A stretch of 62,441 bases of DNA. It comes from Eubacteriales bacterium. Its GTDB lineage: Bacteria > Bacillota > Clostridia > Oscillospirales > CAG-272. The notes under the pieces were generated by a model that made no database searches, had not been told where the DNA came from, and worked only from the letters and a program-made list of their open reading frames with translations. Positions 1 to 62,441 of the stretch are shown here, in pieces. The number at the start of each line of letters is the position of its first letter. The stretch's first letter is position 1. Location: the NCBI GenBank assembly GCA_045538685.1, contig JAZSRX010000006.1, forward strand, positions 1 through 62,441. The letters run 5' to 3'. Position numbers and translations under genes: made by a program.

Positions 1-75
1 ATTTTCGTTACCAATCTGAAAATAAAAAACCGCAACCCCTCTGTCTTCTAAGGCTTGCGGTACTTTATTCTCTAT

Positions 76-148
76 TGAAGCATGCGGGATTCGAACCCGC
101 GACACCTTGATTAAAAGTCAAGTGCTCTACCGACTGAGCTACAGGGGC
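76..148 (-). tRNA. tRNA-Lys(UUU), chimeric or defective acceptor stem
   Basis: Minus strand GCCCCTG TAGCTCAGTCGGTAGAGCA CTTGA-CTTTTAA-TCAAG GTGTC GCGGG-TTCGAAT-CCCGC ATGCTTC A. The D, anticodon (TTT) and T arms are canonical, but the 3' acceptor strand ATGCTTC does not pair with the 5' GCCCCTG. Confidence 0.9.
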
Positions 149-250
149 ATATAAATCACGCCTGTATATAATATCACATTCTAACCGGTTTGTCAATAGT
201 TTTTAACAAAAAAAGTTTAGAATATACATTAATAAAGACGCGATTTTGTT

Positions 251-1021
251 TTATAGTTCTCTTAATCTCGGCATACCGATATAATTAAGACGGTATTTTC
301 TTATCAGGTATGCTGCTCGGTTTAACTGTTCCTTGTTAAGAAAGTCTTTGCTTGAGTGGGCATCGTAGCCAATTGTTACAGGCGAACCCATGTCTCCCAC
401 TATTTTCCAGAATTTTTCGTTAGGGTAAAACTTGTTGCATCTAACACCTGCCAGATTAATTTCCAGCGGAATATCAAGCTCTTTTGATGCAAGGCAAAGA
501 CGTGAAATTTCGCTTGAATATATTTTATCATCACCTGTGAAACAGACAAGATCGGGGTGTGCAACATAGGAGAAAACACCTGTTTTCATTCCCTCGATAA
601 CTTCGTCAACGTATATTCTGAGATGCTCTTCGCTGTCTGTCGGGCCGATCGATCCAACACCGTTAGGATGCTCGCTTAAAATAAAATGCTGACCGAGAAC
701 AAGGTATTCTGCTCCCATATTTCTTGCGATTTTAAGCATTTCATCGAAATATCGAGGGTAATACTCCATTTCGAAACCAATGCTTATCTGAATATCATTT
801 TTATACTTTTCACGCAGAATATTCAACTCCCGAACATAGCTTTCCGCATCACACATCTGCACTCGATACAGGTTTTCATATCCGTCGGGAAAAACAAAGG
901 GGGCGTGGTCAGAGAAGCCGAGATACTTGATCCCGGCTTCCATTGCACGTCTGATATAATCCTCGTCACTGCCTTTTGCGTGACGGCATCTTACCGTATG
1001 TGTGTGATAGTTGTAAATCAT
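251..1021 (-). CDS. PHP-family histidinol-phosphatase (HisJ-like)
   Basis: YHTHT, GFSDH, GFEMEY, VAHPD and GYDAH PHP metal motifs; start overlaps the tyrS stop. Confidence 0.85.
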   Translation of the reverse strand: MIYNYHTHTVRCRHAKGSDEDYIRRAMEAGIKYLGFSDHAPFVFPDGYENLYRVQMCDAESYVRELNILREKYKNDIQISIGFEMEYYPRYFDEMLKIARNMGAEYLVLGQHFILSEHPNGVGSIGPTDSEEHLRIYVDEVIEGMKTGVFSYVAHPDLVCFTGDDKIYSSEISRLCLASKELDIPLEINLAGVRCNKFYPNEKFWKIVGDMGSPVTIGYDAHSSKDFLNKEQLNRAAYLIRKYRLNYIGMPRLREL

Positions 1022-2241
1022 TATTTAAGCAAGAACTTGTTAAAGCTCTTCTTTCCTCTCTTAACGAGAATACCTGTCGCAAGCTGATCCTTTGTGATCA
1101 TAGCACGAACATCAGTAACCTTTTCACCGTCAACAGAAACCCCGCCTTGTTCGATAGCACGTCTGCCCTCGGATTTAGAGGGAACCATTTTGCCAAGAAC
1201 AAGCAGACTGTTAAGATCTATCGCACCGTCAATAAGCGAGCTTTCTTCAACTTCAACAACAGGAGCATTTTCAGCACCGCCCGATACGAACAGAGAACGA
1301 GCCATTGCCTGTGCCTTTTCGGCTTCCTCGTCGCCGTGAACAAGCTTTGTAAGCTCAAATGCAAGAATTTCCTTAGCTGTGTTAAGCTGAGCACCTTCCC
1401 AGGAGTCCATCTTATCAATTTCTTCAACAGGAAGGAAAGTAAGCATTCTTATACATTTAAGAACGTCTGCATCAGCAACATTTCTCCAGTACTGGTAGAA
1501 ATCGTAGGGAGCAGTCTTGTTAGGATCAAGCCAAACCGCACCCGATGCGGTCTTACCCATCTTCTTGCCCTCGGAGTTGAGGAGCAGGGTAATAGTCATT
1601 GCGTGTGCATCCTTACCAAGCTTACGTCTGATAAGCTCAGTACCGCCAAGCATATTAGACCACTGGTCGTCACCGCCGAACTGCATATTACAGCCGTATT
1701 CCTTGAAGAGGTGGTAGAAGTCGTAGGACTGCATTATCATGTAGTTGAATTCAAGGAAGGAAAGGCCCTTTTCCATTCTCTGCTTGTAGCACTCAGCAGA
1801 GAGCATTCTGTTTACAGAGAAGCAAGCACCAACGTCACGAAGCACGTCAACGTAATTAAGGCCGAGAAGCCAGTCTGCGTTGTTTACAAGAATTGCCTTG
1901 CCTTCGCCAAAGTCGATGAATCTTTCCATCTGCTTTCTGAAGCAGTCAACATTGTGCTGAATTGTTTCGGTTGTCATCATCTGACGCATATCGGTTCTGC
2001 CGGAAGGGTCACCAACCATAGCAGTTCCGCCACCGATAAGCACAACGGGCTTGTTACCTGCCATCTGAAGTCTCTTCATAAGGCAGAGAGCCATAAAGTG
2101 ACCAACGTGCAGAGAGTCTGCAGTAGGGTCAAATCCGATGTAGAAGGTCGCTTTACCTTCGTTTATCATAGTTCTGATCTCTTCTTCGTTAGTTACCTGG
2201 GCGATCAGTCCGCGGGCAACCAGTTCCTCATAGATTTTCAT
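1021..2241 (-). CDS. tyrS: Tyrosine--tRNA ligase
   Basis: FYIGFDPTADSLHVGH (HIGH), QFGGDDQWSN, KMGKT and a C-terminal S4 domain. Confidence 0.98.
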   Translation of the reverse strand: MKIYEELVARGLIAQVTNEEEIRTMINEGKATFYIGFDPTADSLHVGHFMALCLMKRLQMAGNKPVVLIGGGTAMVGDPSGRTDMRQMMTTETIQHNVDCFRKQMERFIDFGEGKAILVNNADWLLGLNYVDVLRDVGACFSVNRMLSAECYKQRMEKGLSFLEFNYMIMQSYDFYHLFKEYGCNMQFGGDDQWSNMLGGTELIRRKLGKDAHAMTITLLLNSEGKKMGKTASGAVWLDPNKTAPYDFYQYWRNVADADVLKCIRMLTFLPVEEIDKMDSWEGAQLNTAKEILAFELTKLVHGDEEAEKAQAMARSLFVSGGAENAPVVEVEESSLIDGAIDLNSLLVLGKMVPSKSEGRRAIEQGGVSVDGEKVTDVRAMITKDQLATGILVKRGKKSFNKFLLK

Positions 2242-2274
2242 TGTTTTTACCTCTATATATTATTTTTGAACACA

Positions 2275-2588
2275 AATAAAAAAGTCCTCGGAGAAAAACT
2301 CCAAGGACGCAAAAAACGTGGTACCACCTTGATTTGTAAAGTGCAGGGTGCACCTCATCCACCGCCATAGGCGGTCCCCCTTCCCCAACAGGGAAGGCAT
2401 TGTGCAGAATGCAGAATTACCTCATTTACGCTGTAACGGGCGTGAACCGTCGTGCCCTACACACTTCAGAAAGAAGCTTCAACACGCACTCAGAGATGTA
2501 TTTGCAAACGGAAACTCATGTGCCTCTCATCACCCGGCAACTTTCTGTTTTGCGTTATCCGTCGCTACTTGTTCTCGTCATCGCTTTA
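2275..2588 (-). promoter_or_regulatory. T-box riboswitch (Tyr) upstream of tyrS
   Basis: T-box AAGGTGGTACCACG, terminator GTCCTTGGAG...CTCCGAGGAC-TTTT, stem I with GGTGATGAGA and specifier TAC at 2498-2500; promoter TTGACA(2627-2622)-17-TATAAT(2604-2599). Confidence 0.93.
2351..2398. repeat. Short GC-rich double-hairpin (REP-like) insert inside the T-box leader
   Basis: ACCGCCATAGGCGGT and CCTTCCCCAACAGGGAAGG palindromes, flanked by GTGCAG on both sides. Confidence 0.55.
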
Positions 2589-2709
2589 TTACCACATAAT
2601 TATACAGTAAAAAAACACAAATGTCAACAGTTTTATTGACATTTTTCTTATATTGTGATACAATTAATTAGCTAAATACAAATTACTAAATTAATTAACG
2701 AGGTATGAT

Positions 2710-4014
2710 ATGAAAAAGCTTATTTGTCTTCTGTTAATCGTAATATCATTGGTGACAACATTAACTTCTTGTGAATTGCTTGTTGTAGCTTTGGTCGGTC
2801 CTGCTTTCAAAACCGAAACAACAGTAGTTAACGGAGTAGAGTATAAATGTCAAGGTAAAGTAAAAAAAGCGGATTCTTTTTGGGTTTCCGGACTTGCCGA
2901 CAAAAGTCTTACAAATGTAGTAATTGAACCTACAATAAATGGTAAACCGGTTACAAAAATTGCAAGTATGGCTTTTTCTAGTTGTGAACAGATTAAATCT
3001 GTTATTATCCCCGAAGGTATTACGTCAATTGAACACTATGCATTTTCCGATTGCACCGGTCTTACAAGTATTGAAATTCCTAAAAGTGTTACACGCATTG
3101 ATTCATATGAAATATTTATGGGTGTATCAGATCGTTATGGAGCTTTTCATGGTTGCATAAATCTTGTTGAAGTTATAAATCATTCTTCTTTGGAAATCAC
3201 TGTAGGTGGCAAAGATAATGGTCAGATAGCAGAGTATGCAATAGGTGTTCACACCGGTGAGAGTAAACTGTTGGAAAAAGACGATTATCTTTTCTATATG
3301 GATGAAGATGCAAATTATTTAGCGAGATATTTTGGTAGTGAAACCGAACTTGTTCTTCCTGAAAACTGCAACGGCGAAAATTATATAATAGACAATCACG
3401 CGTTTGTTTTTTTGAAGTTACTTACAAGTGTTACTATTCCCAATAGTGAAATTGGCATAGGTGATTATGTATTTTACAACTGTGAATCGCTTAAAAATAT
3501 TGAACTTCCGGAAGGATTAACAGAAATTCCCAAATCTGCATTTAGGGGTTGCCGTTCGCTTATAAGTATTAACATTCCCGATAGTGTAATCGGCTTAGGT
3601 GATTATGCATTTTACAACTGTGAATCGCTTAAAAATATAGAACTTCCTGACGGAATAACTGAAATTCCGCAACACGCATTCGAGGGATGCCGTTCGCTTA
3701 CAAGTATTAACATTCCCGATAGTGTAATCGGCTTAGGTGATTATGCATTTTACAACTGTGAATCGCTTAAAAATATAGAACTTCCTGATGGAATAACAGA
3801 AATTCCACAATCTGCATTCGAGGGATGCCGTTCGCTTACAAGCATTATTATTCCTGATAGTGTAATTCGTTTCGGGGTTTCTGCCTTTTCTGGTTGTGAA
3901 TTTATTACCGACGTATATTATAAAGGCAGCGAAGCTCAGTGGATAAAGATTGAGAGTAATTACTTAGACCATATAGAGAACGTTACTATTCATTATGATT
4001 ATATTCCCGAATAA
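2710..4014 (+). CDS. BspA-like leucine-rich-repeat lipoprotein
   Basis: Lipobox LTSC; repeated AFxxCxxLxxIxIPxxVxxI units; promoter TTGACA-17-TACAAT at 2636-2664. Confidence 0.9.
   Translation: MKKLICLLLIVISLVTTLTSCELLVVALVGPAFKTETTVVNGVEYKCQGKVKKADSFWVSGLADKSLTNVVIEPTINGKPVTKIASMAFSSCEQIKSVIIPEGITSIEHYAFSDCTGLTSIEIPKSVTRIDSYEIFMGVSDRYGAFHGCINLVEVINHSSLEITVGGKDNGQIAEYAIGVHTGESKLLEKDDYLFYMDEDANYLARYFGSETELVLPENCNGENYIIDNHAFVFLKLLTSVTIPNSEIGIGDYVFYNCESLKNIELPEGLTEIPKSAFRGCRSLISINIPDSVIGLGDYAFYNCESLKNIELPDGITEIPQHAFEGCRSLTSINIPDSVIGLGDYAFYNCESLKNIELPDGITEIPQSAFEGCRSLTSIIIPDSVIRFGVSAFSGCEFITDVYYKGSEAQWIKIESNYLDHIENVTIHYDYIPE
3421..3867 (+). repeat. 138-bp tandem repeat (about 3.2 units) within the LRR gene
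   Basis: Units start at 3421, 3559, 3697 and 3835 with near-identical DNA; each encodes two LRRs (46 aa). Confidence 0.9.
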
Positions 4015-4020
4015 TACAAA

Positions 4021-4058
4021 AATGGCAGAGAGTTAAAAAGCTCTCTGCCATTTTTTTT
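4021..4058. terminator. Intrinsic terminator between convergent genes
   Basis: AATGGCAGAGAG / CTCTCTGCCATT stem followed by a T run. Confidence 0.85.
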
Positions 4059-4109
4059 GAAAAAATCTGATTGTTCTAAGGACATCTGTTTGGCAATATG
4101 TTATGTGAA

Positions 4110-5132
4110 TTAAGTAGTTGATGCATTATCAAAAGGGAAAACTTCATAGACAGTAGTCTGTCTATAAACCTCTCCTGCCTTGTAGAAGCCAACACCCTGA
4201 TTAATACAGTTCGGCTCGGTTTGTGCTTCAAGGCAGAATGCACCGTGCTTGATTTTTTTTACACCGCCTCTGAAATCAGGACCGCCTTCCAGGAAATTAC
4301 CGGTGTAGAACTGTACTCCGGGCTGGTCTGTATAGACATTGAGAACAAGTTTTTTGTTAGTAACCTGTGCAGCCAAGGGAAGATTAAAATCTTTAAATTT
4401 TGTATATAAATCGGGGCAGAGCACGAAATTGTGATCATACCCGTCAATATCTTTACCAAAATCTTCACCGATTTTCTTTGGTGTCTTGAAATCAAAAGCA
4501 GTGCCATTTACACGCGGTCTATTACCCGTTGGGATAAGATTATCTCCAACCTCGGTATAACAATCTGCCCATATTGTAGCTATGTGATTGTCAATAACTC
4601 CGCCAAAGCCGTCAAGGTTGAAATAGGAATGATTTGTCAATGCGATAGGAGTTTTTCCGTCGGGAGTTGCCTCGTATTCGATCATAATGGCGGTGTCAAT
4701 AAGAGTGAATTTCACCTTTGACATAAGTCCTGCGGGGAAGCCCTCTTCGCCATCGGGAGAATAGTAGGAAAGGGTAACACTGTCCTCTGTAAGCTCTTCA
4801 ATATTCCAGATACGGAAGCTGAAGCCGTCACCGCCGTGCAGACAATTTCCGTTGTCATTATCTGTCAGCATATAAATAGCTCCATCCATAGTAAAACTTG
4901 CGTCTTTTATTCTGTTTGCCACACGACCGACGGTTGCACCTTGATATGAGCCGGTGTCTGCTTCGTAACTGCAAAGCTCGTCGTATCCGCCAATTATATC
5001 AACGCCAAAGGGCTTAAAGGAAACGATAGTCGCACCGCGCGTCATAACTCTAAGCTCTGCGTTATTGTTTTTTAACGTAATAAGTTCTACATTCTCTCCG
5101 CTTTTTGTCCTGCCGAATATCTCTCGCTTCAT
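4110..5132 (-). CDS. galM: Aldose 1-epimerase (galactose mutarotase)
   Basis: GRVANRI, LHGG, LTNHSYFNL, YDHNF, TDQPGVQFYTGN and CLEAQ motifs. Confidence 0.95.
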   Translation of the reverse strand: MKREIFGRTKSGENVELITLKNNNAELRVMTRGATIVSFKPFGVDIIGGYDELCSYEADTGSYQGATVGRVANRIKDASFTMDGAIYMLTDNDNGNCLHGGDGFSFRIWNIEELTEDSVTLSYYSPDGEEGFPAGLMSKVKFTLIDTAIMIEYEATPDGKTPIALTNHSYFNLDGFGGVIDNHIATIWADCYTEVGDNLIPTGNRPRVNGTAFDFKTPKKIGEDFGKDIDGYDHNFVLCPDLYTKFKDFNLPLAAQVTNKKLVLNVYTDQPGVQFYTGNFLEGGPDFRGGVKKIKHGAFCLEAQTEPNCINQGVGFYKAGEVYRQTTVYEVFPFDNASTT

Positions 5133-5311
5133 AATTTACCTCCAAAAAGAGTGATTATCACATTGATTATAACCCATTTATCAAAAAAAGTAAATAGTAA
5201 AGTTGAATTATGATCACAAAAAAATTTTATAAATTTTCTTTTAGACTAGTTCGTTGACAATAAAGTTTTTTTGTGATAAAATGTGGTATGTTCAAAAAAA
5301 GGGGAGAGTTT

Positions 5312-6013
5312 ATGTTCGAAGCATACAATATACTTGATCTTACGGTGTCTGCTGTTGATAATATTAGAAATACAATAGAAGAGAGCGGAAATGTCGTTGG
5401 ACCAATATTCTTTTTAGGAATAATAGTGGGAATTTTAGTATCTTATATCGTTTTTTCTATTTGGTGGCTCATAAAATCAAGAAAAAAACATATAACAGAA
5501 ACTCCTAAAGAAGCAACAATTATCGAATATGAAAATAAAGAAGAAACAGAAATTCACGACGAAATTGAAGAAAAACAAGATGATGACTCTGTCGGTTTAG
5601 GAACTTTTTTGGTCACTATAATCGTATTTTCTTTATTGATTACTATTTTTGTTACTTTTGGTATGTTAAACAATGTTGGTGATAAATCTGAAGGTTCAGT
5701 TGTAGATCTTTTTTCTAAAAAAGCATCAAATGATGACATAGAAGCAGATTATGAGTTGGTTCCAACTGGATTCACTGAGGCAAAAATTCAAGCTAAATTT
5801 CAAGTCAATGAAAAAATAAAAAACCTTGTTGTAAGAGTTTATGTTTATAATGAGAGTGGAAAATTGGTTATTGATGAAAAGGTTAATATTGGGAACGCCA
5901 CTCCCGGAAATGAATATGTGAGATATATCTCTTTGTCCGGATTTTCTCTTTCAGAAATGTTTGATTTTGATAAAATAAAAACAGAAGTAGTTCAAGGAAC
6001 TATTTCCAAATAA
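5312..6013 (+). CDS. Hypothetical membrane protein (2 TM helices, acidic loop, C-terminal soluble domain)
   Basis: ATG after GGGGAG RBS; two hydrophobic stretches; AT-rich. Confidence 0.7.
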   Translation: MFEAYNILDLTVSAVDNIRNTIEESGNVVGPIFFLGIIVGILVSYIVFSIWWLIKSRKKHITETPKEATIIEYENKEETEIHDEIEEKQDDDSVGLGTFLVTIIVFSLLITIFVTFGMLNNVGDKSEGSVVDLFSKKASNDDIEADYELVPTGFTEAKIQAKFQVNEKIKNLVVRVYVYNESGKLVIDEKVNIGNATPGNEYVRYISLSGFSLSEMFDFDKIKTEVVQGTISK

Positions 6014-6051
6014 CAAAAGCTCACTTGAAATAGCGAGCTTTTGTTATTTTT
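6009..6051 (+). terminator. Intrinsic terminator
   Basis: AATAACAAAAGCTC / GAGCTTTTGTTATT stem followed by a T run. Confidence 0.75.
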
Positions 6052-6130
6052 ATGCATAGCATTTCTCCTTGACTTTATTTAAAATATATGATATCATATA
6101 AGTTGAACTAAAATAAGGCAGGTTGTTTTT

Positions 6131-6640
6131 ATGAACAAGGCAGTCATTATAATAAACGGAGCCGGCGGAGTAGGCAAGGACACTATCTGCGACCTGGCGG
6201 CTAAGCACTTTAAGGTGCGCAACATTTCATCGGTTGACCCTATTAAGGAGATCGCTACATTCTGTGGCTGGACAGGCGTTAAGGATGACAGAGCGAGAAA
6301 GTTCCTTCACGATCTCAAGACCATAACTGCAGAGTACAATGATTTCCCCACTAACTGGGCGCTGAACGTTTTTCGTCAGTTCCTTACCAATGATGAGGAA
6401 ATTCTTTTCGTACATATCAGAGAGCCCTGGGAAATTGAAAAGTTTGTTAAGGCGACCGAGGGGGTTGCAAAAACCCTGCTTGTAAGAGGCGGATCTCGCA
6501 GCAGAACCGGTGCATACGGTAACGCGGCTGACGATATGGTTGAAAACTATGAGTACGATTATTATTTCGTAAATGACCGTCCTCTCGATGAAACAGAGCA
6601 GAATGTAAAAGCACTTTTTAGCGAAATACTTAATAAATAA
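6131..6640 (+). CDS. P-loop protein, nucleoside monophosphate kinase-like
   Basis: N-terminal Walker A IINGAGGVGKDT; LFVHIREP and YDYYFVN segments resemble dNMP-kinase-like proteins. Confidence 0.6.
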   Translation: MNKAVIIINGAGGVGKDTICDLAAKHFKVRNISSVDPIKEIATFCGWTGVKDDRARKFLHDLKTITAEYNDFPTNWALNVFRQFLTNDEEILFVHIREPWEIEKFVKATEGVAKTLLVRGGSRSRTGAYGNAADDMVENYEYDYYFVNDRPLDETEQNVKALFSEILNK

Positions 6641-6661
6641 TTTGTCAAAACGGAGGCAAAT

Positions 6662-8983
6662 ATGATTAAAGTAAGCGATCAGCTCTTTAAGCTTGAAACG
6701 AAGAACACAACCTATGCTTTCCGAATAAATGAGGGCTACCTTGAGCATCTTTATTACGGACGCCGAGTTGTTGATACCGATTTTACTGCATCGGCTCTTA
6801 AAAATACCATTGACCTCGGTTCTACCGTAAAAACAGAGGGAAGCAAGTTCTTTCTTGAAAGAAACCTTCTCGAATACTCGGGCATTGGCAGAGGCGATTA
6901 CCGCCACAGCCCCATAGAGCTTCTTATGCCCGACGGAACCTTTGTAAGTGACTTTGTATATGAAAGCCACAAAATTATAGCTTCGGCTTATTCAGCCGAC
7001 GGTCTTCCCACTGCATACGGCGAGGCACAGACTCTTGAAATTGTTTTAAAAGATAAAAAGTTCAGTGATATAAAGTTGAAGCTTAATTATGTTGTATTTG
7101 AAGAGTGCGACGTGATTTGCCGTAATGCCTCGCTTATCAACAATAACGAAAATCCCGTTTTCATTCGCAAGTTTATGAGCTTTATGATGGATCTTCCCGA
7201 GGCGGATTATGATATGCTGACTCTTGACGGAGATTGGGGCAAAGAAGCTCACGAACACCGTCGATTCCTCGAATGCGGCATACTTGTAAACGAGTCTACC
7301 GTCGGTGCCTCTTCTAATAAGCATAATCCCGCATTTGCCCTTATGGAAAAAGGGGCCGACGAGTCACGCGGTAAGGTTTACGGCTTTAATCTTATTTATA
7401 GCGGAAATCATTATTCGGCTGTTGAACGCTCAACCTTTGATACCGCACGTGTTATGTCGGGTATAAGTCCTCACTGCTTCCTTTGGAAGCTTAAAGAGGG
7501 AGAAAGCTTTGTCACACCCCAAGCGGTGATGACCTATTCGCCTGACGGTTTAAACACTATGATGGCGAATATGCACGACTTTGTAAATAATCATATAGTT
7601 CGCGGTGAGCATAAAGATGCAGACCGACCCATTGTTTTAAATAACTGGGAAGCAACTTTTTTCAATTTTAACCGAAGCAAGGTCCTAGCACTTGCAAGGT
7701 CGGCAAAAAAGCTAGGAATTGAGATGTTTGTCCTTGATGACGGTTGGTTCGGTAAGAGAAACAGCGATCTTGCAGGTCTTGGCGACTGGGTAGAAAATCG
7801 CAAGAAGCTTCCGGGCGGAATAAAATATATAGCCAACAAGGTAAACAAAATGGGAATGAAGTTCGGTCTTTGGTTTGAGCCCGAATGTGTCAATCCCGAC
7901 AGCGACCTTTACCGTGCTCATCCTGATTGGGCAATAAGCATAGAGGGCAGAGAACTAACCCTTGGAAGAAATCAGCTTGTACTTGATCTTACTCGCAAAG
8001 AAGTGCGTGAGTACATAATTGAAAGTGTGGACAAGGTTCTGAGGGGATCTAACATCGAGTATGTAAAGTGGGACTATAACCGACACATCAGCGATATGTA
8101 TTCTTCCTCCCTGAAACAGCAGGGCGAATTTTTCCACAGATATATTCTCGGCCTTTATGAAGTGCTTGAAGAAATATTCTTTAAAAGACATCCGAAGATT
8201 CTGTTTGAAAGCTGTTCCTCGGGTGGAAACCGTTTTGATCTTGGAATGCTTTGTTTCTCACCGCAGATATGGACGTCAGATAACACCGACCCCATAGAGC
8301 GACTTGATATTCAGGGTGGAATTTATAACTTCTATCCGCAGTCAACAGTATCTGCCCACGTGTCTATGGCACCCCACGCACAGACTCTCAGAGACACTCC
8401 GCTTTCCACCAGATTTAATGTTGCCGCCTTCGGTGTGCTCGGATACGAGCTTGATTTTTCTGAGCTTACACCCGAGGAACGCAGGCAGGTGAAAAGGCAG
8501 ATTGCCTTTTACAAAGAGCATCGCAGAAGCTTCCAGTACGGTAGACTGAAAAAAGTAAAACTTAAAAATGCGGATGAAATTTCTTGGCAGATTACCGACG
8601 TCGACAAAACATATGCCGCAATCTACCAAAAATACAAGGCCGCTTGTCCAGGACGTGACCGACTTGATGTTCCCGGACTTGATCCCGAGAAGATGTACTC
8701 GGTTGAGTCGAGAGATCAATATCTTCGCATCAGTCGTTTCGGCGGTCTGGTTAAGCACATTATTCCTGTTCATTTAAAGCCGGATGGATTTATTCTTCGA
8801 ACCGTAAATAAGCATTTTGCAATGAAAGACGGGAAAGAGAATTATATCGCCTCTGGTGCTATGCTTTCAGAGGGCATAAATCTTGCTATGCAATATGAGG
8901 GCTCGGGATACGATCCGAACCTGAGAATTCTTGGCGACTATGGCTCAAGTCTTTATTTAATAAAGGAGAAAAACAATGGATAA
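6662..8983 (+). CDS. Alpha-galactosidase, GH36
   Basis: NNWEATFF, FVLDDGWFG, FGLWFEPE, YVKWDYNR, CSSGGNRFD and WTSDNTD motifs. Confidence 0.95.
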   Translation: MIKVSDQLFKLETKNTTYAFRINEGYLEHLYYGRRVVDTDFTASALKNTIDLGSTVKTEGSKFFLERNLLEYSGIGRGDYRHSPIELLMPDGTFVSDFVYESHKIIASAYSADGLPTAYGEAQTLEIVLKDKKFSDIKLKLNYVVFEECDVICRNASLINNNENPVFIRKFMSFMMDLPEADYDMLTLDGDWGKEAHEHRRFLECGILVNESTVGASSNKHNPAFALMEKGADESRGKVYGFNLIYSGNHYSAVERSTFDTARVMSGISPHCFLWKLKEGESFVTPQAVMTYSPDGLNTMMANMHDFVNNHIVRGEHKDADRPIVLNNWEATFFNFNRSKVLALARSAKKLGIEMFVLDDGWFGKRNSDLAGLGDWVENRKKLPGGIKYIANKVNKMGMKFGLWFEPECVNPDSDLYRAHPDWAISIEGRELTLGRNQLVLDLTRKEVREYIIESVDKVLRGSNIEYVKWDYNRHISDMYSSSLKQQGEFFHRYILGLYEVLEEIFFKRHPKILFESCSSGGNRFDLGMLCFSPQIWTSDNTDPIERLDIQGGIYNFYPQSTVSAHVSMAPHAQTLRDTPLSTRFNVAAFGVLGYELDFSELTPEERRQVKRQIAFYKEHRRSFQYGRLKKVKLKNADEISWQITDVDKTYAAIYQKYKAACPGRDRLDVPGLDPEKMYSVESRDQYLRISRFGGLVKHIIPVHLKPDGFILRTVNKHFAMKDGKENYIASGAMLSEGINLAMQYEGSGYDPNLRILGDYGSSLYLIKEKNNG

Positions 8984-10415
8984 ACAAATGAAACTTAATA
9001 AAATATGTTTCGGACTCGGAACGGTTGGCCGCGACGCACTTTATTCGCTTGTAAGTATGTATCTTCTGGTTCATCTTACAGACGTGGTTGGTTTTTCAAA
9101 GCCCCAGCTTGCCGCAATAGGTATTATGCTTACCTGTTTTGGTATTTTTGATGCAATAATAGATCCTTTTGTTGGTGCAGTAGTTGACAATACCAAAACA
9201 AAGTGGGGAAAATTTAAACCCTGGATATTTGTCGGTATGATAGGAACTGCAGTTTTGTCTATTTGTATGTTCCATAATCTTAGAATAGATAAAGAAATAC
9301 ATATCATTCTTCTCGGTGTTACATATCTTCTTTTCAGTATATTCTTCTCGTTGAACGACATTGCATATTGGTCGCTTATGCCGGCTATTTCCAAGGATCA
9401 GAAGGTTCGTGAAGAGGTTGGTGCTTTTGCAAGAATTTGTGCAAACGTAGGTATGTTTGCTATGGTTCTTATCTATCTCTCTGTTCCTGATCTCTTTAAG
9501 GGATTCGGTCTTAAAAGCCGTGATGCATACTATGTATTTGCGATAATTGTCGGTGTAATAATGGTTGTATTCCAAAGCATTACTCTCATTGGTGTAAAAG
9601 AGGACAGAAGCCAGCTTGAAAAGACCGAGAGAACAAGTATAAAGGATCTTTGGAGAGCTCTTGTCGGCAATGATCAGCTTATGGTTACCGCCGTTTCTAT
9701 GGTTCTCTTTATGATCGGCTATTGCACAACCACCGGTTTTGGTACATACTATTTCAAGTATGCATACAAGAATGAGGATATGTATATGATCTTTGCTGCC
9801 GTTCTTGCGGTTGCACAGCTTACGGCACTATCTGTATTCCCTCTGTTCAGAAAGAAATTCACCAGAAAACAGCTTTACACCGGTTCTATGATAGCCGTAT
9901 CTGTTTCCTATGTAATATTCTTCTTCTCATTCGAGTGGATGCCTCTTATCGTAATTGCAGGCCTTGGACTCTTCTTTGCACAGGCATTTATTCAGCTTCT
10001 TATGCTCCTTTTCCTTGCCGATGCGGTTGAGTACGGTGAGTGGAAGCTTGGTAAACGTAACGAGGCGGCATCCTTTGCCGTTCAGCCCTTCATTAACCAG
10101 GCAGGCGGAGCAGTAAGTAAGGGTATCGTTTCTGTTACCCTTATTATCTCTGGCATCAGCGAAATTTCTAATAAAATTATCGCCGCTGAGGATAATGAAG
10201 AGCTTGTAAACAGCTTAATTCAGTCTACTCCCGGCAGCTCAATATGGATAATGAAATTGTCTATGATGATTCTTCCTCTTATCTGTATTCTTATCGGCTT
10301 CTTCCTGTATCAGAAGAAATTCAAGATTGACGAAAAGTTCTATGAACAGATAGTTTCCGACCTTGAAGTGAGAAATGAAAAGGGACAGAAAAAGGCGAAA
10401 AAGGTAAAGAAGTAA
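8976..10415 (+). CDS. GPH-family (MelB-like) sugar:cation symporter
   Basis: About 12 TM helices; DAIIDPFVGAVVDNTKTKWGKFKPW, DIAYWS and DAVEYGEWK motifs. Confidence 0.9.
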   Translation: MDKQMKLNKICFGLGTVGRDALYSLVSMYLLVHLTDVVGFSKPQLAAIGIMLTCFGIFDAIIDPFVGAVVDNTKTKWGKFKPWIFVGMIGTAVLSICMFHNLRIDKEIHIILLGVTYLLFSIFFSLNDIAYWSLMPAISKDQKVREEVGAFARICANVGMFAMVLIYLSVPDLFKGFGLKSRDAYYVFAIIVGVIMVVFQSITLIGVKEDRSQLEKTERTSIKDLWRALVGNDQLMVTAVSMVLFMIGYCTTTGFGTYYFKYAYKNEDMYMIFAAVLAVAQLTALSVFPLFRKKFTRKQLYTGSMIAVSVSYVIFFFSFEWMPLIVIAGLGLFFAQAFIQLLMLLFLADAVEYGEWKLGKRNEAASFAVQPFINQAGGAVSKGIVSVTLIISGISEISNKIIAAEDNEELVNSLIQSTPGSSIWIMKLSMMILPLICILIGFFLYQKKFKIDEKFYEQIVSDLEVRNEKGQKKAKKVKK

Positions 10416-10417
10416 TT

Positions 10418-11713
10418 ATGAAATTTACTCTGAAAAAAGGCCTGCTTTTAGGTACGGCCACCGCCGCTACTCAGATTGAGGGCGGAGATGAAAACAACAA
10501 CTGGGCTCGCTTTGCCAAAGAGGGAAAGGTAGACGACGGAACGTCACCCACCCGTGCCTGCGACCATTATAACAGATGGCGTGAGGATATTGATATTATG
10601 GCAGAGATGGGTATGCAGATTTACCGTTTTGGTATAGAATGGTCACGCATTGAGCCGGTGCGGGGCGAGTTTGACGAGGATGTTTTAGAGCATTACCGCG
10701 AAGAAATCGAATATATGAAAGAAAAGGGCATCAAACCCCTTCTCACACTTCACCATTTCTCAAATCCGCTTTGGTTTGAGGATATGGGTAGCTGGACAAA
10801 TCCTGAGAGTGTTGATATATTCATAAACTTTGCCGATCAGGTTATGGATTATCTCGGTGATATAGTTGACGAGTATATTACCATTAACGAGCCAAACGTT
10901 TATGCTTTGAACGGCTTCTTCTACGGTATATGGCCACCCGAGAAAAAATCCATATCCGCCTATTCAAAGGCACTTTCAAACCTTGCCCATGCCCACGTAA
11001 AGTGCTATCAGCTTATACATAACAAACGTGCCGATCTTGGCAAGAGCAGAGAAGAAACCTTGGTTTCCTTTGCAAATCATCTTCGTGTCTTCACCCCCAA
11101 GGATTACAGCAATCCCTGGCACCGATTCTGTTCCCGTTTTATGGAACATATGTTCCAGTCGGCTGTCACACAGGCGATGATGACAGGCAAGTGTGTATTT
11201 CCTGTCAGCCGCAGGAGAGGTATGGAGAAGGGAAGATACTACGACTTTATCGGTATAAACTATTATTCCCGCAGTACCGTTTCGGGTATTGCAGACGGTG
11301 TGGCAGAGGGCTGTGACAGGAATGATCTTGGTTGGGAAATTTACCACGACGGACTTATCGACCTTTCCAATCTGCTCTCAATGGAATACGGCGAGGATTA
11401 TCCTGTTTTCGTTACAGAAAACGGCACTTGCGACAATACAGATTCCTTCCGATCAAGATTTATATATGACCAGTTAAAGCTTATCAGCGAAACAGATAAC
11501 CGTATAGAACGTTATTATCATTGGTCATTTACAGATAATTTTGAATGGCGAGAGGGAGAAGCGGCTCGCTTTGGAATAGTTCATCTTGACTATGAAACAC
11601 AAAAGCGAACTGTAAAGAACAGCGGAAAGCTTTATTCGGATATTATAAAAAATCAGGGTGTTACAGACGAGGCATATAAAAGCTTTGTTGAGCCCGCAAA
11701 TTATCATAAATAA
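10418..11713 (+). CDS. Glycoside hydrolase family 1
   Basis: GTATAATQIEG, YRFGIEWSRIEP and catalytic TINEP and VTENG motifs; DNFEW. Confidence 0.93.
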   Translation: MKFTLKKGLLLGTATAATQIEGGDENNNWARFAKEGKVDDGTSPTRACDHYNRWREDIDIMAEMGMQIYRFGIEWSRIEPVRGEFDEDVLEHYREEIEYMKEKGIKPLLTLHHFSNPLWFEDMGSWTNPESVDIFINFADQVMDYLGDIVDEYITINEPNVYALNGFFYGIWPPEKKSISAYSKALSNLAHAHVKCYQLIHNKRADLGKSREETLVSFANHLRVFTPKDYSNPWHRFCSRFMEHMFQSAVTQAMMTGKCVFPVSRRRGMEKGRYYDFIGINYYSRSTVSGIADGVAEGCDRNDLGWEIYHDGLIDLSNLLSMEYGEDYPVFVTENGTCDNTDSFRSRFIYDQLKLISETDNRIERYYHWSFTDNFEWREGEAARFGIVHLDYETQKRTVKNSGKLYSDIIKNQGVTDEAYKSFVEPANYHK

Positions 11714-11732
11714 TTTTAAAGAGGAAAAAACA

Positions 11733-13493
11733 ATGAACAAAACATGGGACCTTTCTATACTTTATAACGGATTTGACGATCCTAAATTTGCTGCCGATAT
11801 GGCAGAGTTTGACAAGTGTATTGAGGAGGTAATTGCATTTATACCTAAGCTTGATGCTCTTACTCCCGAAGAACTTCTCACCCGTCATATTGCAATTGAG
11901 ACAAAGCTGTCTTCTCTTGCAGAACGCCTGTTCATTTATGCAAATCTTCGTTACAGTGCAAACACCGCTGACGCACAGGCGGCAAGTACTATGGGTGTTC
12001 TTATGGGCAAACTTTCCGCTACCGCAGCACCCTCTGCAGCAGTTAACAAAGCAATTGCTAAAATTGAAAATATCGAGGAAATAATCGAGCAGAATGAACT
12101 TTTAAAGGAACATTCCTACCGTATTCTTACTATTGTTAAGAACTCAAAGCATCTTCTTTCGGATGCCGAGGAATCTCTCTTTGCAGAGATGGATATATCG
12201 GGTGCGACCGCTTGGTCTGATTTGCAGTCCAATCTTACAAGCTCGTTGAAGGTTGATTATAAAGGCGAAGAGATTACTCTTTCTTCTGTAAGAAACCTTG
12301 CCTATGATCCCGATCCTGAGGTAAGACGTGCGGCATATGAGGCAGAGCTTAGAGCATATCCCGGGATTGAAACTCCCATTGCTTTTGCACTTAATTCCAT
12401 TAAGCTTCAGGTTCTCGGTGAGGCGGCTCGCCGCGGATATGCATCTCCTCTTGCAAAGGCACTTGACAATTCCGCAATGAAGCAGGAAACTCTTGATGCA
12501 CTTCTTACCGCGATGAATGAGTATATGCCTGCATTCCGTAAATACCTTCGTGCGAAGGCAAAGGCACTTGGCCACGAGGGAGGTCTTCCTTGGTACGATC
12601 TCTTTGCTCCTATGGGCAAGAGCGATAAAAAGTACACAACCGAGGATGCACGCGACTATCTTCTCGGAATTTTCAGCAAATTTGATGCCGAGCTTCACGA
12701 TATGGTAAAAGAAGCATTTGACAACTCCTGGATTGACTTCTTCCCCAGAGAAGGCAAGGTTGGCGGTGCATTTGACTGTGCAGTACACTGTGCAGGACAG
12801 AGCAGAGTGCTTACAAACTTTGACGGCTCATTCTCCGACATTGTAACCCTCGCTCACGAGCTTGGTCACTCCTTCCACGACAGACAGGTTTATAAGAATT
12901 CTCCTCTTAACCGCGAGTATTCTATGCCTGTTGCTGAAACAGCATCCACCTTTAATGAGGTGCTTGTAATGAACACCGCAATTTCCGAGTGTACAGACCG
13001 TGATACAAAGCTTGCTCTTATTGAAAGTCAGCTTATGGACGCAACACAGATTATTGTAGATATTTACTCCCGTTATCTCTTTGAGACAAGTGTATTTGCT
13101 AACCGTCCCGCAGAGTTCCTTTCTCCCGAGCGTATGTGCCAGCTTATGCTTGATGCACAGAGAAAAGCATACGGCGACGGCCTTGATGAAAATGTGATGC
13201 ATCCTTATATGTGGCTCTGCAAGGGACACTATTACAGCGGAGGACTCAGCTTCTATAACTATCCTTATGCTTTCGGCGGTCTTTTCGCAAGAGGTATTTA
13301 TGCAAAGTATCTTGAAGAGGGCAAGCCCTTCGTTGAAACCTATAAAAAGATGCTTCGTGCAACAGGAACCAGCACCGTTGAGGATGCGGCAAAGGTTTGC
13401 GGCATCGACCTTACAGACGTAAACTTCTGGAGATCCGGCCTTGAGTCTATGAAGAAGCAGATTGACGAGTTCTGCCAGCTTGTAAACTCATAA
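11733..13493 (+). CDS. M3 family oligoendopeptidase (PepF-like)
   Basis: AHELGH zinc motif, AETASTFNE, FYNYPYAFG; start MNKTWDLS after a GAGG RBS. Confidence 0.92.
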   Translation: MNKTWDLSILYNGFDDPKFAADMAEFDKCIEEVIAFIPKLDALTPEELLTRHIAIETKLSSLAERLFIYANLRYSANTADAQAASTMGVLMGKLSATAAPSAAVNKAIAKIENIEEIIEQNELLKEHSYRILTIVKNSKHLLSDAEESLFAEMDISGATAWSDLQSNLTSSLKVDYKGEEITLSSVRNLAYDPDPEVRRAAYEAELRAYPGIETPIAFALNSIKLQVLGEAARRGYASPLAKALDNSAMKQETLDALLTAMNEYMPAFRKYLRAKAKALGHEGGLPWYDLFAPMGKSDKKYTTEDARDYLLGIFSKFDAELHDMVKEAFDNSWIDFFPREGKVGGAFDCAVHCAGQSRVLTNFDGSFSDIVTLAHELGHSFHDRQVYKNSPLNREYSMPVAETASTFNEVLVMNTAISECTDRDTKLALIESQLMDATQIIVDIYSRYLFETSVFANRPAEFLSPERMCQLMLDAQRKAYGDGLDENVMHPYMWLCKGHYYSGGLSFYNYPYAFGGLFARGIYAKYLEEGKPFVETYKKMLRATGTSTVEDAAKVCGIDLTDVNFWRSGLESMKKQIDEFCQLVNS

Positions 13494-13570
13494 TTTTATC
13501 AGCGTCAGGTCTTTGCATATAATTTTTAGCATTATTTAATTGTATTATATTTATAAAAAAATAAAGGATC

Positions 13571-14440
13571 AAAAAAAAGAAAGCAAATAAGATAGTTTAA
13601 ATTCTTGTTCTTGCAGTTACAGTTATTTTGGCATTTTCTTCTTGTGATGTTTTTTCTCAGCCAGAGACTCACAGCCACAAGTTTGGCGAGTGGGAAGAAA
13701 CAAAGATTGCCACCTGTGTTGAAAAAGGCACTTTAACAAGAAAGTGTAAATGCGGAGAGACAGAAACCACCGAGATATCTTTGGCGTCTCACAAAGAGGT
13801 AACAGATGTTGCGGTTGAAGCAACCTGCACAGAGACAGGCCTTAGCGAAGGAAAGCATTGCTCGGTTTGTGATGAGGTTATTGAAGAACAGCAGGTTATT
13901 CCCGTTAAGGAGCATACCGCTGATAAGGGTGTATGTTCCGGCTGTAATATGGTTATGGACACTATAGTAGCTCTTTGCAACTATATCAGAGCTAACGGCA
14001 ATGTGGAAAGTGGCGAAGCTGTTATGATTATGGACTATAAGGCGGATGTAACCGAAAAGGGAATGTGGGCAGTGGCGTCCCACATAACAGAAGATCTTCT
14101 TATCTTTAATTCCACTTTTGAAAGCGAAGGCGTTACATTTACAATTATGATAAATGTAGAGGAAATCGCATCTACATACGAGGTATATTGTAAGGTAGAA
14201 ACAGGAACAGAGTCGGAAACTATGCAAATTTTAGGAAAGATTGTTGCAGGAGAAGTTACCGATGAAAATTGTGACATTATCGATTATGAATTTGCCGGTC
14301 CGAATGGCGTAGCGGCAGAAGATGTTGTTGTCATGTTTGAAGATTTGATGCCTAACGTTCTTTGGCTGATAGATGATCTCCTTGGCAAACAGTCAATTGA
14401 CGTAAGTATCAGCGACTTTGGTTTTACCGAAATAAAGTAA
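13571..14440 (+). pseudogene. Cys/His-module lipoprotein with damaged 5' end
   Basis: After RBS AAAGGA the frame reads KKKKANKIV*ILVLAVTVILAFSSC: no ATG, in-frame TAA at 13598-13600 inside the signal peptide. The remaining 270 codons are open. Confidence 0.65.
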
Positions 14441-14445
14441 ACAAT

Positions 14446-14481
14446 AAAAAGCCCAAGCCGTTTCGGCTTGGGCTAAATTTT
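14446..14481. terminator. Bidirectional intrinsic terminator
   Basis: AGCCCAAGCCG / CGGCTTGGGCT stem. Confidence 0.85.
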
Positions 14482-15803
14482 TATATATCAAGTTTTACAA
14501 TATCCTCTAAGCTTTCGCGCTTTACCGCAAGGTAGCTCTCGCCGTCACAAAGCATTACAACGGGAGGGCGGGGAATTCTGTTATAATTAGACGCCATGGA
14601 ATAGTGATATGCACCTGTTGTCAGGCAGGCGAGAAGATCACCGCGTTCAATATCACTTGGCATTGACAGATTTTCCTGAAGAATATCACCGCTTTCACAA
14701 CATCTGCCAACTACAGAACAGCTTTCTCTCTCGGCTTTTTCGTCGTCAAATACAGGCAGAATAGTATAGGGCGAGCCGTAAAGGGCGAATCTGGGGTTAT
14801 CTGTCATACCGCCGTCAACCGAAACGTAGGTTTTGTAGCCGGGAATACGTTTAACCGTTCCAACGGTATAAAGAGTAAGTCCTGCATCTGCAACAATAGA
14901 TCTGCCGGGTTCAAGAGAAATTCGGGGCAGGGCGATTCCAAGTCGCTTTGCCTCTTTTTTCATTTCTTCCGCTACGGTCAGAATGGTCTCTCTTATGTCA
15001 AGCATTGGCTGACTTTCAATATATCTTACGCCAAGTCCGCCACCAATATCAAGGTCGTAACATATAAAGCCCAGCTCTCTCTCCATATCCGCCACAAATT
15101 TCAGCATAACCTTTGATGTGGCAAGATAAACACCATTATCAAAAATCTGCGAGCCCACGTGACAATGGAAGCCCATAAGCTCAAGGTTTTCGAAGGTGAG
15201 AGCAAGCGATGTAATCGCCTTGGCTTGTCCTGTTTCAATGGCAGAGCCGAACTTTGAGTCTACCTTTCCTGTGGCAACTGCAGCATAGGTATGGGGATCT
15301 ATGCCGGGAGTAATTCGAAGCATTATTTTTTGCTTTATACCGTACTTTGCCGCAATTTCGTCAATGGCAAAAAGCTCCTCGGCATTATCTACCACAAAGC
15401 AACCCACACCGTGTTTTATGGCGAAATCAATGTCCTCGTCTGTCTTATTGTTTGAATGGAAATAGGCATTTTCAAGAGGAAAACCTGCAAGATATGCAGT
15501 ATATATTTCGCCGCAGGACACCACGTCAATCCCAAGTCCTTCTTCCTTTGCAATCTCATAAAGTCGCTTAAAGGATGCTGCCTTTGATGCATACATAACA
15601 CGTGCATCAATGCCAAAACCGTCGTGAACAGAAGAAAGATAAACACGCATATTATGACGCACCCTCGCCTCATCGTAAATATAAAGTGGAGTGCCGTATT
15701 TTTCTGCGAGAGTGGAAAGAGGCATATCGGCAAAGCAAAGCTCGCCGTCAGCATTTCTCTTTAAATTCTCGCATATCATTTCATTATTTTTTGTAATAAT
15801 CAT
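14481..15803 (-). CDS. lysA: Diaminopimelate decarboxylase
   Basis: YGTPLYIYD, YASKA (PLP lysine), HCHVGSQI, EPGRS, CCESGD and SMASNYN motifs. Confidence 0.96.
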   Translation of the reverse strand: MIITKNNEMICENLKRNADGELCFADMPLSTLAEKYGTPLYIYDEARVRHNMRVYLSSVHDGFGIDARVMYASKAASFKRLYEIAKEEGLGIDVVSCGEIYTAYLAGFPLENAYFHSNNKTDEDIDFAIKHGVGCFVVDNAEELFAIDEIAAKYGIKQKIMLRITPGIDPHTYAAVATGKVDSKFGSAIETGQAKAITSLALTFENLELMGFHCHVGSQIFDNGVYLATSKVMLKFVADMERELGFICYDLDIGGGLGVRYIESQPMLDIRETILTVAEEMKKEAKRLGIALPRISLEPGRSIVADAGLTLYTVGTVKRIPGYKTYVSVDGGMTDNPRFALYGSPYTILPVFDDEKAERESCSVVGRCCESGDILQENLSMPSDIERGDLLACLTTGAYHYSMASNYNRIPRPPVVMLCDGESYLAVKRESLEDIVKLDI

Positions 15804-15838
15804 TTTTATTTCCTAGGTAAATTCAAAGTTCATACCGA

Positions 15839-16822
15839 TCAAAGCATCTTCGCTCTGAGTTCTTCCGCTGACATCTGCGAAAGATCGGCAGGTGCAATGT
15901 CAAGAACGGTCTTGCATCCTGCAATGCCTCTGCTATGCATTCTGTATATCGCTCTTGCATAAGCCACAAGCACACTTGCGGTAAACTCGGGGTTAGAGTC
16001 AAGCTTTAAATCAAATTCAACAGTATGTGAGTTCTCGCTGTTAAAACCTGTTTTGCCATTACGGATAACCGCACCGCCGTGGGGAAGACCGCTGTGGTTT
16101 TTACCGAGTTCTTCCGCACTTACAAAGCTTACGGTTGTATCATAATCGGCAAAGTAGTTGGGCATTTCCTTGATTTCTTTTTCGATTTTTGCAAGATCTG
16201 CACCTTCCTCTGCCACAACGTAACAGTCTCTTATGTGCTTTTCTCTGGTAGTAAATTCAGGGCATTCTCCGCCCCTTACACGTGCAAGGGCGGTGTCGTG
16301 AGGAATAGTGTACTGCCTTGCGTCAAGCACACCGTCGATGCGTCTTATTGCATCAGAATGTCCCTGGCTGACACCCTTTCCCCAGAAGGTATAAACATTG
16401 CCCGAAGGCAGGACTGCCTCAAAATAAGTTCTCATAATCGAGAAAAGTCCCGGATCCCAACCGGCCGAGATAAGTGCAATATGTCCGTTTTCACGGGATG
16501 CAATATCAACCTTTTCAAAGTGCTCGGGAATTTTTGCGTGTGTGTCAAAGCTGTCAACAACATTAAAATCCCTTGCCAGTGCAGGAGTCATCTCGGGCAG
16601 ATCTGTAGCGCTTCCGCCACAGATAATAAGCACGTCAATTTTATCCTTAAAATCGGTTATTTTGTCGGCAGAATAAACGGCAGCTCCGCTTACTGTTTTC
16701 ACACTATCGGGTGAACGTCTTGTAAATATACCTACAAGAGAAGTGTCGCTGTGATGCTTTATAGCACATTCAACACCTCTGCCTAAATTTCCGTAACCGT
16801 AAATTCCAATTCTCATATTCAA
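15839..16822 (-). CDS. ddh: meso-Diaminopimelate dehydrogenase
   Basis: GYGNLG, CGGSATD, DSFDTH, GWDPGLFS, FWGKGVSQGHSDAIRR and SNPEFTAS motifs. Confidence 0.96.
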   Translation of the reverse strand: MNMRIGIYGYGNLGRGVECAIKHHSDTSLVGIFTRRSPDSVKTVSGAAVYSADKITDFKDKIDVLIICGGSATDLPEMTPALARDFNVVDSFDTHAKIPEHFEKVDIASRENGHIALISAGWDPGLFSIMRTYFEAVLPSGNVYTFWGKGVSQGHSDAIRRIDGVLDARQYTIPHDTALARVRGGECPEFTTREKHIRDCYVVAEEGADLAKIEKEIKEMPNYFADYDTTVSFVSAEELGKNHSGLPHGGAVIRNGKTGFNSENSHTVEFDLKLDSNPEFTASVLVAYARAIYRMHSRGIAGCKTVLDIAPADLSQMSAEELRAKML

Positions 16823-16828
16823 TTCCTT

Positions 16829-17620
16829 TTATGTATTGCTTTTTGCGGTAATTACAGCATCCTCTGTCTTTACAGAAGAAAGCATACTTTTCATATCATA
16901 CAGACCGGGAAGCTGACCTATAAGGAAGTCGGCTGCGGCAATTGCTCCCTCTGCAAACAGTCCGCGGTTGTGTGCTTCGTGCTTTAAAGTAATTGTCTGG
17001 CTTTGCGTTCCGATAATTACTTCGTGTTCGCCAACGATATTACCCATTCTTATAGAGTGTATGCCAATTTCTTCGGGAGTGCGTTTACCCTGACCGCTTC
17101 TTCCACAGTTAGTATATGCCTCAGGGCGAACCTCCTTGATAGCATTGGCTAACATAAGTGCAGTTCCGCTGGGTGCATCAATCTTGCGGTCGTGATGCTT
17201 TTCTATTATCTCAATTTCTGCCTCGGGAAATGCCATAGCGGTTGTTTTCGCAAGTTCTACAAGCAGTGCTACACCAAGCGACATATTTCCCGAGTAAAAC
17301 AGGGGAATTCTCTTAGCGGCATTATGTATAAGCAAAATTTCGTCATCACTGTGACCGGTTGTGCAAAGTACAAGAGGAATGCTGTTATCAACAGCAAAAT
17401 CAAGCAGAGTGGGGGTTACACTGTGATGAGAAAAATCAATAATACAGTCAACCCCATCTGTTGAAACTACATCGTCAAGGTTTGAATAAACTGTGGCATT
17501 TATGTCAGATTGGTTAGGATCAACACCAAAAGCGAGAGTTGCACCGCGATAATTTGCATCGCAAAGTTTTACAACCTCACGTCCCATATAACCCGAAATA
17601 CCGTTAAGTAAAATGTTCAT
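16829..17620 (-). CDS. dapB: 4-hydroxy-tetrahydrodipicolinate reductase
   Basis: IDFS, CTTG, NMSLG and EKHHDRKIDAPSGTA motifs. Confidence 0.96.
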   Translation of the reverse strand: MNILLNGISGYMGREVVKLCDANYRGATLAFGVDPNQSDINATVYSNLDDVVSTDGVDCIIDFSHHSVTPTLLDFAVDNSIPLVLCTTGHSDDEILLIHNAAKRIPLFYSGNMSLGVALLVELAKTTAMAFPEAEIEIIEKHHDRKIDAPSGTALMLANAIKEVRPEAYTNCGRSGQGKRTPEEIGIHSIRMGNIVGEHEVIIGTQSQTITLKHEAHNRGLFAEGAIAAADFLIGQLPGLYDMKSMLSSVKTEDAVITAKSNT

Positions 17621-17630
17621 ATTAATTCCT

Positions 17631-18515
17631 TTATATAAGATTATGTTCCTTCATAAGACCGAGAAGCACCGCCTCGTGCCCGGGCTCCATAGGTGTCAGG
17701 GGAAGTCTTAAATAATTCTCGCAGTATCCCATAGCAGCCACCGCGGCTTTAACGGGAATAGGATTAACTTCGCAAAACAGAGAGTTAATTAAGGGCAGAA
17801 GCTCAAGTTGTGCCTTTCTTGCCTCGTTTACTCTGCCTAAAAGATAGTCCTCGCACATCTTCTGCGTTTCTTTGGGCATAATATTTGAAAGTACCGATAT
17901 TACACCGCATCCGCCAAGGGAAAGAATAGGTATTATCTGATCGTCATTGCCCGAATAAACTGCGATTTTATCACCGACCAAAGCACAAAGCTCTGCTACC
18001 TGAGAAATATTTCCGCAGGCCTCTTTTATGCCAAAAATATTAGGGTGATCGGCAAGTGCTGCCACCGACTCGGGCAGAAGATTGCATCCGGTTCTTGAGG
18101 GAACGTTGTAAAGAATGCAGGGCTTTGTAGATGCGTCTGCAATGGCCTTGAAGGACTCGATGAGGCCTTTTTGAGTTGCTTTATTATAATACGGCGTAAC
18201 AAGAAGCATTGCATCAGCACCAACCTCACAGGAGAACTTGGTAAGCTCAATTGCGTATGCGGTATCATTAGAGCCGGTTCCTGCGATTACAGGCACTCTG
18301 CCCGCAACCTGATCTACACAGAATTTAATTGCCTCTTTATGCTCGGCGTCAGAAAGGGTAGAGCCCTCGCCGGTTGTACCAACGGCAACAATGGCCTGTA
18401 TTCCTTCGGAAATCTGCCATTCAATAAGTTTTGCAAACTGTTCGTAGTCTATTCCGTCTTTTGTAAGCGGTGTAATTATGGCAGTTGCCGCACCTGTAAA
18501 AATAGGATTTTTCAA
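17631..18515 (-). CDS. dapA: 4-hydroxy-tetrahydrodipicolinate synthase
   Basis: GTTGEG, PYYNK, YNVPSRTG, GIKEA and NPIPVK motifs; TTG start at 18515 after a GGAGG RBS. Confidence 0.96.
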   Translation of the reverse strand: MKNPIFTGAATAIITPLTKDGIDYEQFAKLIEWQISEGIQAIVAVGTTGEGSTLSDAEHKEAIKFCVDQVAGRVPVIAGTGSNDTAYAIELTKFSCEVGADAMLLVTPYYNKATQKGLIESFKAIADASTKPCILYNVPSRTGCNLLPESVAALADHPNIFGIKEACGNISQVAELCALVGDKIAVYSGNDDQIIPILSLGGCGVISVLSNIMPKETQKMCEDYLLGRVNEARKAQLELLPLINSLFCEVNPIPVKAAVAAMGYCENYLRLPLTPMEPGHEAVLLGLMKEHNLI

Positions 18516-18539
18516 TTTTATATCCTCCAAAATTATTAT

Positions 18540-18763
18540 CTCAACAAAAAAAGATAGCCGCAAAACAGCTATCCCACCAAAGACGCAAAATACGCCAAAA
18601 GAATGATAGCCCTTCGCAAAAAATGCGACAGCAGTACGGATATTTTCCGCAATGCCAGCTAAAGATGCCCGCCACAGCATCCGCTTCGGCACCAACACCT
18701 TTCTCACACAGCCGCGGCGGCATTTAATGTGCGATACTCTTTGCTAAGTGCACCTCTATCTCA
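18540..18763 (-). promoter_or_regulatory. Lysine riboswitch with terminator expression platform
   Basis: Minus strand GATAGAGGTGC...GAAAGG...GCCGAA...CTGG...AATA...CTGTC...GGGCTATC, followed by GATAGCTG...CGGCTATC-TTTTTTT; lies upstream of dapA. Confidence 0.9.
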
Positions 18764-18892
18764 TATTACAAGTTATTTTACCACATATAAATATATATGT
18801 CAATAGATTTCTTTAAAAAAGTATTCTTGACTTTTTTTATTATTTGTAGTACAATAGTATTTGTAAAACTATTGTCTTAGGAGATTTTATAA

Positions 18893-19933
18893 ATGACTAA
18901 AATTGATATTTTTTCCGGATTTCTCGGTGCAGGAAAGACAACACTTATAAAAAAGCTTATTAAGGAAGCATACGCAGGAGAAAAGGTTGTTCTTATTGAG
19001 AACGAGTTTGGCGAAATCGGCATTGACGGCGGATTTCTTGCAGATGCAGGCATTGAGATTACCGAGATGAATTCTGGATGTATTTGCTGTTCGCTTGTTG
19101 GCGATTTTTCAAAGGCACTTGTAAAGGTAATTGAGGAATACAACCCCGACAGAATTATTATCGAACCTTCGGGTGTAGGTAAGCTTTCTGACGTTATCCG
19201 TGCGGCAAAAACCGCAGAGGAACACGGTGCGGTGCTTAATTGCTTTACCACCGTTGCAGATGTTAATAAATGTAAAATGTATATGAAAAACTTTGGCGAG
19301 TTTTACAATGATCAGATTGCAAATGCTTCTGCCATTGTTCTTTCACATACCCAGACCGCAAGAGACGAAAAAATCAGCGAGTGTGTAGTACTCCTTCGTC
19401 AGCACAATGCTGATGCAATTATCGTTACTACTCCTTGGGATAACCTTGACGGCAAGGACATTCTTGCTGCAATGGAGCATAAGGATACTCTTGAAGATGC
19501 GGTAAAGGCACTTGAAGAAGAGCATAAGCATCACCATCATCATGATGAAGAATGCCACTGTGGCTGCCACGATCACGATCATCACGAGCATCACCACGAT
19601 CACGATGAAGAATGTCACTGTGGCTGCCACGATCACGATCACCATCATCATCACGCAGACGAGGTGTTCACCTCCTTTGGCGAGGAAACCACAAAGAAAT
19701 TCACTATGGAGGAGATTAATTCTATTCTTGAAAGCTTCTCCGAGTCTGATGAGTACGGTATGATCCTTCGTGCTAAAGGCATCGTGGAGTGCAAGTGCGG
19801 TAAGTGGATTCACTTTGACTATATTCCCGGCGAACCTGACGTGCGTCAGGGTACAGCAGGCATAATCGGACGCCTTTGCGTTATCGGTGCAGGAATTGAC
19901 AAGGAAAAAATTAAGGAATTGTTTGGAATTTAA
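18893..19933 (+). CDS. COG0523/CobW-family metallochaperone GTPase with His-rich linker
   Basis: GFLGAGKTT, ENEFG, GCICC, IEPSG and a His/Cys tract. Confidence 0.92.
   Translation: MTKIDIFSGFLGAGKTTLIKKLIKEAYAGEKVVLIENEFGEIGIDGGFLADAGIEITEMNSGCICCSLVGDFSKALVKVIEEYNPDRIIIEPSGVGKLSDVIRAAKTAEEHGAVLNCFTTVADVNKCKMYMKNFGEFYNDQIANASAIVLSHTQTARDEKISECVVLLRQHNADAIIVTTPWDNLDGKDILAAMEHKDTLEDAVKALEEEHKHHHHHDEECHCGCHDHDHHEHHHDHDEECHCGCHDHDHHHHHADEVFTSFGEETTKKFTMEEINSILESFSESDEYGMILRAKGIVECKCGKWIHFDYIPGEPDVRQGTAGIIGRLCVIGAGIDKEKIKELFGI
19528..19654 (+). repeat. 60-bp duplication encoding HDEECHCGCHDHDHH
   Basis: GATGAAGAATG(C/T)CACTGTGGCTGCCACGATCACGATC at 19544 and 19604. Confidence 0.85.
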
Positions 19934-19935
19934 AA

Positions 19936-20877
19936 ATGGAAATACCGGTATATCTTTTTACGGGCTTTCTTGAGGGTGGTAAAACAAGCTTTATCACCGA
20001 AACAATGAAAGACCCCAACTTTAATGACGGAAAAAGAAAATATCTTATCATCACTTGTGAGGAAGGAGAGGTTGAATACTATCCCGATGAGCTGGGTTCA
20101 AACGTAAGCTTTGCTTCCTTTGATGATGAGCAGTCTATTACTGTTGACCGCCTTAATGCTATGCAAAAGCGTTCCGGTGCGGAAATAATCGTAGTGGAAT
20201 ATAACGGAATGTGGATGTTAGACCGTTTCTACAACTCTCTTCCGCAGAACTGGATGGTTTATCAGGAAATTTTCGTTTGCGACTCCACAACCGCAACCGT
20301 TTACAATGCAAATATGCGTCAGCTTATAGTAGACAAGCTTACAAGCTGTGAGATGGTTGTTTTTAATCGCACAACTCAAACTACCGACAAAATGGCTCTG
20401 CATAAGATTGTAAGAGGTATCAGCCGTAAAGCAAACATTTGCTACGAGGACACTAACGGCGAGATTGAGTTTGATCAGATAGAAGATCCCCTTCCTTATG
20501 ACATTAACGCAGATGTTATTGAGATAAAGGATGATGACTTTGCTTACTTCTATCGCGATATGAGCGAGGACACATCTAAATATATTGGAAAAACAATCAG
20601 ATTTAAGGGAATTGTTGCCCTTGACAGATCTCTTCCCGCTGACAACTTTGCCATAGGCAGACATATTATGACCTGCTGTGCAGACGATATTGCATACCGT
20701 GGCCTTGTTGCTAAGGGAATGGGAAATTTAAAGCTTCAGACAAGAGACTGGGCTATTGTTGAAGGAAAGCTTTATGAAGAGTTTTCAAAGCTTTACGGCG
20801 GTCGTGGCCCTGTTATGAAGGTTAACAAGATTGAAATAGCAGAAAAGCCCATACAGGAGGTAGCTACCTTCTATTAA
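19936..20877 (+). CDS. CobW-like GTPase domain fused to a TIGR03943/DUF1980-like C-terminal domain
   Basis: GFLEGGKT, CEEGE, EYNGMW; C-terminal RHIMTCCADD. Confidence 0.75.
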   Translation: MEIPVYLFTGFLEGGKTSFITETMKDPNFNDGKRKYLIITCEEGEVEYYPDELGSNVSFASFDDEQSITVDRLNAMQKRSGAEIIVVEYNGMWMLDRFYNSLPQNWMVYQEIFVCDSTTATVYNANMRQLIVDKLTSCEMVVFNRTTQTTDKMALHKIVRGISRKANICYEDTNGEIEFDQIEDPLPYDINADVIEIKDDDFAYFYRDMSEDTSKYIGKTIRFKGIVALDRSLPADNFAIGRHIMTCCADDIAYRGLVAKGMGNLKLQTRDWAIVEGKLYEEFSKLYGGRGPVMKVNKIEIAEKPIQEVATFY

Positions 20878-20909
20878 TCAGGTAAGAAAAATGAAAGGAT
20901 GACCTGTCT

Positions 20910-21746
20910 ATGTCAGAGAATAAAATGTTTATAAAACTCTATTCTTCGAGCGGAGAGGGAATAATAGATTCGGGATATTATCCTGACTGCCACCAGCTTG
21001 TTCAGGTTACCGGCGGGAACCTTGCTATCTCTGTCGGCACAGAGGTTATTGAGGCAGAATCGGGCGATTTTGTATATGTTCCGCCTACACTTGTGTTCAG
21101 GGCAGAGTCAATCGGACGCCAGGCATCCATTCGTGTTCTTGCATTTGACAAAATGTTTGTGGAAGAGAATATCGGCAACTTTGACAGCGAGATATTTTAT
21201 ATGTTCTTTGTCCAGTCCTGCAGCCGTATTGTAAGCTTTAAGCAGGGGCATCCTATTTATGATAATCTGGCTTACTGTATGGATGAGGCATATGAGGAGT
21301 TTATTTCCAAAGATGTATGCTTCCTTCTTCCTGTAAAGGCACATATATATCTTCTTATTTCTGCAATTTTGCGTTTTTATGCTACATCAAGAAACGAGCT
21401 TGACCGTATGGTTTATCACAATGTAATTCGTCTCAAACCCGTAATAGAATACATAACCGAAAATTATGCCGAAAAGATATATATTGAAACACTTGCGGAT
21501 ATGGTCGCACTTTCTGCTGACTATTTTACAAAAATGTTTAAGGATTCTATCGGAAAAACACCCATTGACTATATAAACGGTGTAAGGGTTAATCACTCCC
21601 TGCGTCTGTTAACTATGACCGATACTCCAATCAATGAAATTGCAGATAAAACAGGTTTTTCCAATCCCAACTACTTCCACAAAATTTTCAAATCTTATAT
21701 GCAAACAAGTCCTCTTGCCTACCGCAAGAGTGCAAATAAAAATTGA
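20910..21746 (+). CDS. AraC-family transcriptional regulator
   Basis: N-terminal cupin-like domain; C-terminal YFTKMFK...GFSNPNYFHKIFK...SPLAYR HTH. Confidence 0.92.
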   Translation: MSENKMFIKLYSSSGEGIIDSGYYPDCHQLVQVTGGNLAISVGTEVIEAESGDFVYVPPTLVFRAESIGRQASIRVLAFDKMFVEENIGNFDSEIFYMFFVQSCSRIVSFKQGHPIYDNLAYCMDEAYEEFISKDVCFLLPVKAHIYLLISAILRFYATSRNELDRMVYHNVIRLKPVIEYITENYAEKIYIETLADMVALSADYFTKMFKDSIGKTPIDYINGVRVNHSLRLLTMTDTPINEIADKTGFSNPNYFHKIFKSYMQTSPLAYRKSANKN

Positions 21747-21762
21747 GTTTAACCCATATAAC

Positions 21763-21798
21763 AAAAGGCGAGTCAAGCGACTCGCCTTTTACTTTTTT
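21763..21798. terminator. Bidirectional intrinsic terminator
   Basis: AAAAGGCGAGTC / GACTCGCCTTTT. Confidence 0.85.
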
Positions 21799-21815
21799 AA
21801 AAAGTGGGTTTTAGG

Positions 21816-23153
21816 TTATTTTCCGTATTTATGATTGTAATGAAGGGTTACACCATCGACAATAATATCCTCAAAATAATATGTATTATTTTGAAATATT
21901 TTTGAAGTAAGAATTTTAATCGCACGGCCGTCATTCTCGCTTCCTGCATAATATACGTCTGTAACATTGTCACATTCCCAGAAAAGATTAATAGAGCTCA
22001 CTTGGAGTTCAGTAATACTTTTAGGGAGATAAAGCTTTTTAAGCGACTCGCAACGGAAAAATGCATCGAATTCGATTATCTTTACTCCTTCCGGAATAAC
22101 TAAGCTTTTAATTGTCGAGCATTGGGCAAATGCCAATCGGCGAATATCGTAGGATTCACCGTTGACGGTTGAGGGAAGAACGAGATTTGTCTCATCTCCG
22201 ATGTATCTGACAAGAGAAATTCTTCCTTCAAAGGGATAAAACAGGCAACCGTCCTTCTTGATCAACTTGCTTTTTCCTTTGTGAATATCTATCGTTTTGC
22301 TGAGTGAGACAAATTCTATTTCAACAGAAGAATTATTTACAATCTCACAAATAAAGTCACATAATTCAAAGGCACTGCCTCCAATTTCGGTTACGGATTC
22401 GGGAATTGTAATGCTAATAAGTCCGCTGCTGCTAAATGCATGGGGAGCAATAGTGGTTACCGAGTCGGGAAGAACTAAAATCTCAATATTTGACATAAAA
22501 GCACAGCTTCCTATGTATTTTAATGATTTAGAAAGATTAATTTCTTTGAACTTGCTACCTGTAAACGCATAATCGTTAATATGTGTAACCGAATCTCCCA
22601 TTATAACTTTGGAAAGATTAAAGCAATTGTTGAAAGCTTTTTTATCAATGATTTTTATACCGTCGGGAATTACTACTGTTGACAAACTCTCACAATAGGA
22701 GGTTGTCTGTACAGTTACAGTAGTCCCATTGTAATCTATTTTTTCTTCCGTAATTCTGTCGCCAAAGGCATTCTCCGCAATAACGGTTATGGGCTTTCCG
22801 TTATAAGAGGAGGGAAGAATAACGGTTGCAGGGATGTTTTTGACATCCTTAGCTGCTATGGAATAGGTACCGTCATCAAGCTCGGTAAAGGTGAAATAAT
22901 TATCAGATGTGGGTTCGCCCGTCACTTCATCGCAGTTTTGGCAGACACCGTCAACAAAATTGTGCCCTGCAGGAATTGTGCGGGTTTCCTTTTCTCCGCA
23001 GTTACACTCTCTTTCTTCTAATCCGACATCGGTGCACTGACCGTCTTTTACCGTTTTCCAATTGCCGTAATTATGTGTGTGCTTCTCTTTGCAAGAAACA
23101 AGCAAGGTGGCAAATACTAAAATAATAAGTAAAATGGTAATTAACTTCTTCAT
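21816..23153 (-). CDS. BspA-like LRR lipoprotein with N-terminal Cys/His module
   Basis: Lipobox LVSC; HTHNYGNW...CNCG module; LRR units; the start could also be 23165. Confidence 0.88.
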   Translation of the reverse strand: MKKLITILLIILVFATLLVSCKEKHTHNYGNWKTVKDGQCTDVGLEERECNCGEKETRTIPAGHNFVDGVCQNCDEVTGEPTSDNYFTFTELDDGTYSIAAKDVKNIPATVILPSSYNGKPITVIAENAFGDRITEEKIDYNGTTVTVQTTSYCESLSTVVIPDGIKIIDKKAFNNCFNLSKVIMGDSVTHINDYAFTGSKFKEINLSKSLKYIGSCAFMSNIEILVLPDSVTTIAPHAFSSSGLISITIPESVTEIGGSAFELCDFICEIVNNSSVEIEFVSLSKTIDIHKGKSKLIKKDGCLFYPFEGRISLVRYIGDETNLVLPSTVNGESYDIRRLAFAQCSTIKSLVIPEGVKIIEFDAFFRCESLKKLYLPKSITELQVSSINLFWECDNVTDVYYAGSENDGRAIKILTSKIFQNNTYYFEDIIVDGVTLHYNHKYGK

Positions 23154-23207
23154 AATAAACTTCATTTTTAGCCAAAAAATAATGAGTTTTTTAATAGTGT
23201 AGTTTTA

Positions 23208-24461
23208 TTATTTGTTTTCATAATAGGCGATTACCCACGAACCGCATTTGTTGCAAAAATATACATAATACCAACGGTCTTCGCCCTCGGTCTTTTTGCA
23301 TTCTTCCTTTGACGGAGCAGGATCGTGCCGGTATTCTCCGGGGATTTTTACTTTAATTTCAATTTTTCCTTCACCGTCAGCAATAATAAATATGTATGTA
23401 TCTGAATTATTTTCACAAGAGCCGGGTAACAGAATATAGTTACCGTTGCTTGTGTATTTGTCTTTTGTTATTATTTTTGCCTCTTCAAAATATAAGTTCT
23501 TAAGCTGCATTGCAGTACTCCAAACCGAAAGAATGATGTGGAGTTCGCTTTCTATTTTGGATTTATGCACGTACTCTATAGCTTTATCTATTGTGTATAT
23601 GTTGCTTGGATAATTTCTTTCCACAGAAAGAATAACCGTTTTATCAGCATTTGGCTTGCCGTCTTTCTGTCCATACTCCACCGAAACGTAACCTTCCATA
23701 TACATAAATGAGGTTATATCGTCAAATCCACTTTCAATATAAGGCGATTTGTTAAATTCGATTTGTGCACGGTTATAGTCCTGCTCAAGCTCCAGTCTTA
23801 AAAATTCCAGGGCTCTATTATAATCCTGAAGAAGAATGTCGGTAGTAACAGTGCTTGGATCCAAGGCAACCGCTTTCTTATAGTCAGCACTTAAACTCCA
23901 GTTTTTGATTGCATTTTTCATATCTTCTTCGGTTGCAAGATAATTTTCCGAAGGAAGCTTAAAGGTTTTGAATACATTTATCAATTCAGTGATACGGTCC
24001 ATAGCCATCTCTTCTGCTATGATGTCAATATCTTCTGTACTGATAGAATTATCAAGAGAGGGAAGGACCTTTTCGCTTTGAGCAAAATCGCAGTTGAGGC
24101 ACCCGTAAACAACCTTTCCTTCATCTGTCATAGAGGGGGTTACAGTTATTTCATAATCAAACTGATGTTCACCGATTGCAATAATTTCTTCTTCGGTTTT
24201 TCCGCATTCACAAATGCGTGTTTTTCTTCCTTCCTCGACACAGGTGGGTTCTGTAATAATGTTCCATTCGCCAAAAACGTGAGAATGCTCGGGGCCGTCG
24301 CCTTCTTCTTTTTCTTCATTTGGTCTTTTATCGTTATTCGTTCTTGACTCTTCTTCGCTCTCGTCAATGTCATTTTTGTTACTGTCGGCGTAGTTGTTAC
24401 AGGAAGCAAATAAAAGTGTAAGTAAAAGTATAAATATCAAAACAAAAAGATGTTTTTTCAT
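23208..24461 (-). CDS. Hypothetical lipoprotein with Cys/His modules
   Basis: Lipobox FASC; HSHVFGEW...PTC...CECG; GGAGG RBS and its own promoter TTTACA-17-TATAAT near 24494-24522. Confidence 0.8.
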   Translation of the reverse strand: MKKHLFVLIFILLLTLLFASCNNYADSNKNDIDESEEESRTNNDKRPNEEKEEGDGPEHSHVFGEWNIITEPTCVEEGRKTRICECGKTEEEIIAIGEHQFDYEITVTPSMTDEGKVVYGCLNCDFAQSEKVLPSLDNSISTEDIDIIAEEMAMDRITELINVFKTFKLPSENYLATEEDMKNAIKNWSLSADYKKAVALDPSTVTTDILLQDYNRALEFLRLELEQDYNRAQIEFNKSPYIESGFDDITSFMYMEGYVSVEYGQKDGKPNADKTVILSVERNYPSNIYTIDKAIEYVHKSKIESELHIILSVWSTAMQLKNLYFEEAKIITKDKYTSNGNYILLPGSCENNSDTYIFIIADGEGKIEIKVKIPGEYRHDPAPSKEECKKTEGEDRWYYVYFCNKCGSWVIAYYENK

Positions 24462-24534
24462 ATTTTCCTCCAGAATTGTTTTTACATAATTAATTATATC
24501 ACATTTTTATTTAATTGTAAAGAGAACACATAAT

Positions 24535-24570
24535 AAAAAGCGGTTGCTCTACCGTAGTAAAGCAACCGCC
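24535..24570 (-). terminator. Intrinsic terminator of the orphan transcript
   Basis: Minus strand GCGGTTGCT...AGCAACCGC-TTTTT. Confidence 0.85.
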
Positions 24571-24778
24571 ACTTCTTATTTTTTGGGCGTCAAGCCCCAT
24601 AAAGTTTTCATAATATAAACCAACAGTTAATTAACATTAATCAATATGATACACCGCTTCTTCACATAAGGGTAAAAAGTACCCGACTTCACGAGAATAA
24701 ATCTCAATCATCTAAACGACAAGAGGGTATCACAAACCTTCGTTTTATATTCAGTTTTTTTGGCTGTTAGCTCAGCCC

Positions 24779-24874
24779 TTAGTGAGAACCTGCCATTATG
24801 CACGAAATACTCGCCATCTCGCAGCCAGCATAGCGGCAGGCATAAAAGTGATTTGGTTCTTCAAAATTGTGCAT
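24779..24874 (-). CDS. Small ORF, 31 aa (MHNFEEPNHFYACRYAGCEMASISCIMAGSH)
   Basis: Consensus RBS AAAGGAGG 8 nt upstream of ATG; three Cys; below the ORF-track cutoff. Confidence 0.55.
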   Translation of the reverse strand: MHNFEEPNHFYACRYAGCEMASISCIMAGSH

Positions 24875-24988
24875 TGGCGTGTCCTCCTTTCATAGACTTT
24901 TGGCAGAAAAGAAACCTATTCTAAAAGATTTGAATAAACGGTCAGGCCTTTGTCCGACCTCTTTTTCTTTTCTTCACCTTACATTTTA

Positions 24989-25017
24989 AATATAGCACAT
25001 CTTTTTTCAATTGTCAA
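24989..25017 (-). promoter_or_regulatory. sigmaA promoter of the orphan transcript
   Basis: TTGACA-17 nt-TATATT with extended -10 TG. Confidence 0.75.
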
Positions 25018-25148
25018 TAGGAAATTTATAAAATTATCCAACTTTTTTAACTTAAATTTGAGTAAACTGTGCATTGTGCACAACAAAATGAGTAAAAAAC
25101 AATAAAAACAAAAAAGAAAAGCGGTAGCAAGAGCTACCGCCTTATAAA

Positions 25149-26498
25149 TTATTCAAGTATTTCTTCGTCTTCTTCGTCGATAAATTCACAGCTTTCGTGG
25201 ATTACGGTCAATTCTTCCGTACCTTTTACAAAGCCCTCGGTAACAATAACCTTCTTAGCATAGGGAAGAGAAGGAAGCTCAAACATTGGCTTCATCATAA
25301 GTCCCTCTATAATAGAGCGAAGTCCTCTTGCTCCTGTCTCGCGTTCAATGGCAAGGTGTGCTATAGCACGGTATGCACCGTCCTCAAACTCAAGTTCAAT
25401 GCCGTCAAGCTCAAAGAGCTTTTGATACTGCTTTGAAAGAGCATTTTTGGGCTCACGGATAATTCTTACCAATGCTTCCTCGTCAAGATTTTCAAGAGTT
25501 ACAATAACAGGAAGTCTACCCACAATCTCAGGAATAAGACCGTATTTGATTACGTCGTGGGCGATGATATCCTTGTAAACACCGCGTTCAACCTTTTCCT
25601 TCTTGGTCTGCTTTTCGGTGTTAAAGCCGATCTGTTGATTTCCTTTTCGCTGCTCGATAATAGATTCGATGCCTTCAAAAGCACCGCCGCATATGAAAAG
25701 AATGTTTTTAGTGTTGATCTGAATAAATTCCTGATTGGGATGCTTTCTTCCGCCCTGAGGAGGAACGTTTGCAGTTGTACCTTCAAGAATTTTAAGCAAT
25801 GCCTGCTGTACACCTTCGCCTGAAACGTCACGGGTGATAGAACGGTTTTCGCTCTTTCTTGTTATCTTGTCGATTTCATCAATATAGATAATACCGTATT
25901 CTGCCTTGTCAACGTCATAATCTGCCGCCTGAATAAGACGGAGAAGAATATTTTCTACGTCTTCGCCAACATAACCTGCCTCGGTAAGTGTGGTTGCATC
26001 TGCGATAGCAAAGGGCACCTTAAAGCTCTTTGCAAGTGTTTGTGCAATATAGGTTTTACCAACACCGGTAGGACCGAGAAGAAGAACGTTGGATTTCTGA
26101 ATTTCTACACCGTCATCAATATTTTCTGTTTCTGCCTTAGCTTTTCTGCCTCTTTTTGACTTTTTTGTCTTTTCATCAATAGACAAAATTCTCTTGTAAT
26201 GGTTGTATACTGCAACCGAAAGGGCAAGTTTTGCGTCTTCCTGACCAATAACATGAGCATCAAGCATCTCCTTGATTTCCTTGGGCTTGGGAAGTGTTGC
26301 AAGTGTAAGATTTTCTATATCGTAATTATTGCCTGCAGAATTTTCAATATGCTCGTCTAAGTAGTCGGAACAAAGATCTACGCAGAAGTCACAAATATAG
26401 GTCTTACGGTCTTGGGCAGGGAAAAGAAAATCAACGTCATATTCGCTTCGTCCACAAAAATGGCATTTACGTATATCGTGATTTGTTTTATCTTCCAT
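25149..26498 (-). CDS. clpX: ATP-dependent Clp protease ATPase subunit
   Basis: C4 zinc finger, [31 protein letters not shown] and [14 protein letters not shown]. Confidence 0.98.
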
Positions 26499-26501
26499 TA
26501 T

Positions 26502-27089
26502 TTAGATTTCCTTTTTAGTGATTACCTTATCAACCAGGCCGTATGCTGCCGCCTGATCTGCAGTCATATAATTGTCGCGTTCTGTATCTCTCTGAATTGT
26601 CTCAAGTGTCTGACCGGTCTGTTCTGCAAGAATTATATTAAGCTTTTCTCTTATTCTGAGAATGTGGTCTGCGTGAATCTTAATATCGGATGCCTGACCC
26701 TGCATGCCGCCAAGGGGCTGGTGAATCATTACCTCCGAGTTGGGAAGGGCAAATCTCTTTCCCTTTGTTCCGCTGGAAAGAAGAAAAGCACCCATAGATG
26801 CTGCCATTCCGATACAAATTGTAGAAACGTCACACTTGATATAGTTCATAGTGTCATAAATAGCCATTCCTGCGGAAATAGAGCCGCCGGGGCTGTTGAT
26901 GTAAAGATATATGTCCTTGTCGGGATCCTGTGCCTCAAGATAAAGCATCTGGGCAACAACCAGAGAAGCGGTTACATCATTAACCTCATCAGCGAGGAAA
27001 ATGATTCTGTCATTTAATAATCTGGAGTAAATGTCATAAGAGCGTTCACCTCTTGATGTCTGCTCAACGACCATTGGAACAAGTGCCAT
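26502..27089 (-). CDS. clpP: Clp protease proteolytic subunit
   Basis: [21 protein letters not shown] and MIHQP motifs. Confidence 0.98.
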
Positions 27090-27169
27090 AGTATATTCCG
27101 CCTTTCTATTATTATTGTGTTTAATAGCCGACAGTCAAGTCTGTAGACCGCCGGCTATTACTTATTTAA

Positions 27170-28591
27170 TTACTCTGCATCCTCTGCCTTAGCGGTTTTC
27201 TTTGCAGGAGCTTTCTTTGTTGTAGTTTTCTTTGCCTTAGGAGCTTCCTCGGTAGCTTCACCCTCTGCCTTTGCCTTGGGAGCCGCCTTCTTGGTTGTGG
27301 TCTTCTTTGCCTTGGGAGCCGAAACCTTTGCGTTCTCACGAACAAGCTTGAGTGCCTTGCCAACTGCAAGATCTGCATTAAGATCCTCTGCTGCAATCAT
27401 AGTTTTGATCTGATCAACGGGAACGTTGTAGGCATCGGAAATTCTCTGATACTCAGCATCGGTCTCTTCCTCAGAGATGCTGATTGCCTCAAGGGAAGCG
27501 ATCTTTTCAAGAGCAAGTCTTACCTTAACCTGACGCTCTGCCTGGGGACGCATCTGCTCGCGAAGTGCTTCAAGTGTAAGACCGGTATACTTCATGTAGG
27601 TAGCAAGATCAAGGCCGTTCTGGCGAAGTCTTGTGTCATAGTCACGAACAAAGTTCTCGGTCTCTGCCTCGAACATAACCTCGGGAATTTCTGCAACAAG
27701 CTTTTCCATAAGTGCCTCGGCAAGAGCATTTTCAACCTCTGTCTCTGCCTTGTCTTCGTTTCTCTTTACCATTTTAGACTTTATGTCTGCCTTATATTCA
27801 TCAAGAGTATCAAATTCGGACACATCCTTTGCGAACTCGTCGTCAAGGGCAGGGAGTTCCTCTGCCTTAATGGAGTTAAGCTTGGTCTTGAAGGTTGCTG
27901 CCTTGCCTGCAAGCTCTGCTGCATGGTACTCCTCGGGGAAGCTAACATTTACGTCAAATTCTTCACCGATATTCTTGCCAACGATCTGCTCCTCGAAGCC
28001 GGGGATAAATGCACCCGAGCCGAGGGTAAGGTCGTGACCGTTACCCTTGCCGCCGTCAAATGCAATGCCGTCAACAAAGCCCTCATAATCAATATTAGCA
28101 ATATCACCCATAACAGCTGCTCTGTCGGTGATCTCAATTGTTCTTGCGTTTCTCTTTCTTGCACTTTCAACCTCTGCATCAACATCTGCATCGGTAACTT
28201 CAGCTACCTTCTTTTCAACAGCGATGCCCTTGTATCCGTCGATGGTAACCTCGGGCTTTACAAAGCCAACTGCCTTGAGAACGATATCACCCTCGTCAGA
28301 AACAAGATCAAACTGGGGCTGACCTACGATATCGAGACCCGCCTCCTTAACTGCCTCCTCAAATGCCTCGGGAATACAAGCATTGATAGCATCCTCAAAC
28401 CAGATGCCCTTGCCATAATACTTCTCGATGATTGCCTTGGGAGCTTTACCCTTTCTGAAGCCGGGGATGTTAATAGACTTAACATTCTTCTTGTAGCTTT
28501 CAATTTCTGCCTTTGCGTAAACTTCCTGGCTTACGGAGAACTCCATAACAAAACCGGATTTCTCGGTAAGTTCCTTTTTAATAAGACTCAT
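27170..28591 (-). CDS. tig: Trigger factor
   Basis: IPGFRKGKAP ribosome-binding motif and FKBP domain FIPGFEEQ; K/A-rich tail. Confidence 0.97.
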   Translation of the reverse strand: MSLIKKELTEKSGFVMEFSVSQEVYAKAEIESYKKNVKSINIPGFRKGKAPKAIIEKYYGKGIWFEDAINACIPEAFEEAVKEAGLDIVGQPQFDLVSDEGDIVLKAVGFVKPEVTIDGYKGIAVEKKVAEVTDADVDAEVESARKRNARTIEITDRAAVMGDIANIDYEGFVDGIAFDGGKGNGHDLTLGSGAFIPGFEEQIVGKNIGEEFDVNVSFPEEYHAAELAGKAATFKTKLNSIKAEELPALDDEFAKDVSEFDTLDEYKADIKSKMVKRNEDKAETEVENALAEALMEKLVAEIPEVMFEAETENFVRDYDTRLRQNGLDLATYMKYTGLTLEALREQMRPQAERQVKVRLALEKIASLEAISISEEETDAEYQRISDAYNVPVDQIKTMIAAEDLNADLAVGKALKLVRENAKVSAPKAKKTTTKKAAPKAKAEGEATEEAPKAKKTTTKKAPAKKTAKAEDAE

Positions 28592-28771
28592 TTCTTTTCC
28601 TCCGAAATGTATATATAATTATTTTTTATTATTAAATTAAGCCATAACATTGTACATCAAAAAAACACTTTTGTCAAGACTAAAGTAGAAGTTTATTGTC
28701 TTTTTTACTAAAAAATGGGACGTTTTTTCGTCTTTTTGACTATTATTTTGAAAAATAAGCATAATTCCACA

Positions 28772-29497
28772 TTACTTCGTTATGGGTTTTGGCACAAATT
28801 TAAGATAATCTGCTGAAATAATGTGCATCTCAATTCCTTCGTAATTGAAGTGCGGATCTACCGTATAATTGCCGTGAATATGTCCAAAATACACGCGTTT
28901 GATATTATATTCTTTTAACAAAGCGATCAGCCCGTCGGATGCCTTTCCGTTCCAGAATGGAGGGAAGTGCATAAACACGATTATTTCTTTTCCCGACTCA
29001 TTCTGCATTTTTTTCGCTTCTGCAAGACTTGCCTTTAAACGCAGGTTTTCTCGGTTAGACAGCTTTTCAAAATCAGCATTGTCGGGTGCATTGACCGCAT
29101 CCTCGTCATTATACCAACCTCTTGTGCCGGCAATAATGTAATCCTCAACCTCGTGAGCATTGTTAAACAAAAAAGAAATGCTTTTTATATCGTGCTTGTC
29201 AAAAAATGCCTGATGCTTTCGCATAGTGCTCCACCAAAAATCGTGGTTTCCTTTGCCAATGATTTTTTTGCCGGGAAGCGAGTCGAGATATTTAAAATCG
29301 CTCTCAGCTTCTTCCAAAGACAAAGCCCAGGAAACGTCGCCGGGAATAATAACCGTATCGTTATCATTTATCAGATGACGCCAGTTTTTTTCAATTCTCA
29401 ACATATAATCTGCCCAGCTTTTTCCAAAGACTTCCATAGATTTGTTAGTCTTATCAAATGTTGAAAGATGCAGATCTGCTATTGTGTACAGCGACAT
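28772..29497 (-). CDS. Calcineurin-like metallophosphoesterase
   Basis: ADLHL, GDVSW, GNHD, MHFPP and GHIHG motifs; start MSLYTI after an AAGGA RBS. Confidence 0.9.
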   Translation of the reverse strand: MSLYTIADLHLSTFDKTNKSMEVFGKSWADYMLRIEKNWRHLINDNDTVIIPGDVSWALSLEEAESDFKYLDSLPGKKIIGKGNHDFWWSTMRKHQAFFDKHDIKSISFLFNNAHEVEDYIIAGTRGWYNDEDAVNAPDNADFEKLSNRENLRLKASLAEAKKMQNESGKEIIVFMHFPPFWNGKASDGLIALLKEYNIKRVYFGHIHGNYTVDPHFNYEGIEMHIISADYLKFVPKPITK

Positions 29498-29607
29498 TTT
29501 TTGTTCCTTTCCGACCGTTGCGGTGCGTATTTTTTGTATATATTCTGATTTTTTGTCAATAATAATCTTGCCGAATAAGGCAAAACCAAAAGAAAGAGGA
29601 GATAAGA

Positions 29608-29805
29608 ATGGAAGACAAGAAGCTTTATAATGAATGTAAATGCGATGCCTCAAAGCATATAAAGGGCATCAAGTGTGATGTAAGAAACTGCGTTTATCAC
29701 GCAGATCAGAATGGCTGCTATGCCGGCTGTATCTCGGTAGGTCCCAGAGAGGCCGACTGTTCGGCACATACAAACTGTGCCACCTTTAAGCCACGCGAGT
29801 GTTGA
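29608..29805 (+). CDS. Small Cys-rich protein, DUF1540-like
   Basis: IKCDVRNCVYH...CYAGCISVG...TNCATF; GAGGAG RBS. Confidence 0.8.
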   Translation: MEDKKLYNECKCDASKHIKGIKCDVRNCVYHADQNGCYAGCISVGPREADCSAHTNCATFKPREC

Positions 29806-31290
29806 TTATTTCGCAGCGAATTCAAGTACTGATTCTGCCATTTTATCCTTATGGATAACCCCTGTGTGAACAGGTTCTTTCGAGAGAACACTTTTAAGGG
29901 GCGAGGGAATTTCCACTTTGCACATTTCATAAAGTGCATCGGGTGCAAGAAGATCATCATCCGGCTTACTTCCGGTAAGCGATAGAAGAACATCGCCTGC
30001 AAATTTGTAGGCAGACGCGGTAGAAACTATCAGCATTGCCGATTTCGCCTTGTGGTCGCTCATATATCTTTCTGCCGCAGAAACGGCAACTGCTGTATGG
30101 GTGTCAATAAGGCGATTTTCTTTTTCAAAGGTTCTTCTGATTGTTGTCTTGCAATCATCCTCGTCTGTATAATAGCCAATAAAGCTTTCCTGAAGCTTCT
30201 TAAGCTCGGTTTCGGAAAGAGCATATTTTCCGCCCGAAGCAAGCTCATTCATAAGCTCCTTGCATCTCTCACTGCCAAAGAGCAGGTAAATGAGACGTTC
30301 AAGATTAGACGAGATAAGTATATCCATAGAAGGAGAAATTGTTGCATAGAATTCGCGGTTTCTGTCATATACACCGCTGTTTATAAAGTCGGTGAGTATA
30401 TTGTTTTTGTTTGAAGCACAAACAAGCTTGTCAACGGGTAGTCCCATCTGTTTTGCAATATAGCAGGCAAAAATGTTGCCGAAATTGCCTGTGGGAACGC
30501 AAACGTCTATTTTTTCTCCAAGAGAAATCATACCGCCTTTATACATATCGCAGTATGCGGAAATATAATAAACAATCTGGGGAACAAGTCTGCCCCAGTT
30601 AATAGAGTTTGCACTGGAAAGGAACACACCATTTTCGTTAAGCTTATCTGCAAAATCCTTGTCCGAAAAAATTTTCTTTACACCGTTTTGTGCATCGTCA
30701 AAATTGCCGTCAATGCCAACAACAGAAAGGTTGTTTCCGTCCTGTGCCTGCATCTGAAGCTTTTGCACACTGCTCACACCGTCTGTGGGGTAGAATACCT
30801 TTATTTTTGTTCCGGGAACGTCCTTGTATCCTTCGAGGGCGGCTTTGCCTGTGTCACCCGAAGTTGCAACAAGAATAAGTGCCTCGCGATTTTCGTCGCA
30901 TTTTCTCAGTGCACGGGTAAACAGACGGGGCATAATCTGAAGTGCCATATCCTTGAAAGCACAGGTAGGTCCGGGCCAAAGCTCAAGCATATATTTGTTT
31001 TTTCCAAGAGGTGTTACGGGAGCCGCGGAGGGAATAAACTTTTCATTTGAATATGCCGCCTCTGCGTCAGTCAAAAGCTCCTCGTAGCTGTAATCCGACA
31101 GGAACAGCGAAAGAACCTTTGCCGCTCTTTCAGGATAGGACAGGGCAGAAAGCTCCTTCAAATAATCCTCGCGGATACAAGGAATGTTTTCGGGCATGAA
31201 AAGTCCGCCGTCAGACGCAAGTCCGGTTTTGATTGCGTATGCTGATGTTCCGTTCTCGGGGCGAGTACCTCTTGTGCTTATGTATTTCAT
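29806..31290 (-). CDS. thrC: Threonine synthase
   Basis: YISTRG, GPTCAFKD, ATSGDTG, SANSINWGR, VPTGNFGN and SPSMDI motifs. Confidence 0.96.
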   Translation of the reverse strand: MKYISTRGTRPENGTSAYAIKTGLASDGGLFMPENIPCIREDYLKELSALSYPERAAKVLSLFLSDYSYEELLTDAEAAYSNEKFIPSAAPVTPLGKNKYMLELWPGPTCAFKDMALQIMPRLFTRALRKCDENREALILVATSGDTGKAALEGYKDVPGTKIKVFYPTDGVSSVQKLQMQAQDGNNLSVVGIDGNFDDAQNGVKKIFSDKDFADKLNENGVFLSSANSINWGRLVPQIVYYISAYCDMYKGGMISLGEKIDVCVPTGNFGNIFACYIAKQMGLPVDKLVCASNKNNILTDFINSGVYDRNREFYATISPSMDILISSNLERLIYLLFGSERCKELMNELASGGKYALSETELKKLQESFIGYYTDEDDCKTTIRRTFEKENRLIDTHTAVAVSAAERYMSDHKAKSAMLIVSTASAYKFAGDVLLSLTGSKPDDDLLAPDALYEMCKVEIPSPLKSVLSKEPVHTGVIHKDKMAESVLEFAAK

Positions 31291-31748
31291 AGATTAGATC
31301 CTTCTTTTTGTCGTTTATAAGCATATTTTAAATCAAATGCGGTGTTCAGGTCGAATGCAGATTCAATATGCTTTATTTCCTTAACCTTTACACCCTTTTT
31401 TGCATCATCTTCAACATAAACCTCTATAACATCAAGCCGCAGTCTTGTTTTGGGCTTGCATCGGTTTATATAATGGTTTGCCACCTTGATTATTTTTCTC
31501 TGCTTTTCGGGTGTAACTGCGGACGCAGGTCTGTCCTGCTTTGTTCCAAGCCATTTTACATTTCTTGTTTTTACTTCAATAAATGCAGTGACATTTTTAT
31601 TCGAAGCAATAATATCTATTTCGGCATTTTGGGAAATATAATTTTTTTTAAGTATTTTATATCCATTTTTGCGTAAATACTTTACCGCTTCTTTTTCACC
31701 AAGATTACCGATTTTTCTTTTTTCGGTAAGAATACTTAAAATCTTCAT
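31287..31748 (-). CDS. YraN (UPF0102) family endonuclease-like protein
   Basis: GEKEAVKYL, EIDIIA and FIEVKTR motifs. Confidence 0.9.
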   Translation of the reverse strand: MKILSILTEKRKIGNLGEKEAVKYLRKNGYKILKKNYISQNAEIDIIASNKNVTAFIEVKTRNVKWLGTKQDRPASAVTPEKQRKIIKVANHYINRCKPKTRLRLDVIEVYVEDDAKKGVKVKEIKHIESAFDLNTAFDLKYAYKRQKEGSNL

Positions 31749-32347
31749 TATTTGTCAAGAAACTTTAAAAAGCTCATTCTGTAAATTGGGGCAGGGCCGT
31801 ATTTTCTTACTGCATCCATATGATCCTTCGTGGGATAACCCTTGTGCTTAGCAATGCCATACCGGGGATATTCTTTATCAAGCTCCAGACACTGTCTGTC
31901 TCTGGTTACCTTGGCAAGAACAGACGCAGCTGCGATAGAATAACTCTTGGCATCACCCTTTACAACCGTTTCGGTGGGAATTTCAAACCCACGGGAGCAG
32001 TTTCCGTCAATCAGGGCAAAATCCGCCTTTACAGGAAGAGCTTCAACAGCACGCCTCATTGCAAGCATAGATGCATTTAATATATTTATTTCATCAATTT
32101 CTTCGGGAGTTGCCTCAGCAATTGCATATGCAACCGCCTTTTCTTTTATTACATCAAAAAGTGCTTCGCGTTTTTTCTCGGTCAGCTTTTTTGAATCATT
32201 AAGTCCCTCTATTTCAAGGCCTATTGGAAGAATTACCGCCGCAGCAACAACAGGACCGCACAGTGGGCCTCGTCCTGCCTCATCAAGTCCGCAAACTGCG
32301 GTATAACCTTCTCTGTAATGCTTTTCCTCATATTCAAAGGTAGGCAT
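31748..32347 (-). CDS. rnhB: Ribonuclease HII
   Basis: GLDEAGRGPL, DSKKL, KGDA..SIAAASVLAKVTRD and HKGYPT motifs. Confidence 0.97.
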   Translation of the reverse strand: MPTFEYEEKHYREGYTAVCGLDEAGRGPLCGPVVAAAVILPIGLEIEGLNDSKKLTEKKREALFDVIKEKAVAYAIAEATPEEIDEINILNASMLAMRRAVEALPVKADFALIDGNCSRGFEIPTETVVKGDAKSYSIAAASVLAKVTRDRQCLELDKEYPRYGIAKHKGYPTKDHMDAVRKYGPAPIYRMSFLKFLDK

Positions 32348-32374
32348 TTGTTTTCTCCAATCTGTAAGCTAAAA

Positions 32375-33244
32375 TTATCTGTCCTCGGGCTTTTCGAGAG
32401 AAATTCTTCCGATTTTTCCACCGCGGAATTCATCAAGAAGCACATCGGCACATCTCTTGTGATTTATCTCTCCGCCGCTGATAAGAAAGCCTCTTTTTCT
32501 TCCCACAAGCTCAAACAGGTCATAGGAATCAAGCCCATCGGTTTCTTCCTGTGTCAGCTTGTATCTTGCCATAAAGCTGTCGGGAGCAACCGTCATAAGT
32601 CGGGAGCAGAGAATCATTGCGATTTCTTCGGTATCGAGAATCTGATCTCTGATAGCACCTGTCATAGCAAGGTTTTCGCCAACCGTCTGATCCTCAAACT
32701 TGGGCCACAAAACACCGGGCATATCAAGAAGATCAAATCCGATTTTCGTAGGAACCCACTGTTTGTCAATAGTAACACCGGGTCGATCCTCAACCCTCGC
32801 CTTTTTATTTCCTGCAATTCGGTTAATAAGCGAGGATTTACCTACGTTGGGAATACCGACGATCATTGCCTTCAGCTTTCTTCCGTCCATTCCTTTAAGA
32901 TGGTATCTTTCAAGCTTTTCTGACATAATTTCTCTTACTGCATCGGCAAGGGTGTCAATTCCCACACCTGTAGTAGAGTCAATAACAACCACTCTCTGAC
33001 CGCGTTTTGCATATTCTTCAACCCAAAGCTTTGTTACAGCAGGGTCTGCAAGAGTGGATTTTGTAAACACAGTAAGCTTTGGCTTACCGTTTATTAAACT
33101 ATCTATTTCGGGATTTTTTGAGCTATAGGGAATTCTTGCATCCAAAAGCTCTATGATTATGTCCACCTCGGACAGGCACTCACGCATAATGCGTTTGGTT
33201 TTGGCCATATGTCCGGGGAACCACTGAATAGGATTAGTTGCCAT
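32375..33244 (-). CDS. rbgA: Ribosome biogenesis GTPase
   Basis: IQWFPGHMAK, DARIP, GIPNVGKSS and DMPGVLWPKF motifs (YlqF). Confidence 0.96.
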   Translation of the reverse strand: MATNPIQWFPGHMAKTKRIMRECLSEVDIIIELLDARIPYSSKNPEIDSLINGKPKLTVFTKSTLADPAVTKLWVEEYAKRGQRVVVIDSTTGVGIDTLADAVREIMSEKLERYHLKGMDGRKLKAMIVGIPNVGKSSLINRIAGNKKARVEDRPGVTIDKQWVPTKIGFDLLDMPGVLWPKFEDQTVGENLAMTGAIRDQILDTEEIAMILCSRLMTVAPDSFMARYKLTQEETDGLDSYDLFELVGRKRGFLISGGEINHKRCADVLLDEFRGGKIGRISLEKPEDR

Positions 33245-33254
33245 ATTTATTCCT

Positions 33255-34391
33255 TTAATTTACCGATCCGAATTTATCAAACGGAAGGAACCTGAACAAA
33301 ACCTTGCCGAGAATGGCATCGGTCTTTATCGGTCCAACCGAAGAGCTGCGTGAGTCAAGCGAGTGATAACGGTTATCGCCCATAACAAAGACTTCGCCTT
33401 CTTCGATGATAATGGGCTTGTTGAAGTTTGAAACATCTATGTTTATGTCGCGAGTATTAAGAGTATAGTCCTCATTTACAAGCTCGTTGTTTACGTAAAC
33501 AACAACCTCGCCGACCTCGTTCATTCTTACTTCAACGGTATCACCGGAGACAGCAATAACTCTTTTAACAACCGCCTTTTTAAGTACGGTAGAGTAGTCT
33601 TCAAACACGATAATGTCACCACGTTTGGGAGTATAGAACAAATCCGAGATAATAAGATGATCTCCTTCTTCAAGAGTATTCTTCATAGAGTTGCCCTCTA
33701 CAATCGAATGCTTGAAAACAAAGGTTGTAAGTATCATAACTATTGCAAGCACAAAAGCAAACATTTCCGCAATGTCAAACACCCAGTCAATTGCTCTGGG
33801 TTTTTCGGGGTCATATTTTCTCATAGGTTCTTCTTCCTCTTCGTCTTCAATATCAATATTTGACTGTTCACCTTCAAAGTTTATGGATATCTGGAAATTG
33901 TCACTTTTTTCCTCCTCTCTGTCACCGAGATCGAAGTTGGGAATAACAACCTCCTCGACAGTTTCCTCTGTAAGAGGATCGTCGTCTCCGTCATTAAGAT
34001 CGGCATAAACTTCGGGTTCAAGAGTGATTTCCTTGCTCCAGCCATCTTTATCTTGTAATTTCTTTTTTGTGTTCTTTATAATTTGTTTTTTTTGTTGCTT
34101 TTTGGGCAGGGAAATGAGAAATTCGCTCTCGTCTTCTTCCTCTTCTTCATCTTCAGAATCGAAAACAACCGGCTTTGCGTTTTTAGCTTCCGCGGCTTTG
34201 GAAAGATTTTTGGCTATAAGATCGCGGTATTCAGACATAAATTCATCAAACTGAATATCCTCATCCTCGTAATATTTCTCCGAATCGTCTGCATCGAGAA
34301 GAAGAGCATCAAGTTTACTGAGACCGCTATCCTTTTCTTCAATATTATTCTCGGTTTCCTCGGTGGAACGTTTGTTTTTCCTGTCTTCCAT
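33255..34391 (-). CDS. lepB: Signal peptidase I with long acidic N-terminal extension
   Basis: TM helix then VEGNSM, RGDIIVF, VKRVI and MGDNRYHSLDSR; about 200-aa D/E-rich N-terminus; the start may be the GTG at 34400. Confidence 0.9.
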   Translation of the reverse strand: MEDRKNKRSTEETENNIEEKDSGLSKLDALLLDADDSEKYYEDEDIQFDEFMSEYRDLIAKNLSKAAEAKNAKPVVFDSEDEEEEEDESEFLISLPKKQQKKQIIKNTKKKLQDKDGWSKEITLEPEVYADLNDGDDDPLTEETVEEVVIPNFDLGDREEEKSDNFQISINFEGEQSNIDIEDEEEEEPMRKYDPEKPRAIDWVFDIAEMFAFVLAIVMILTTFVFKHSIVEGNSMKNTLEEGDHLIISDLFYTPKRGDIIVFEDYSTVLKKAVVKRVIAVSGDTVEVRMNEVGEVVVYVNNELVNEDYTLNTRDINIDVSNFNKPIIIEEGEVFVMGDNRYHSLDSRSSSVGPIKTDAILGKVLFRFLPFDKFGSVN

Positions 34392-34535
34392 CTGAAGCAC
34401 CGCCTTTCAAAAAATTATAATTAATAATATATTTTACCATATTAAGTATAAAATTACAATATATTTTTGAAATATTTTTAATAAAACACAGCAGAATTGC
34501 CGAAATAGTTTGATTTATGGCAATTCTGCTGCGTT

Positions 34536-35399
34536 TTATGAATTAAGAATTTTGTACAGCTCTGATTTTGTCATTCCTCTATCTTTTGCTGCACGTTTTA
34601 TTGCATCCATTCTGGCCAAGCCATCTTTTTCGTACATACTTACGTGTTCTTCGGGTGAAAGAGAATTTTTTTCTTTTGTCTCCTCTGAAATTATCTCTCC
34701 CTGAAATCCTTCAACTACTAAAACATACTCTCCGCGTGGCTCATTTGTTTCATAATATACCAAAGCTTCACCAAAGGTGGTACGTCTTATTTCTTCATTT
34801 AGCTTGGTTAATTCGCGGCAGAATGATATTTTCCTATCTAAACCAAATGCTTCTGCCATATCCAAAAGAGTGGATTTTAGCTTATGAGGTGCTTCGTAAA
34901 AAATCAATGTTCGGTCTTCATATTTTACCTTCTCAAGCTGCTTTTTTCTCTCGCTTTTATTTGCTGAAAGGAAGCCCTCAAAAGCAAATCTTCGAGTGGC
35001 AAGTCCTGAGACAGAAAGGGCAGAAACGGCAGCACAGGCACCGGGTATTACCGAAACGGTAATGCCTGTATCTGCACAAAGCTTAACAATATCCTCTCCC
35101 GGATCGCTTATGGCAGGCATACCTGCGTCTGTAATCAGGGCACAGGATTCGCCCGAAAGAAGTCTTGCAACAATCCGTTCTCCGCTTACCTTTTTATTGT
35201 GTTCGTGATAACTGACCAGATCTTTCTTAATTCCAAGAGCGGTAAGCAATCTTACCGAATTTCTTGTGTCTTCGGCTGCTATGAAATCAACCTCGCTGAG
35301 CACTTTAATTGCTCTCTCGCTTATATCTGCAAGATTACCTATCGGTGTTGCCACAAGGTAAAGGGTGGATTCTATAATTTTGTTTTTTTCGTTACTCAT
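34536..35399 (-). CDS. rsmI: 16S rRNA (cytidine1402-2'-O)-methyltransferase
   Basis: LYLVATPIGNL, AAEDTR, DAGMPAISDPG, RELTK and PRGEYV motifs. Confidence 0.96.
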   Translation of the reverse strand: MSNEKNKIIESTLYLVATPIGNLADISERAIKVLSEVDFIAAEDTRNSVRLLTALGIKKDLVSYHEHNKKVSGERIVARLLSGESCALITDAGMPAISDPGEDIVKLCADTGITVSVIPGACAAVSALSVSGLATRRFAFEGFLSANKSERKKQLEKVKYEDRTLIFYEAPHKLKSTLLDMAEAFGLDRKISFCRELTKLNEEIRRTTFGEALVYYETNEPRGEYVLVVEGFQGEIISEETKEKNSLSPEEHVSMYEKDGLARMDAIKRAAKDRGMTKSELYKILNS

Positions 35400-36133
35400 T
35401 ATCTTTTAAAATCGGAAGGGAAGCTTCCGTTCTCCATAATATAATTCATATCGGAACTGTATTCTTTGTGTTCCTTGTCGGAATAGATAATCAAAGGTCT
35501 TGTTACCGTAAGGCCTGACTTTCCGCCCGCCTTTCCTTCTACAATTGCCATAGACGGCTCTGAATAAGTATCTGCGTGAACAAAGGTAATTCGCTTTGGC
35601 TCTATTTTACTTTTTCTCATAGCATCTACAAGGTCAATAAGTCTATCCTGACGGTAAACTGCCGAAAAACAACCGCCGAATTTTAATATTTTTCTTGCCT
35701 GATTGCAAAAATCATATATATCACCGCACACCTCGTGACGTGCGATATTTTTCTTTTCCAAGATGTTTTTCTTGCCTGAATCGGTCTTCATATATGGCGG
35801 GTTCGTGTAGACTATATCAAACTCCTCTTCTGGATTGTATTCTCTTATATCGCTATGCACAGCTTCAAGCTTTTCCGATAGACCGTTAAGCTCGGCATTT
35901 CGTCTTGTGAGAGAGGTATATTCCTCCTGCACCTCAATAGCAACACAAGAGCTGACTTTTTCTCTTGTCAGTAAAAGCAGGGAAATAATACCGCTTCCGC
36001 TTCCGAACTCGCAACCGCGTTTATACTTTCCGTTTATATATCCTGCCAAAAGCAGGGCATCCGTACCGAAGGTAAGACCGTCTGTTTCTTGAATAAGGCA
36101 AAGATTGTCATTTACAAAATCGCGTCTTTCCAT
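35399..36133 (-). CDS. tRNA1(Val) A37 N6-methyltransferase-like (YabB/YfiC family)
   Basis: FGTDALLLA, EFGSGSG, NPPY and ARHE motifs. Confidence 0.88.
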   Translation of the reverse strand: MERRDFVNDNLCLIQETDGLTFGTDALLLAGYINGKYKRGCEFGSGSGIISLLLLTREKVSSCVAIEVQEEYTSLTRRNAELNGLSEKLEAVHSDIREYNPEEEFDIVYTNPPYMKTDSGKKNILEKKNIARHEVCGDIYDFCNQARKILKFGGCFSAVYRQDRLIDLVDAMRKSKIEPKRITFVHADTYSEPSMAIVEGKAGGKSGLTVTRPLIIYSDKEHKEYSSDMNYIMENGSFPSDFKR

Positions 36134-36161
36134 ACTAAAAAAATCCTCGTTGTTTTTACAG

Positions 36162-36193
36162 AAAAAAAGCGGAGAATGATCCCCGCTTTTTTT
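36162..36193 (-). terminator. Intrinsic terminator after ferredoxin
   Basis: AAAAAAAGCGG / CCGCTTTTTTT. Confidence 0.75.
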
Positions 36194-36220
36194 GTTTCCC
36201 GTACGGGAAATAAGTACCAA

Positions 36221-36391
36221 TTATTCCTCTGCAGGAGCGCCTACGGGACAAGCATCAGCACAAGAACCGCAGCTAATGCACTCGTCAGCATTGATAACGT
36301 ACTTGCCGTCGCCCTCGGAAATACAACCTGTAGGACAAGCATCGGTGCATGCGCCACAGCTGATGCACTCATCGGAAATTTTGTATGCCAT
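36221..36391 (-). CDS. 2[4Fe-4S] clostridial-type ferredoxin
   Basis: Two CxxCxxCxxxCP motifs; MAYKI start after a GGAGG RBS. Confidence 0.96.
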   Translation of the reverse strand: MAYKISDECISCGACTDACPTGCISEGDGKYVINADECISCGSCADACPVGAPAEE

Positions 36392-36496
36392 TTGAATAAC
36401 CTCCATTTTTGTTGTCACATATATTCTATCACATCTGTGAAAAAAATCAAGTATATTTCATAAAAAAACATAAAAAAATCGAAAATTTAAAATAAA

Positions 36497-37411
36497 TCAT
36501 TCCTGAATTATATCGTCTTCGTCCTTTTCCTTGTTTGCTTGTCTGCCGGGACGGGATAAAACCTTAACATCAGAACACTTATAAATCTTTGGTGTATCTT
36601 TTTCGTTGTCGTTAAGCTTTACCTTAATTTCTCTTGCAAGGGGCTTAGTTTCAATAACCACACCATCGCCGTCGGGAGTTTTTACTACCGAGCTAATGGG
36701 AGGAGTTTGCTTGATTGCTTCTTCATATGTTTCGTGCTCATAACGAAGACAGCACATAAGTCTGCCGCAGGCACCCGAAACCTTAGATGAGTTGAGGGAG
36801 AAGTTCTGTTCCTTTGCCATTTTAATAGAAACTTGAACAAAATCCGAGAGGAAGTTTGCACAGCAAAGCTTTCTGCCGCAAACACCTATACCGCCAAGCA
36901 TCTTTGCTTCGTCGCGGATACCGATCTGTCTGAGTTCAATTCTTGTTCTGAATGTAGATGCCAGATCGCGTACAAGCTCTCTGAAGTCAACTCTTGATTC
37001 GCAGGTGAAGTAGAAGATAAGCTTGGAGTTATCAAAGGTATATTCCGCACCAACAAGCTTCATACCGAGCCCGTGTTCCTCAACCTTTTTTTCGCATATT
37101 TCCAATGCCTCTGCCTCTGCCGCACGGTTTTTCTCATAGTGCTGAATATCCTGCGGTGTAGCCACTCTTGTAACCGGCTTAAGCGGGCTTACAATATCGC
37201 CCGAACTTATGGTTTTGTTAGCTACTTTTACAGTTCCCATCTCAATACCGCGAGATGTTTCCACAATAACCTTTTCTCCTACCGAGAATTTCTCTTCACC
37301 GGGGGAGAAATAATATATTTTTCCTGCCTCGCGGAAGTTTATTCCTACGATATCTACCGTCTCGGACAGTTCAGCTTCGTTTTCAATAATATTCTTTATT
37401 TCTTCGGACAT
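36497..37411 (-). CDS. yaaT: PSP1-domain stage 0 sporulation protein (YaaT/RicT)
   Basis: RVDFRELV, RIELRQIG.RDE, CGRKLCC and CGRLMCCL motifs. Confidence 0.93.
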   Translation of the reverse strand: MSEEIKNIIENEAELSETVDIVGINFREAGKIYYFSPGEEKFSVGEKVIVETSRGIEMGTVKVANKTISSGDIVSPLKPVTRVATPQDIQHYEKNRAAEAEALEICEKKVEEHGLGMKLVGAEYTFDNSKLIFYFTCESRVDFRELVRDLASTFRTRIELRQIGIRDEAKMLGGIGVCGRKLCCANFLSDFVQVSIKMAKEQNFSLNSSKVSGACGRLMCCLRYEHETYEEAIKQTPPISSVVKTPDGDGVVIETKPLAREIKVKLNDNEKDTPKIYKCSDVKVLSRPGRQANKEKDEDDIIQE

Positions 37412-37427
37412 ATTTTTTTCCTTTATA

Positions 37428-38471
37428 TTAGTTATTCGCGGCCAGTCTGATTTTAGAACACAGACTTGCCATAAGGTTTGATAAATTTGCGTTTCTTGAG
37501 CAAAGCTCGTGAGCATTATTTATAGCATCATAAAGAGCAATGAGTCTTTTTTGAGGAATATCTCCGCATAAGCTTATGGCATCCTTTGCAGAAGGGAAGA
37601 ATACAGTCTTTGCCCCTTCGTCATACTTAATGACAATGAGATCGCGGATAGCACTCATAAGTCTTTCAAATACCAGCATCAGCTCAGGCCTTTTTGCAGG
37701 AAGGTTTGACAGGGCGGAATATATTTCTGAATAAGATGCCTTTTGTCCCGCCGCACGTATCAAAGCCATAATTTCATCTCTTTCCTCTTCCGCTTCGGTA
37801 GAGAGGCGTTTGTTAATCAGCTTTTTTGCCAGGCCAAGCCGACCGTCAGCACTCATAATAAGTCCCATAAATCTTGAAGGATCGGAGGCCTTAATTAATC
37901 TTGCATCAACATTTTCGGACAAAATTTGTTCTGCCAAATCTTCATCGCCAAAACGAGTCATTGCAATATACTGTGCTCGGCTTTTTATTGTGGTTAGAAT
38001 TCTGTCGCATTCTTTGGCAAGAAGAATTATCATAACCGATTTTGGCGGCTCTTCAAGCACTTTGAGCAGTGCGTTCTGTGCCTCGGGAGTCATACATTCC
38101 GCATCATCAATGATGTAGATTTTATGCTCCGACTCTGTTGAAGAAAGGAACATATCCTCGCGAAAATCCTTTACAAGATCTACACCAAGGGTTGCCTTGT
38201 CCTTCTTTTTTTCAAGGATTTTTACATCAGGATAGTTTCCCTCATAAATTCTTTTGCAGTTTATACATTTTCCGCAGGGAAGTGTTCCGGCTGAATTATC
38301 GACATCTAAGCAGTTCATTGATGCTGCGATTTCCAGTGCGAGTGTAGACTTTCCGCTGCCGGAAGGACCGCCGATAAGAAAGGCGTGGGGAACGGTTCCT
38401 GCTTCGATTGCTCTGCCTATTCTTGCCTTGGTCTCATCATTTCCAAGCAACCGTGAAAAATATTCTCTCAC
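37428..38471 (-). CDS. holB: DNA polymerase III subunit delta'
   Basis: HAFLIGGPSGSGK, PCGKCINC, AQNALLKVLEEP and TIKSR; lies next to yaaT. Confidence 0.9.
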   Translation of the reverse strand: MREYFSRLLGNDETKARIGRAIEAGTVPHAFLIGGPSGSGKSTLALEIAASMNCLDVDNSAGTLPCGKCINCKRIYEGNYPDVKILEKKKDKATLGVDLVKDFREDMFLSSTESEHKIYIIDDAECMTPEAQNALLKVLEEPPKSVMIILLAKECDRILTTIKSRAQYIAMTRFGDEDLAEQILSENVDARLIKASDPSRFMGLIMSADGRLGLAKKLINKRLSTEAEEERDEIMALIRAAGQKASYSEIYSALSNLPAKRPELMLVFERLMSAIRDLIVIKYDEGAKTVFFPSAKDAISLCGDIPQKRLIALYDAINNAHELCSRNANLSNLMASLCSKIRLAANN

Positions 38472-38671
38472 AAAACCCCTCCTTACGCAAAAATTTCACC
38501 AATAATTATTTTAACATTTTAAATTAAAAAAGTCAATGGAAAGAATAAAAAAACAAAATTTAGAAAAAAAGTCAAAGCGAAACTGTCTCTTTTAACATAT
38601 TTCGGTTGACAATTTGTCTTCTTTTGTGTATAATATTCTTGTAAAAAACAAATTTTGAGAGGACAATCAAA

Positions 38672-38899
38672 ATGAAAGAAACAAAAATTAAACTCAGCAA
38701 TGTACAGGACATTAGAGAATTTGTAAATGTTGTTATCCTTGCAGATTACGACGTTGATCTTATTCAGGGCAGATATGTAATTGATGCAAAGTCAATTATG
38801 GGTATATTCTCTTTGGATCTTTTGTCTCCCATAAAGCTTGTTGCTCATACCGAAAATGCTGATATGCTTTTCGAAAAAATTGCAAAGTTTACAGTTTAA
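38672..38899 (+). CDS. HPr-family small protein
   Basis: RYVIDAKSIMGIFSL motif; lacks the His15 region. Confidence 0.85.
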   Translation: MKETKIKLSNVQDIREFVNVVILADYDVDLIQGRYVIDAKSIMGIFSLDLLSPIKLVAHTENADMLFEKIAKFTV

Positions 38900-38904
38900 T
38901 AGAA

Positions 38905-38950
38905 ATAAAAAAAGACCGATGCAGAGTATTTTGCATCGGTCTTTTTTTAT
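38905..38950. terminator. Bidirectional intrinsic terminator
   Basis: AAAAAAAGACCGATGCA / TGCATCGGTCTTTTTTT. Confidence 0.85.
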
Positions 38951-39210
38951 TTATTTTTCATATTTTTCTTGTTTTGGCTGACCTGCAATGCCTCAACAGC
39001 ACTGACGAAAAGGCAAAGCACAGAAGCCACCATTAAAACAATAGCACCAAGGGAAAGGGTAATGTTAAGTGTGGGATTCGTGATGGTAAAGCTTAACCTG
39101 AGTATTGTCACCACTGCCAAAACAATGGCAGAACTGAAAAGTTTTATAAGCGGAATTTTAAAGGATGTATAATATAAATTCAGATCAAAAAGCAATTTAA
39201 AGAAACCCAT
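38947..39210 (-). CDS. Small hypothetical membrane protein (2 TM)
   Basis: GGAG RBS; two hydrophobic segments and a basic tail. Confidence 0.6.
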   Translation of the reverse strand: MGFFKLLFDLNLYYTSFKIPLIKLFSSAIVLAVVTILRLSFTITNPTLNITLSLGAIVLMVASVLCLFVSAVEALQVSQNKKNMKNK

Positions 39211-39327
39211 TATGTATCTCCGTAAAATGTATTTTTTACTATAATATCACAGTTTAGTAAAAAAAACAAGTGAAAAATGTTAATTTTCCATTCTTTTGCC
39301 GAGCACAAGAAATTTTAGAAAAAACTA

Positions 39328-39387
39328 TTGACAAAACAATAATAAGTTGATATAATACAATAAACGGTTGAACAACCATTCAACTGT
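39328..39387 (+). promoter_or_regulatory. sigmaA promoter with ArsR/CadC-type operator
   Basis: TTGACA(39328)-17-TATAAT(39351); inverted repeat ACGGTTGAA-N6-TTCAACTGT at 39364-39387. Confidence 0.8.
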
Positions 39388-39409
39388 ATTTTCTTGAAAG
39401 GAAGAAAAA

Positions 39410-39775
39410 ATGAGGACACATTCGACCAATCTCCCCTCCTGCGAGTGTGAGGAGATTCACAGTGAAATTATAGAGAAGAAAAGGGAAGAGATGCCCGACG
39501 AGGCGACTCTCTACGATCTTTCGGATTTTTTCAAGGTGCTTGGTGACTCTACAAGAATAAGCATTCTGTTTGCCATAGACGGCGAACCTATGTGCGTGTG
39601 CGATATAGCAAATCTGCTTGGTATGACAAAATCCGCAGTATCGCATCAGCTGAAGATCCTTCGTCAGAATGACCTTGTCACTTATCGAAAATCGGGAAAG
39701 AATGTCTTTTATACTCTTGCAGACGATCACGTTCGCGATATTATCGAAAAGGCATTTGAACATATCAAAGAATAA
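39410..39775 (+). CDS. ArsR/SmtB (CadC-like) metalloregulator
   Basis: FKVLGDSTRI, MCVCDIA, SAVSHQL and DDHV motifs. Confidence 0.93.
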   Translation: MRTHSTNLPSCECEEIHSEIIEKKREEMPDEATLYDLSDFFKVLGDSTRISILFAIDGEPMCVCDIANLLGMTKSAVSHQLKILRQNDLVTYRKSGKNVFYTLADDHVRDIIEKAFEHIKE

Positions 39776-39813
39776 TTGCTAAATGATACTTAGCATCAAA
39801 AAGGAGAAATATT

Positions 39814-40029
39814 ATGAAAATTAAGTACATCATTAGAGGTCTTGACTGTCCCAACTGTGCTGCAAAGTTAGCATCGCAGATGAGCAATATTGAGGGCATA
39901 GAGAGTGCAAAAATCAACTTTCTTACCGAGAAGCTGACCGTTGAAACCTCGCTTGATGAGGATAGTACATACAAGGCACTTTCCGCCTCTGCAAAGGCAT
40001 TTTCAAGGGATATTAAAATAGAGAAATGA
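39814..40029 (+). CDS. Heavy-metal-associated (HMA) domain protein
   Basis: GLDCPNCA motif. Confidence 0.9.
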   Translation: MKIKYIIRGLDCPNCAAKLASQMSNIEGIESAKINFLTEKLTVETSLDEDSTYKALSASAKAFSRDIKIEK

Positions 40030-41888
40030 GAAATGCTTTAAAGCTTTTTAAAACTGATGTTGCAAAGATAATAATCGCCTTCGTTTTCTTTATTTCTGCG
40101 GTTATTTTCGAGCAGAATAACCTGACTTATATTGCACTGGCACTTTATCTGATAGCTCTCGCCGTATCGGGAGCAGAGGTTTTTATTGGTGCGGTAAAAG
40201 GAATTTTGCGTGGTGATTTCCTTGACGAAAAGTTCCTTATGAGCATTGCATCCATCGGTGCTATGATAGTCAGCGAGTGGAGTGAGGGTGTTGCGGTAAT
40301 GCTCTTCTTCCTGATAGGTGAAACTTTTGAACATTATGCGGTTCGAAAGTCTCGCTCGTCAATTCGCTCGCTTATGGATATTTGTCCAGATGAGGCAGCG
40401 GTGCTGACCGACGGAGAAGAGGAAATAATGGATGCCGAGGATGTTGAAGTCGGCAGCATTATTGTTATTCGTCCGGGTGAACGTGTGCCGATTGATTCGG
40501 TTGTTACCTTTGGCTCGGCTGATGTTGATACATCAAGTATGACGGGCGAGTCTATTCCCCTTTCGGTGCATCCGGGAAGCGAGCTTTCCAGCGGATTTAT
40601 TGTAAAAAACGGACTTCTTCACGCAAGAACCACGCGTATGGCAGATGATTCCGCGGCTGCAAGGATTCTTTCTCTTGTAGAGAATGCAAACGAAAACAAG
40701 TCAAAAGAGGAAAGCTTTATTACAAAGTTTTCTCGTTTTTATACCCCTGCAGTAGTGCTTATTGCCGTACTTGTGGCAATTTTGCCTCCGCTATTAAATG
40801 TTCAGGGATTTGGATTTGATAAATCCATACATACCGCCCTGACATTCCTGGTTATTTCTTGCCCCTGTGCTCTTGTAATTTCGGTTCCAATGGCATTTTT
40901 CGGTGGAATAGGCGGTGCCGCATCAAAGGGAATTCTTTTTAAAGGCGGCAACGTTTTTTCCAAGGTTGCAAAGGCGGAAATAATTGCTTTTGATAAAACA
41001 GGAACTATCACCAACGGTAAATTCACGGTTAGCGAAGTTATCGGCTTTGATATGTCAAAAGAGCAATTGCTCTCATTGGCTGCATCTACCGAATATGCCT
41101 CAAATCACCCGATTGCCGAATGTATAAAAGCTTCTTCAGATAAAATAATCACACCGATTTCGGTAAGAGAGCAGGCGGGTTACGGATTAGTAGCAGAGTT
41201 TGACGATAATCGGATTTGTGCGGTTGGTAATATCAAGCTTATGCAAAAGCTGTCGGTAGATATCAGCAGAGGTAAACACGTACCCGATAATGCGGTTTAC
41301 GTAGCTTACGACGGTAAACTTGCTGGTATAATAATTCTTTCGGACAGCATTAAGCCCGAGGCAAAGCAGGCAATAAAATCTCTCCGTAAGCTGGGTGTAA
41401 AACGCACCTATATTCTTTCGGGAGATAGGGAAGAGAATGTAAAAAGGGTGGCAGAGTCGGTTGGTATTGATGAGGCACATTTTGCACTTTCTCCCGAGGA
41501 GAAATATTTAAAGCTTGAGAGTATTATTTCGGGATCTAAAAGTACAGTTTATGTAGGTGACGGAATAAACGATTCGCCCTCACTCGCACGTGCTGACGTG
41601 GGTGTTGCAATGGGCAGTATGGGACAGGACAGTGCTATAGAGGCAGCCGATATGGTTGTTATGACCGACAATCTTTCAAAGCTTCCCGAAGCAATGCTGA
41701 TTGCACGAAAAACAATAAATATTTCCTGGCAGAACATATTTTTCGCTCTTGGAGTGAAGGGAATAATACTTGTTCTTGGTTTGATTGGTTTTGCAAATAT
41801 GTGGCTTGCGGTCTTCGCTGATGTAGGTGTGGCAGTTCTTGCTATACTTAATTCAATGCGAGCACTTAAAGCACCAAAACTGAAATAA
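40026..41888 (+). CDS. cadA: Heavy-metal P1B-type ATPase (Zn/Cd)
   Basis: TGES, SCPCAL, FDKTGT, NHP, GDGINDSP and FADVGV motifs. Confidence 0.93.
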   Translation: MRNALKLFKTDVAKIIIAFVFFISAVIFEQNNLTYIALALYLIALAVSGAEVFIGAVKGILRGDFLDEKFLMSIASIGAMIVSEWSEGVAVMLFFLIGETFEHYAVRKSRSSIRSLMDICPDEAAVLTDGEEEIMDAEDVEVGSIIVIRPGERVPIDSVVTFGSADVDTSSMTGESIPLSVHPGSELSSGFIVKNGLLHARTTRMADDSAAARILSLVENANENKSKEESFITKFSRFYTPAVVLIAVLVAILPPLLNVQGFGFDKSIHTALTFLVISCPCALVISVPMAFFGGIGGAASKGILFKGGNVFSKVAKAEIIAFDKTGTITNGKFTVSEVIGFDMSKEQLLSLAASTEYASNHPIAECIKASSDKIITPISVREQAGYGLVAEFDDNRICAVGNIKLMQKLSVDISRGKHVPDNAVYVAYDGKLAGIIILSDSIKPEAKQAIKSLRKLGVKRTYILSGDREENVKRVAESVGIDEAHFALSPEEKYLKLESIISGSKSTVYVGDGINDSPSLARADVGVAMGSMGQDSAIEAADMVVMTDNLSKLPEAMLIARKTINISWQNIFFALGVKGIILVLGLIGFANMWLAVFADVGVAVLAILNSMRALKAPKLK

Positions 41889-41926
41889 AAAAAGAAGAGA
41901 GGTACCGATTCACAGTGCCTCTCTTA

Positions 41927-41962
41927 TTGTATAATGAAAACCACGCGATAGTCGCGTGGTTC
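41927..41962 (+). mobile_element. Solo IS200-type end hairpin
   Basis: TTGTATAATGAAAACCACGCGATAGTCGCGTGGTTC matches 62057-62092 at the IS200 end; no transposase follows. Confidence 0.7.
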
Positions 41963-41982
41963 GATTCATATATAATTTTGAA

Positions 41983-42441
41983 TTAAAATCTGTTTTTCAT
42001 GGCCTTTTCAATGGTTCTGTCGGCATCTCTTTTTGCGGCGGTATCACGCTTGTCATAAAGCTTTTTACCCTTACAAAGTCCAACAGCCATTTTAACACGT
42101 GAGCCCTTGAAATAAAGTGACAGGGGAACAAGCGTGTAACCTTCGCGACTGACAAGACCTGCAAGCTTCATAATTTCTTTTTTGTGCATAAGAAGCTTTT
42201 TAGGGCGAAGCGGATCTTTATTAAAAATGTTGCCCTGTTCGTATGGGCTGATATGCATACCGAGGGCGAAAAGCTCACCGCCGTCAATGTCGCAATAGGA
42301 ATCTTTAAGATTTACATTTCCTGCACGAAGAGATTTAACTTCGGTGCCAAACAGCTCTATTCCTGCCTCGTAGCTTTCAATTATAAAATAATCGTGTCTT
42401 GCCTTTCTGTTGTCGGCAATAATTTTTCCTTCTATTTTCAT
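41983..42441 (-). CDS. smpB: SsrA-binding protein
   Basis: NRKARHDY, EAGIELFGTEVKSLR and GKKLYDKR motifs. Confidence 0.98.
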   Translation of the reverse strand: MKIEGKIIADNRKARHDYFIIESYEAGIELFGTEVKSLRAGNVNLKDSYCDIDGGELFALGMHISPYEQGNIFNKDPLRPKKLLMHKKEIMKLAGLVSREGYTLVPLSLYFKGSRVKMAVGLCKGKKLYDKRDTAAKRDADRTIEKAMKNRF

Positions 42442-42511
42442 ATAAAAACTCGCTTATTGATTTCACCTGAATAAATTTTCACTTATATAGTAACACATTT
42501 TTTTTGCGAAA

Positions 42512-43111
42512 TCAACCGTTTTTTGCAAATGCACGTGAAAGATCCTCTAAAATTTTAAATTTAACCTGATATTTTCCCGATTTGATAAGCGAAATTTCCT
42601 CTTTTGTATAGTCAATAAAACCGTCATCGTGGGGAGCTGCTTCGGTAGCCATTTCAAGACAAAGGGGAGGATACATAACGCACCACCAATTTTGTCCGTT
42701 GCCATTGCCGATAATAATTCTCAGCGAGGTGTAATATCCGGCGGGAAGGGTAAAATCCTCATATTCTCTTGTATCATACCATTCTTCACCTATAATCGCA
42801 TCTACTTTGTAGTTGTAGCCAAGCTCGGCAATCCACTTTTCCGTATCGGATTTTATCTCGGGAAGTAAACCGTTAATTTTACCTTTTGCCTCGCTGACAG
42901 ATTCTCCCTGACTAAGTAAGCTTCCGTATTTTAAAAGTATTCTATCTCTGATTTTAATCTTGAGCTCCTGATCATTCTTAGAGTCGGAATTTGCAAGGAT
43001 ATGTAATCTTATTGTATCCTCATATATCCTGCCTTCTGCCTCGGTTGGTATGGCGGCAATAAGCATTGTTGCGATCAGCACTGTAAATGCGTATTTTATC
43101 AAACTTTTCAT
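42512..43111 (-). CDS. spoIIR: Stage II sporulation protein R
   Basis: IRLHILANSDS, LPAGYY.SLRIIIG.G.GQNWWCVMYPPLC. Confidence 0.94.
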   Translation of the reverse strand: MKSLIKYAFTVLIATMLIAAIPTEAEGRIYEDTIRLHILANSDSKNDQELKIKIRDRILLKYGSLLSQGESVSEAKGKINGLLPEIKSDTEKWIAELGYNYKVDAIIGEEWYDTREYEDFTLPAGYYTSLRIIIGNGNGQNWWCVMYPPLCLEMATEAAPHDDGFIDYTKEEISLIKSGKYQVKFKILEDLSRAFAKNG

Positions 43112-43201
43112 TTTTATTCTCCTTTCGTAAGTAAAGGAATTATTGACAGCAAAAATATTTTTATTCAGCAAAAAAGACGGAGAAAATCTCCGTCTTTTTC
43201 A

Positions 43202-44209
43202 TTAGTCAAGCTCGCTCTTTAAATCTCGGTTCATCAGGGAATGCATCGCTTCCTTCGGTGACATACCTTTTTTTATTATTTTATAAACCGCCTCGGTGAT
43301 AGGCAGGGAAACATTGTATTTTGTTGACATTTCCATTGCCGCTTCAAGTGCGTGATAACCTTCTACCACCATTCCGATTTCCTTTGATGCCTCCTCGTAG
43401 GTCATACCCATTCCGATAAACTCTCCGCAACGGTTGTTTCGGCTGTGACGTGAAGTGCAGGTAACAATCAGATCGCCTATTCCGGCAAGTCCCATAAATG
43501 TACGTCTTTTACATCCGAGAGCAATGCCGAGACGTGCCATTTCAGCAATTCCTCTTGTCATCAGCATTGCCTTTGTGTTGTCGCCAAGCTTCATACCTGT
43601 AAGTATACCTGACGCAAGAGCAATGATGTTTTTCATTGCACCGCAAATTTCAACACCCTTAACATCTGTATTTGTGTATACTCTCATACAGGAGTTGGAA
43701 AAGATTTCGGCGATTTTTGAGGATATTATTTCATCCTCGCAGGCAGAAACGATAGAGGTAGGAATTCCCCTGGCAACCTCCTCTGCGTGAGTAGGGCCGG
43801 ACAGGGCAGCGACACAGTAGCTAAGCTCGGGTCGCTCTGTTTTAATGACGTCCTCTATTATTTCAGTCATTGTCATCAGTGTTCCGCCCTCAATACCCTT
43901 CGCACAGGTAATAAGTGTTGCTCCGTCATTGAGATGAGGAATAAGCTTTCTTGCCGTTTCCCTTACAAATGATGAGGGAACAACGAAAAGAATTATCTCG
44001 GAGTCACATGCTATGTCTTCAATGCGTTTTGTGTATTTTATTGATTTCGGCAGGATAACATCGGGCAGATTACATTGAATGCCGTTTTTGCTAAGCTCAT
44101 CAATCTCGTCGGGAATTGCAGACCATACACTGACACTGTGGTTATTTCCAACCAACAGAGATGCAAGAGCCATACCCCAGGTGCCTGCACCAAGAATACC
44201 AATGTTCAT
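43202..44209 (-). CDS. gpsA: NAD(P)H-dependent glycerol-3-phosphate dehydrogenase
   Basis: GAGTWG, LSGPTHAEEV, GAMKN and GLAGIGDLIVTCTSRHSRN motifs. Confidence 0.96.
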   Translation of the reverse strand: MNIGILGAGTWGMALASLLVGNNHSVSVWSAIPDEIDELSKNGIQCNLPDVILPKSIKYTKRIEDIACDSEIILFVVPSSFVRETARKLIPHLNDGATLITCAKGIEGGTLMTMTEIIEDVIKTERPELSYCVAALSGPTHAEEVARGIPTSIVSACEDEIISSKIAEIFSNSCMRVYTNTDVKGVEICGAMKNIIALASGILTGMKLGDNTKAMLMTRGIAEMARLGIALGCKRRTFMGLAGIGDLIVTCTSRHSRNNRCGEFIGMGMTYEEASKEIGMVVEGYHALEAAMEMSTKYNVSLPITEAVYKIIKKGMSPKEAMHSLMNRDLKSELD

Positions 44210-44281
44210 ATTTGATTGTCCTTTGAAAAAGTATTTGCACTGTTATTATAGCACAAATTGCTTGGATTTTCAATAAAAAAC

Positions 44282-44563
44282 TTAAATTCTCACCTCGTCT
44301 TCAACCACATAACTAAGATCGATGGGAGTGACAAGATTTCTCACCAGCATTTCAAAGAACTCTACAGCACGAAATTTATCTGTAAAAACATCTGTTGCTT
44401 CTTTTTGGCTGAAATGCCCCCGGCTGTCCTCGATTGAAACTCTTACCGAATAAAGAGGAAGTCTCCAATCGGCAGTACGTCTGCCTTCTCTCAGAATAAG
44501 TTCATATGTATAACGGTAAAATTCGTCCTGTCTTTCTTCTTTAATAACTATCTTTTCTTTCAT
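44282..44563 (-). CDS. Small hypothetical protein (DUF6514-like)
   Basis: C-terminal LVRNLVTPIDLSYVVED pattern; GGGGG RBS. Confidence 0.6.
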   Translation of the reverse strand: MKEKIVIKEERQDEFYRYTYELILREGRRTADWRLPLYSVRVSIEDSRGHFSQKEATDVFTDKFRAVEFFEMLVRNLVTPIDLSYVVEDEVRI

Positions 44564-44839
44564 ATTATTACCCCCGCAATTTTACTTATATTGTAGCATC
44601 TTTTTCTATCGAATGTCGTTGAGAAATACGGGGTAAAATAACATAAAATTATGTCGTTGTTTGAACATATTGCAAAAATTGCTCTTTTTGCATAAATAAA
44701 GGGGCGAATGCTCACCCCTTAACTAATTAAAGAAAAATAAATGCCGTTTTTTCTTTCATTTTGCAGATAAAAATATCGAAATAAATAGTAAAAAAAGTTT
44801 ATTTTTGCTATTTTGACATAACAAAAGCAAGAAATGCAA

Positions 44840-45550
44840 TTATTTGATGTCACAAAGCTCGATCTGTGCTTCGGAATTAACCTTTCCGTCGCTTCTGATA
44901 GTACGGAAATAAAAAATTCCGCCATCTTCTCCGCGTTGCACACGAAGCTTATCTCCGATTTGTGCCTCGGAAGAGTAGTTTATTGTTATACTGCGAATCA
45001 TCTTGTTTTCAAGAGGCAGGAAATTGGAGTACATATCGGGATATTTTGTGTTATTCATATGCCTGTTCTGATCTACGTCGCCGTAATGCACACCGTAACC
45101 GCCGATATCCAGCATAGCGGAGGGGAGATTCATAGGGCTAAGGATAAGTCCGTTCTGAGGAAGTGTTTCTAAACCCAGCTCAAAATCACGCACCTTAATC
45201 AAAGCTCTGCTTTCGGTGTCTATAAGTGCCCATACGGAAATTGCACGTGCCACAAGCTCTCCTTCGCATTCAAGGGCATAACAACGCAAAAAGCTGTATC
45301 CACGGCTCTCGCAAGGGTAGGTTATTGCTGTAATCGGTGTATGAGCTTTAAGCGGCTTCAGTACTTCAAGCTTTACTCTTGATAAAATAAATGCACGGTT
45401 TTGGCTTTTCAGATTATCGTAAGACATTCCGCTTTCGGTAAGCTGACACTGTGCCGCCGTCTGTATATATTTCATTATTGAAGAGGTTTTTGCAATTCCG
45501 TTGTAATCAACGTCGTGCACGTCAACCACGTTTTTCATTCTGTATTCCAT
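44840..45550 (-). CDS. Acyl-ACP thioesterase
   Basis: Double hot-dog pattern; DVDQNRHMNNTKY. Confidence 0.9.
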   Translation of the reverse strand: MEYRMKNVVDVHDVDYNGIAKTSSIMKYIQTAAQCQLTESGMSYDNLKSQNRAFILSRVKLEVLKPLKAHTPITAITYPCESRGYSFLRCYALECEGELVARAISVWALIDTESRALIKVRDFELGLETLPQNGLILSPMNLPSAMLDIGGYGVHYGDVDQNRHMNNTKYPDMYSNFLPLENKMIRSITINYSSEAQIGDKLRVQRGEDGGIFYFRTIRSDGKVNSEAQIELCDIK

Positions 45551-45708
45551 AGGTTTTTCCTCCTGATGTTCATAATTTTACACCAATTTTGTAAAAAAGT
45601 CAAATTTTTACTGTGAAAAGTTTGTAAATAATTGATTTTCATATAGACAAAGAGGTTATTTTTTGATAAAATTATGTTAATGATATTATTAAAAAGGTGG
45701 ATATAAAA

Positions 45709-46020
45709 ATGAAAGTTATTACTAAAGAAAATTTTAATAGCGAAATAGAAGAGTTCTCCGGTCTTGCGGTTATAGATCTTTATGCAGATTGGTGCGGCCC
45801 TTGCCGTATGCTTGCTCCTATACTTGCCGAGCTTGAGGATGAGTATCCCGAAGTAAAGTTCTGCAAAATCAACGTTGACGAACAGCCCGAGCTTGCAAAA
45901 GAGTTCAATGTTAAAAACATTCCTATGGTTGCCTTTGTAAAGAATAATGTTTTTGCCGATGTTTCCGTTGGTTATGTTCCCAAGGACGTGCTCAAAAAGC
46001 TTGTGGAGGCAAATAAATGA
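45709..46020 (+). CDS. Thioredoxin
   Basis: WCGPC active site and cis-Pro IP motif. Confidence 0.95.
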   Translation: MKVITKENFNSEIEEFSGLAVIDLYADWCGPCRMLAPILAELEDEYPEVKFCKINVDEQPELAKEFNVKNIPMVAFVKNNVFADVSVGYVPKDVLKKLVEANK

Positions 46021-46214
46021 AAATAAGATATAACGAGGACAAGGAGATCGTTGCCGCTGTTAAAGAAGGGCTGAAACGGTCAGGCGGATACTGTCCCTGC
46101 AGATTTGAACGTACAGAAGAAAACAAATGTATGTGCAAGGAATTCCGCGAACAGATAGCCGACGAAAATTATGAGGGCTACTGTCATTGTTACCTTTATT
46201 ACAAGGAAAAATAA
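46017..46214 (+). CDS. Ferredoxin:thioredoxin reductase catalytic-subunit-like protein
   Basis: YCPC...CMC...CHC.LY pattern; overlaps the thioredoxin stop. Confidence 0.85.
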   Translation: MKIRYNEDKEIVAAVKEGLKRSGGYCPCRFERTEENKCMCKEFREQIADENYEGYCHCYLYYKEK

Positions 46215-46254
46215 ACTTTAATAACACTTATTTTGTAGCTTTTTCTCACATATT

Positions 46255-46282
46255 GCCGCCATTGATAAATGGCGGCTTTTTT
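46255..46282 (+). terminator. Intrinsic terminator
   Basis: GCCGCCATT / AATGGCGGC followed by TTTTTT. Confidence 0.8.
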
Positions 46283-46390
46283 ATGTCGCATATTACCGAT
46301 ATCTTAACACCCGATTGGCTTGAAGAATATTGCTCCAAATGGTATAATACCACTAACCTATTGGAAAATTATGGTAATTTGGAGGAGAAA

Positions 46391-49300
46391 ATGAGAAAAA
46401 CAATTATAGTCACAGTCCTTTTCGTATTGCTTATTTTCGCAATGACGGGAGTGGTAAATGCCGAGGAAAATGTTGCCTCGTCTCAGACGGTAAGCTCGCT
46501 TAGTGTATATACCTACCCAAGCAAAACGGTTTACGGAGCTTTTGAGAGGTTTGATACCTCGGGGCTATCTCTTCGTGCTGTTTTTTCGGACGGAAGCGAA
46601 AAAATACTAAGCGGACAGGATATTCGGGTTTCTTACAGCAAGGATAATTGCTTTCGCGTAGGAGATGATTCGGTTATGCTTTCGTATGGCGGAAAGGAAA
46701 TTTCCATTCCCATTACCGTTAACCGTATTGCATATGATATTTCATCTCTTGATCTTAGTGAATTTTCAACCGTATTTAACGGTGTATATCAGAGCTATAA
46801 CCGTTCTGTTATACAGATTGTCGGTCTTGACGGAATAGCTCTTACGATAAAAATATCCGGCGGTGGAATAAATGTGGGAGTATACGATATTAATATTGAT
46901 TTTTCCACAGAAAGCTCCGACTACTTAACCCCCGAGAGCAGAGTCATTTCTATGACGATAGAGCCCGCAACAAGTGAGATTATATGGGAAACTTTGTCTT
47001 TCGTCTATGATGGAAAAAGCAAAACTCCCACAGCATATTATATTGATGTAAACGGAGCAAGAGTTTACCCGACGGTTAACGGCGGAGCAACTAATGCAGG
47101 CAGCGGTTATTTAGCCAGAGTAACGGTAAGTGATCCTAACTATAAGTTTTCAAACACCTCGGTAAATTATGAGATAAAGAAAGCCGATTACGATTTTTCC
47201 GGGGTAAGCTGGAGCAAGGACAGCTTTACTTATGACGGCAGCACAAAAAGCATCAGTGCCACAGGACTTCCACCCGGGGTGAGTATTATTGGATACAGCG
47301 GAGATCGGGGAAGCGAATCGGGAATATATACCGCCACAGCAATTTTGATGTGGGATGAGAATAATTACAACTCGCCCCCTCCTCTTACTCATACCTGGGA
47401 AATTAAAAAGGCGGAATACGATATATCGGGAGTTAGCTTCCGCAGCGAAAGCTTTATTTTTGATGGTATGATGCATTATCCCACCTTGGTTGGTTCAATG
47501 CCTGTGGGTGCAGACGGAATAGCTCTTGAATACAGCTTTTCAGCAGGTGCCTGCCACGTAGCAGACGGTACGGTTTCTGTTGTTATAAACTTCCATACCG
47601 CAAGTACAAATTATAATCTTCCCGAACCTCTTTATTCAAGTGTAAGCATTACTCCATGTGGAATAAATATTATCTGGGGAGAAACAAAGCTTTCTTATAA
47701 CGGAGAAGAGCAGACTCCTTTGGCATATGCTGAGGAGTGTCTTATTACGGTAAGGGGTTCGGCAATTAATACAGGGAAATACGTTGCCACCGCGACTACA
47801 GAAAATACCGATTATTATATTAAAAATGACAAAATAGAATTTAGCATAATCAAAGCACAGAACTACTGGACTGTTTTGCCTGCCGATTCTGTGTGCTATG
47901 AAGGAAAGGAAATAAATATTACAGGCGAGTCAAAATTCGGAGATGTTGTTATCAGATTTTTCGCTGATAAAGATTGTAACGAGGAAATTTCTCTTCCTAC
48001 TGCATGCGGAAAATATTACGCAATTCTTTCTGTATCCGAAAGCGAGAATTTTGGCGGCTTGATTTCTGATGTCATATCCTTCGAAATTGTGGAGATTGTA
48101 GCAGTATCTTTTCTGGGCGGAATAATAAAGGACAATATAAAGGCATTTGAAAAGCTGGGGAGTGGAGATTTTCTCTGTTCGGTATTAAATAACGACGGAA
48201 GTGTCAGTGTTGTGGATTCTTCGCTTGTAAGTGTTATTTATCAAGAGGGAGATTCATTCAGGAAAAACGACAAATGGGTAAAGCTTCAATACGGAAGCTT
48301 TGTTTTAACTCTGTCTGTAAATGTCGGATATGCGGATTATGATATGTCGGGAGTGGTCTGGCTGAACACTACACAGATATACAATGGCTCAGCTCTTATG
48401 CCACAGCTTAGCGGTTTGCCAAGCGGAGTTAGTGTTAGCGAATATATAGGAACAAATAATATAAATGCGGGCTCTTATACCGTAAGTGCAAAGCTTAATT
48501 ATGACAGAGAGAATTACAACGAGCCAAAGCTTTCTTCCTGTATTTTCACAATAGAGAAATGTCCTGTTAATATTCCAATCTTTACCACAGTATATAATGG
48601 AAAAGGGCAGCATCCCGTTTCGGATTCTCTTTTATATACGGTTGTTTCGGGAGATGAATATATTAATTCCGGAACATATACGGTTTCTGTAAGAATAAAT
48701 GATACGGCAAACTATTGTTTTGCGGAAAACTCAGGCGATAATGCAAATGCAATTTTCCAAATAAACCCTGCCACCGTTTATGTTACTGTAAAGGACACAA
48801 AGCTCAAGCTTTTTGAAAAACTCTCCGATGTGGAATATATCATAACATCGGGAACGGTATATGAAAATGATATATTGACAGTATCGTCAATACGAGAGGG
48901 AAAGAATGTTACTGTTCGCTCTGAAAACCCAAATTACAGTATTATTGCCACCCCGGGTAAAATAATACGTTTGGCCTATCCCACAGCAGGCGGTGCTGTT
49001 ATTATGGCACTGATATTGTTGGGTGTAGTATTGATTGTATTAATCGCCGGGGCGGTTTACCGTAACAGACAGCATATTGTCAGCAGGGCAGCGATGGCGA
49101 AATGTAAATGGCATAACAGAGAGTATAAAGCTCCTCCGCCAAGAGAGGATTTGACATCGATATTAAGATACGATCCGCCTGTCAATAAAAATGATGATGC
49201 TTTTGTCGAGGATGAGGAAAGCGATTTTGAAGAAACAAAAGAGACGGAAGAGCCATTGCCTACCGATCCCGAAATTGATGAGGAAACAGGAACAATTGGT

Positions 49301-49648
49301 TATGATGTGAATATGGAGAAAGCAGATTCGCTTATTTCAGACTCTCTTGCAAAAAGTCTCATCAGGCGAGAGGGAGAGATGATCTGCACAGACGGTGACG
49401 AAAGGGCAACAATTGAAGTGGGAACACTGAGTAATGCCTTTAATCCGGGTGACCGTGTTGACGTTAATTCGCTTAAAGAGAAGGGAATTATTTCAAATGA
49501 AGTTGCTTATATCAAGATAATAGGAGGAGGCAACATTAATAAACCACTATCTGTATTTGCCAATGATTTCAACCTTTCCGCTGTAAAGATGATTGCACTT
49601 TGCGGAGGGGAGGCAACGAAAATTTTTACTTTTAAAGGCAGATCATAA
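46391..49648 (+). CDS. 1085-aa single-pass membrane protein: signal peptide, Ig-like/MBG-like repeats, TM helix, acidic linker, C-terminal uL15-like domain
   Basis: GGAGG RBS; promoter TTGAAG-17-TATAAT at 46321-46349; signal peptide ending VNA-E; PSKTVY..FDTSGL and YDG/NAGxY repeats; TM at about 48992-49060; C-terminal IKIIGGGNINKPLSVFANDFNLSAVKMIALCGG. Confidence 0.85.
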   Translation: MRKTIIVTVLFVLLIFAMTGVVNAEENVASSQTVSSLSVYTYPSKTVYGAFERFDTSGLSLRAVFSDGSEKILSGQDIRVSYSKDNCFRVGDDSVMLSYGGKEISIPITVNRIAYDISSLDLSEFSTVFNGVYQSYNRSVIQIVGLDGIALTIKISGGGINVGVYDINIDFSTESSDYLTPESRVISMTIEPATSEIIWETLSFVYDGKSKTPTAYYIDVNGARVYPTVNGGATNAGSGYLARVTVSDPNYKFSNTSVNYEIKKADYDFSGVSWSKDSFTYDGSTKSISATGLPPGVSIIGYSGDRGSESGIYTATAILMWDENNYNSPPPLTHTWEIKKAEYDISGVSFRSESFIFDGMMHYPTLVGSMPVGADGIALEYSFSAGACHVADGTVSVVINFHTASTNYNLPEPLYSSVSITPCGINIIWGETKLSYNGEEQTPLAYAEECLITVRGSAINTGKYVATATTENTDYYIKNDKIEFSIIKAQNYWTVLPADSVCYEGKEINITGESKFGDVVIRFFADKDCNEEISLPTACGKYYAILSVSESENFGGLISDVISFEIVEIVAVSFLGGIIKDNIKAFEKLGSGDFLCSVLNNDGSVSVVDSSLVSVIYQEGDSFRKNDKWVKLQYGSFVLTLSVNVGYADYDMSGVVWLNTTQIYNGSALMPQLSGLPSGVSVSEYIGTNNINAGSYTVSAKLNYDRENYNEPKLSSCIFTIEKCPVNIPIFTTVYNGKGQHPVSDSLLYTVVSGDEYINSGTYTVSVRINDTANYCFAENSGDNANAIFQINPATVYVTVKDTKLKLFEKLSDVEYIITSGTVYENDILTVSSIREGKNVTVRSENPNYSIIATPGKIIRLAYPTAGGAVIMALILLGVVLIVLIAGAVYRNRQHIVSRAAMAKCKWHNREYKAPPPREDLTSILRYDPPVNKNDDAFVEDEESDFEETKETEEPLPTDPEIDEETGTIGYDVNMEKADSLISDSLAKSLIRREGEMICTDGDERATIEVGTLSNAFNPGDRVDVNSLKEKGIISNEVAYIKIIGGGNINKPLSVFANDFNLSAVKMIALCGGEATKIFTFKGRS

Positions 49649-49668
49649 AAGGAAAAAGGCAAAACTAC

Positions 49669-49769
49669 TTGAAAAAATACGGCTTCTGTGTTAAAATTAA
49701 CCTATGGCCTATTTTAAAGATAATAAACTGTATCGGAGGTCAAAACTGACCTCCGATTTTTTGAGGTAA
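49669..49769 (+). promoter_or_regulatory. Promoter plus terminator-like leader with a 21-codon uORF before rluA
   Basis: TTGAAA-17-TAAAAT with extended TG; ATG at 49704; hairpin ATCGGAGGTCA/TGACCTCCGAT followed by T6. Confidence 0.55.
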
Positions 49770-49770
49770 T

Positions 49771-50469
49771 ATGATAGAAATCGTTAGCAAAACACGAGAT
49801 TATGTTGTTATTTATAAACCTGCCGGTATGCCTTCTCAATCCGATCCCAGCGGTGATAAGGATGCAATGACGGCTTGCAGCGAGCTTCTTCGCGAGAGCG
49901 GAGAGTCGGACGAACTATTTCTTATTCACCGTCTTGACCGCGTAGTTGGCGGTCTTTTGGTTTTCGCAAGAAATAAAAAAAGTGCAGCTGCCCTTTCGGA
50001 GCAGGTTGCAAATCGGAAGCTAATAAAAGAGTATTATGCCGTTGTTGAAGGATGCCCGGCGGGCGGTACAATGCAGGATTATCTTTATAAGGATGCAGCA
50101 TTGGGAAAGGCATTTATTAGCGACAGAAAACGTGCGGGAGTTAAAATGTGTGAGCTTGAATACGTTGTTTTTGATACCGTAAGTATTGGTGAACGTGATG
50201 TCTCCTTGGTAAAAATCTCTCTCAAAACAGGAAGATTTCATCAGATAAGAGCACAGTTCTCACATCGCAAAATGCCATTAATCGGAGATAAAAAATACGG
50301 CAGTCGTGATTTTAGGGCAAAAATGCCATCTCTTTTTGCTTCGCTTTTGTCATTTACTTACGGAGGTAAAGAAATCGCGGTTTCAAAGCTTCCTGAGCTT
50401 TCAAATTACCCCTGGTCACTATTTACGGAAGAAAAATACAAGCAGAACGGAAAACATTATGACCGATAA
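49771..50469 (+). CDS. RluA-family pseudouridine synthase
   Basis: KPAGMPSQ, HRLDRVVGG, TGRFHQIR and GDKKYG motifs. Confidence 0.93.
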   Translation: MIEIVSKTRDYVVIYKPAGMPSQSDPSGDKDAMTACSELLRESGESDELFLIHRLDRVVGGLLVFARNKKSAAALSEQVANRKLIKEYYAVVEGCPAGGTMQDYLYKDAALGKAFISDRKRAGVKMCELEYVVFDTVSIGERDVSLVKISLKTGRFHQIRAQFSHRKMPLIGDKKYGSRDFRAKMPSLFASLLSFTYGGKEIAVSKLPELSNYPWSLFTEEKYKQNGKHYDR

Positions 50470-51598
50470 ACTTTATTACAAAGACGCATATATAAAAGAA
50501 TTTTGTGCAAACATTCTCTCGGTAAAAAAAGCCGAGAACGGTTTTGATGCAGTTCTTGACAAAACCGCATTTTTCCCCGAAGAGGGCGGGCAGAGTGCAG
50601 ATACCGGAACCATCGGTTCTTCGAGGGTTCTTGACGTATATGAAAAAGACGGTGTTGTTCATCACATATTAGACACAGAGCCAACCGAAATTACGGTTAA
50701 TTGCAAAATAGATTTTGATGAAAGATTTGAAAAAATGCAATGTCACACTGCCGAGCATATTTTATGCGGAATAATTCATAAGCTCTTTGGACTTGATAAC
50801 GTAGGTTTTCATCTTGGCGATGACGAGGTTACTTTTGATGTCAACGGTGTTCTTGACAGAGCACAGCTTGATAGAGTGGAAAATCTTGCAAACGAAGCCG
50901 TTTTTTCCAACATAAAGGTTGAGAGCATTTTTCCCTCGAAAGAGGAGCTTTCCCATATAAAATACAGAGCAAAGCTTGATATTACCGAGGGGGTTCGTCT
51001 CATTAAAATCGGTGATGTGGATAGCTGTGCCTGTTGTGCTCCCCACGTTTCATATACAGGTGAGATCGGTATGATTAAGATACTTGATTTTATGAAGCAC
51101 CGCGGTGGCACTCGAATTTGGATGGTGGCAGGTAAGCGAGCCCTTTTTGATTACCGAAAAAGATACGAAAACATCAAGAAAATATCCGGATATCTTTCCA
51201 CACCTCAATCGGATGTGGCAGATACACTTGAAACATATATTTCGGATAGCGAAAACACAAAATCCGTTCTTAAAAATGCAAGACTTAAAATCGCCGAGCT
51301 GAATGCTGAGGCAATTGAAAAAAATGAGGGCTCTGCAGTATTTCTTTTGCCTGATTTCTCGATCCCCGAGCTTATTGCTTTTTCAAATATTGCAAATAAA
51401 AAGATCGGTGGAATAACGGTTGCACTTTCGGGATGCGAGGGCGACTATAAATATGTAATTTCTTCAAATTCCGTAGACCTTCGGGCAATATCGAAGGAAA
51501 TTAATTCTGCACTCTCGGGCAGAGGCGGAGGCAGGCCTGAAATGATACAGGGGTCTTTTGGTGCAACACTTGAAATGATAAAGAAATATTTTAAATGA
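50459..51598 (+). CDS. AlaX-like alanyl-tRNA editing protein with DHHA1 domain
   Basis: FFPEEGGQ, HTAEH, CCAPH and GRGGG motifs. Confidence 0.9.
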   Translation: MTDKLYYKDAYIKEFCANILSVKKAENGFDAVLDKTAFFPEEGGQSADTGTIGSSRVLDVYEKDGVVHHILDTEPTEITVNCKIDFDERFEKMQCHTAEHILCGIIHKLFGLDNVGFHLGDDEVTFDVNGVLDRAQLDRVENLANEAVFSNIKVESIFPSKEELSHIKYRAKLDITEGVRLIKIGDVDSCACCAPHVSYTGEIGMIKILDFMKHRGGTRIWMVAGKRALFDYRKRYENIKKISGYLSTPQSDVADTLETYISDSENTKSVLKNARLKIAELNAEAIEKNEGSAVFLLPDFSIPELIAFSNIANKKIGGITVALSGCEGDYKYVISSNSVDLRAISKEINSALSGRGGGRPEMIQGSFGATLEMIKKYFK

Positions 51599-51631
51599 AA
51601 AAAGGGTGTTGCCTTCGCAACACCCGAATAA

Positions 51632-52117
51632 TTATTTAAAGTTCAAAACTATACTTGCCTTTGTGGGCTTTATTTGTCTGTATTTCACACCTGCGGCATC
51701 AAGCATTTTTCTGGATGCGGTCATAGACGAGGTATCGTGATATTTGTCAGAGAGGAATATTACCTCTTTGATACCCGACTGAATAATTGCCTTTGCACAT
51801 TCGTGGCAGGGAAACAGTCCCACATAAACGGTTGAGCCGGCAAGCTTTTTGCCACTTGCATTAAGTATTGCGTTAAGCTCGGCGTGTACTACATACTGAT
51901 ACTTTGTCTCGCCCTTGGACTCGTCTCTGTTCCAGGGAAATTCGTCGTCAGAGCATCCCTGAGGGAAGCCGTTGTATCCGGTGGAAATTATGCGTTTGTC
52001 ACTGTCAATGATACAAGCACCAACCTGTGTACTTGGATCCTTTGATCTCTGGGATGCAAGAATTGCAACTCCCATAAAATATTCATCCCAGGATATGTAA
52101 TCTTTTCTCTTATCCAT
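51632..52117 (-). CDS. dCMP deaminase
   Basis: RSKDPSTQVGA, HAELNA and PCHEC motifs. Confidence 0.93.
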   Translation of the reverse strand: MDKRKDYISWDEYFMGVAILASQRSKDPSTQVGACIIDSDKRIISTGYNGFPQGCSDDEFPWNRDESKGETKYQYVVHAELNAILNASGKKLAGSTVYVGLFPCHECAKAIIQSGIKEVIFLSDKYHDTSSMTASRKMLDAAGVKYRQIKPTKASIVLNFK

Positions 52118-52198
52118 ACTAAAACTCCGAAAAAAGTATTTTACTTATTTTATCACAAAATATCATTTATGTCAACACAATTTTACATAGGAGGGGAA

Positions 52199-53089
52199 AT
52201 GGGCATTTCGGAATACAAAAATTGCCGTCTGTGTGCAAGAAATTGCGGTATAGATCGCACCGAAAAAATGGGCTTTTGTAAGTCGGGAACAGAAATGTAT
52301 ATTGCCCGAGCAGCCCTTCATTATTGGGAAGAACCGCCGATTTCAGGTACAAACGGATCGGGAACGATATTCTTTTCCGGCTGTTCGCTGTTATGCGAAT
52401 ATTGCCAAAATCGAGATATATCCCGAGGCAGAACGGGAAAACCCGTATCACCGGAAAGACTTTCTGAAATAATGATTAATCTTCAGGACGAAAAGGCACA
52501 CAATATTAATCTTGTTACTCCTACGCATTTTATACCGTCTATCGCCGAGGCAATAACACAGGCAAAATCTAAGGGACTTACAATTCCCATAGTATATAAC
52601 ACTGCAAGCTATGAAAATCCCGAGGCATTGAAAATTCTTGACGGACTTGTTGACGTCTACCTTTCGGATTTAAAATATTACACATCAAAGTTGGCATCTC
52701 TCTCATCTGCACCCGATTATCCTTCTGTAGCAAGAGCTGCTATTGATGAAATGTACAGACAGGTAGGCACACCCCGATTTGACGAAGAGGGAATTATGAA
52801 AAAGGGAATTATTGTCCGTATTCTTCTTCTCCCGGGGCACGTTGCCGATGCAAAGTTATCCTTGAAATATCTTGTGGATACTTATGGAGAAAACATTTAC
52901 GTCAGCTTGATGAATCAGTACACACCGATGGCTGATATGAAACCGCCGCTCAATCGCAGAGTCACCAGAGAGGAATACGCACAACTTACCGATTATGCAG
53001 AAAAAATCCGACTTGCAAATGGGTTTACCCAGGACTTTGGTACCGCAAAAGAAAGTTTTATCCCGTCTTTCGATAATACGGGAATTTAA
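52199..53089 (+). CDS. Radical SAM protein (PflX-like)
   Basis: CRLCARNC, HYWEEPPISG, CSLLCEYC and HNINLVTPTH motifs. Confidence 0.9.
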   Translation: MGISEYKNCRLCARNCGIDRTEKMGFCKSGTEMYIARAALHYWEEPPISGTNGSGTIFFSGCSLLCEYCQNRDISRGRTGKPVSPERLSEIMINLQDEKAHNINLVTPTHFIPSIAEAITQAKSKGLTIPIVYNTASYENPEALKILDGLVDVYLSDLKYYTSKLASLSSAPDYPSVARAAIDEMYRQVGTPRFDEEGIMKKGIIVRILLLPGHVADAKLSLKYLVDTYGENIYVSLMNQYTPMADMKPPLNRRVTREEYAQLTDYAEKIRLANGFTQDFGTAKESFIPSFDNTGI

Positions 53090-53120
53090 AAAAGACAGCT
53101 TCAATTTGAAGCTGTCTTTT
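53088..53120. terminator. Bidirectional intrinsic terminator
   Basis: AAAAGACAGCTTCA / TGAAGCTGTCTTTT. Confidence 0.85.
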
Positions 53121-53124
53121 CGTT

Positions 53125-54492
53125 TTAGGATTTTCTCTTTGCCTTATCTCTTAATCGGTAATCTTTTGATCTCTTTTTCTTGATATAAATATCATAAATA
53201 GCTATTGTAAGAACACCGACTACAATTACAATGCTGGTGATATGAACCCAGGGCTTTGTAGAGTTCTCTGTTTTCAGCGACTCCCAAAGAGAGTTTACGT
53301 GTGCTTGAATATCTACCTTTTCATCCTTGTAATAGTCCATATAGGCAGGATTGTAGGAATAATTCTCATTTGCCTCATCCTTGGTCTTGCCGTACAGAAT
53401 CTCCCACGCCGACAGATTGTCGGTATCGTAGTTGTTTGCCAGCATAGTCTTGTAATACTCGCTGTCTGTTACTGCTTTGTTTGGAGATGCATATCCGATG
53501 TAAAGAGCATTTGCCGTTGCGGCATCGCGTCCTATCATATAATTGATATACTCGTGAGCAAGATCGATGTTTTCCTTCTTTGCAGTTACGGGAATGCACA
53601 TAGCATCTACAAAGTAGTTTGTTCCTTCCTTAGGATAATAGAAGTTCAGATCCTCGTTTTCATCAGCCATTGTAAGAAAGTCGCCTGCATAGTAGGGAGC
53701 AATGTATGCCGACGCACCCTTCATTTTATTGAAGATCTCGTCGTTTACGTAGCCCTGCAGCAGGGGCTTTTGCTGCTTCAGAAGATCGAGTGCCTCATTC
53801 CATACATCAGGATCGTTTGAGTTTATATCCAGGTCGTTCCAGTACATTGCCGTACCGAAGGCATCTCTGGGGTTGTTAAACTGAAGAATTTTTCCCTTGT
53901 ACTTTTCATCCCAGAGGAGTCCCCAGCTCTGCTTAGCAATATCCTCTTCAGCGACAAACTCGTCGTTATAGATAATACCCAGCATACCGTAGGTGTAGGG
54001 AACGGAATATTCGTTGTTGGGATCGTAATCAAGGTTTTTGAATTCGTCGCTGATGTTCTTATAGTTCGTCAGCTTTGAATAATCAAGCTTAATCAAAAGA
54101 GGATCCGGTTCACCGTTTTCGTTTTTGTGGTTTATCATCTTCTGAATCATATAGTCAGAAGGAATAACTATATCGTATGCAACCGCACTGTTGGTGATTT
54201 TTGCATACATATCCTCGTTTGTAGCATAGGTGGAGTAACTCACTTTAACGTAGTAGCCGTATTTATGTGCAAGTTCCTCGTTAAAGTATGCTTCAAAGGC
54301 GGAATTAACGTCGATAAGACCGTATTCTTCGTCATCCTCGTCGGAGATGTATTCGCCCCAGTTGTACACATTAAGTGTTCGCGTGGGAAGATTGTTTCTT
54401 GTGTTTTCATCTCCGCCACCGCAGGAGCAGAGCAGTATGCAAAGCATACAAATAAGAGAGAGAAGAGTGATTAATTTTACATTTTTAATCAT
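53125..54492 (-). CDS. potD: Spermidine/putrescine ABC substrate-binding lipoprotein
   Basis: LNVYNWGEYI, TNEDMY, PSDYMI and PKEGTN motifs; extra C-terminal TM helix. Confidence 0.92.
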   Translation of the reverse strand: MIKNVKLITLLSLICMLCILLCSCGGGDENTRNNLPTRTLNVYNWGEYISDEDDEEYGLIDVNSAFEAYFNEELAHKYGYYVKVSYSTYATNEDMYAKITNSAVAYDIVIPSDYMIQKMINHKNENGEPDPLLIKLDYSKLTNYKNISDEFKNLDYDPNNEYSVPYTYGMLGIIYNDEFVAEEDIAKQSWGLLWDEKYKGKILQFNNPRDAFGTAMYWNDLDINSNDPDVWNEALDLLKQQKPLLQGYVNDEIFNKMKGASAYIAPYYAGDFLTMADENEDLNFYYPKEGTNYFVDAMCIPVTAKKENIDLAHEYINYMIGRDAATANALYIGYASPNKAVTDSEYYKTMLANNYDTDNLSAWEILYGKTKDEANENYSYNPAYMDYYKDEKVDIQAHVNSLWESLKTENSTKPWVHITSIVIVVGVLTIAIYDIYIKKKRSKDYRLRDKAKRKS

Positions 54493-55316
54493 GCCCGTCC
54501 TCCCTTCTTACGCTTTGCGTTATTGGTCTTCTTGAAGCTCTTAATATTCGAGATAATAAGGAGTGTAAATACCGTAACAATGATTATGGTTGAAAGTGCG
54601 TACATATCCGGCTTTACAGTCTTCTTTGTCATAGAATAAATGAGCAGGGGAAGAGTCTGGAAGTTGGAGGGGCTGACGAAGTATGAAATTACAAAGTCGT
54701 CAAGAGAAAGGGTAAATGCCATAACCATACCTGACAGAACTCCGGGCATAATATTGGGCAGTTTAACCTTGAAGAATGCCTGCATAGGTGTGCAACCAAG
54801 GTCGAGTGCGGCCTCGGTAAGTGATTCACCAAGCTCGTTTATTCTTGGCAGAACCGAAAGAATAACGTATGGCAGACAGAATGTGGTGTGGGCGATAAGC
54901 ATAGCTGCAAAGCCGATTGAATCATAATCCTCAATATTCAAAATGCCAACAACCGCAGCAAAGAACAGCATAAATGATACACCTGTAACAATATCGGGGT
55001 TCATCATCGGAACATTTGTAACAGAGTTTACCGCTTTTTTAATCCACTTACTTCTCATTCTGTAAATACCTTCTGCCGCAGCTGTTCCTATTATGGTCGA
55101 AAGAAGTGCAGATGATACCGCAAGAATAAGTGTGTTTCTCAAAGCGAGAAAAGCATCCTCGTCCTTAAACAGCTTCAAATACCATTCAAAGCTGAAACCT
55201 GTAAGGTTTGCTGTGCTCTCGGTGCTGTTAAAGGAGAAGAGTATAAGTGTGAGAATTGGAATATAAAGTATTGCAAAAACAATACAGAGGTAAATTCTTG
55301 ATGCGTATTTTTTCAT
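54489..55316 (-). CDS. potC: Polyamine ABC permease
   Basis: EAALDLG and AFTLSLDDFVIS motifs. Confidence 0.93.
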   Translation of the reverse strand: MKKYASRIYLCIVFAILYIPILTLILFSFNSTESTANLTGFSFEWYLKLFKDEDAFLALRNTLILAVSSALLSTIIGTAAAEGIYRMRSKWIKKAVNSVTNVPMMNPDIVTGVSFMLFFAAVVGILNIEDYDSIGFAAMLIAHTTFCLPYVILSVLPRINELGESLTEAALDLGCTPMQAFFKVKLPNIMPGVLSGMVMAFTLSLDDFVISYFVSPSNFQTLPLLIYSMTKKTVKPDMYALSTIIIVTVFTLLIISNIKSFKKTNNAKRKKGGRA

Positions 55317-56125
55317 ACGATAATACCTCCTTCATCCTCTTCGGTAAATCTGTTCATAATACCGATGGAAATAAGAATAAGTATCATCATTACAAGCGAG
55401 ATAGCACCGCCTACGTTATAAGCACCGGTAACGAACTGTCTTTCGATTGTGTCACCGATAAGCTCGAATGTACCGCCACCAAGCTTCTGTGAAATATAGA
55501 ATGTACTGATAGAAGGAACAAGAACCATAGTTACACCCGAAATAACTCCCGACATGGAAAGAGGGAAGATAACTTTGGTAATAACCTGGAAGGTATTACA
55601 GCCAAGGTCTTGTGCCGCCTCCCACATATGCTTGTCTATCTTTGAAATACAGGTGTAGATAGGCAGAACCATATAGGGCAGGAAGTCGTAAACCATACCA
55701 AAAATAACCGCACCCTTAGTGCCGACAATATGCATTGATGTGCCAAGGATTGTATTAAGCAAACCGCCGTCATCAAGTATTGCCATTATAGAGTAGGTTC
55801 TTATAAGAAGGTTTGTCCACATAGGAAGCATCAGGAGCATAACAAAAATCTTCTGATGCTGAGGTTTTGCTTTCGCCATTATGTAAGCAAGGGGATATCC
55901 CACAAGCAGACAAATAAATGTAGCAATTACGGAAAGCTCAATAGAGAGCACAAATATAGGAACGTATTCGCTAAGAGAAAGAATGTTTTCAAAACTGAAT
56001 GCTCCCGTATCATCCGTAAAAGCATAGAAAATTACTATGATAAGCGGCAGAACAATAAACAGAATAGCCCAGAAAATATGGGGAGCTGCCGCTATTGAAT
56101 GCATAACGGAACGCTTCTTTTTCAT
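55313..56125 (-). CDS. potB: Polyamine ABC permease
   Basis: LPMWTNLLIRTY, LPYMVLPIY and EAAQDLG motifs. Confidence 0.93.
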   Translation of the reverse strand: MKKKRSVMHSIAAAPHIFWAILFIVLPLIIVIFYAFTDDTGAFSFENILSLSEYVPIFVLSIELSVIATFICLLVGYPLAYIMAKAKPQHQKIFVMLLMLPMWTNLLIRTYSIMAILDDGGLLNTILGTSMHIVGTKGAVIFGMVYDFLPYMVLPIYTCISKIDKHMWEAAQDLGCNTFQVITKVIFPLSMSGVISGVTMVLVPSISTFYISQKLGGGTFELIGDTIERQFVTGAYNVGGAISLVMMILILISIGIMNRFTEEDEGGIIV

Positions 56126-56127
56126 CG

Positions 56128-57246
56128 TCAGAACTCCTCAGCAGTATCCGCGTCAGAAAGCTGGTCAAGCTCGTCCGAGAAGGAAGAATAGTCACCGAAT
56201 TTGCCGGAATATTTGGATTTTTTCATAATGTGAATGGCTTCCGGCTCGATAAACAAACCGATTGTCGCCTCAGGAGCAACGTAATCTGTGGACTGAATCA
56301 TCCACTTGAAGCCCTTGATATCCACGATAATTTCATAATGAACGCCCTTGAAGGTGACACTTGTTACCTTGCCGGTAAGCATACCCTTGTCGGGTTCAAC
56401 AACATCAACGTCCTCGGGTCTTACAACAACGTCAACCGGCTCGTTCTTTTCGTAACCGCCGTCAACACAGTCAAAGGTGTGAGAGGAAAAACGCACACGT
56501 CTGTCCTCCAGCATTATTCCGTCGATAATATTACTCTCGCCAATGAAATCTGCAACAAATGCATTCTTGGGTTCGTTATAAATATCGGTAGGAGTGCCGA
56601 TCTGCTGAATTTCACCGTCTGCCATAACAACAACGGTGTCGGACATAGAGAGAGCTTCCTCCTGATCGTGAGTAACGTAAACGAATGTAATACCGATCGC
56701 CTGCTGAATTGTTTTAAGCTCGTTCTGCATATCCTTACGAAGCTTAAGGTCAAGAGCACCAAGGGGCTCGTCAAGAAGAAGAACCTTGGGATGAGAAATA
56801 AGAGCTCTTGCAATAGCAACACGCTGCTGCTGTCCGCCCGAAAGAGTGCTTACACTCTTATTTTCAAAGCCGGAAAGAGCAACCATTTTAAGCATCTCGG
56901 TTACACGCTTTTTTATTTCATCCTCAGATTTTTTCTTAAGTCTGAGGGGGAATGCGATATTCTCATAAACATTAAGGTGAGGGAACAGGGCATATTTCTG
57001 GAATACGGTGTTAATATGCCTCTTATATGCGGGAACATCGCTAATCTCGACTCCGTCAAAAGAAAGAGTACCTTCATCAGCTGTTTCAAATCCGCCTATG
57101 ATTCGAAGTGTGGTAGTTTTTCCACATCCCGACGGACCGAGCAGGGTAATAAATTCGCCGTCTCGTATATACAGATTCATACTGTCAATAACCTTCTCGC
57201 CGTCATAAGATTTTGAAATTCCTTTCAACTCAATGAGCTTTGCCAT
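56128..57246 (-). CDS. potA: Polyamine ABC ATPase
   Basis: [30 protein letters not shown] and a TOBE domain. Confidence 0.95.
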
Positions 57247-57506
57247 TTTTTTAAAATCTCAAATCCTTTCCTGAAACACATAAAGTGTCCTTATTTGTCA
57301 ATACAAGTCAAAAACAGTCTATAGCTTGACAGCGTTAATTATAGCAAAAATATTTTATATTTGCAATAGTTTTATTATATTTTCTTTTCTTTTTTTTACG
57401 CGAATAACTGTGATTAGATGGATTTTGACGGATTTTTCTTGATAAAAATCAGAAAAAACTCGTTAAATCTCTTAAAATCTCCTAAAATCTCCCAAAATCT
57501 TGAAAA

Positions 57507-58127
57507 TCATTCTCCTAAGTCCGATTTAATGCATTTTAACATTGAGATGAAGAAAATTGCAAAAATCCAGTATCCTCCACCCTGTCTGCCGATCAAATAC
57601 AAGGAAAAAATACAAAATATAAAGATAAGCGATGCGGAAAGACGGTAAAGTCCGAGAAGCCATTTTTCTCCCATTTCTCGCTTTTGAATTATGGAGTAAA
57701 GTATTCCATAGCCATCATAACCCTCTATTGGCAAAAGATTCGAAAGGGCGGTTGCAAGATTAATAATAGATACAAGAGCGAAAAATTCACCCCAATAAAC
57801 AGACAGCAAAGCAGCGGCGACAAAGATAATAATGTTTAGAGCGGGTCCCCACAGATATGTAAAAATCATCTGATGATATGACAGCTTTTCATCCGTGCGA
57901 ATTCTGAATCCCGAGAGCACGGTTCGCATATTAAGAGAATTGCGTTTTGAATATATAATATAGCAAATATGTCCTATTTCATGTGCCAAAGCAGACAGTA
58001 TTGTAACGGTTGCCATCAGCGGCTCTTCAAAACCAAATATTAAAAATGCAAAGAAAAAAACAGGCAGAATACTGTTTGCCTTTTTTATAATCCATAAAAT
58101 ACCAAATGATTTGTTGTTCTTTTTCAT
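57507..58127 (-). CDS. M50 site-2 metalloprotease (SpoIVFB-like)
   Basis: HEIGH, GPALN and NLLPIEGYDG motifs. Confidence 0.8.
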   Translation of the reverse strand: MKKNNKSFGILWIIKKANSILPVFFFAFLIFGFEEPLMATVTILSALAHEIGHICYIIYSKRNSLNMRTVLSGFRIRTDEKLSYHQMIFTYLWGPALNIIIFVAAALLSVYWGEFFALVSIINLATALSNLLPIEGYDGYGILYSIIQKREMGEKWLLGLYRLSASLIFIFCIFSLYLIGRQGGGYWIFAIFFISMLKCIKSDLGE

Positions 58128-58224
58128 AATTACCTCTTAAAATTGATTATTACATTTTAGGATTAAAGAGGCAAAAAAATAACTCCCGCCACAGATGAAT
58201 ACGTTTATCAATAGCGGGATTTAT

Positions 58225-59016
58225 TTATATTTTATTGGGAATTACAACCGAGGAATGAGAGGAAACATTAATGTGTCTTCCATCTTTAGTTTCAATAATC
58301 AGTGCCATATTTTCTTTGTTAATGCCGATAACCTTAACACTTTTTTTCTTTCCGTCCTCAATAAATTTAATTTTTTTATCGGTAAGGGCGAATTTGTTAA
58401 CGTAATGGTTCAGGTGCTTTGCGGGATTTTTAATTTCTCTGTATATGGCAAAAAATCTGTTAAGAACGGTTTTAGCCATAATCATAGGAATTGTAGGGCA
58501 ATCGTCCTCGAACACACGCCTTACCATATCTGTAAGACGGGGAGTGAATTTCTTATCCAGTTTAACTGCAAAGCTTACGATAAGATATTCATATGATGTA
58601 AAGTTATCAAGCTTTCCTTCTACCGATGTGCAACCGATTTTCACACCGTCAGAGTATATATCGCTAACCCATCCGATGCCAATGTTTTTCATTGTATGTT
58701 CTTCCAGTGCAGAAGCCAGTGCCACAGCACTTAAAGGGCCGATACTTCCTGCTTGGGAAGGGAAGATAGAAGGGCGGAGTATACAAGATAGGAAAATACC
58801 TTTTTCGGGTTCGTTTTCGGATACCGATCCTCCAACCGCCGAAACTGCCGTTTGCTGTTCTGCAAATACCACATATCTGTCGGGATATCCGCCTCTTGCA
58901 TATTCCTTTGCCAATGCTACCGTTGATGGCAGCGATTCTCTGTATTCAAGCTTGACAGTATTACCGTCAGAAGCACGAAAGGAAACGATATTCACTTCGT
59001 TTTGCATCTCTGCCAC
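58225..59016 (-). CDS. Biotin-protein-ligase-like protein (divergent)
   Basis: LPST, VVFAEQQT, GIFLSCILRP, DIYSDGVKIG and a C-terminal SH3-like VIGIN segment; the GRGR loop is absent. Confidence 0.7.
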   Translation of the reverse strand: MAEMQNEVNIVSFRASDGNTVKLEYRESLPSTVALAKEYARGGYPDRYVVFAEQQTAVSAVGGSVSENEPEKGIFLSCILRPSIFPSQAGSIGPLSAVALASALEEHTMKNIGIGWVSDIYSDGVKIGCTSVEGKLDNFTSYEYLIVSFAVKLDKKFTPRLTDMVRRVFEDDCPTIPMIMAKTVLNRFFAIYREIKNPAKHLNHYVNKFALTDKKIKFIEDGKKKSVKVIGINKENMALIIETKDGRHINVSSHSSVVIPNKI

Positions 59017-59046
59017 CTCCTTTAGCCGAATTTGTAAAGTTAATAA

Positions 59047-60495
59047 TTAATATGCCTTGCCCCAGTAAACAAGCTTCTTTGCTTCTCTGCCGCAGCAAAC
59101 GCACTTATTGCCGATGGGCTCCATACCAAAGGGCATACATCTGGAGGTTACATCTGCCTCCTCTTTAAGCTTCAGCTCGCAATCAAGTTCACCGCACCAC
59201 ATTGCCTTGATATATCCGTTGTTCTCGGACGCAATCTTTTTAAGCTCATCAAGGGTTTCTGCCGTGAATGTACGGTTTTCTCTGTTCTGAAGTGCCTTTT
59301 CAAATATTGCCTGCTGAAGATTTTTAAGTCCTTCTGCAACCGCCTCGTTAAGATTATCGAGAGAAATAAAGTTCTTTTCTCTGTTGTCACGTCTTACAAT
59401 AACGCACTTGTTTTCTGCAATATCGCGAGGACCGACCTCAACACGAAGGGGAACACCCTTCATCTCATATTCCGAGAACTTCCAACCGGGCGACTGTTCG
59501 GATGCGTCAACCTTAACTCTGTAACCCCATCCTCTGAGAAGATCGGCAATCTCATTTGCCTTGTCAATAACACCTTCCTTATGCTGCTGAACAGGAATAA
59601 CAACAACCTGAATGGGAGCAACTGCAGGGGGAAGTACAAGACCGGAATCGTCGCCGTGAGTCATAATGATACCGCCGATAATTCTGGTAGATACACCCCA
59701 AGAGGTTTCAAAGGGATATTTAAGCTGATTGTCGTTGTCAAGGAATTGAATGTCAAATGCCTTAGAGAAACCGTTGCCGAAGTTGTGAGATGTACCGCCC
59801 TGAAGTGCCTTACCATCGTGCATAAGTGCCTCAACAGTATAGGTTGCCTCCGCACCGGCGAACTTCTCCTTATCGGTTTTCTGTCCCTTGATTACAGGAA
59901 TACCGAGATCCTTTTCGAAGAAATCTGCGTAAACGTTGAGCATCTGAACGGTTCTTTCCTCTGCCTCTTCTGCGGTTCTGTGCATAGTGTGACCTTCCTG
60001 CCAAAGGAATTCACGTGATCTGAGGAAGGGACGTGTTGTCTTTTCCCAACGAACAACAGAGCACCACTGGTTATAAACCTTGGGAAGATCTCTGTAAGAT
60101 TTAATAATGTTAGCATAATGCTCACAGAAAAGAGTTTCGGATGTGGGGCGAACACAAAGACGCTCTGCAAGTCTTTCTTCACCGCCGTGTGTTACCCAAG
60201 CAACCTCGGGAGCGAATCCCTCTACGTGATCCTTTTCCTTTTTAAGCAAGGACTCGGGAATGAACATAGGCATATATACATTTTCAACGCCTGTTTCCTT
60301 GAACTTTGCGTCGAGAATTTTCTGAATGTTTTCCCAGATAGCATATCCGTAGGGACGGATAATCATACAGCCCTTAACACTGGAGTAGTCGATAAGGTCT
60401 GCTTTCTTAACGATATCGGTATACCACTTGGCAAAATCTTCATCCATCGCGGTAATCTCAGTAACTAACTTTTTGTTATTTTCATTGCCTGCCAT
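59047..60495 (-). CDS. proS: Proline--tRNA ligase (eukaryote/archaeal-like type)
   Basis: [32 protein letters not shown] and C-terminal WGKAY. Confidence 0.97.
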
Positions 60496-60742
60496 AAAAC
60501 AGTCTGTCCTTTCAAAAATCAAAAAAAATTCATACAGATTAAATTATATATCAAATTAAAGATTTTGTCAAGATGTTTTGAAATCATCGGCTTGTTTTTT
60601 GAAAAATAAAATATTTTGACAAAATTTGCAAAATCACTTGAAAAAAGCTTCATAATATACTATAATATAGGGGTGATTTTAGATAAATACCCTCAAAATA
60701 TGAATTTTTAATCGCAAAAACATTCAAAAAGGTATATAGACA

Positions 60743-62020
60743 ATGAAAAAATATTCAGAGCTCTCTTCAGAAGAGCTTAATGGGGAATACGAAAAAATCC
60801 TCACGCAGTATAATAATTACAAAGCTATGGGATTAAAGCTTGATCTTTCGAGAGGAAAGCCAAACTCCGATCAGCTTGACATAAGTCTTCCTCTTCTTTC
60901 AGAGGCAAGACCGAGAGAAAAGTGTTTTTCCATAAACGGTGTGGACTGCCGTAATTACGGTGTTCTTGACGGAATTCCCGAGATGAAACAGCTTTTCTCG
61001 GATATGCTTGGTATCAAAACAGAGTATATAACCGTAGGAGGAAACTCCTCGCTTCAGCTTATGTACGACACTCTTGCAAGAGCGATGCTCTTCGGTGTTC
61101 TCGGTTCTCGCCGTCCTTGGTGCAAGGAGGAGATAAAAAAATGGATTTGTGTAACTCCCGGTTATGACAGACATTTTAAAATGACCGAGCTCTTTGGATT
61201 CGAGCTTATCTCTGTTCCCATGACTCCCACAGGACCTGATATGGATATGGTAGAAACCATAGTAAAAGATCCTACCGTAAAGGGAATCTGGTGTGTTCCC
61301 AAGTATTCTAATCCTTCGGGAAACACATATTCCGATGAAACGGTTCGTCGCCTTGCAGCAATGGAATGTGCGGCACCTGATTTCCGTATTATGTGGGATA
61401 ATGCTTATGCCGTTCATAATTTCAGAGGAGAGTGCGATAAGCTTCTTGACATATTTACCGAGGCGGAAAAGTGTGGTACACTTGACAGAATTTTCTATTT
61501 TGCTTCCACTTCGAAAATTACCTTCCCGGGCGGAGGTGTTGCAATGCTCGCCGCTTCTCCCGCTAACCTTCAGCATATTTCCCAGTTCCTTGGTGTGCAG
61601 ACTATCGGATACGATAAGCTTAATCAGCTTCGTCACACTACCTACTTTAAGAACAGAGAAGCACTTGATAATCATATGAAAATTCTTGCCGAATTTATCG
61701 GAAGAAAGTTTTATATTACCCTGAAGGCACTTGACGGTTTAAGAGGACTTGATATTGCAAAATGGACAGAGCCAAACGGTGGATATTTTGTTAATCTTGA
61801 CGTTCTTCCCGGAACGGCAAAAAGGGTTTATCAGCTTATGGAAGAGGCAGGTGTGACTCTTACCGCAGTAGGTGCAACATATCCTTACGGAATAGATCCT
61901 GAGGATAAGAACCTTCGTATAGCTCCCACCTACCCAACAGACGAGGAAGTTGAGCTTGCAACCAATATTCTTGTTATTACAGTGAAATTGGCTGCTCTTG
62001 AAAAATATATGAAAAACTGA
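60743..62020 (+). CDS. PLP-dependent class I aminotransferase (aspartate aminotransferase-like)
   Basis: LDLSRGKP, PGYDRHF, PKYSNPSG, WDNAY, ASTSKIT and RIAPT motifs. Confidence 0.9.
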   Translation: MKKYSELSSEELNGEYEKILTQYNNYKAMGLKLDLSRGKPNSDQLDISLPLLSEARPREKCFSINGVDCRNYGVLDGIPEMKQLFSDMLGIKTEYITVGGNSSLQLMYDTLARAMLFGVLGSRRPWCKEEIKKWICVTPGYDRHFKMTELFGFELISVPMTPTGPDMDMVETIVKDPTVKGIWCVPKYSNPSGNTYSDETVRRLAAMECAAPDFRIMWDNAYAVHNFRGECDKLLDIFTEAEKCGTLDRIFYFASTSKITFPGGGVAMLAASPANLQHISQFLGVQTIGYDKLNQLRHTTYFKNREALDNHMKILAEFIGRKFYITLKALDGLRGLDIAKWTEPNGGYFVNLDVLPGTAKRVYQLMEEAGVTLTAVGATYPYGIDPEDKNLRIAPTYPTDEEVELATNILVITVKLAALEKYMKN

Positions 62021-62024
62021 TTAT

Positions 62025-62058
62025 AAAGCGAGGCAGAATACAAAATGCCTCGCTTTTT
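62025..62058 (+). terminator. Intrinsic terminator
   Basis: AAAGCGAGGCA / TGCCTCGCTTTTT. Confidence 0.8.
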
Positions 62059-62441
62059 GCATAGCGAAAACCACGCGAAAGTCGCGTGGTTCAAAAGAGG
62101 TTAACCGATGAACAAAACAAAATCCTCCATTTGTGTTAATATAGAAAAGACCTGCCAGTCATACAAAACACAAATGGAGGATTTAAAAATGAAAAAAGAA
62201 CAAAATGACACAAATAGTTTAGCACACACAAAATGGAACTGCAAGTACCATATAGTTTTTGCTCCGAAATATAGACGAAAAGTTTTCTACGAAGATAAAA
62301 GGTTGGAAATAAGAGAAATATTAAGAAAACTTTGCGAATGGAAAGGCGTAGAGATAGTTGAAGGAGAAGTATGTCCAGACCATATACATATACTGGTAAG
62401 TATCCCACCCAAAATGAGTGTTTCGGGATTTATGGGATATT
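62057..62441 (+). mobile_element. IS200/IS605-family element, left part (truncated by the window edge)
   Basis: End hairpin AACCACGCGAAAGTCGCGTGGTT, RBS-sequestering hairpin at 62120-62184, then tnpA. Confidence 0.9.
62189..62441 (+). CDS. tnpA: IS200 Y1 (HUH) transposase, partial
   Basis: MKKEQNDTNSLAHTKWNCKYHIVFAPKYRRK...DHIHILVSIPPKMSVS; absent from the ORF track because it runs off the window. Confidence 0.95.
   Translation, partial: MKKEQNDTNSLAHTKWNCKYHIVFAPKYRRKVFYEDKRLEIREILRKLCEWKGVEIVEGEVCPDHIHILVSIPPKMSVSGFMGY

Follow-up and report, generated by a model that had tools for sequence, protein, structure and literature searches.

A ribosomal uL15-like domain at the cytoplasmic end of large surface proteins in one genus of gut Clostridia

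The gene and the layout of its product

The window, i.e. the whole 62,441-nt stretch of DNA analysed, contains on its forward strand a real reading frame for a protein of 1085 aa (46391-49648, with the ATG at 46391). A ribosome-binding site, GGAGGAG, is located 3 nt 5' of the start codon (46381-46387, +), preceded by a promoter-like site, TTGAAG-17-TATAAT with a TG extension, that agrees with the consensus at 10 of 12 positions (46320-46348, +). Two terminator-like hairpins with T-runs flank the gene on the same strand: one closes the upstream thioredoxin/FTR-like unit (46255-46276; 9 pairs, 6 GC, TTTTTT tail) and the other stands before an RluA-type gene (49732-49763, hairpin at 49732-49757; 11 pairs). 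These flanking signals, which are consensus matches only, suggest that the gene forms its own transcription unit. Contigs from an RNA library (X5) also overlap parts of the gene, although such contigs do not prove transcription.

The neighbouring genes encode a thioredoxin, an FTR-like protein, an RluA-type synthase and an AlaX-like protein, and the gene is situated outside any ribosomal operon. This synteny is kept in most of the 80 related loci, and the conserved neighbours are housekeeping genes, each with separate transcription signals. Because the adjacency is conserved, we asked whether the gene forms an operon with that of the RluA-type pseudouridine synthase behind it, but rejected this since the strong terminator-like hairpin separates the two genes in the window. 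As all the syntenic loci moreover come from close relatives, the adjacency was not counted as functional evidence.

The protein begins with a signal peptide (residues 1-24, MRKTIIVTVLFVLLIFAMTGVVNA; 46391-46462, +), and an N-terminal hydrophobic segment is likewise present in 137 of 155 complete-looking relatives. It is followed by an extracellular all-beta stalk (residues 25-866; 46463-48988, +) with Pfam matches to Big_3 (residues 42-110; 22.9 bits, cut-off 21.2) and, in three stretches, to MBG_3 (26.6 bits, cut-off 25); PF09479 is also found in relatives. In the full-length AF2 model residues 33-859 are all beta (pLDDT mostly 75-90), giving an ectodomain of ~830 aa. A single transmembrane (TM) helix follows (residues 867-890; 48989-49060, +; Kyte-Doolittle 3.17), for which the model has helices at 878-891 and 893-907, and ~195 residues lie C-terminal to it.

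Directly after the TM helix comes a basic juxtamembrane segment with the motif KC(K/R)WHNR (residues 891-918; 49061-49144, +), which holds eight K/R within R891-R918 and is a marker of the cytoplasmic side. The segment is conserved in the family, with R910 invariant and R893, A901, C905, R906 and P917 kept in at least 90% of the members. Across the family the mean charge behind the TM helix is +4.6, compared with +0.9 in front of it, and the side behind is the more positive in 166 of 187 proteins. The positive-inside rule predicts from this that the C-terminus is inside the cell and that the topology is type-I single-pass.

The tail continues with an acidic, disordered and non-conserved linker (residues 919-971; 49145-49303, +). 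The stretch 916-970 has pLDDT values below 50 in the full-length model, falling to ~30 in the linker. Across the family the linker has a mean net charge of -8.4 and a length of 30-196 aa, and its identity to protein P0001 is 13% as against 64% for the core of the C-terminal module; no other part of the protein is as well conserved as this core. A first, sequence-only reading of this DNA had described a signal peptide, about 850 aa of beta-rich repeats, one TM helix with basic residues behind it, a C-terminus inside the cell, an acidic linker, a promoter of the gene's own and a position outside the ribosomal operons; each of these is borne out by the present data, the promoter as a consensus match, and the inside placement also by the charges across the family.

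The gene product is thus a type-I single-pass surface protein of monoderm gut Clostridia with an adhesin-like stalk outside. It shares the signal peptide and the long beta-sandwich stalk with Gram-positive adhesins built of Big_3, MBG or Listeria-Bacteroides repeats, but its anchor is a TM helix, behind which a folded cytoplasmic domain is conserved, and it has no LPXTG or wall-binding module. Sortase-anchored proteins also have a signal peptide and an Ig-like/MBG stalk, whereas their terminal arrangement of LPXTG, hydrophobic stretch and short basic tail is absent here. No LPXTG motif occurs in the translated 1085 residues, and the NCBIfam model EF0750_LPXTG reaches 17.1 bits (cut-off 47), with a match limited to residues 1-44 at the signal-peptide end. 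In relatives, the TM helix and tail are always found at the extreme C-terminus.

Relation of the C-terminal module to uL15

Residues 972-1081 form a folded module in the full-length AF2 model. The conserved unit is therefore ~110 aa long and not 70, and carries family-specific additions; relatives align to the query from about residue 20 of its 133-aa tail. Its N-terminal part (residues 972-1007; 49304-49411, +) is specific to the family and consists of two short helices (VDxExADxLI(S/T)DSLAKxL) and a beta strand. The core resembling the uL15 C-domain in profile and fold matches (residues 1008-1076; 49412-49618, +) comes next, and an additional beta strand (1074-1081 in the AF2 model), a short basic tail (1077-1085) and the stop codon complete the gene (49619-49648, +). 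In 151 of 201 family proteins the residues beyond the module carry a net positive charge. Three surface lysines, K1029, K1051 and K1066, are invariant in the family. A homodimer prediction with two copies of tail residues 18-133 (alignment A1, without controls) gave 0.00 against a mark of 0.42, which speaks neither for nor against a dimer.

The core matches Pfam Ribosomal_L27A (PF00828) over residues 1008-1076, which align to positions 2-72 of the 72 in the profile (36.4 bits, gathering cut-off 21.5, E = 6.9e-9). The score is 40.8 bits for the 133-aa tail by itself and 41.5 bits in the genome search. When PDB sequences were compared with the family profile, only uL15/eL18 chains were matched (44 at E <= 0.01), the best being 6o8w_M (E = 2.5e-12, chain residues 74-142 of 146). 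AF2 modelled the last 133 aa with a pLDDT of 89.9 and a pTM of 0.78. In Foldseek this model gave 18 PDB matches at E <= 0.001, and all of the 50 PDB matches listed are uL15 or eL18-type ribosomal chains. Superposition on uL15 chains yields an rmsd of 1.2-2 A over 71-75 columns with 34-38% identity (for instance 5o60_M: 71 columns, 1.2 A, 34%). The modelled core hence shares the fold of the uL15 C-domain (L15p-L18e). The sequence-only reading had recognised a uL15 globular pattern in a C-terminal stretch that we located at residues 1006-1078, and had proposed the Ribosomal_L27A search and the structural superposition as checks; both returned uL15.

The 1085-aa protein, judged from its sequence, is nevertheless not an rplO product. 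TIGR01071 (rplO) scores 33.8 bits on the whole protein and 38.6 on the tail, against a cut-off of 77.95, and covers profile positions 71-143 of 144; in addition the Gly/Arg extension is missing and the gene lies outside the spc operon. In an alignment with 12 canonical uL15 sequences the family is gapped over the entire GRG...GGQ(M/L)P segment, in agreement with the earlier claim that this basic extension is absent. The N-terminal part has a net charge of +11 to +13 in these 12 proteins, compared with an average of -0.5 in the module, and the core (average +1.3) is similar in charge to the canonical C-domain (-1 to +5). The module is 32-40% identical to, and colinear with, canonical uL15 C-domains from 12 genomes of the same order, with a single indel. 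Signature residues are kept in the family: the K of KVL in 96%, and the G of GxG, the K of DKPL and the GG end in 100%. In the last uL15 helix, conserved charged residues have been exchanged for invariant or near-invariant hydrophobic ones (SAKEKIEAAGG to SAVKMIALTGG, and KK to KP). An apparent correspondence between the first helix of the module and the N-terminus of uL15 was dismissed as forced by the global alignment, with no real identity.

Taken with the model, these comparisons indicate that the module descended from the globular C-terminal domain of uL15 and lost the Gly/Arg extension, the part that threads through the rRNA. The likeness to uL15 (rplO; PF00828, TIGR01071) includes the sequence family, the fold and the positions KVL-G-x-G ... 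GG in the last ~70 residues. However, uL15 is a free-standing protein of ~146 aa encoded in the spc operon by secY, and the module is the end of a 1085-aa membrane protein; it also differs in the absent extension (about 55-70 aa and strongly basic in uL15), the hydrophobic last helix and the added helices and strands. uL15 belongs to the universal ribosomal proteins and is single-copy; to our knowledge its fold is not used anywhere but in the ribosome.

Distribution, paralogue classes and the resident rplO

Of the 213 genomes from one uncultured genus of gut Clostridia, 159 encode a surface protein with the uL15-like end, and a sample of 301 genomes from across the order has the same architecture in just 3. 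The family is thus confined almost entirely to this genus, from herbivore and human gut. It is dispensable, since 54 of the 213 genomes lack it, including 24 of the 74 high-quality ones. Two paralogue classes, A and B, with the same module at the end often occur in one genome; the paralogue count proposed by the sequence-only reading gave two in genome G000 and two to three matches in many genomes of the genus. In class B the module is preceded by hundreds of residues of EEAPV-type repeats and scores higher in Pfam (55.6 vs 41.5 bits), with a basic GRRRKGK loop. Class B also possesses an extra conserved cytoplasmic domain of ~200 aa without a Pfam family, and a search of the ESM Atlas with this domain found only 'hypothetical protein' clusters of Bacillota.

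The earlier expectation of a normal rplO elsewhere holds for the relatives, of which 14 of 18 same-genus genomes and 12 of 12 genomes of other families carry a canonical full-length gene, but not for the window's own assembly, where neither PF00828 nor TIGR01071 detects one. A genuine lack of uL15 in the organism was rejected, because secY is missing too, the assembly is 80% complete and most of the congeners have normal rplO. The joint absence of rplO and secY suggests that the contig with the spc region is probably missing.

A fragmented source (73 contigs) without a separate rplO would fit a misassembly or a gene-calling error that had fused a surface-protein gene to an rplO fragment. However, the missing secY already points to a spc region that is probably unassembled, and with 32-40% identity the module is far from the lineage's own canonical uL15. 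The fusion is present in 62 of 62 long database relatives and in all of the 150 cluster representatives listed, 285 stretches were confirmed in species genomes, and the architecture recurs in most genomes of the genus. Independent contigs furthermore bridge the TM helix, linker and module (X1, 48793-49529; X2, 48700-49364; X4, 49101-49552). The artefact is refuted, its remaining probability being negligible.

The additional genes have a practical side as well. According to PMC10102025, PF00828 serves as a single-copy marker gene. Genomes of the genus carry one to three extra PF00828 matches above the cut-off, which can therefore inflate contamination or genome-count estimates and cause misnaming. 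One database relative, for example, bears the source name 'uL15 family ribosomal protein'.

Possible roles of the module

The cytoplasmic part would be a 'ball on a string', in which a short basic membrane-proximal helix and a floppy acidic linker lead to the conserved ~110-aa module. We suggest that the module may be a docking domain that keeps a cytoplasmic partner under the membrane, or the surface protein at its partner. The likeliest partner would be ribosomal: 23S rRNA or the large subunit, bound elsewhere than at the site filled by the resident uL15, or a uL15-free assembly intermediate. The protein would then act as a membrane tether for the translation machinery and not as an allosteric sensor. 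An extracellular sensor coupled to translation, which the sequence-only reading had offered beside a 50S tether, fits poorly: a linker that is disordered, unconserved and so variable in length cannot carry a conformational signal. The membrane-tether version fits the anatomy better, and in its favour we count the contrast between this linker and the well-conserved core as well as the long EEAPV-type leash of class B.

That the docking partner is a ribosome or RNA is our leading guess, a tentative one drawn from ancestry and homology. The uL15 fold and the retained signature residues speak for it, as does the mostly positive tail after the module. Ribosomal-protein domains recruited elsewhere (S4, S1, KOW, L7Ae) usually remain RNA binders. 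Against a ribosomal partner, the most positively charged part of uL15 is missing, the charged residues of its last helix have become hydrophobic, and the uL15 site on mature ribosomes of the relatives should be occupied, because these keep an intact canonical uL15; the dispensability of the family also counts against a ribosomal tether. The same losses would suit a module re-purposed for protein-protein docking with no ribosome link, whose target would be a scaffold or conserved protein in the cytoplasm; this partner, possibly common to both paralogue classes, would position, cluster or anchor the giant surface proteins. The gained helices and strands are consistent with a new, possibly protein-binding, surface, and the invariant hydrophobic last helix, the modest net charge, the same module ending two paralogue classes in one genome and the extra cytoplasmic domain of class B point in that direction. 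However, no candidate partner was found, the conserved neighbours are housekeeping genes with transcription signals of their own, and the general habit of such domains to keep RNA binding also stands against it; we rank this docking role, itself tentative, closely behind the ribosomal partner.

Two further roles appear improbable. An outside ligand might trigger clustering or regulated intramembrane proteolysis, and thereby change the local concentration of the module or release it to act on translation or another target. The conserved juxtamembrane motif would be in keeping with this, and the order of ectodomain, single TM helix and cytoplasmic effector resembles that of the RsgI-type anti-sigma sensors of Firmicutes (bioRxiv 10.1101/2023.06.27.546760). 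Their orientation is opposite, however, and here we find no anti-sigma domain, no sigma gene nearby and no protease, sigma factor or regulator gene conserved beside the gene in the related loci; the ectodomain consists of stalk/adhesin-type repeats with no sensor domain recognised by Pfam, and a linker so disordered and variable in length is unsuited to conformational coupling. Even less probable, in our view, is a passive anchor, in which the folded knob and the basic stretch, in place of sortase/LPXTG anchoring and with no specific partner, would fix the topology and prevent the C-terminus from slipping through the membrane. The lack of LPXTG, the sub-cut-off NCBIfam match and the constant terminal position of TM helix and tail agree with it, but for anchoring alone a TM helix and a handful of basic residues suffice, and neither the three invariant surface lysines nor the conservation of the module and the long dedicated tethers of class B would be explained.

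Returning to the ribosomal tether, a precedent comes from YqjD, ElaB and YgaM of E. coli, which tether 50S subunits to the membrane (bioRxiv 10.1101/2024.08.16.608256). They are possible functional analogues in that a cytoplasmic part holds the large subunit at the membrane, but they are small, C-tail-anchored and have nothing outside, whereas the 1085-aa protein bears a signal peptide and a large ectodomain and has its TM helix ahead of the cytoplasmic domain. Moreover, ribosome binding is demonstrated for them whereas for the uL15-like module it is a guess. Pfam gives no DUF883-type match in the 1085-aa protein, and there is no sequence relation. The fuller scenario, that the lineage duplicated the uL15 globular domain onto a leash as a tether for large subunits or uL15-free precursors, and so couples sites of adhesin display to the translation or assembly machinery, seems to us rather unlikely as a whole.

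The sequence-only reading had called this the best candidate for an undescribed system in the window, and the literature searched holds no description of a surface protein with a TM helix and a uL15-like end; the mentions of PF00828 that were checked there are a marker-gene list, an operon figure legend and, in a paper on ECF sigma factors, what looks like a typing error. In this large genus the globular domain of uL15 has been put to a second use inside the cell, where it forms the conserved end of giant surface proteins. Should it still bind ribosomes or rRNA, bacteria would have a new means of linking translation and envelope; should it not, a ribosomal fold would clearly have evolved towards a new partner. 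Mitochondrial mL45/Mba1 follows a comparable logic for a ribosome receptor built from a ribosomal protein, and should the subunit-tether reading be true, these Clostridia would possess a bacterial one.

Domain architecture of the window gene and its relatives

The ORF listing of the window contains a long open frame at 46187-49648 (+), whose true start is the ATG at 46391. GGAGGAG lies just upstream of this ATG, and a signal peptide of typical kind, MRKTIIVTVLFVLLIFAMTGVVNA, begins there, as the sequence-only reading had supposed. The 1085-aa product, P0001, carries Big_3 at residues 42-110, three stretches of MBG_3 and Ribosomal_L27A (PF00828) at residues 1008-1076 (Pfam; 36.4 bits with the cut-off at 21.5, E 6.9e-9, spanning 2-72 of the 72 profile positions). 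In the full-length AlphaFold model (32 orthologues as input, mean pLDDT 77.8), residues 33-859 are predicted to be all-beta, consistent with the beta-rich repeats proposed earlier, and are followed by helices at 878-891 and 893-907, a low-confidence stretch at 916-970 (pLDDT < 50) and a confidently folded end at 972-1081. The single TM helix (residues 867-890) is immediately followed by RNRQHIVSRAAMAKCKWHNREYK, and the C-terminus should therefore be cytoplasmic, the topology already suggested from the sequence.

The same arrangement recurs in many other proteins. A word-indexed search with the tail (the last 133 aa) recovered 62 proteins of 596-1899 aa, all with PF00828 and most with MBG_3, Big_3 or PF09479 in addition; source names are present for two, one of which reads 'uL15 family ribosomal protein, partial [Clostridia bacterium]'. 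When 1.84 billion cluster representatives were searched exhaustively with HMMER, 1493 matched at E <= 1e-3 (560 at E <= 1e-10), and each of the 150 matches listed, in proteins of 136-1795 aa, lies at the extreme C-terminus. By script, the conserved C-terminal module could be placed in 198 of 201 family proteins (P0001 and P0002 left out), 187 of which have a strong hydrophobic helix no more than 320 aa upstream. The net charge across the family is +4.6 over the 25 residues after this helix versus +0.9 over the 15 before it, and is higher after than before in 166/187, in agreement with an internal C-terminus. The linker spans 30-196 aa (median 61, mean net charge -8.4), and a signal-like N-terminal segment is found in 137 of the 155 complete-looking proteins longer than 500 aa.

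A misassembly joining two genes is excluded by this family-wide recurrence and by independent contigs from public runs that read across the junctions of the window gene (X1, 48793-49529; X2, 48700-49364; X4, 49101-49552). Another contig, of 3251 nt from the RNA-library run X5, aligns to the window in just two short places around 49118-49768 (49094-49118 and 49768-49794), and the 643 letters separating them do not match; divergence of the tail region in a related strain or species is the probable cause, rather than splicing or a deletion.

Relationship of the module to canonical uL15

The uL15 likeness of the module is real at the level of profile, predicted structure and direct alignment, three lines that share one starting point, namely the same sequences. 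Searched against all PDB sequences, the profile of 32 aligned tails gave 44 matches at E <= 0.01, exclusively uL15/eL18 chains, the best being Enterococcus uL15 (6o8w_M, E 2.5e-12, its residues 74-142 of 146). The AlphaFold model of the tail (pLDDT 89.9, pTM 0.78) superposes on such chains as well: all 50 Foldseek matches listed against the PDB are ribosomal uL15 or eL18-type chains, including a tight fit to 5o60_M (71 columns, rmsd 1.2 A, 34% identity). Compared with canonical C-domains from 12 genomes of the same order, the module core shows 32-40% identity and a single one-residue indel. The conserved unit exceeds the Pfam domain, since relatives align from about residue 972 of P0001; in the AlphaFold models two short helices and a beta strand precede the core and an extra strand lies behind it.

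Several features separate the module from the ribosomal protein. The NCBIfam rplO model aligns to P0001 only through its C-terminal half (about positions 72-142 of 144), with scores of 33.8 bits for P0001 and 38.6 bits for the tail alone versus a cut-off of 77.95; P0001 thus falls outside rplO in these tests, and its module falls within the PF00828 domain and, by the predicted model, the fold. The Gly/Arg extension of canonical proteins (net +11 to +13) is absent from the family, as first noticed by eye for the window gene. The mean net charge of the core (+1.3) is inside the canonical C-domain range (-1 to +5). Retained are the N of INV, the K of KVL, GxG, the K of DKPL and the final GG of the structural signature, but where uL15 has the charged last helix SAKEKIEAAGG the family has SAVKMIALTGG, fully or almost invariant, and KP replaces KK. 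Among orthologues of about 1085 aa, conservation is highest in the core and lowest in the linker (64% vs 13% identity to P0001).

The expectation of a normal rplO elsewhere holds for relatives, where an ORF of about 146 aa and standard sequence (65-78 bits) occurs in 14 of 18 congeners and 12/12 genomes of other families, but not for the window's own assembly. There, PF00828 matches only the window gene and one paralogue, and neither canonical rplO nor secY was found. Because secY is missing too and the assembly is 80% complete, the region holding the spc operon most likely failed to assemble.

Distribution and two paralogue classes

Matches were confirmed in 285 stretches of species genomes. 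The 80 listed all derive from uncultured gut MAGs, for which ruminant hindgut is a frequent source and human gut an occasional one, nearly all labelled Clostridia, Eubacteriales, Oscillospiraceae or 'uncultured Ruminococcus sp.', with one Coriobacteriaceae. Counting the window's own assembly, the module is found in 159 of 213 genomes of the genus (50/74 of high quality), many with two or three matches, and in just 3 of 301 genomes drawn evenly across 30 families of the order. These paralogues form two classes.

Class A, to which the window gene belongs (150-240 bits against the tail profile), has ectodomains of about 680 to 1830 aa. It sits in a conserved block, in which crude ORF calling places gpsA, DUF6514, acyl-ACP thioesterase and thioredoxin (with an FTR-like protein) on its 5' side, and an occasional small membrane protein, an RluA-type synthase, an AlaX-like protein, dCMP deaminase and radical SAM after it. 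Crude ORF clustering finds the small DUF6514 gene of this block (44282-44563, -) in 22 of 80 related loci. At 45697-46214 (+), the thioredoxin gene shares 4 bases with a Cys-rich ORF of 65 aa matching the ferredoxin-thioredoxin reductase catalytic chain (PF02943, 27.7 bits), and the pair terminates at a terminator-like hairpin (46255-46276). There is a further promoter-like site, TTGAAA-17-TAAAAT with TG (49669-49697, +), just ahead of the RluA-type gene; it falls after the stop codon of the window gene and before the terminator-like hairpin at 49732-49757.

The class B copy of the window's own assembly (contig C36, L001:1-1716, +) is cut by the contig end; complete examples (L097 1561-8790, -, reverse-complement count; L098:1410-9323; L099:1348-7248) encode 1966-2637 aa. 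In these, a signal peptide and a large ectodomain lead to a TM helix, after which EEAPV-type acidic/proline repeats run for hundreds of residues. A conserved cytoplasmic domain of some 200 aa follows, and a further acidic linker separates it from the same module. The 200-aa domain (YRSSFMSRLIQ...KYHF...) has no Pfam family, and its ESM Atlas look-alikes are all 'hypothetical protein'.

Possible roles and consequences

The anatomy of the protein is that of a tether: the module would serve as a conserved binding knob on an acidic leash, which would be repelled by membrane and nucleic acids and is far longer in class B. We tentatively suggest a ribosome or RNA as the bound partner, a possible reading given the uL15 ancestry, the retained signature lysines, a net positive tail after the module in 151/201 family proteins and the precedent set by membrane-bound proteins that bind 50S subunits (bioRxiv 10.1101/2024.08.16.608256). 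Four points argue against such a partner: the basic extension is lost, the last helix is hydrophobic, structural elements have been added, and the uL15 site should be occupied in organisms retaining rplO. Docking to a non-ribosomal partner is a somewhat doubtful but serious alternative. The bolder idea that a ribosomal protein was made into a ribosome receptor seems unlikely.

No conformational change can be relayed through a single TM helix and a disordered linker whose length varies, and a sensor wired to translation would therefore need clustering or proteolysis; supporting genes for either were not seen, and signalling of this kind appears improbable. That the module is a passive anchor is also quite improbable, and an artefact has a negligible chance of accounting for it.

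P0001 also falls outside the YqjD-type proteins and the sortase-anchored adhesins when their defining features are tested. Our literature searches found no description of the architecture, and the only name in databases is the automatically assigned 'uL15 family ribosomal protein'; the fold and the kind of surface protein are each known, whereas their combination is undescribed. PF00828 serves as a single-copy marker (PMC10102025), and genomes of the window's genus have one to three additional matches above the Pfam cut-off. Such extra matches lead to membrane proteins being automatically named as uL15 family ribosomal proteins, and they could inflate estimates of contamination or genome counts.
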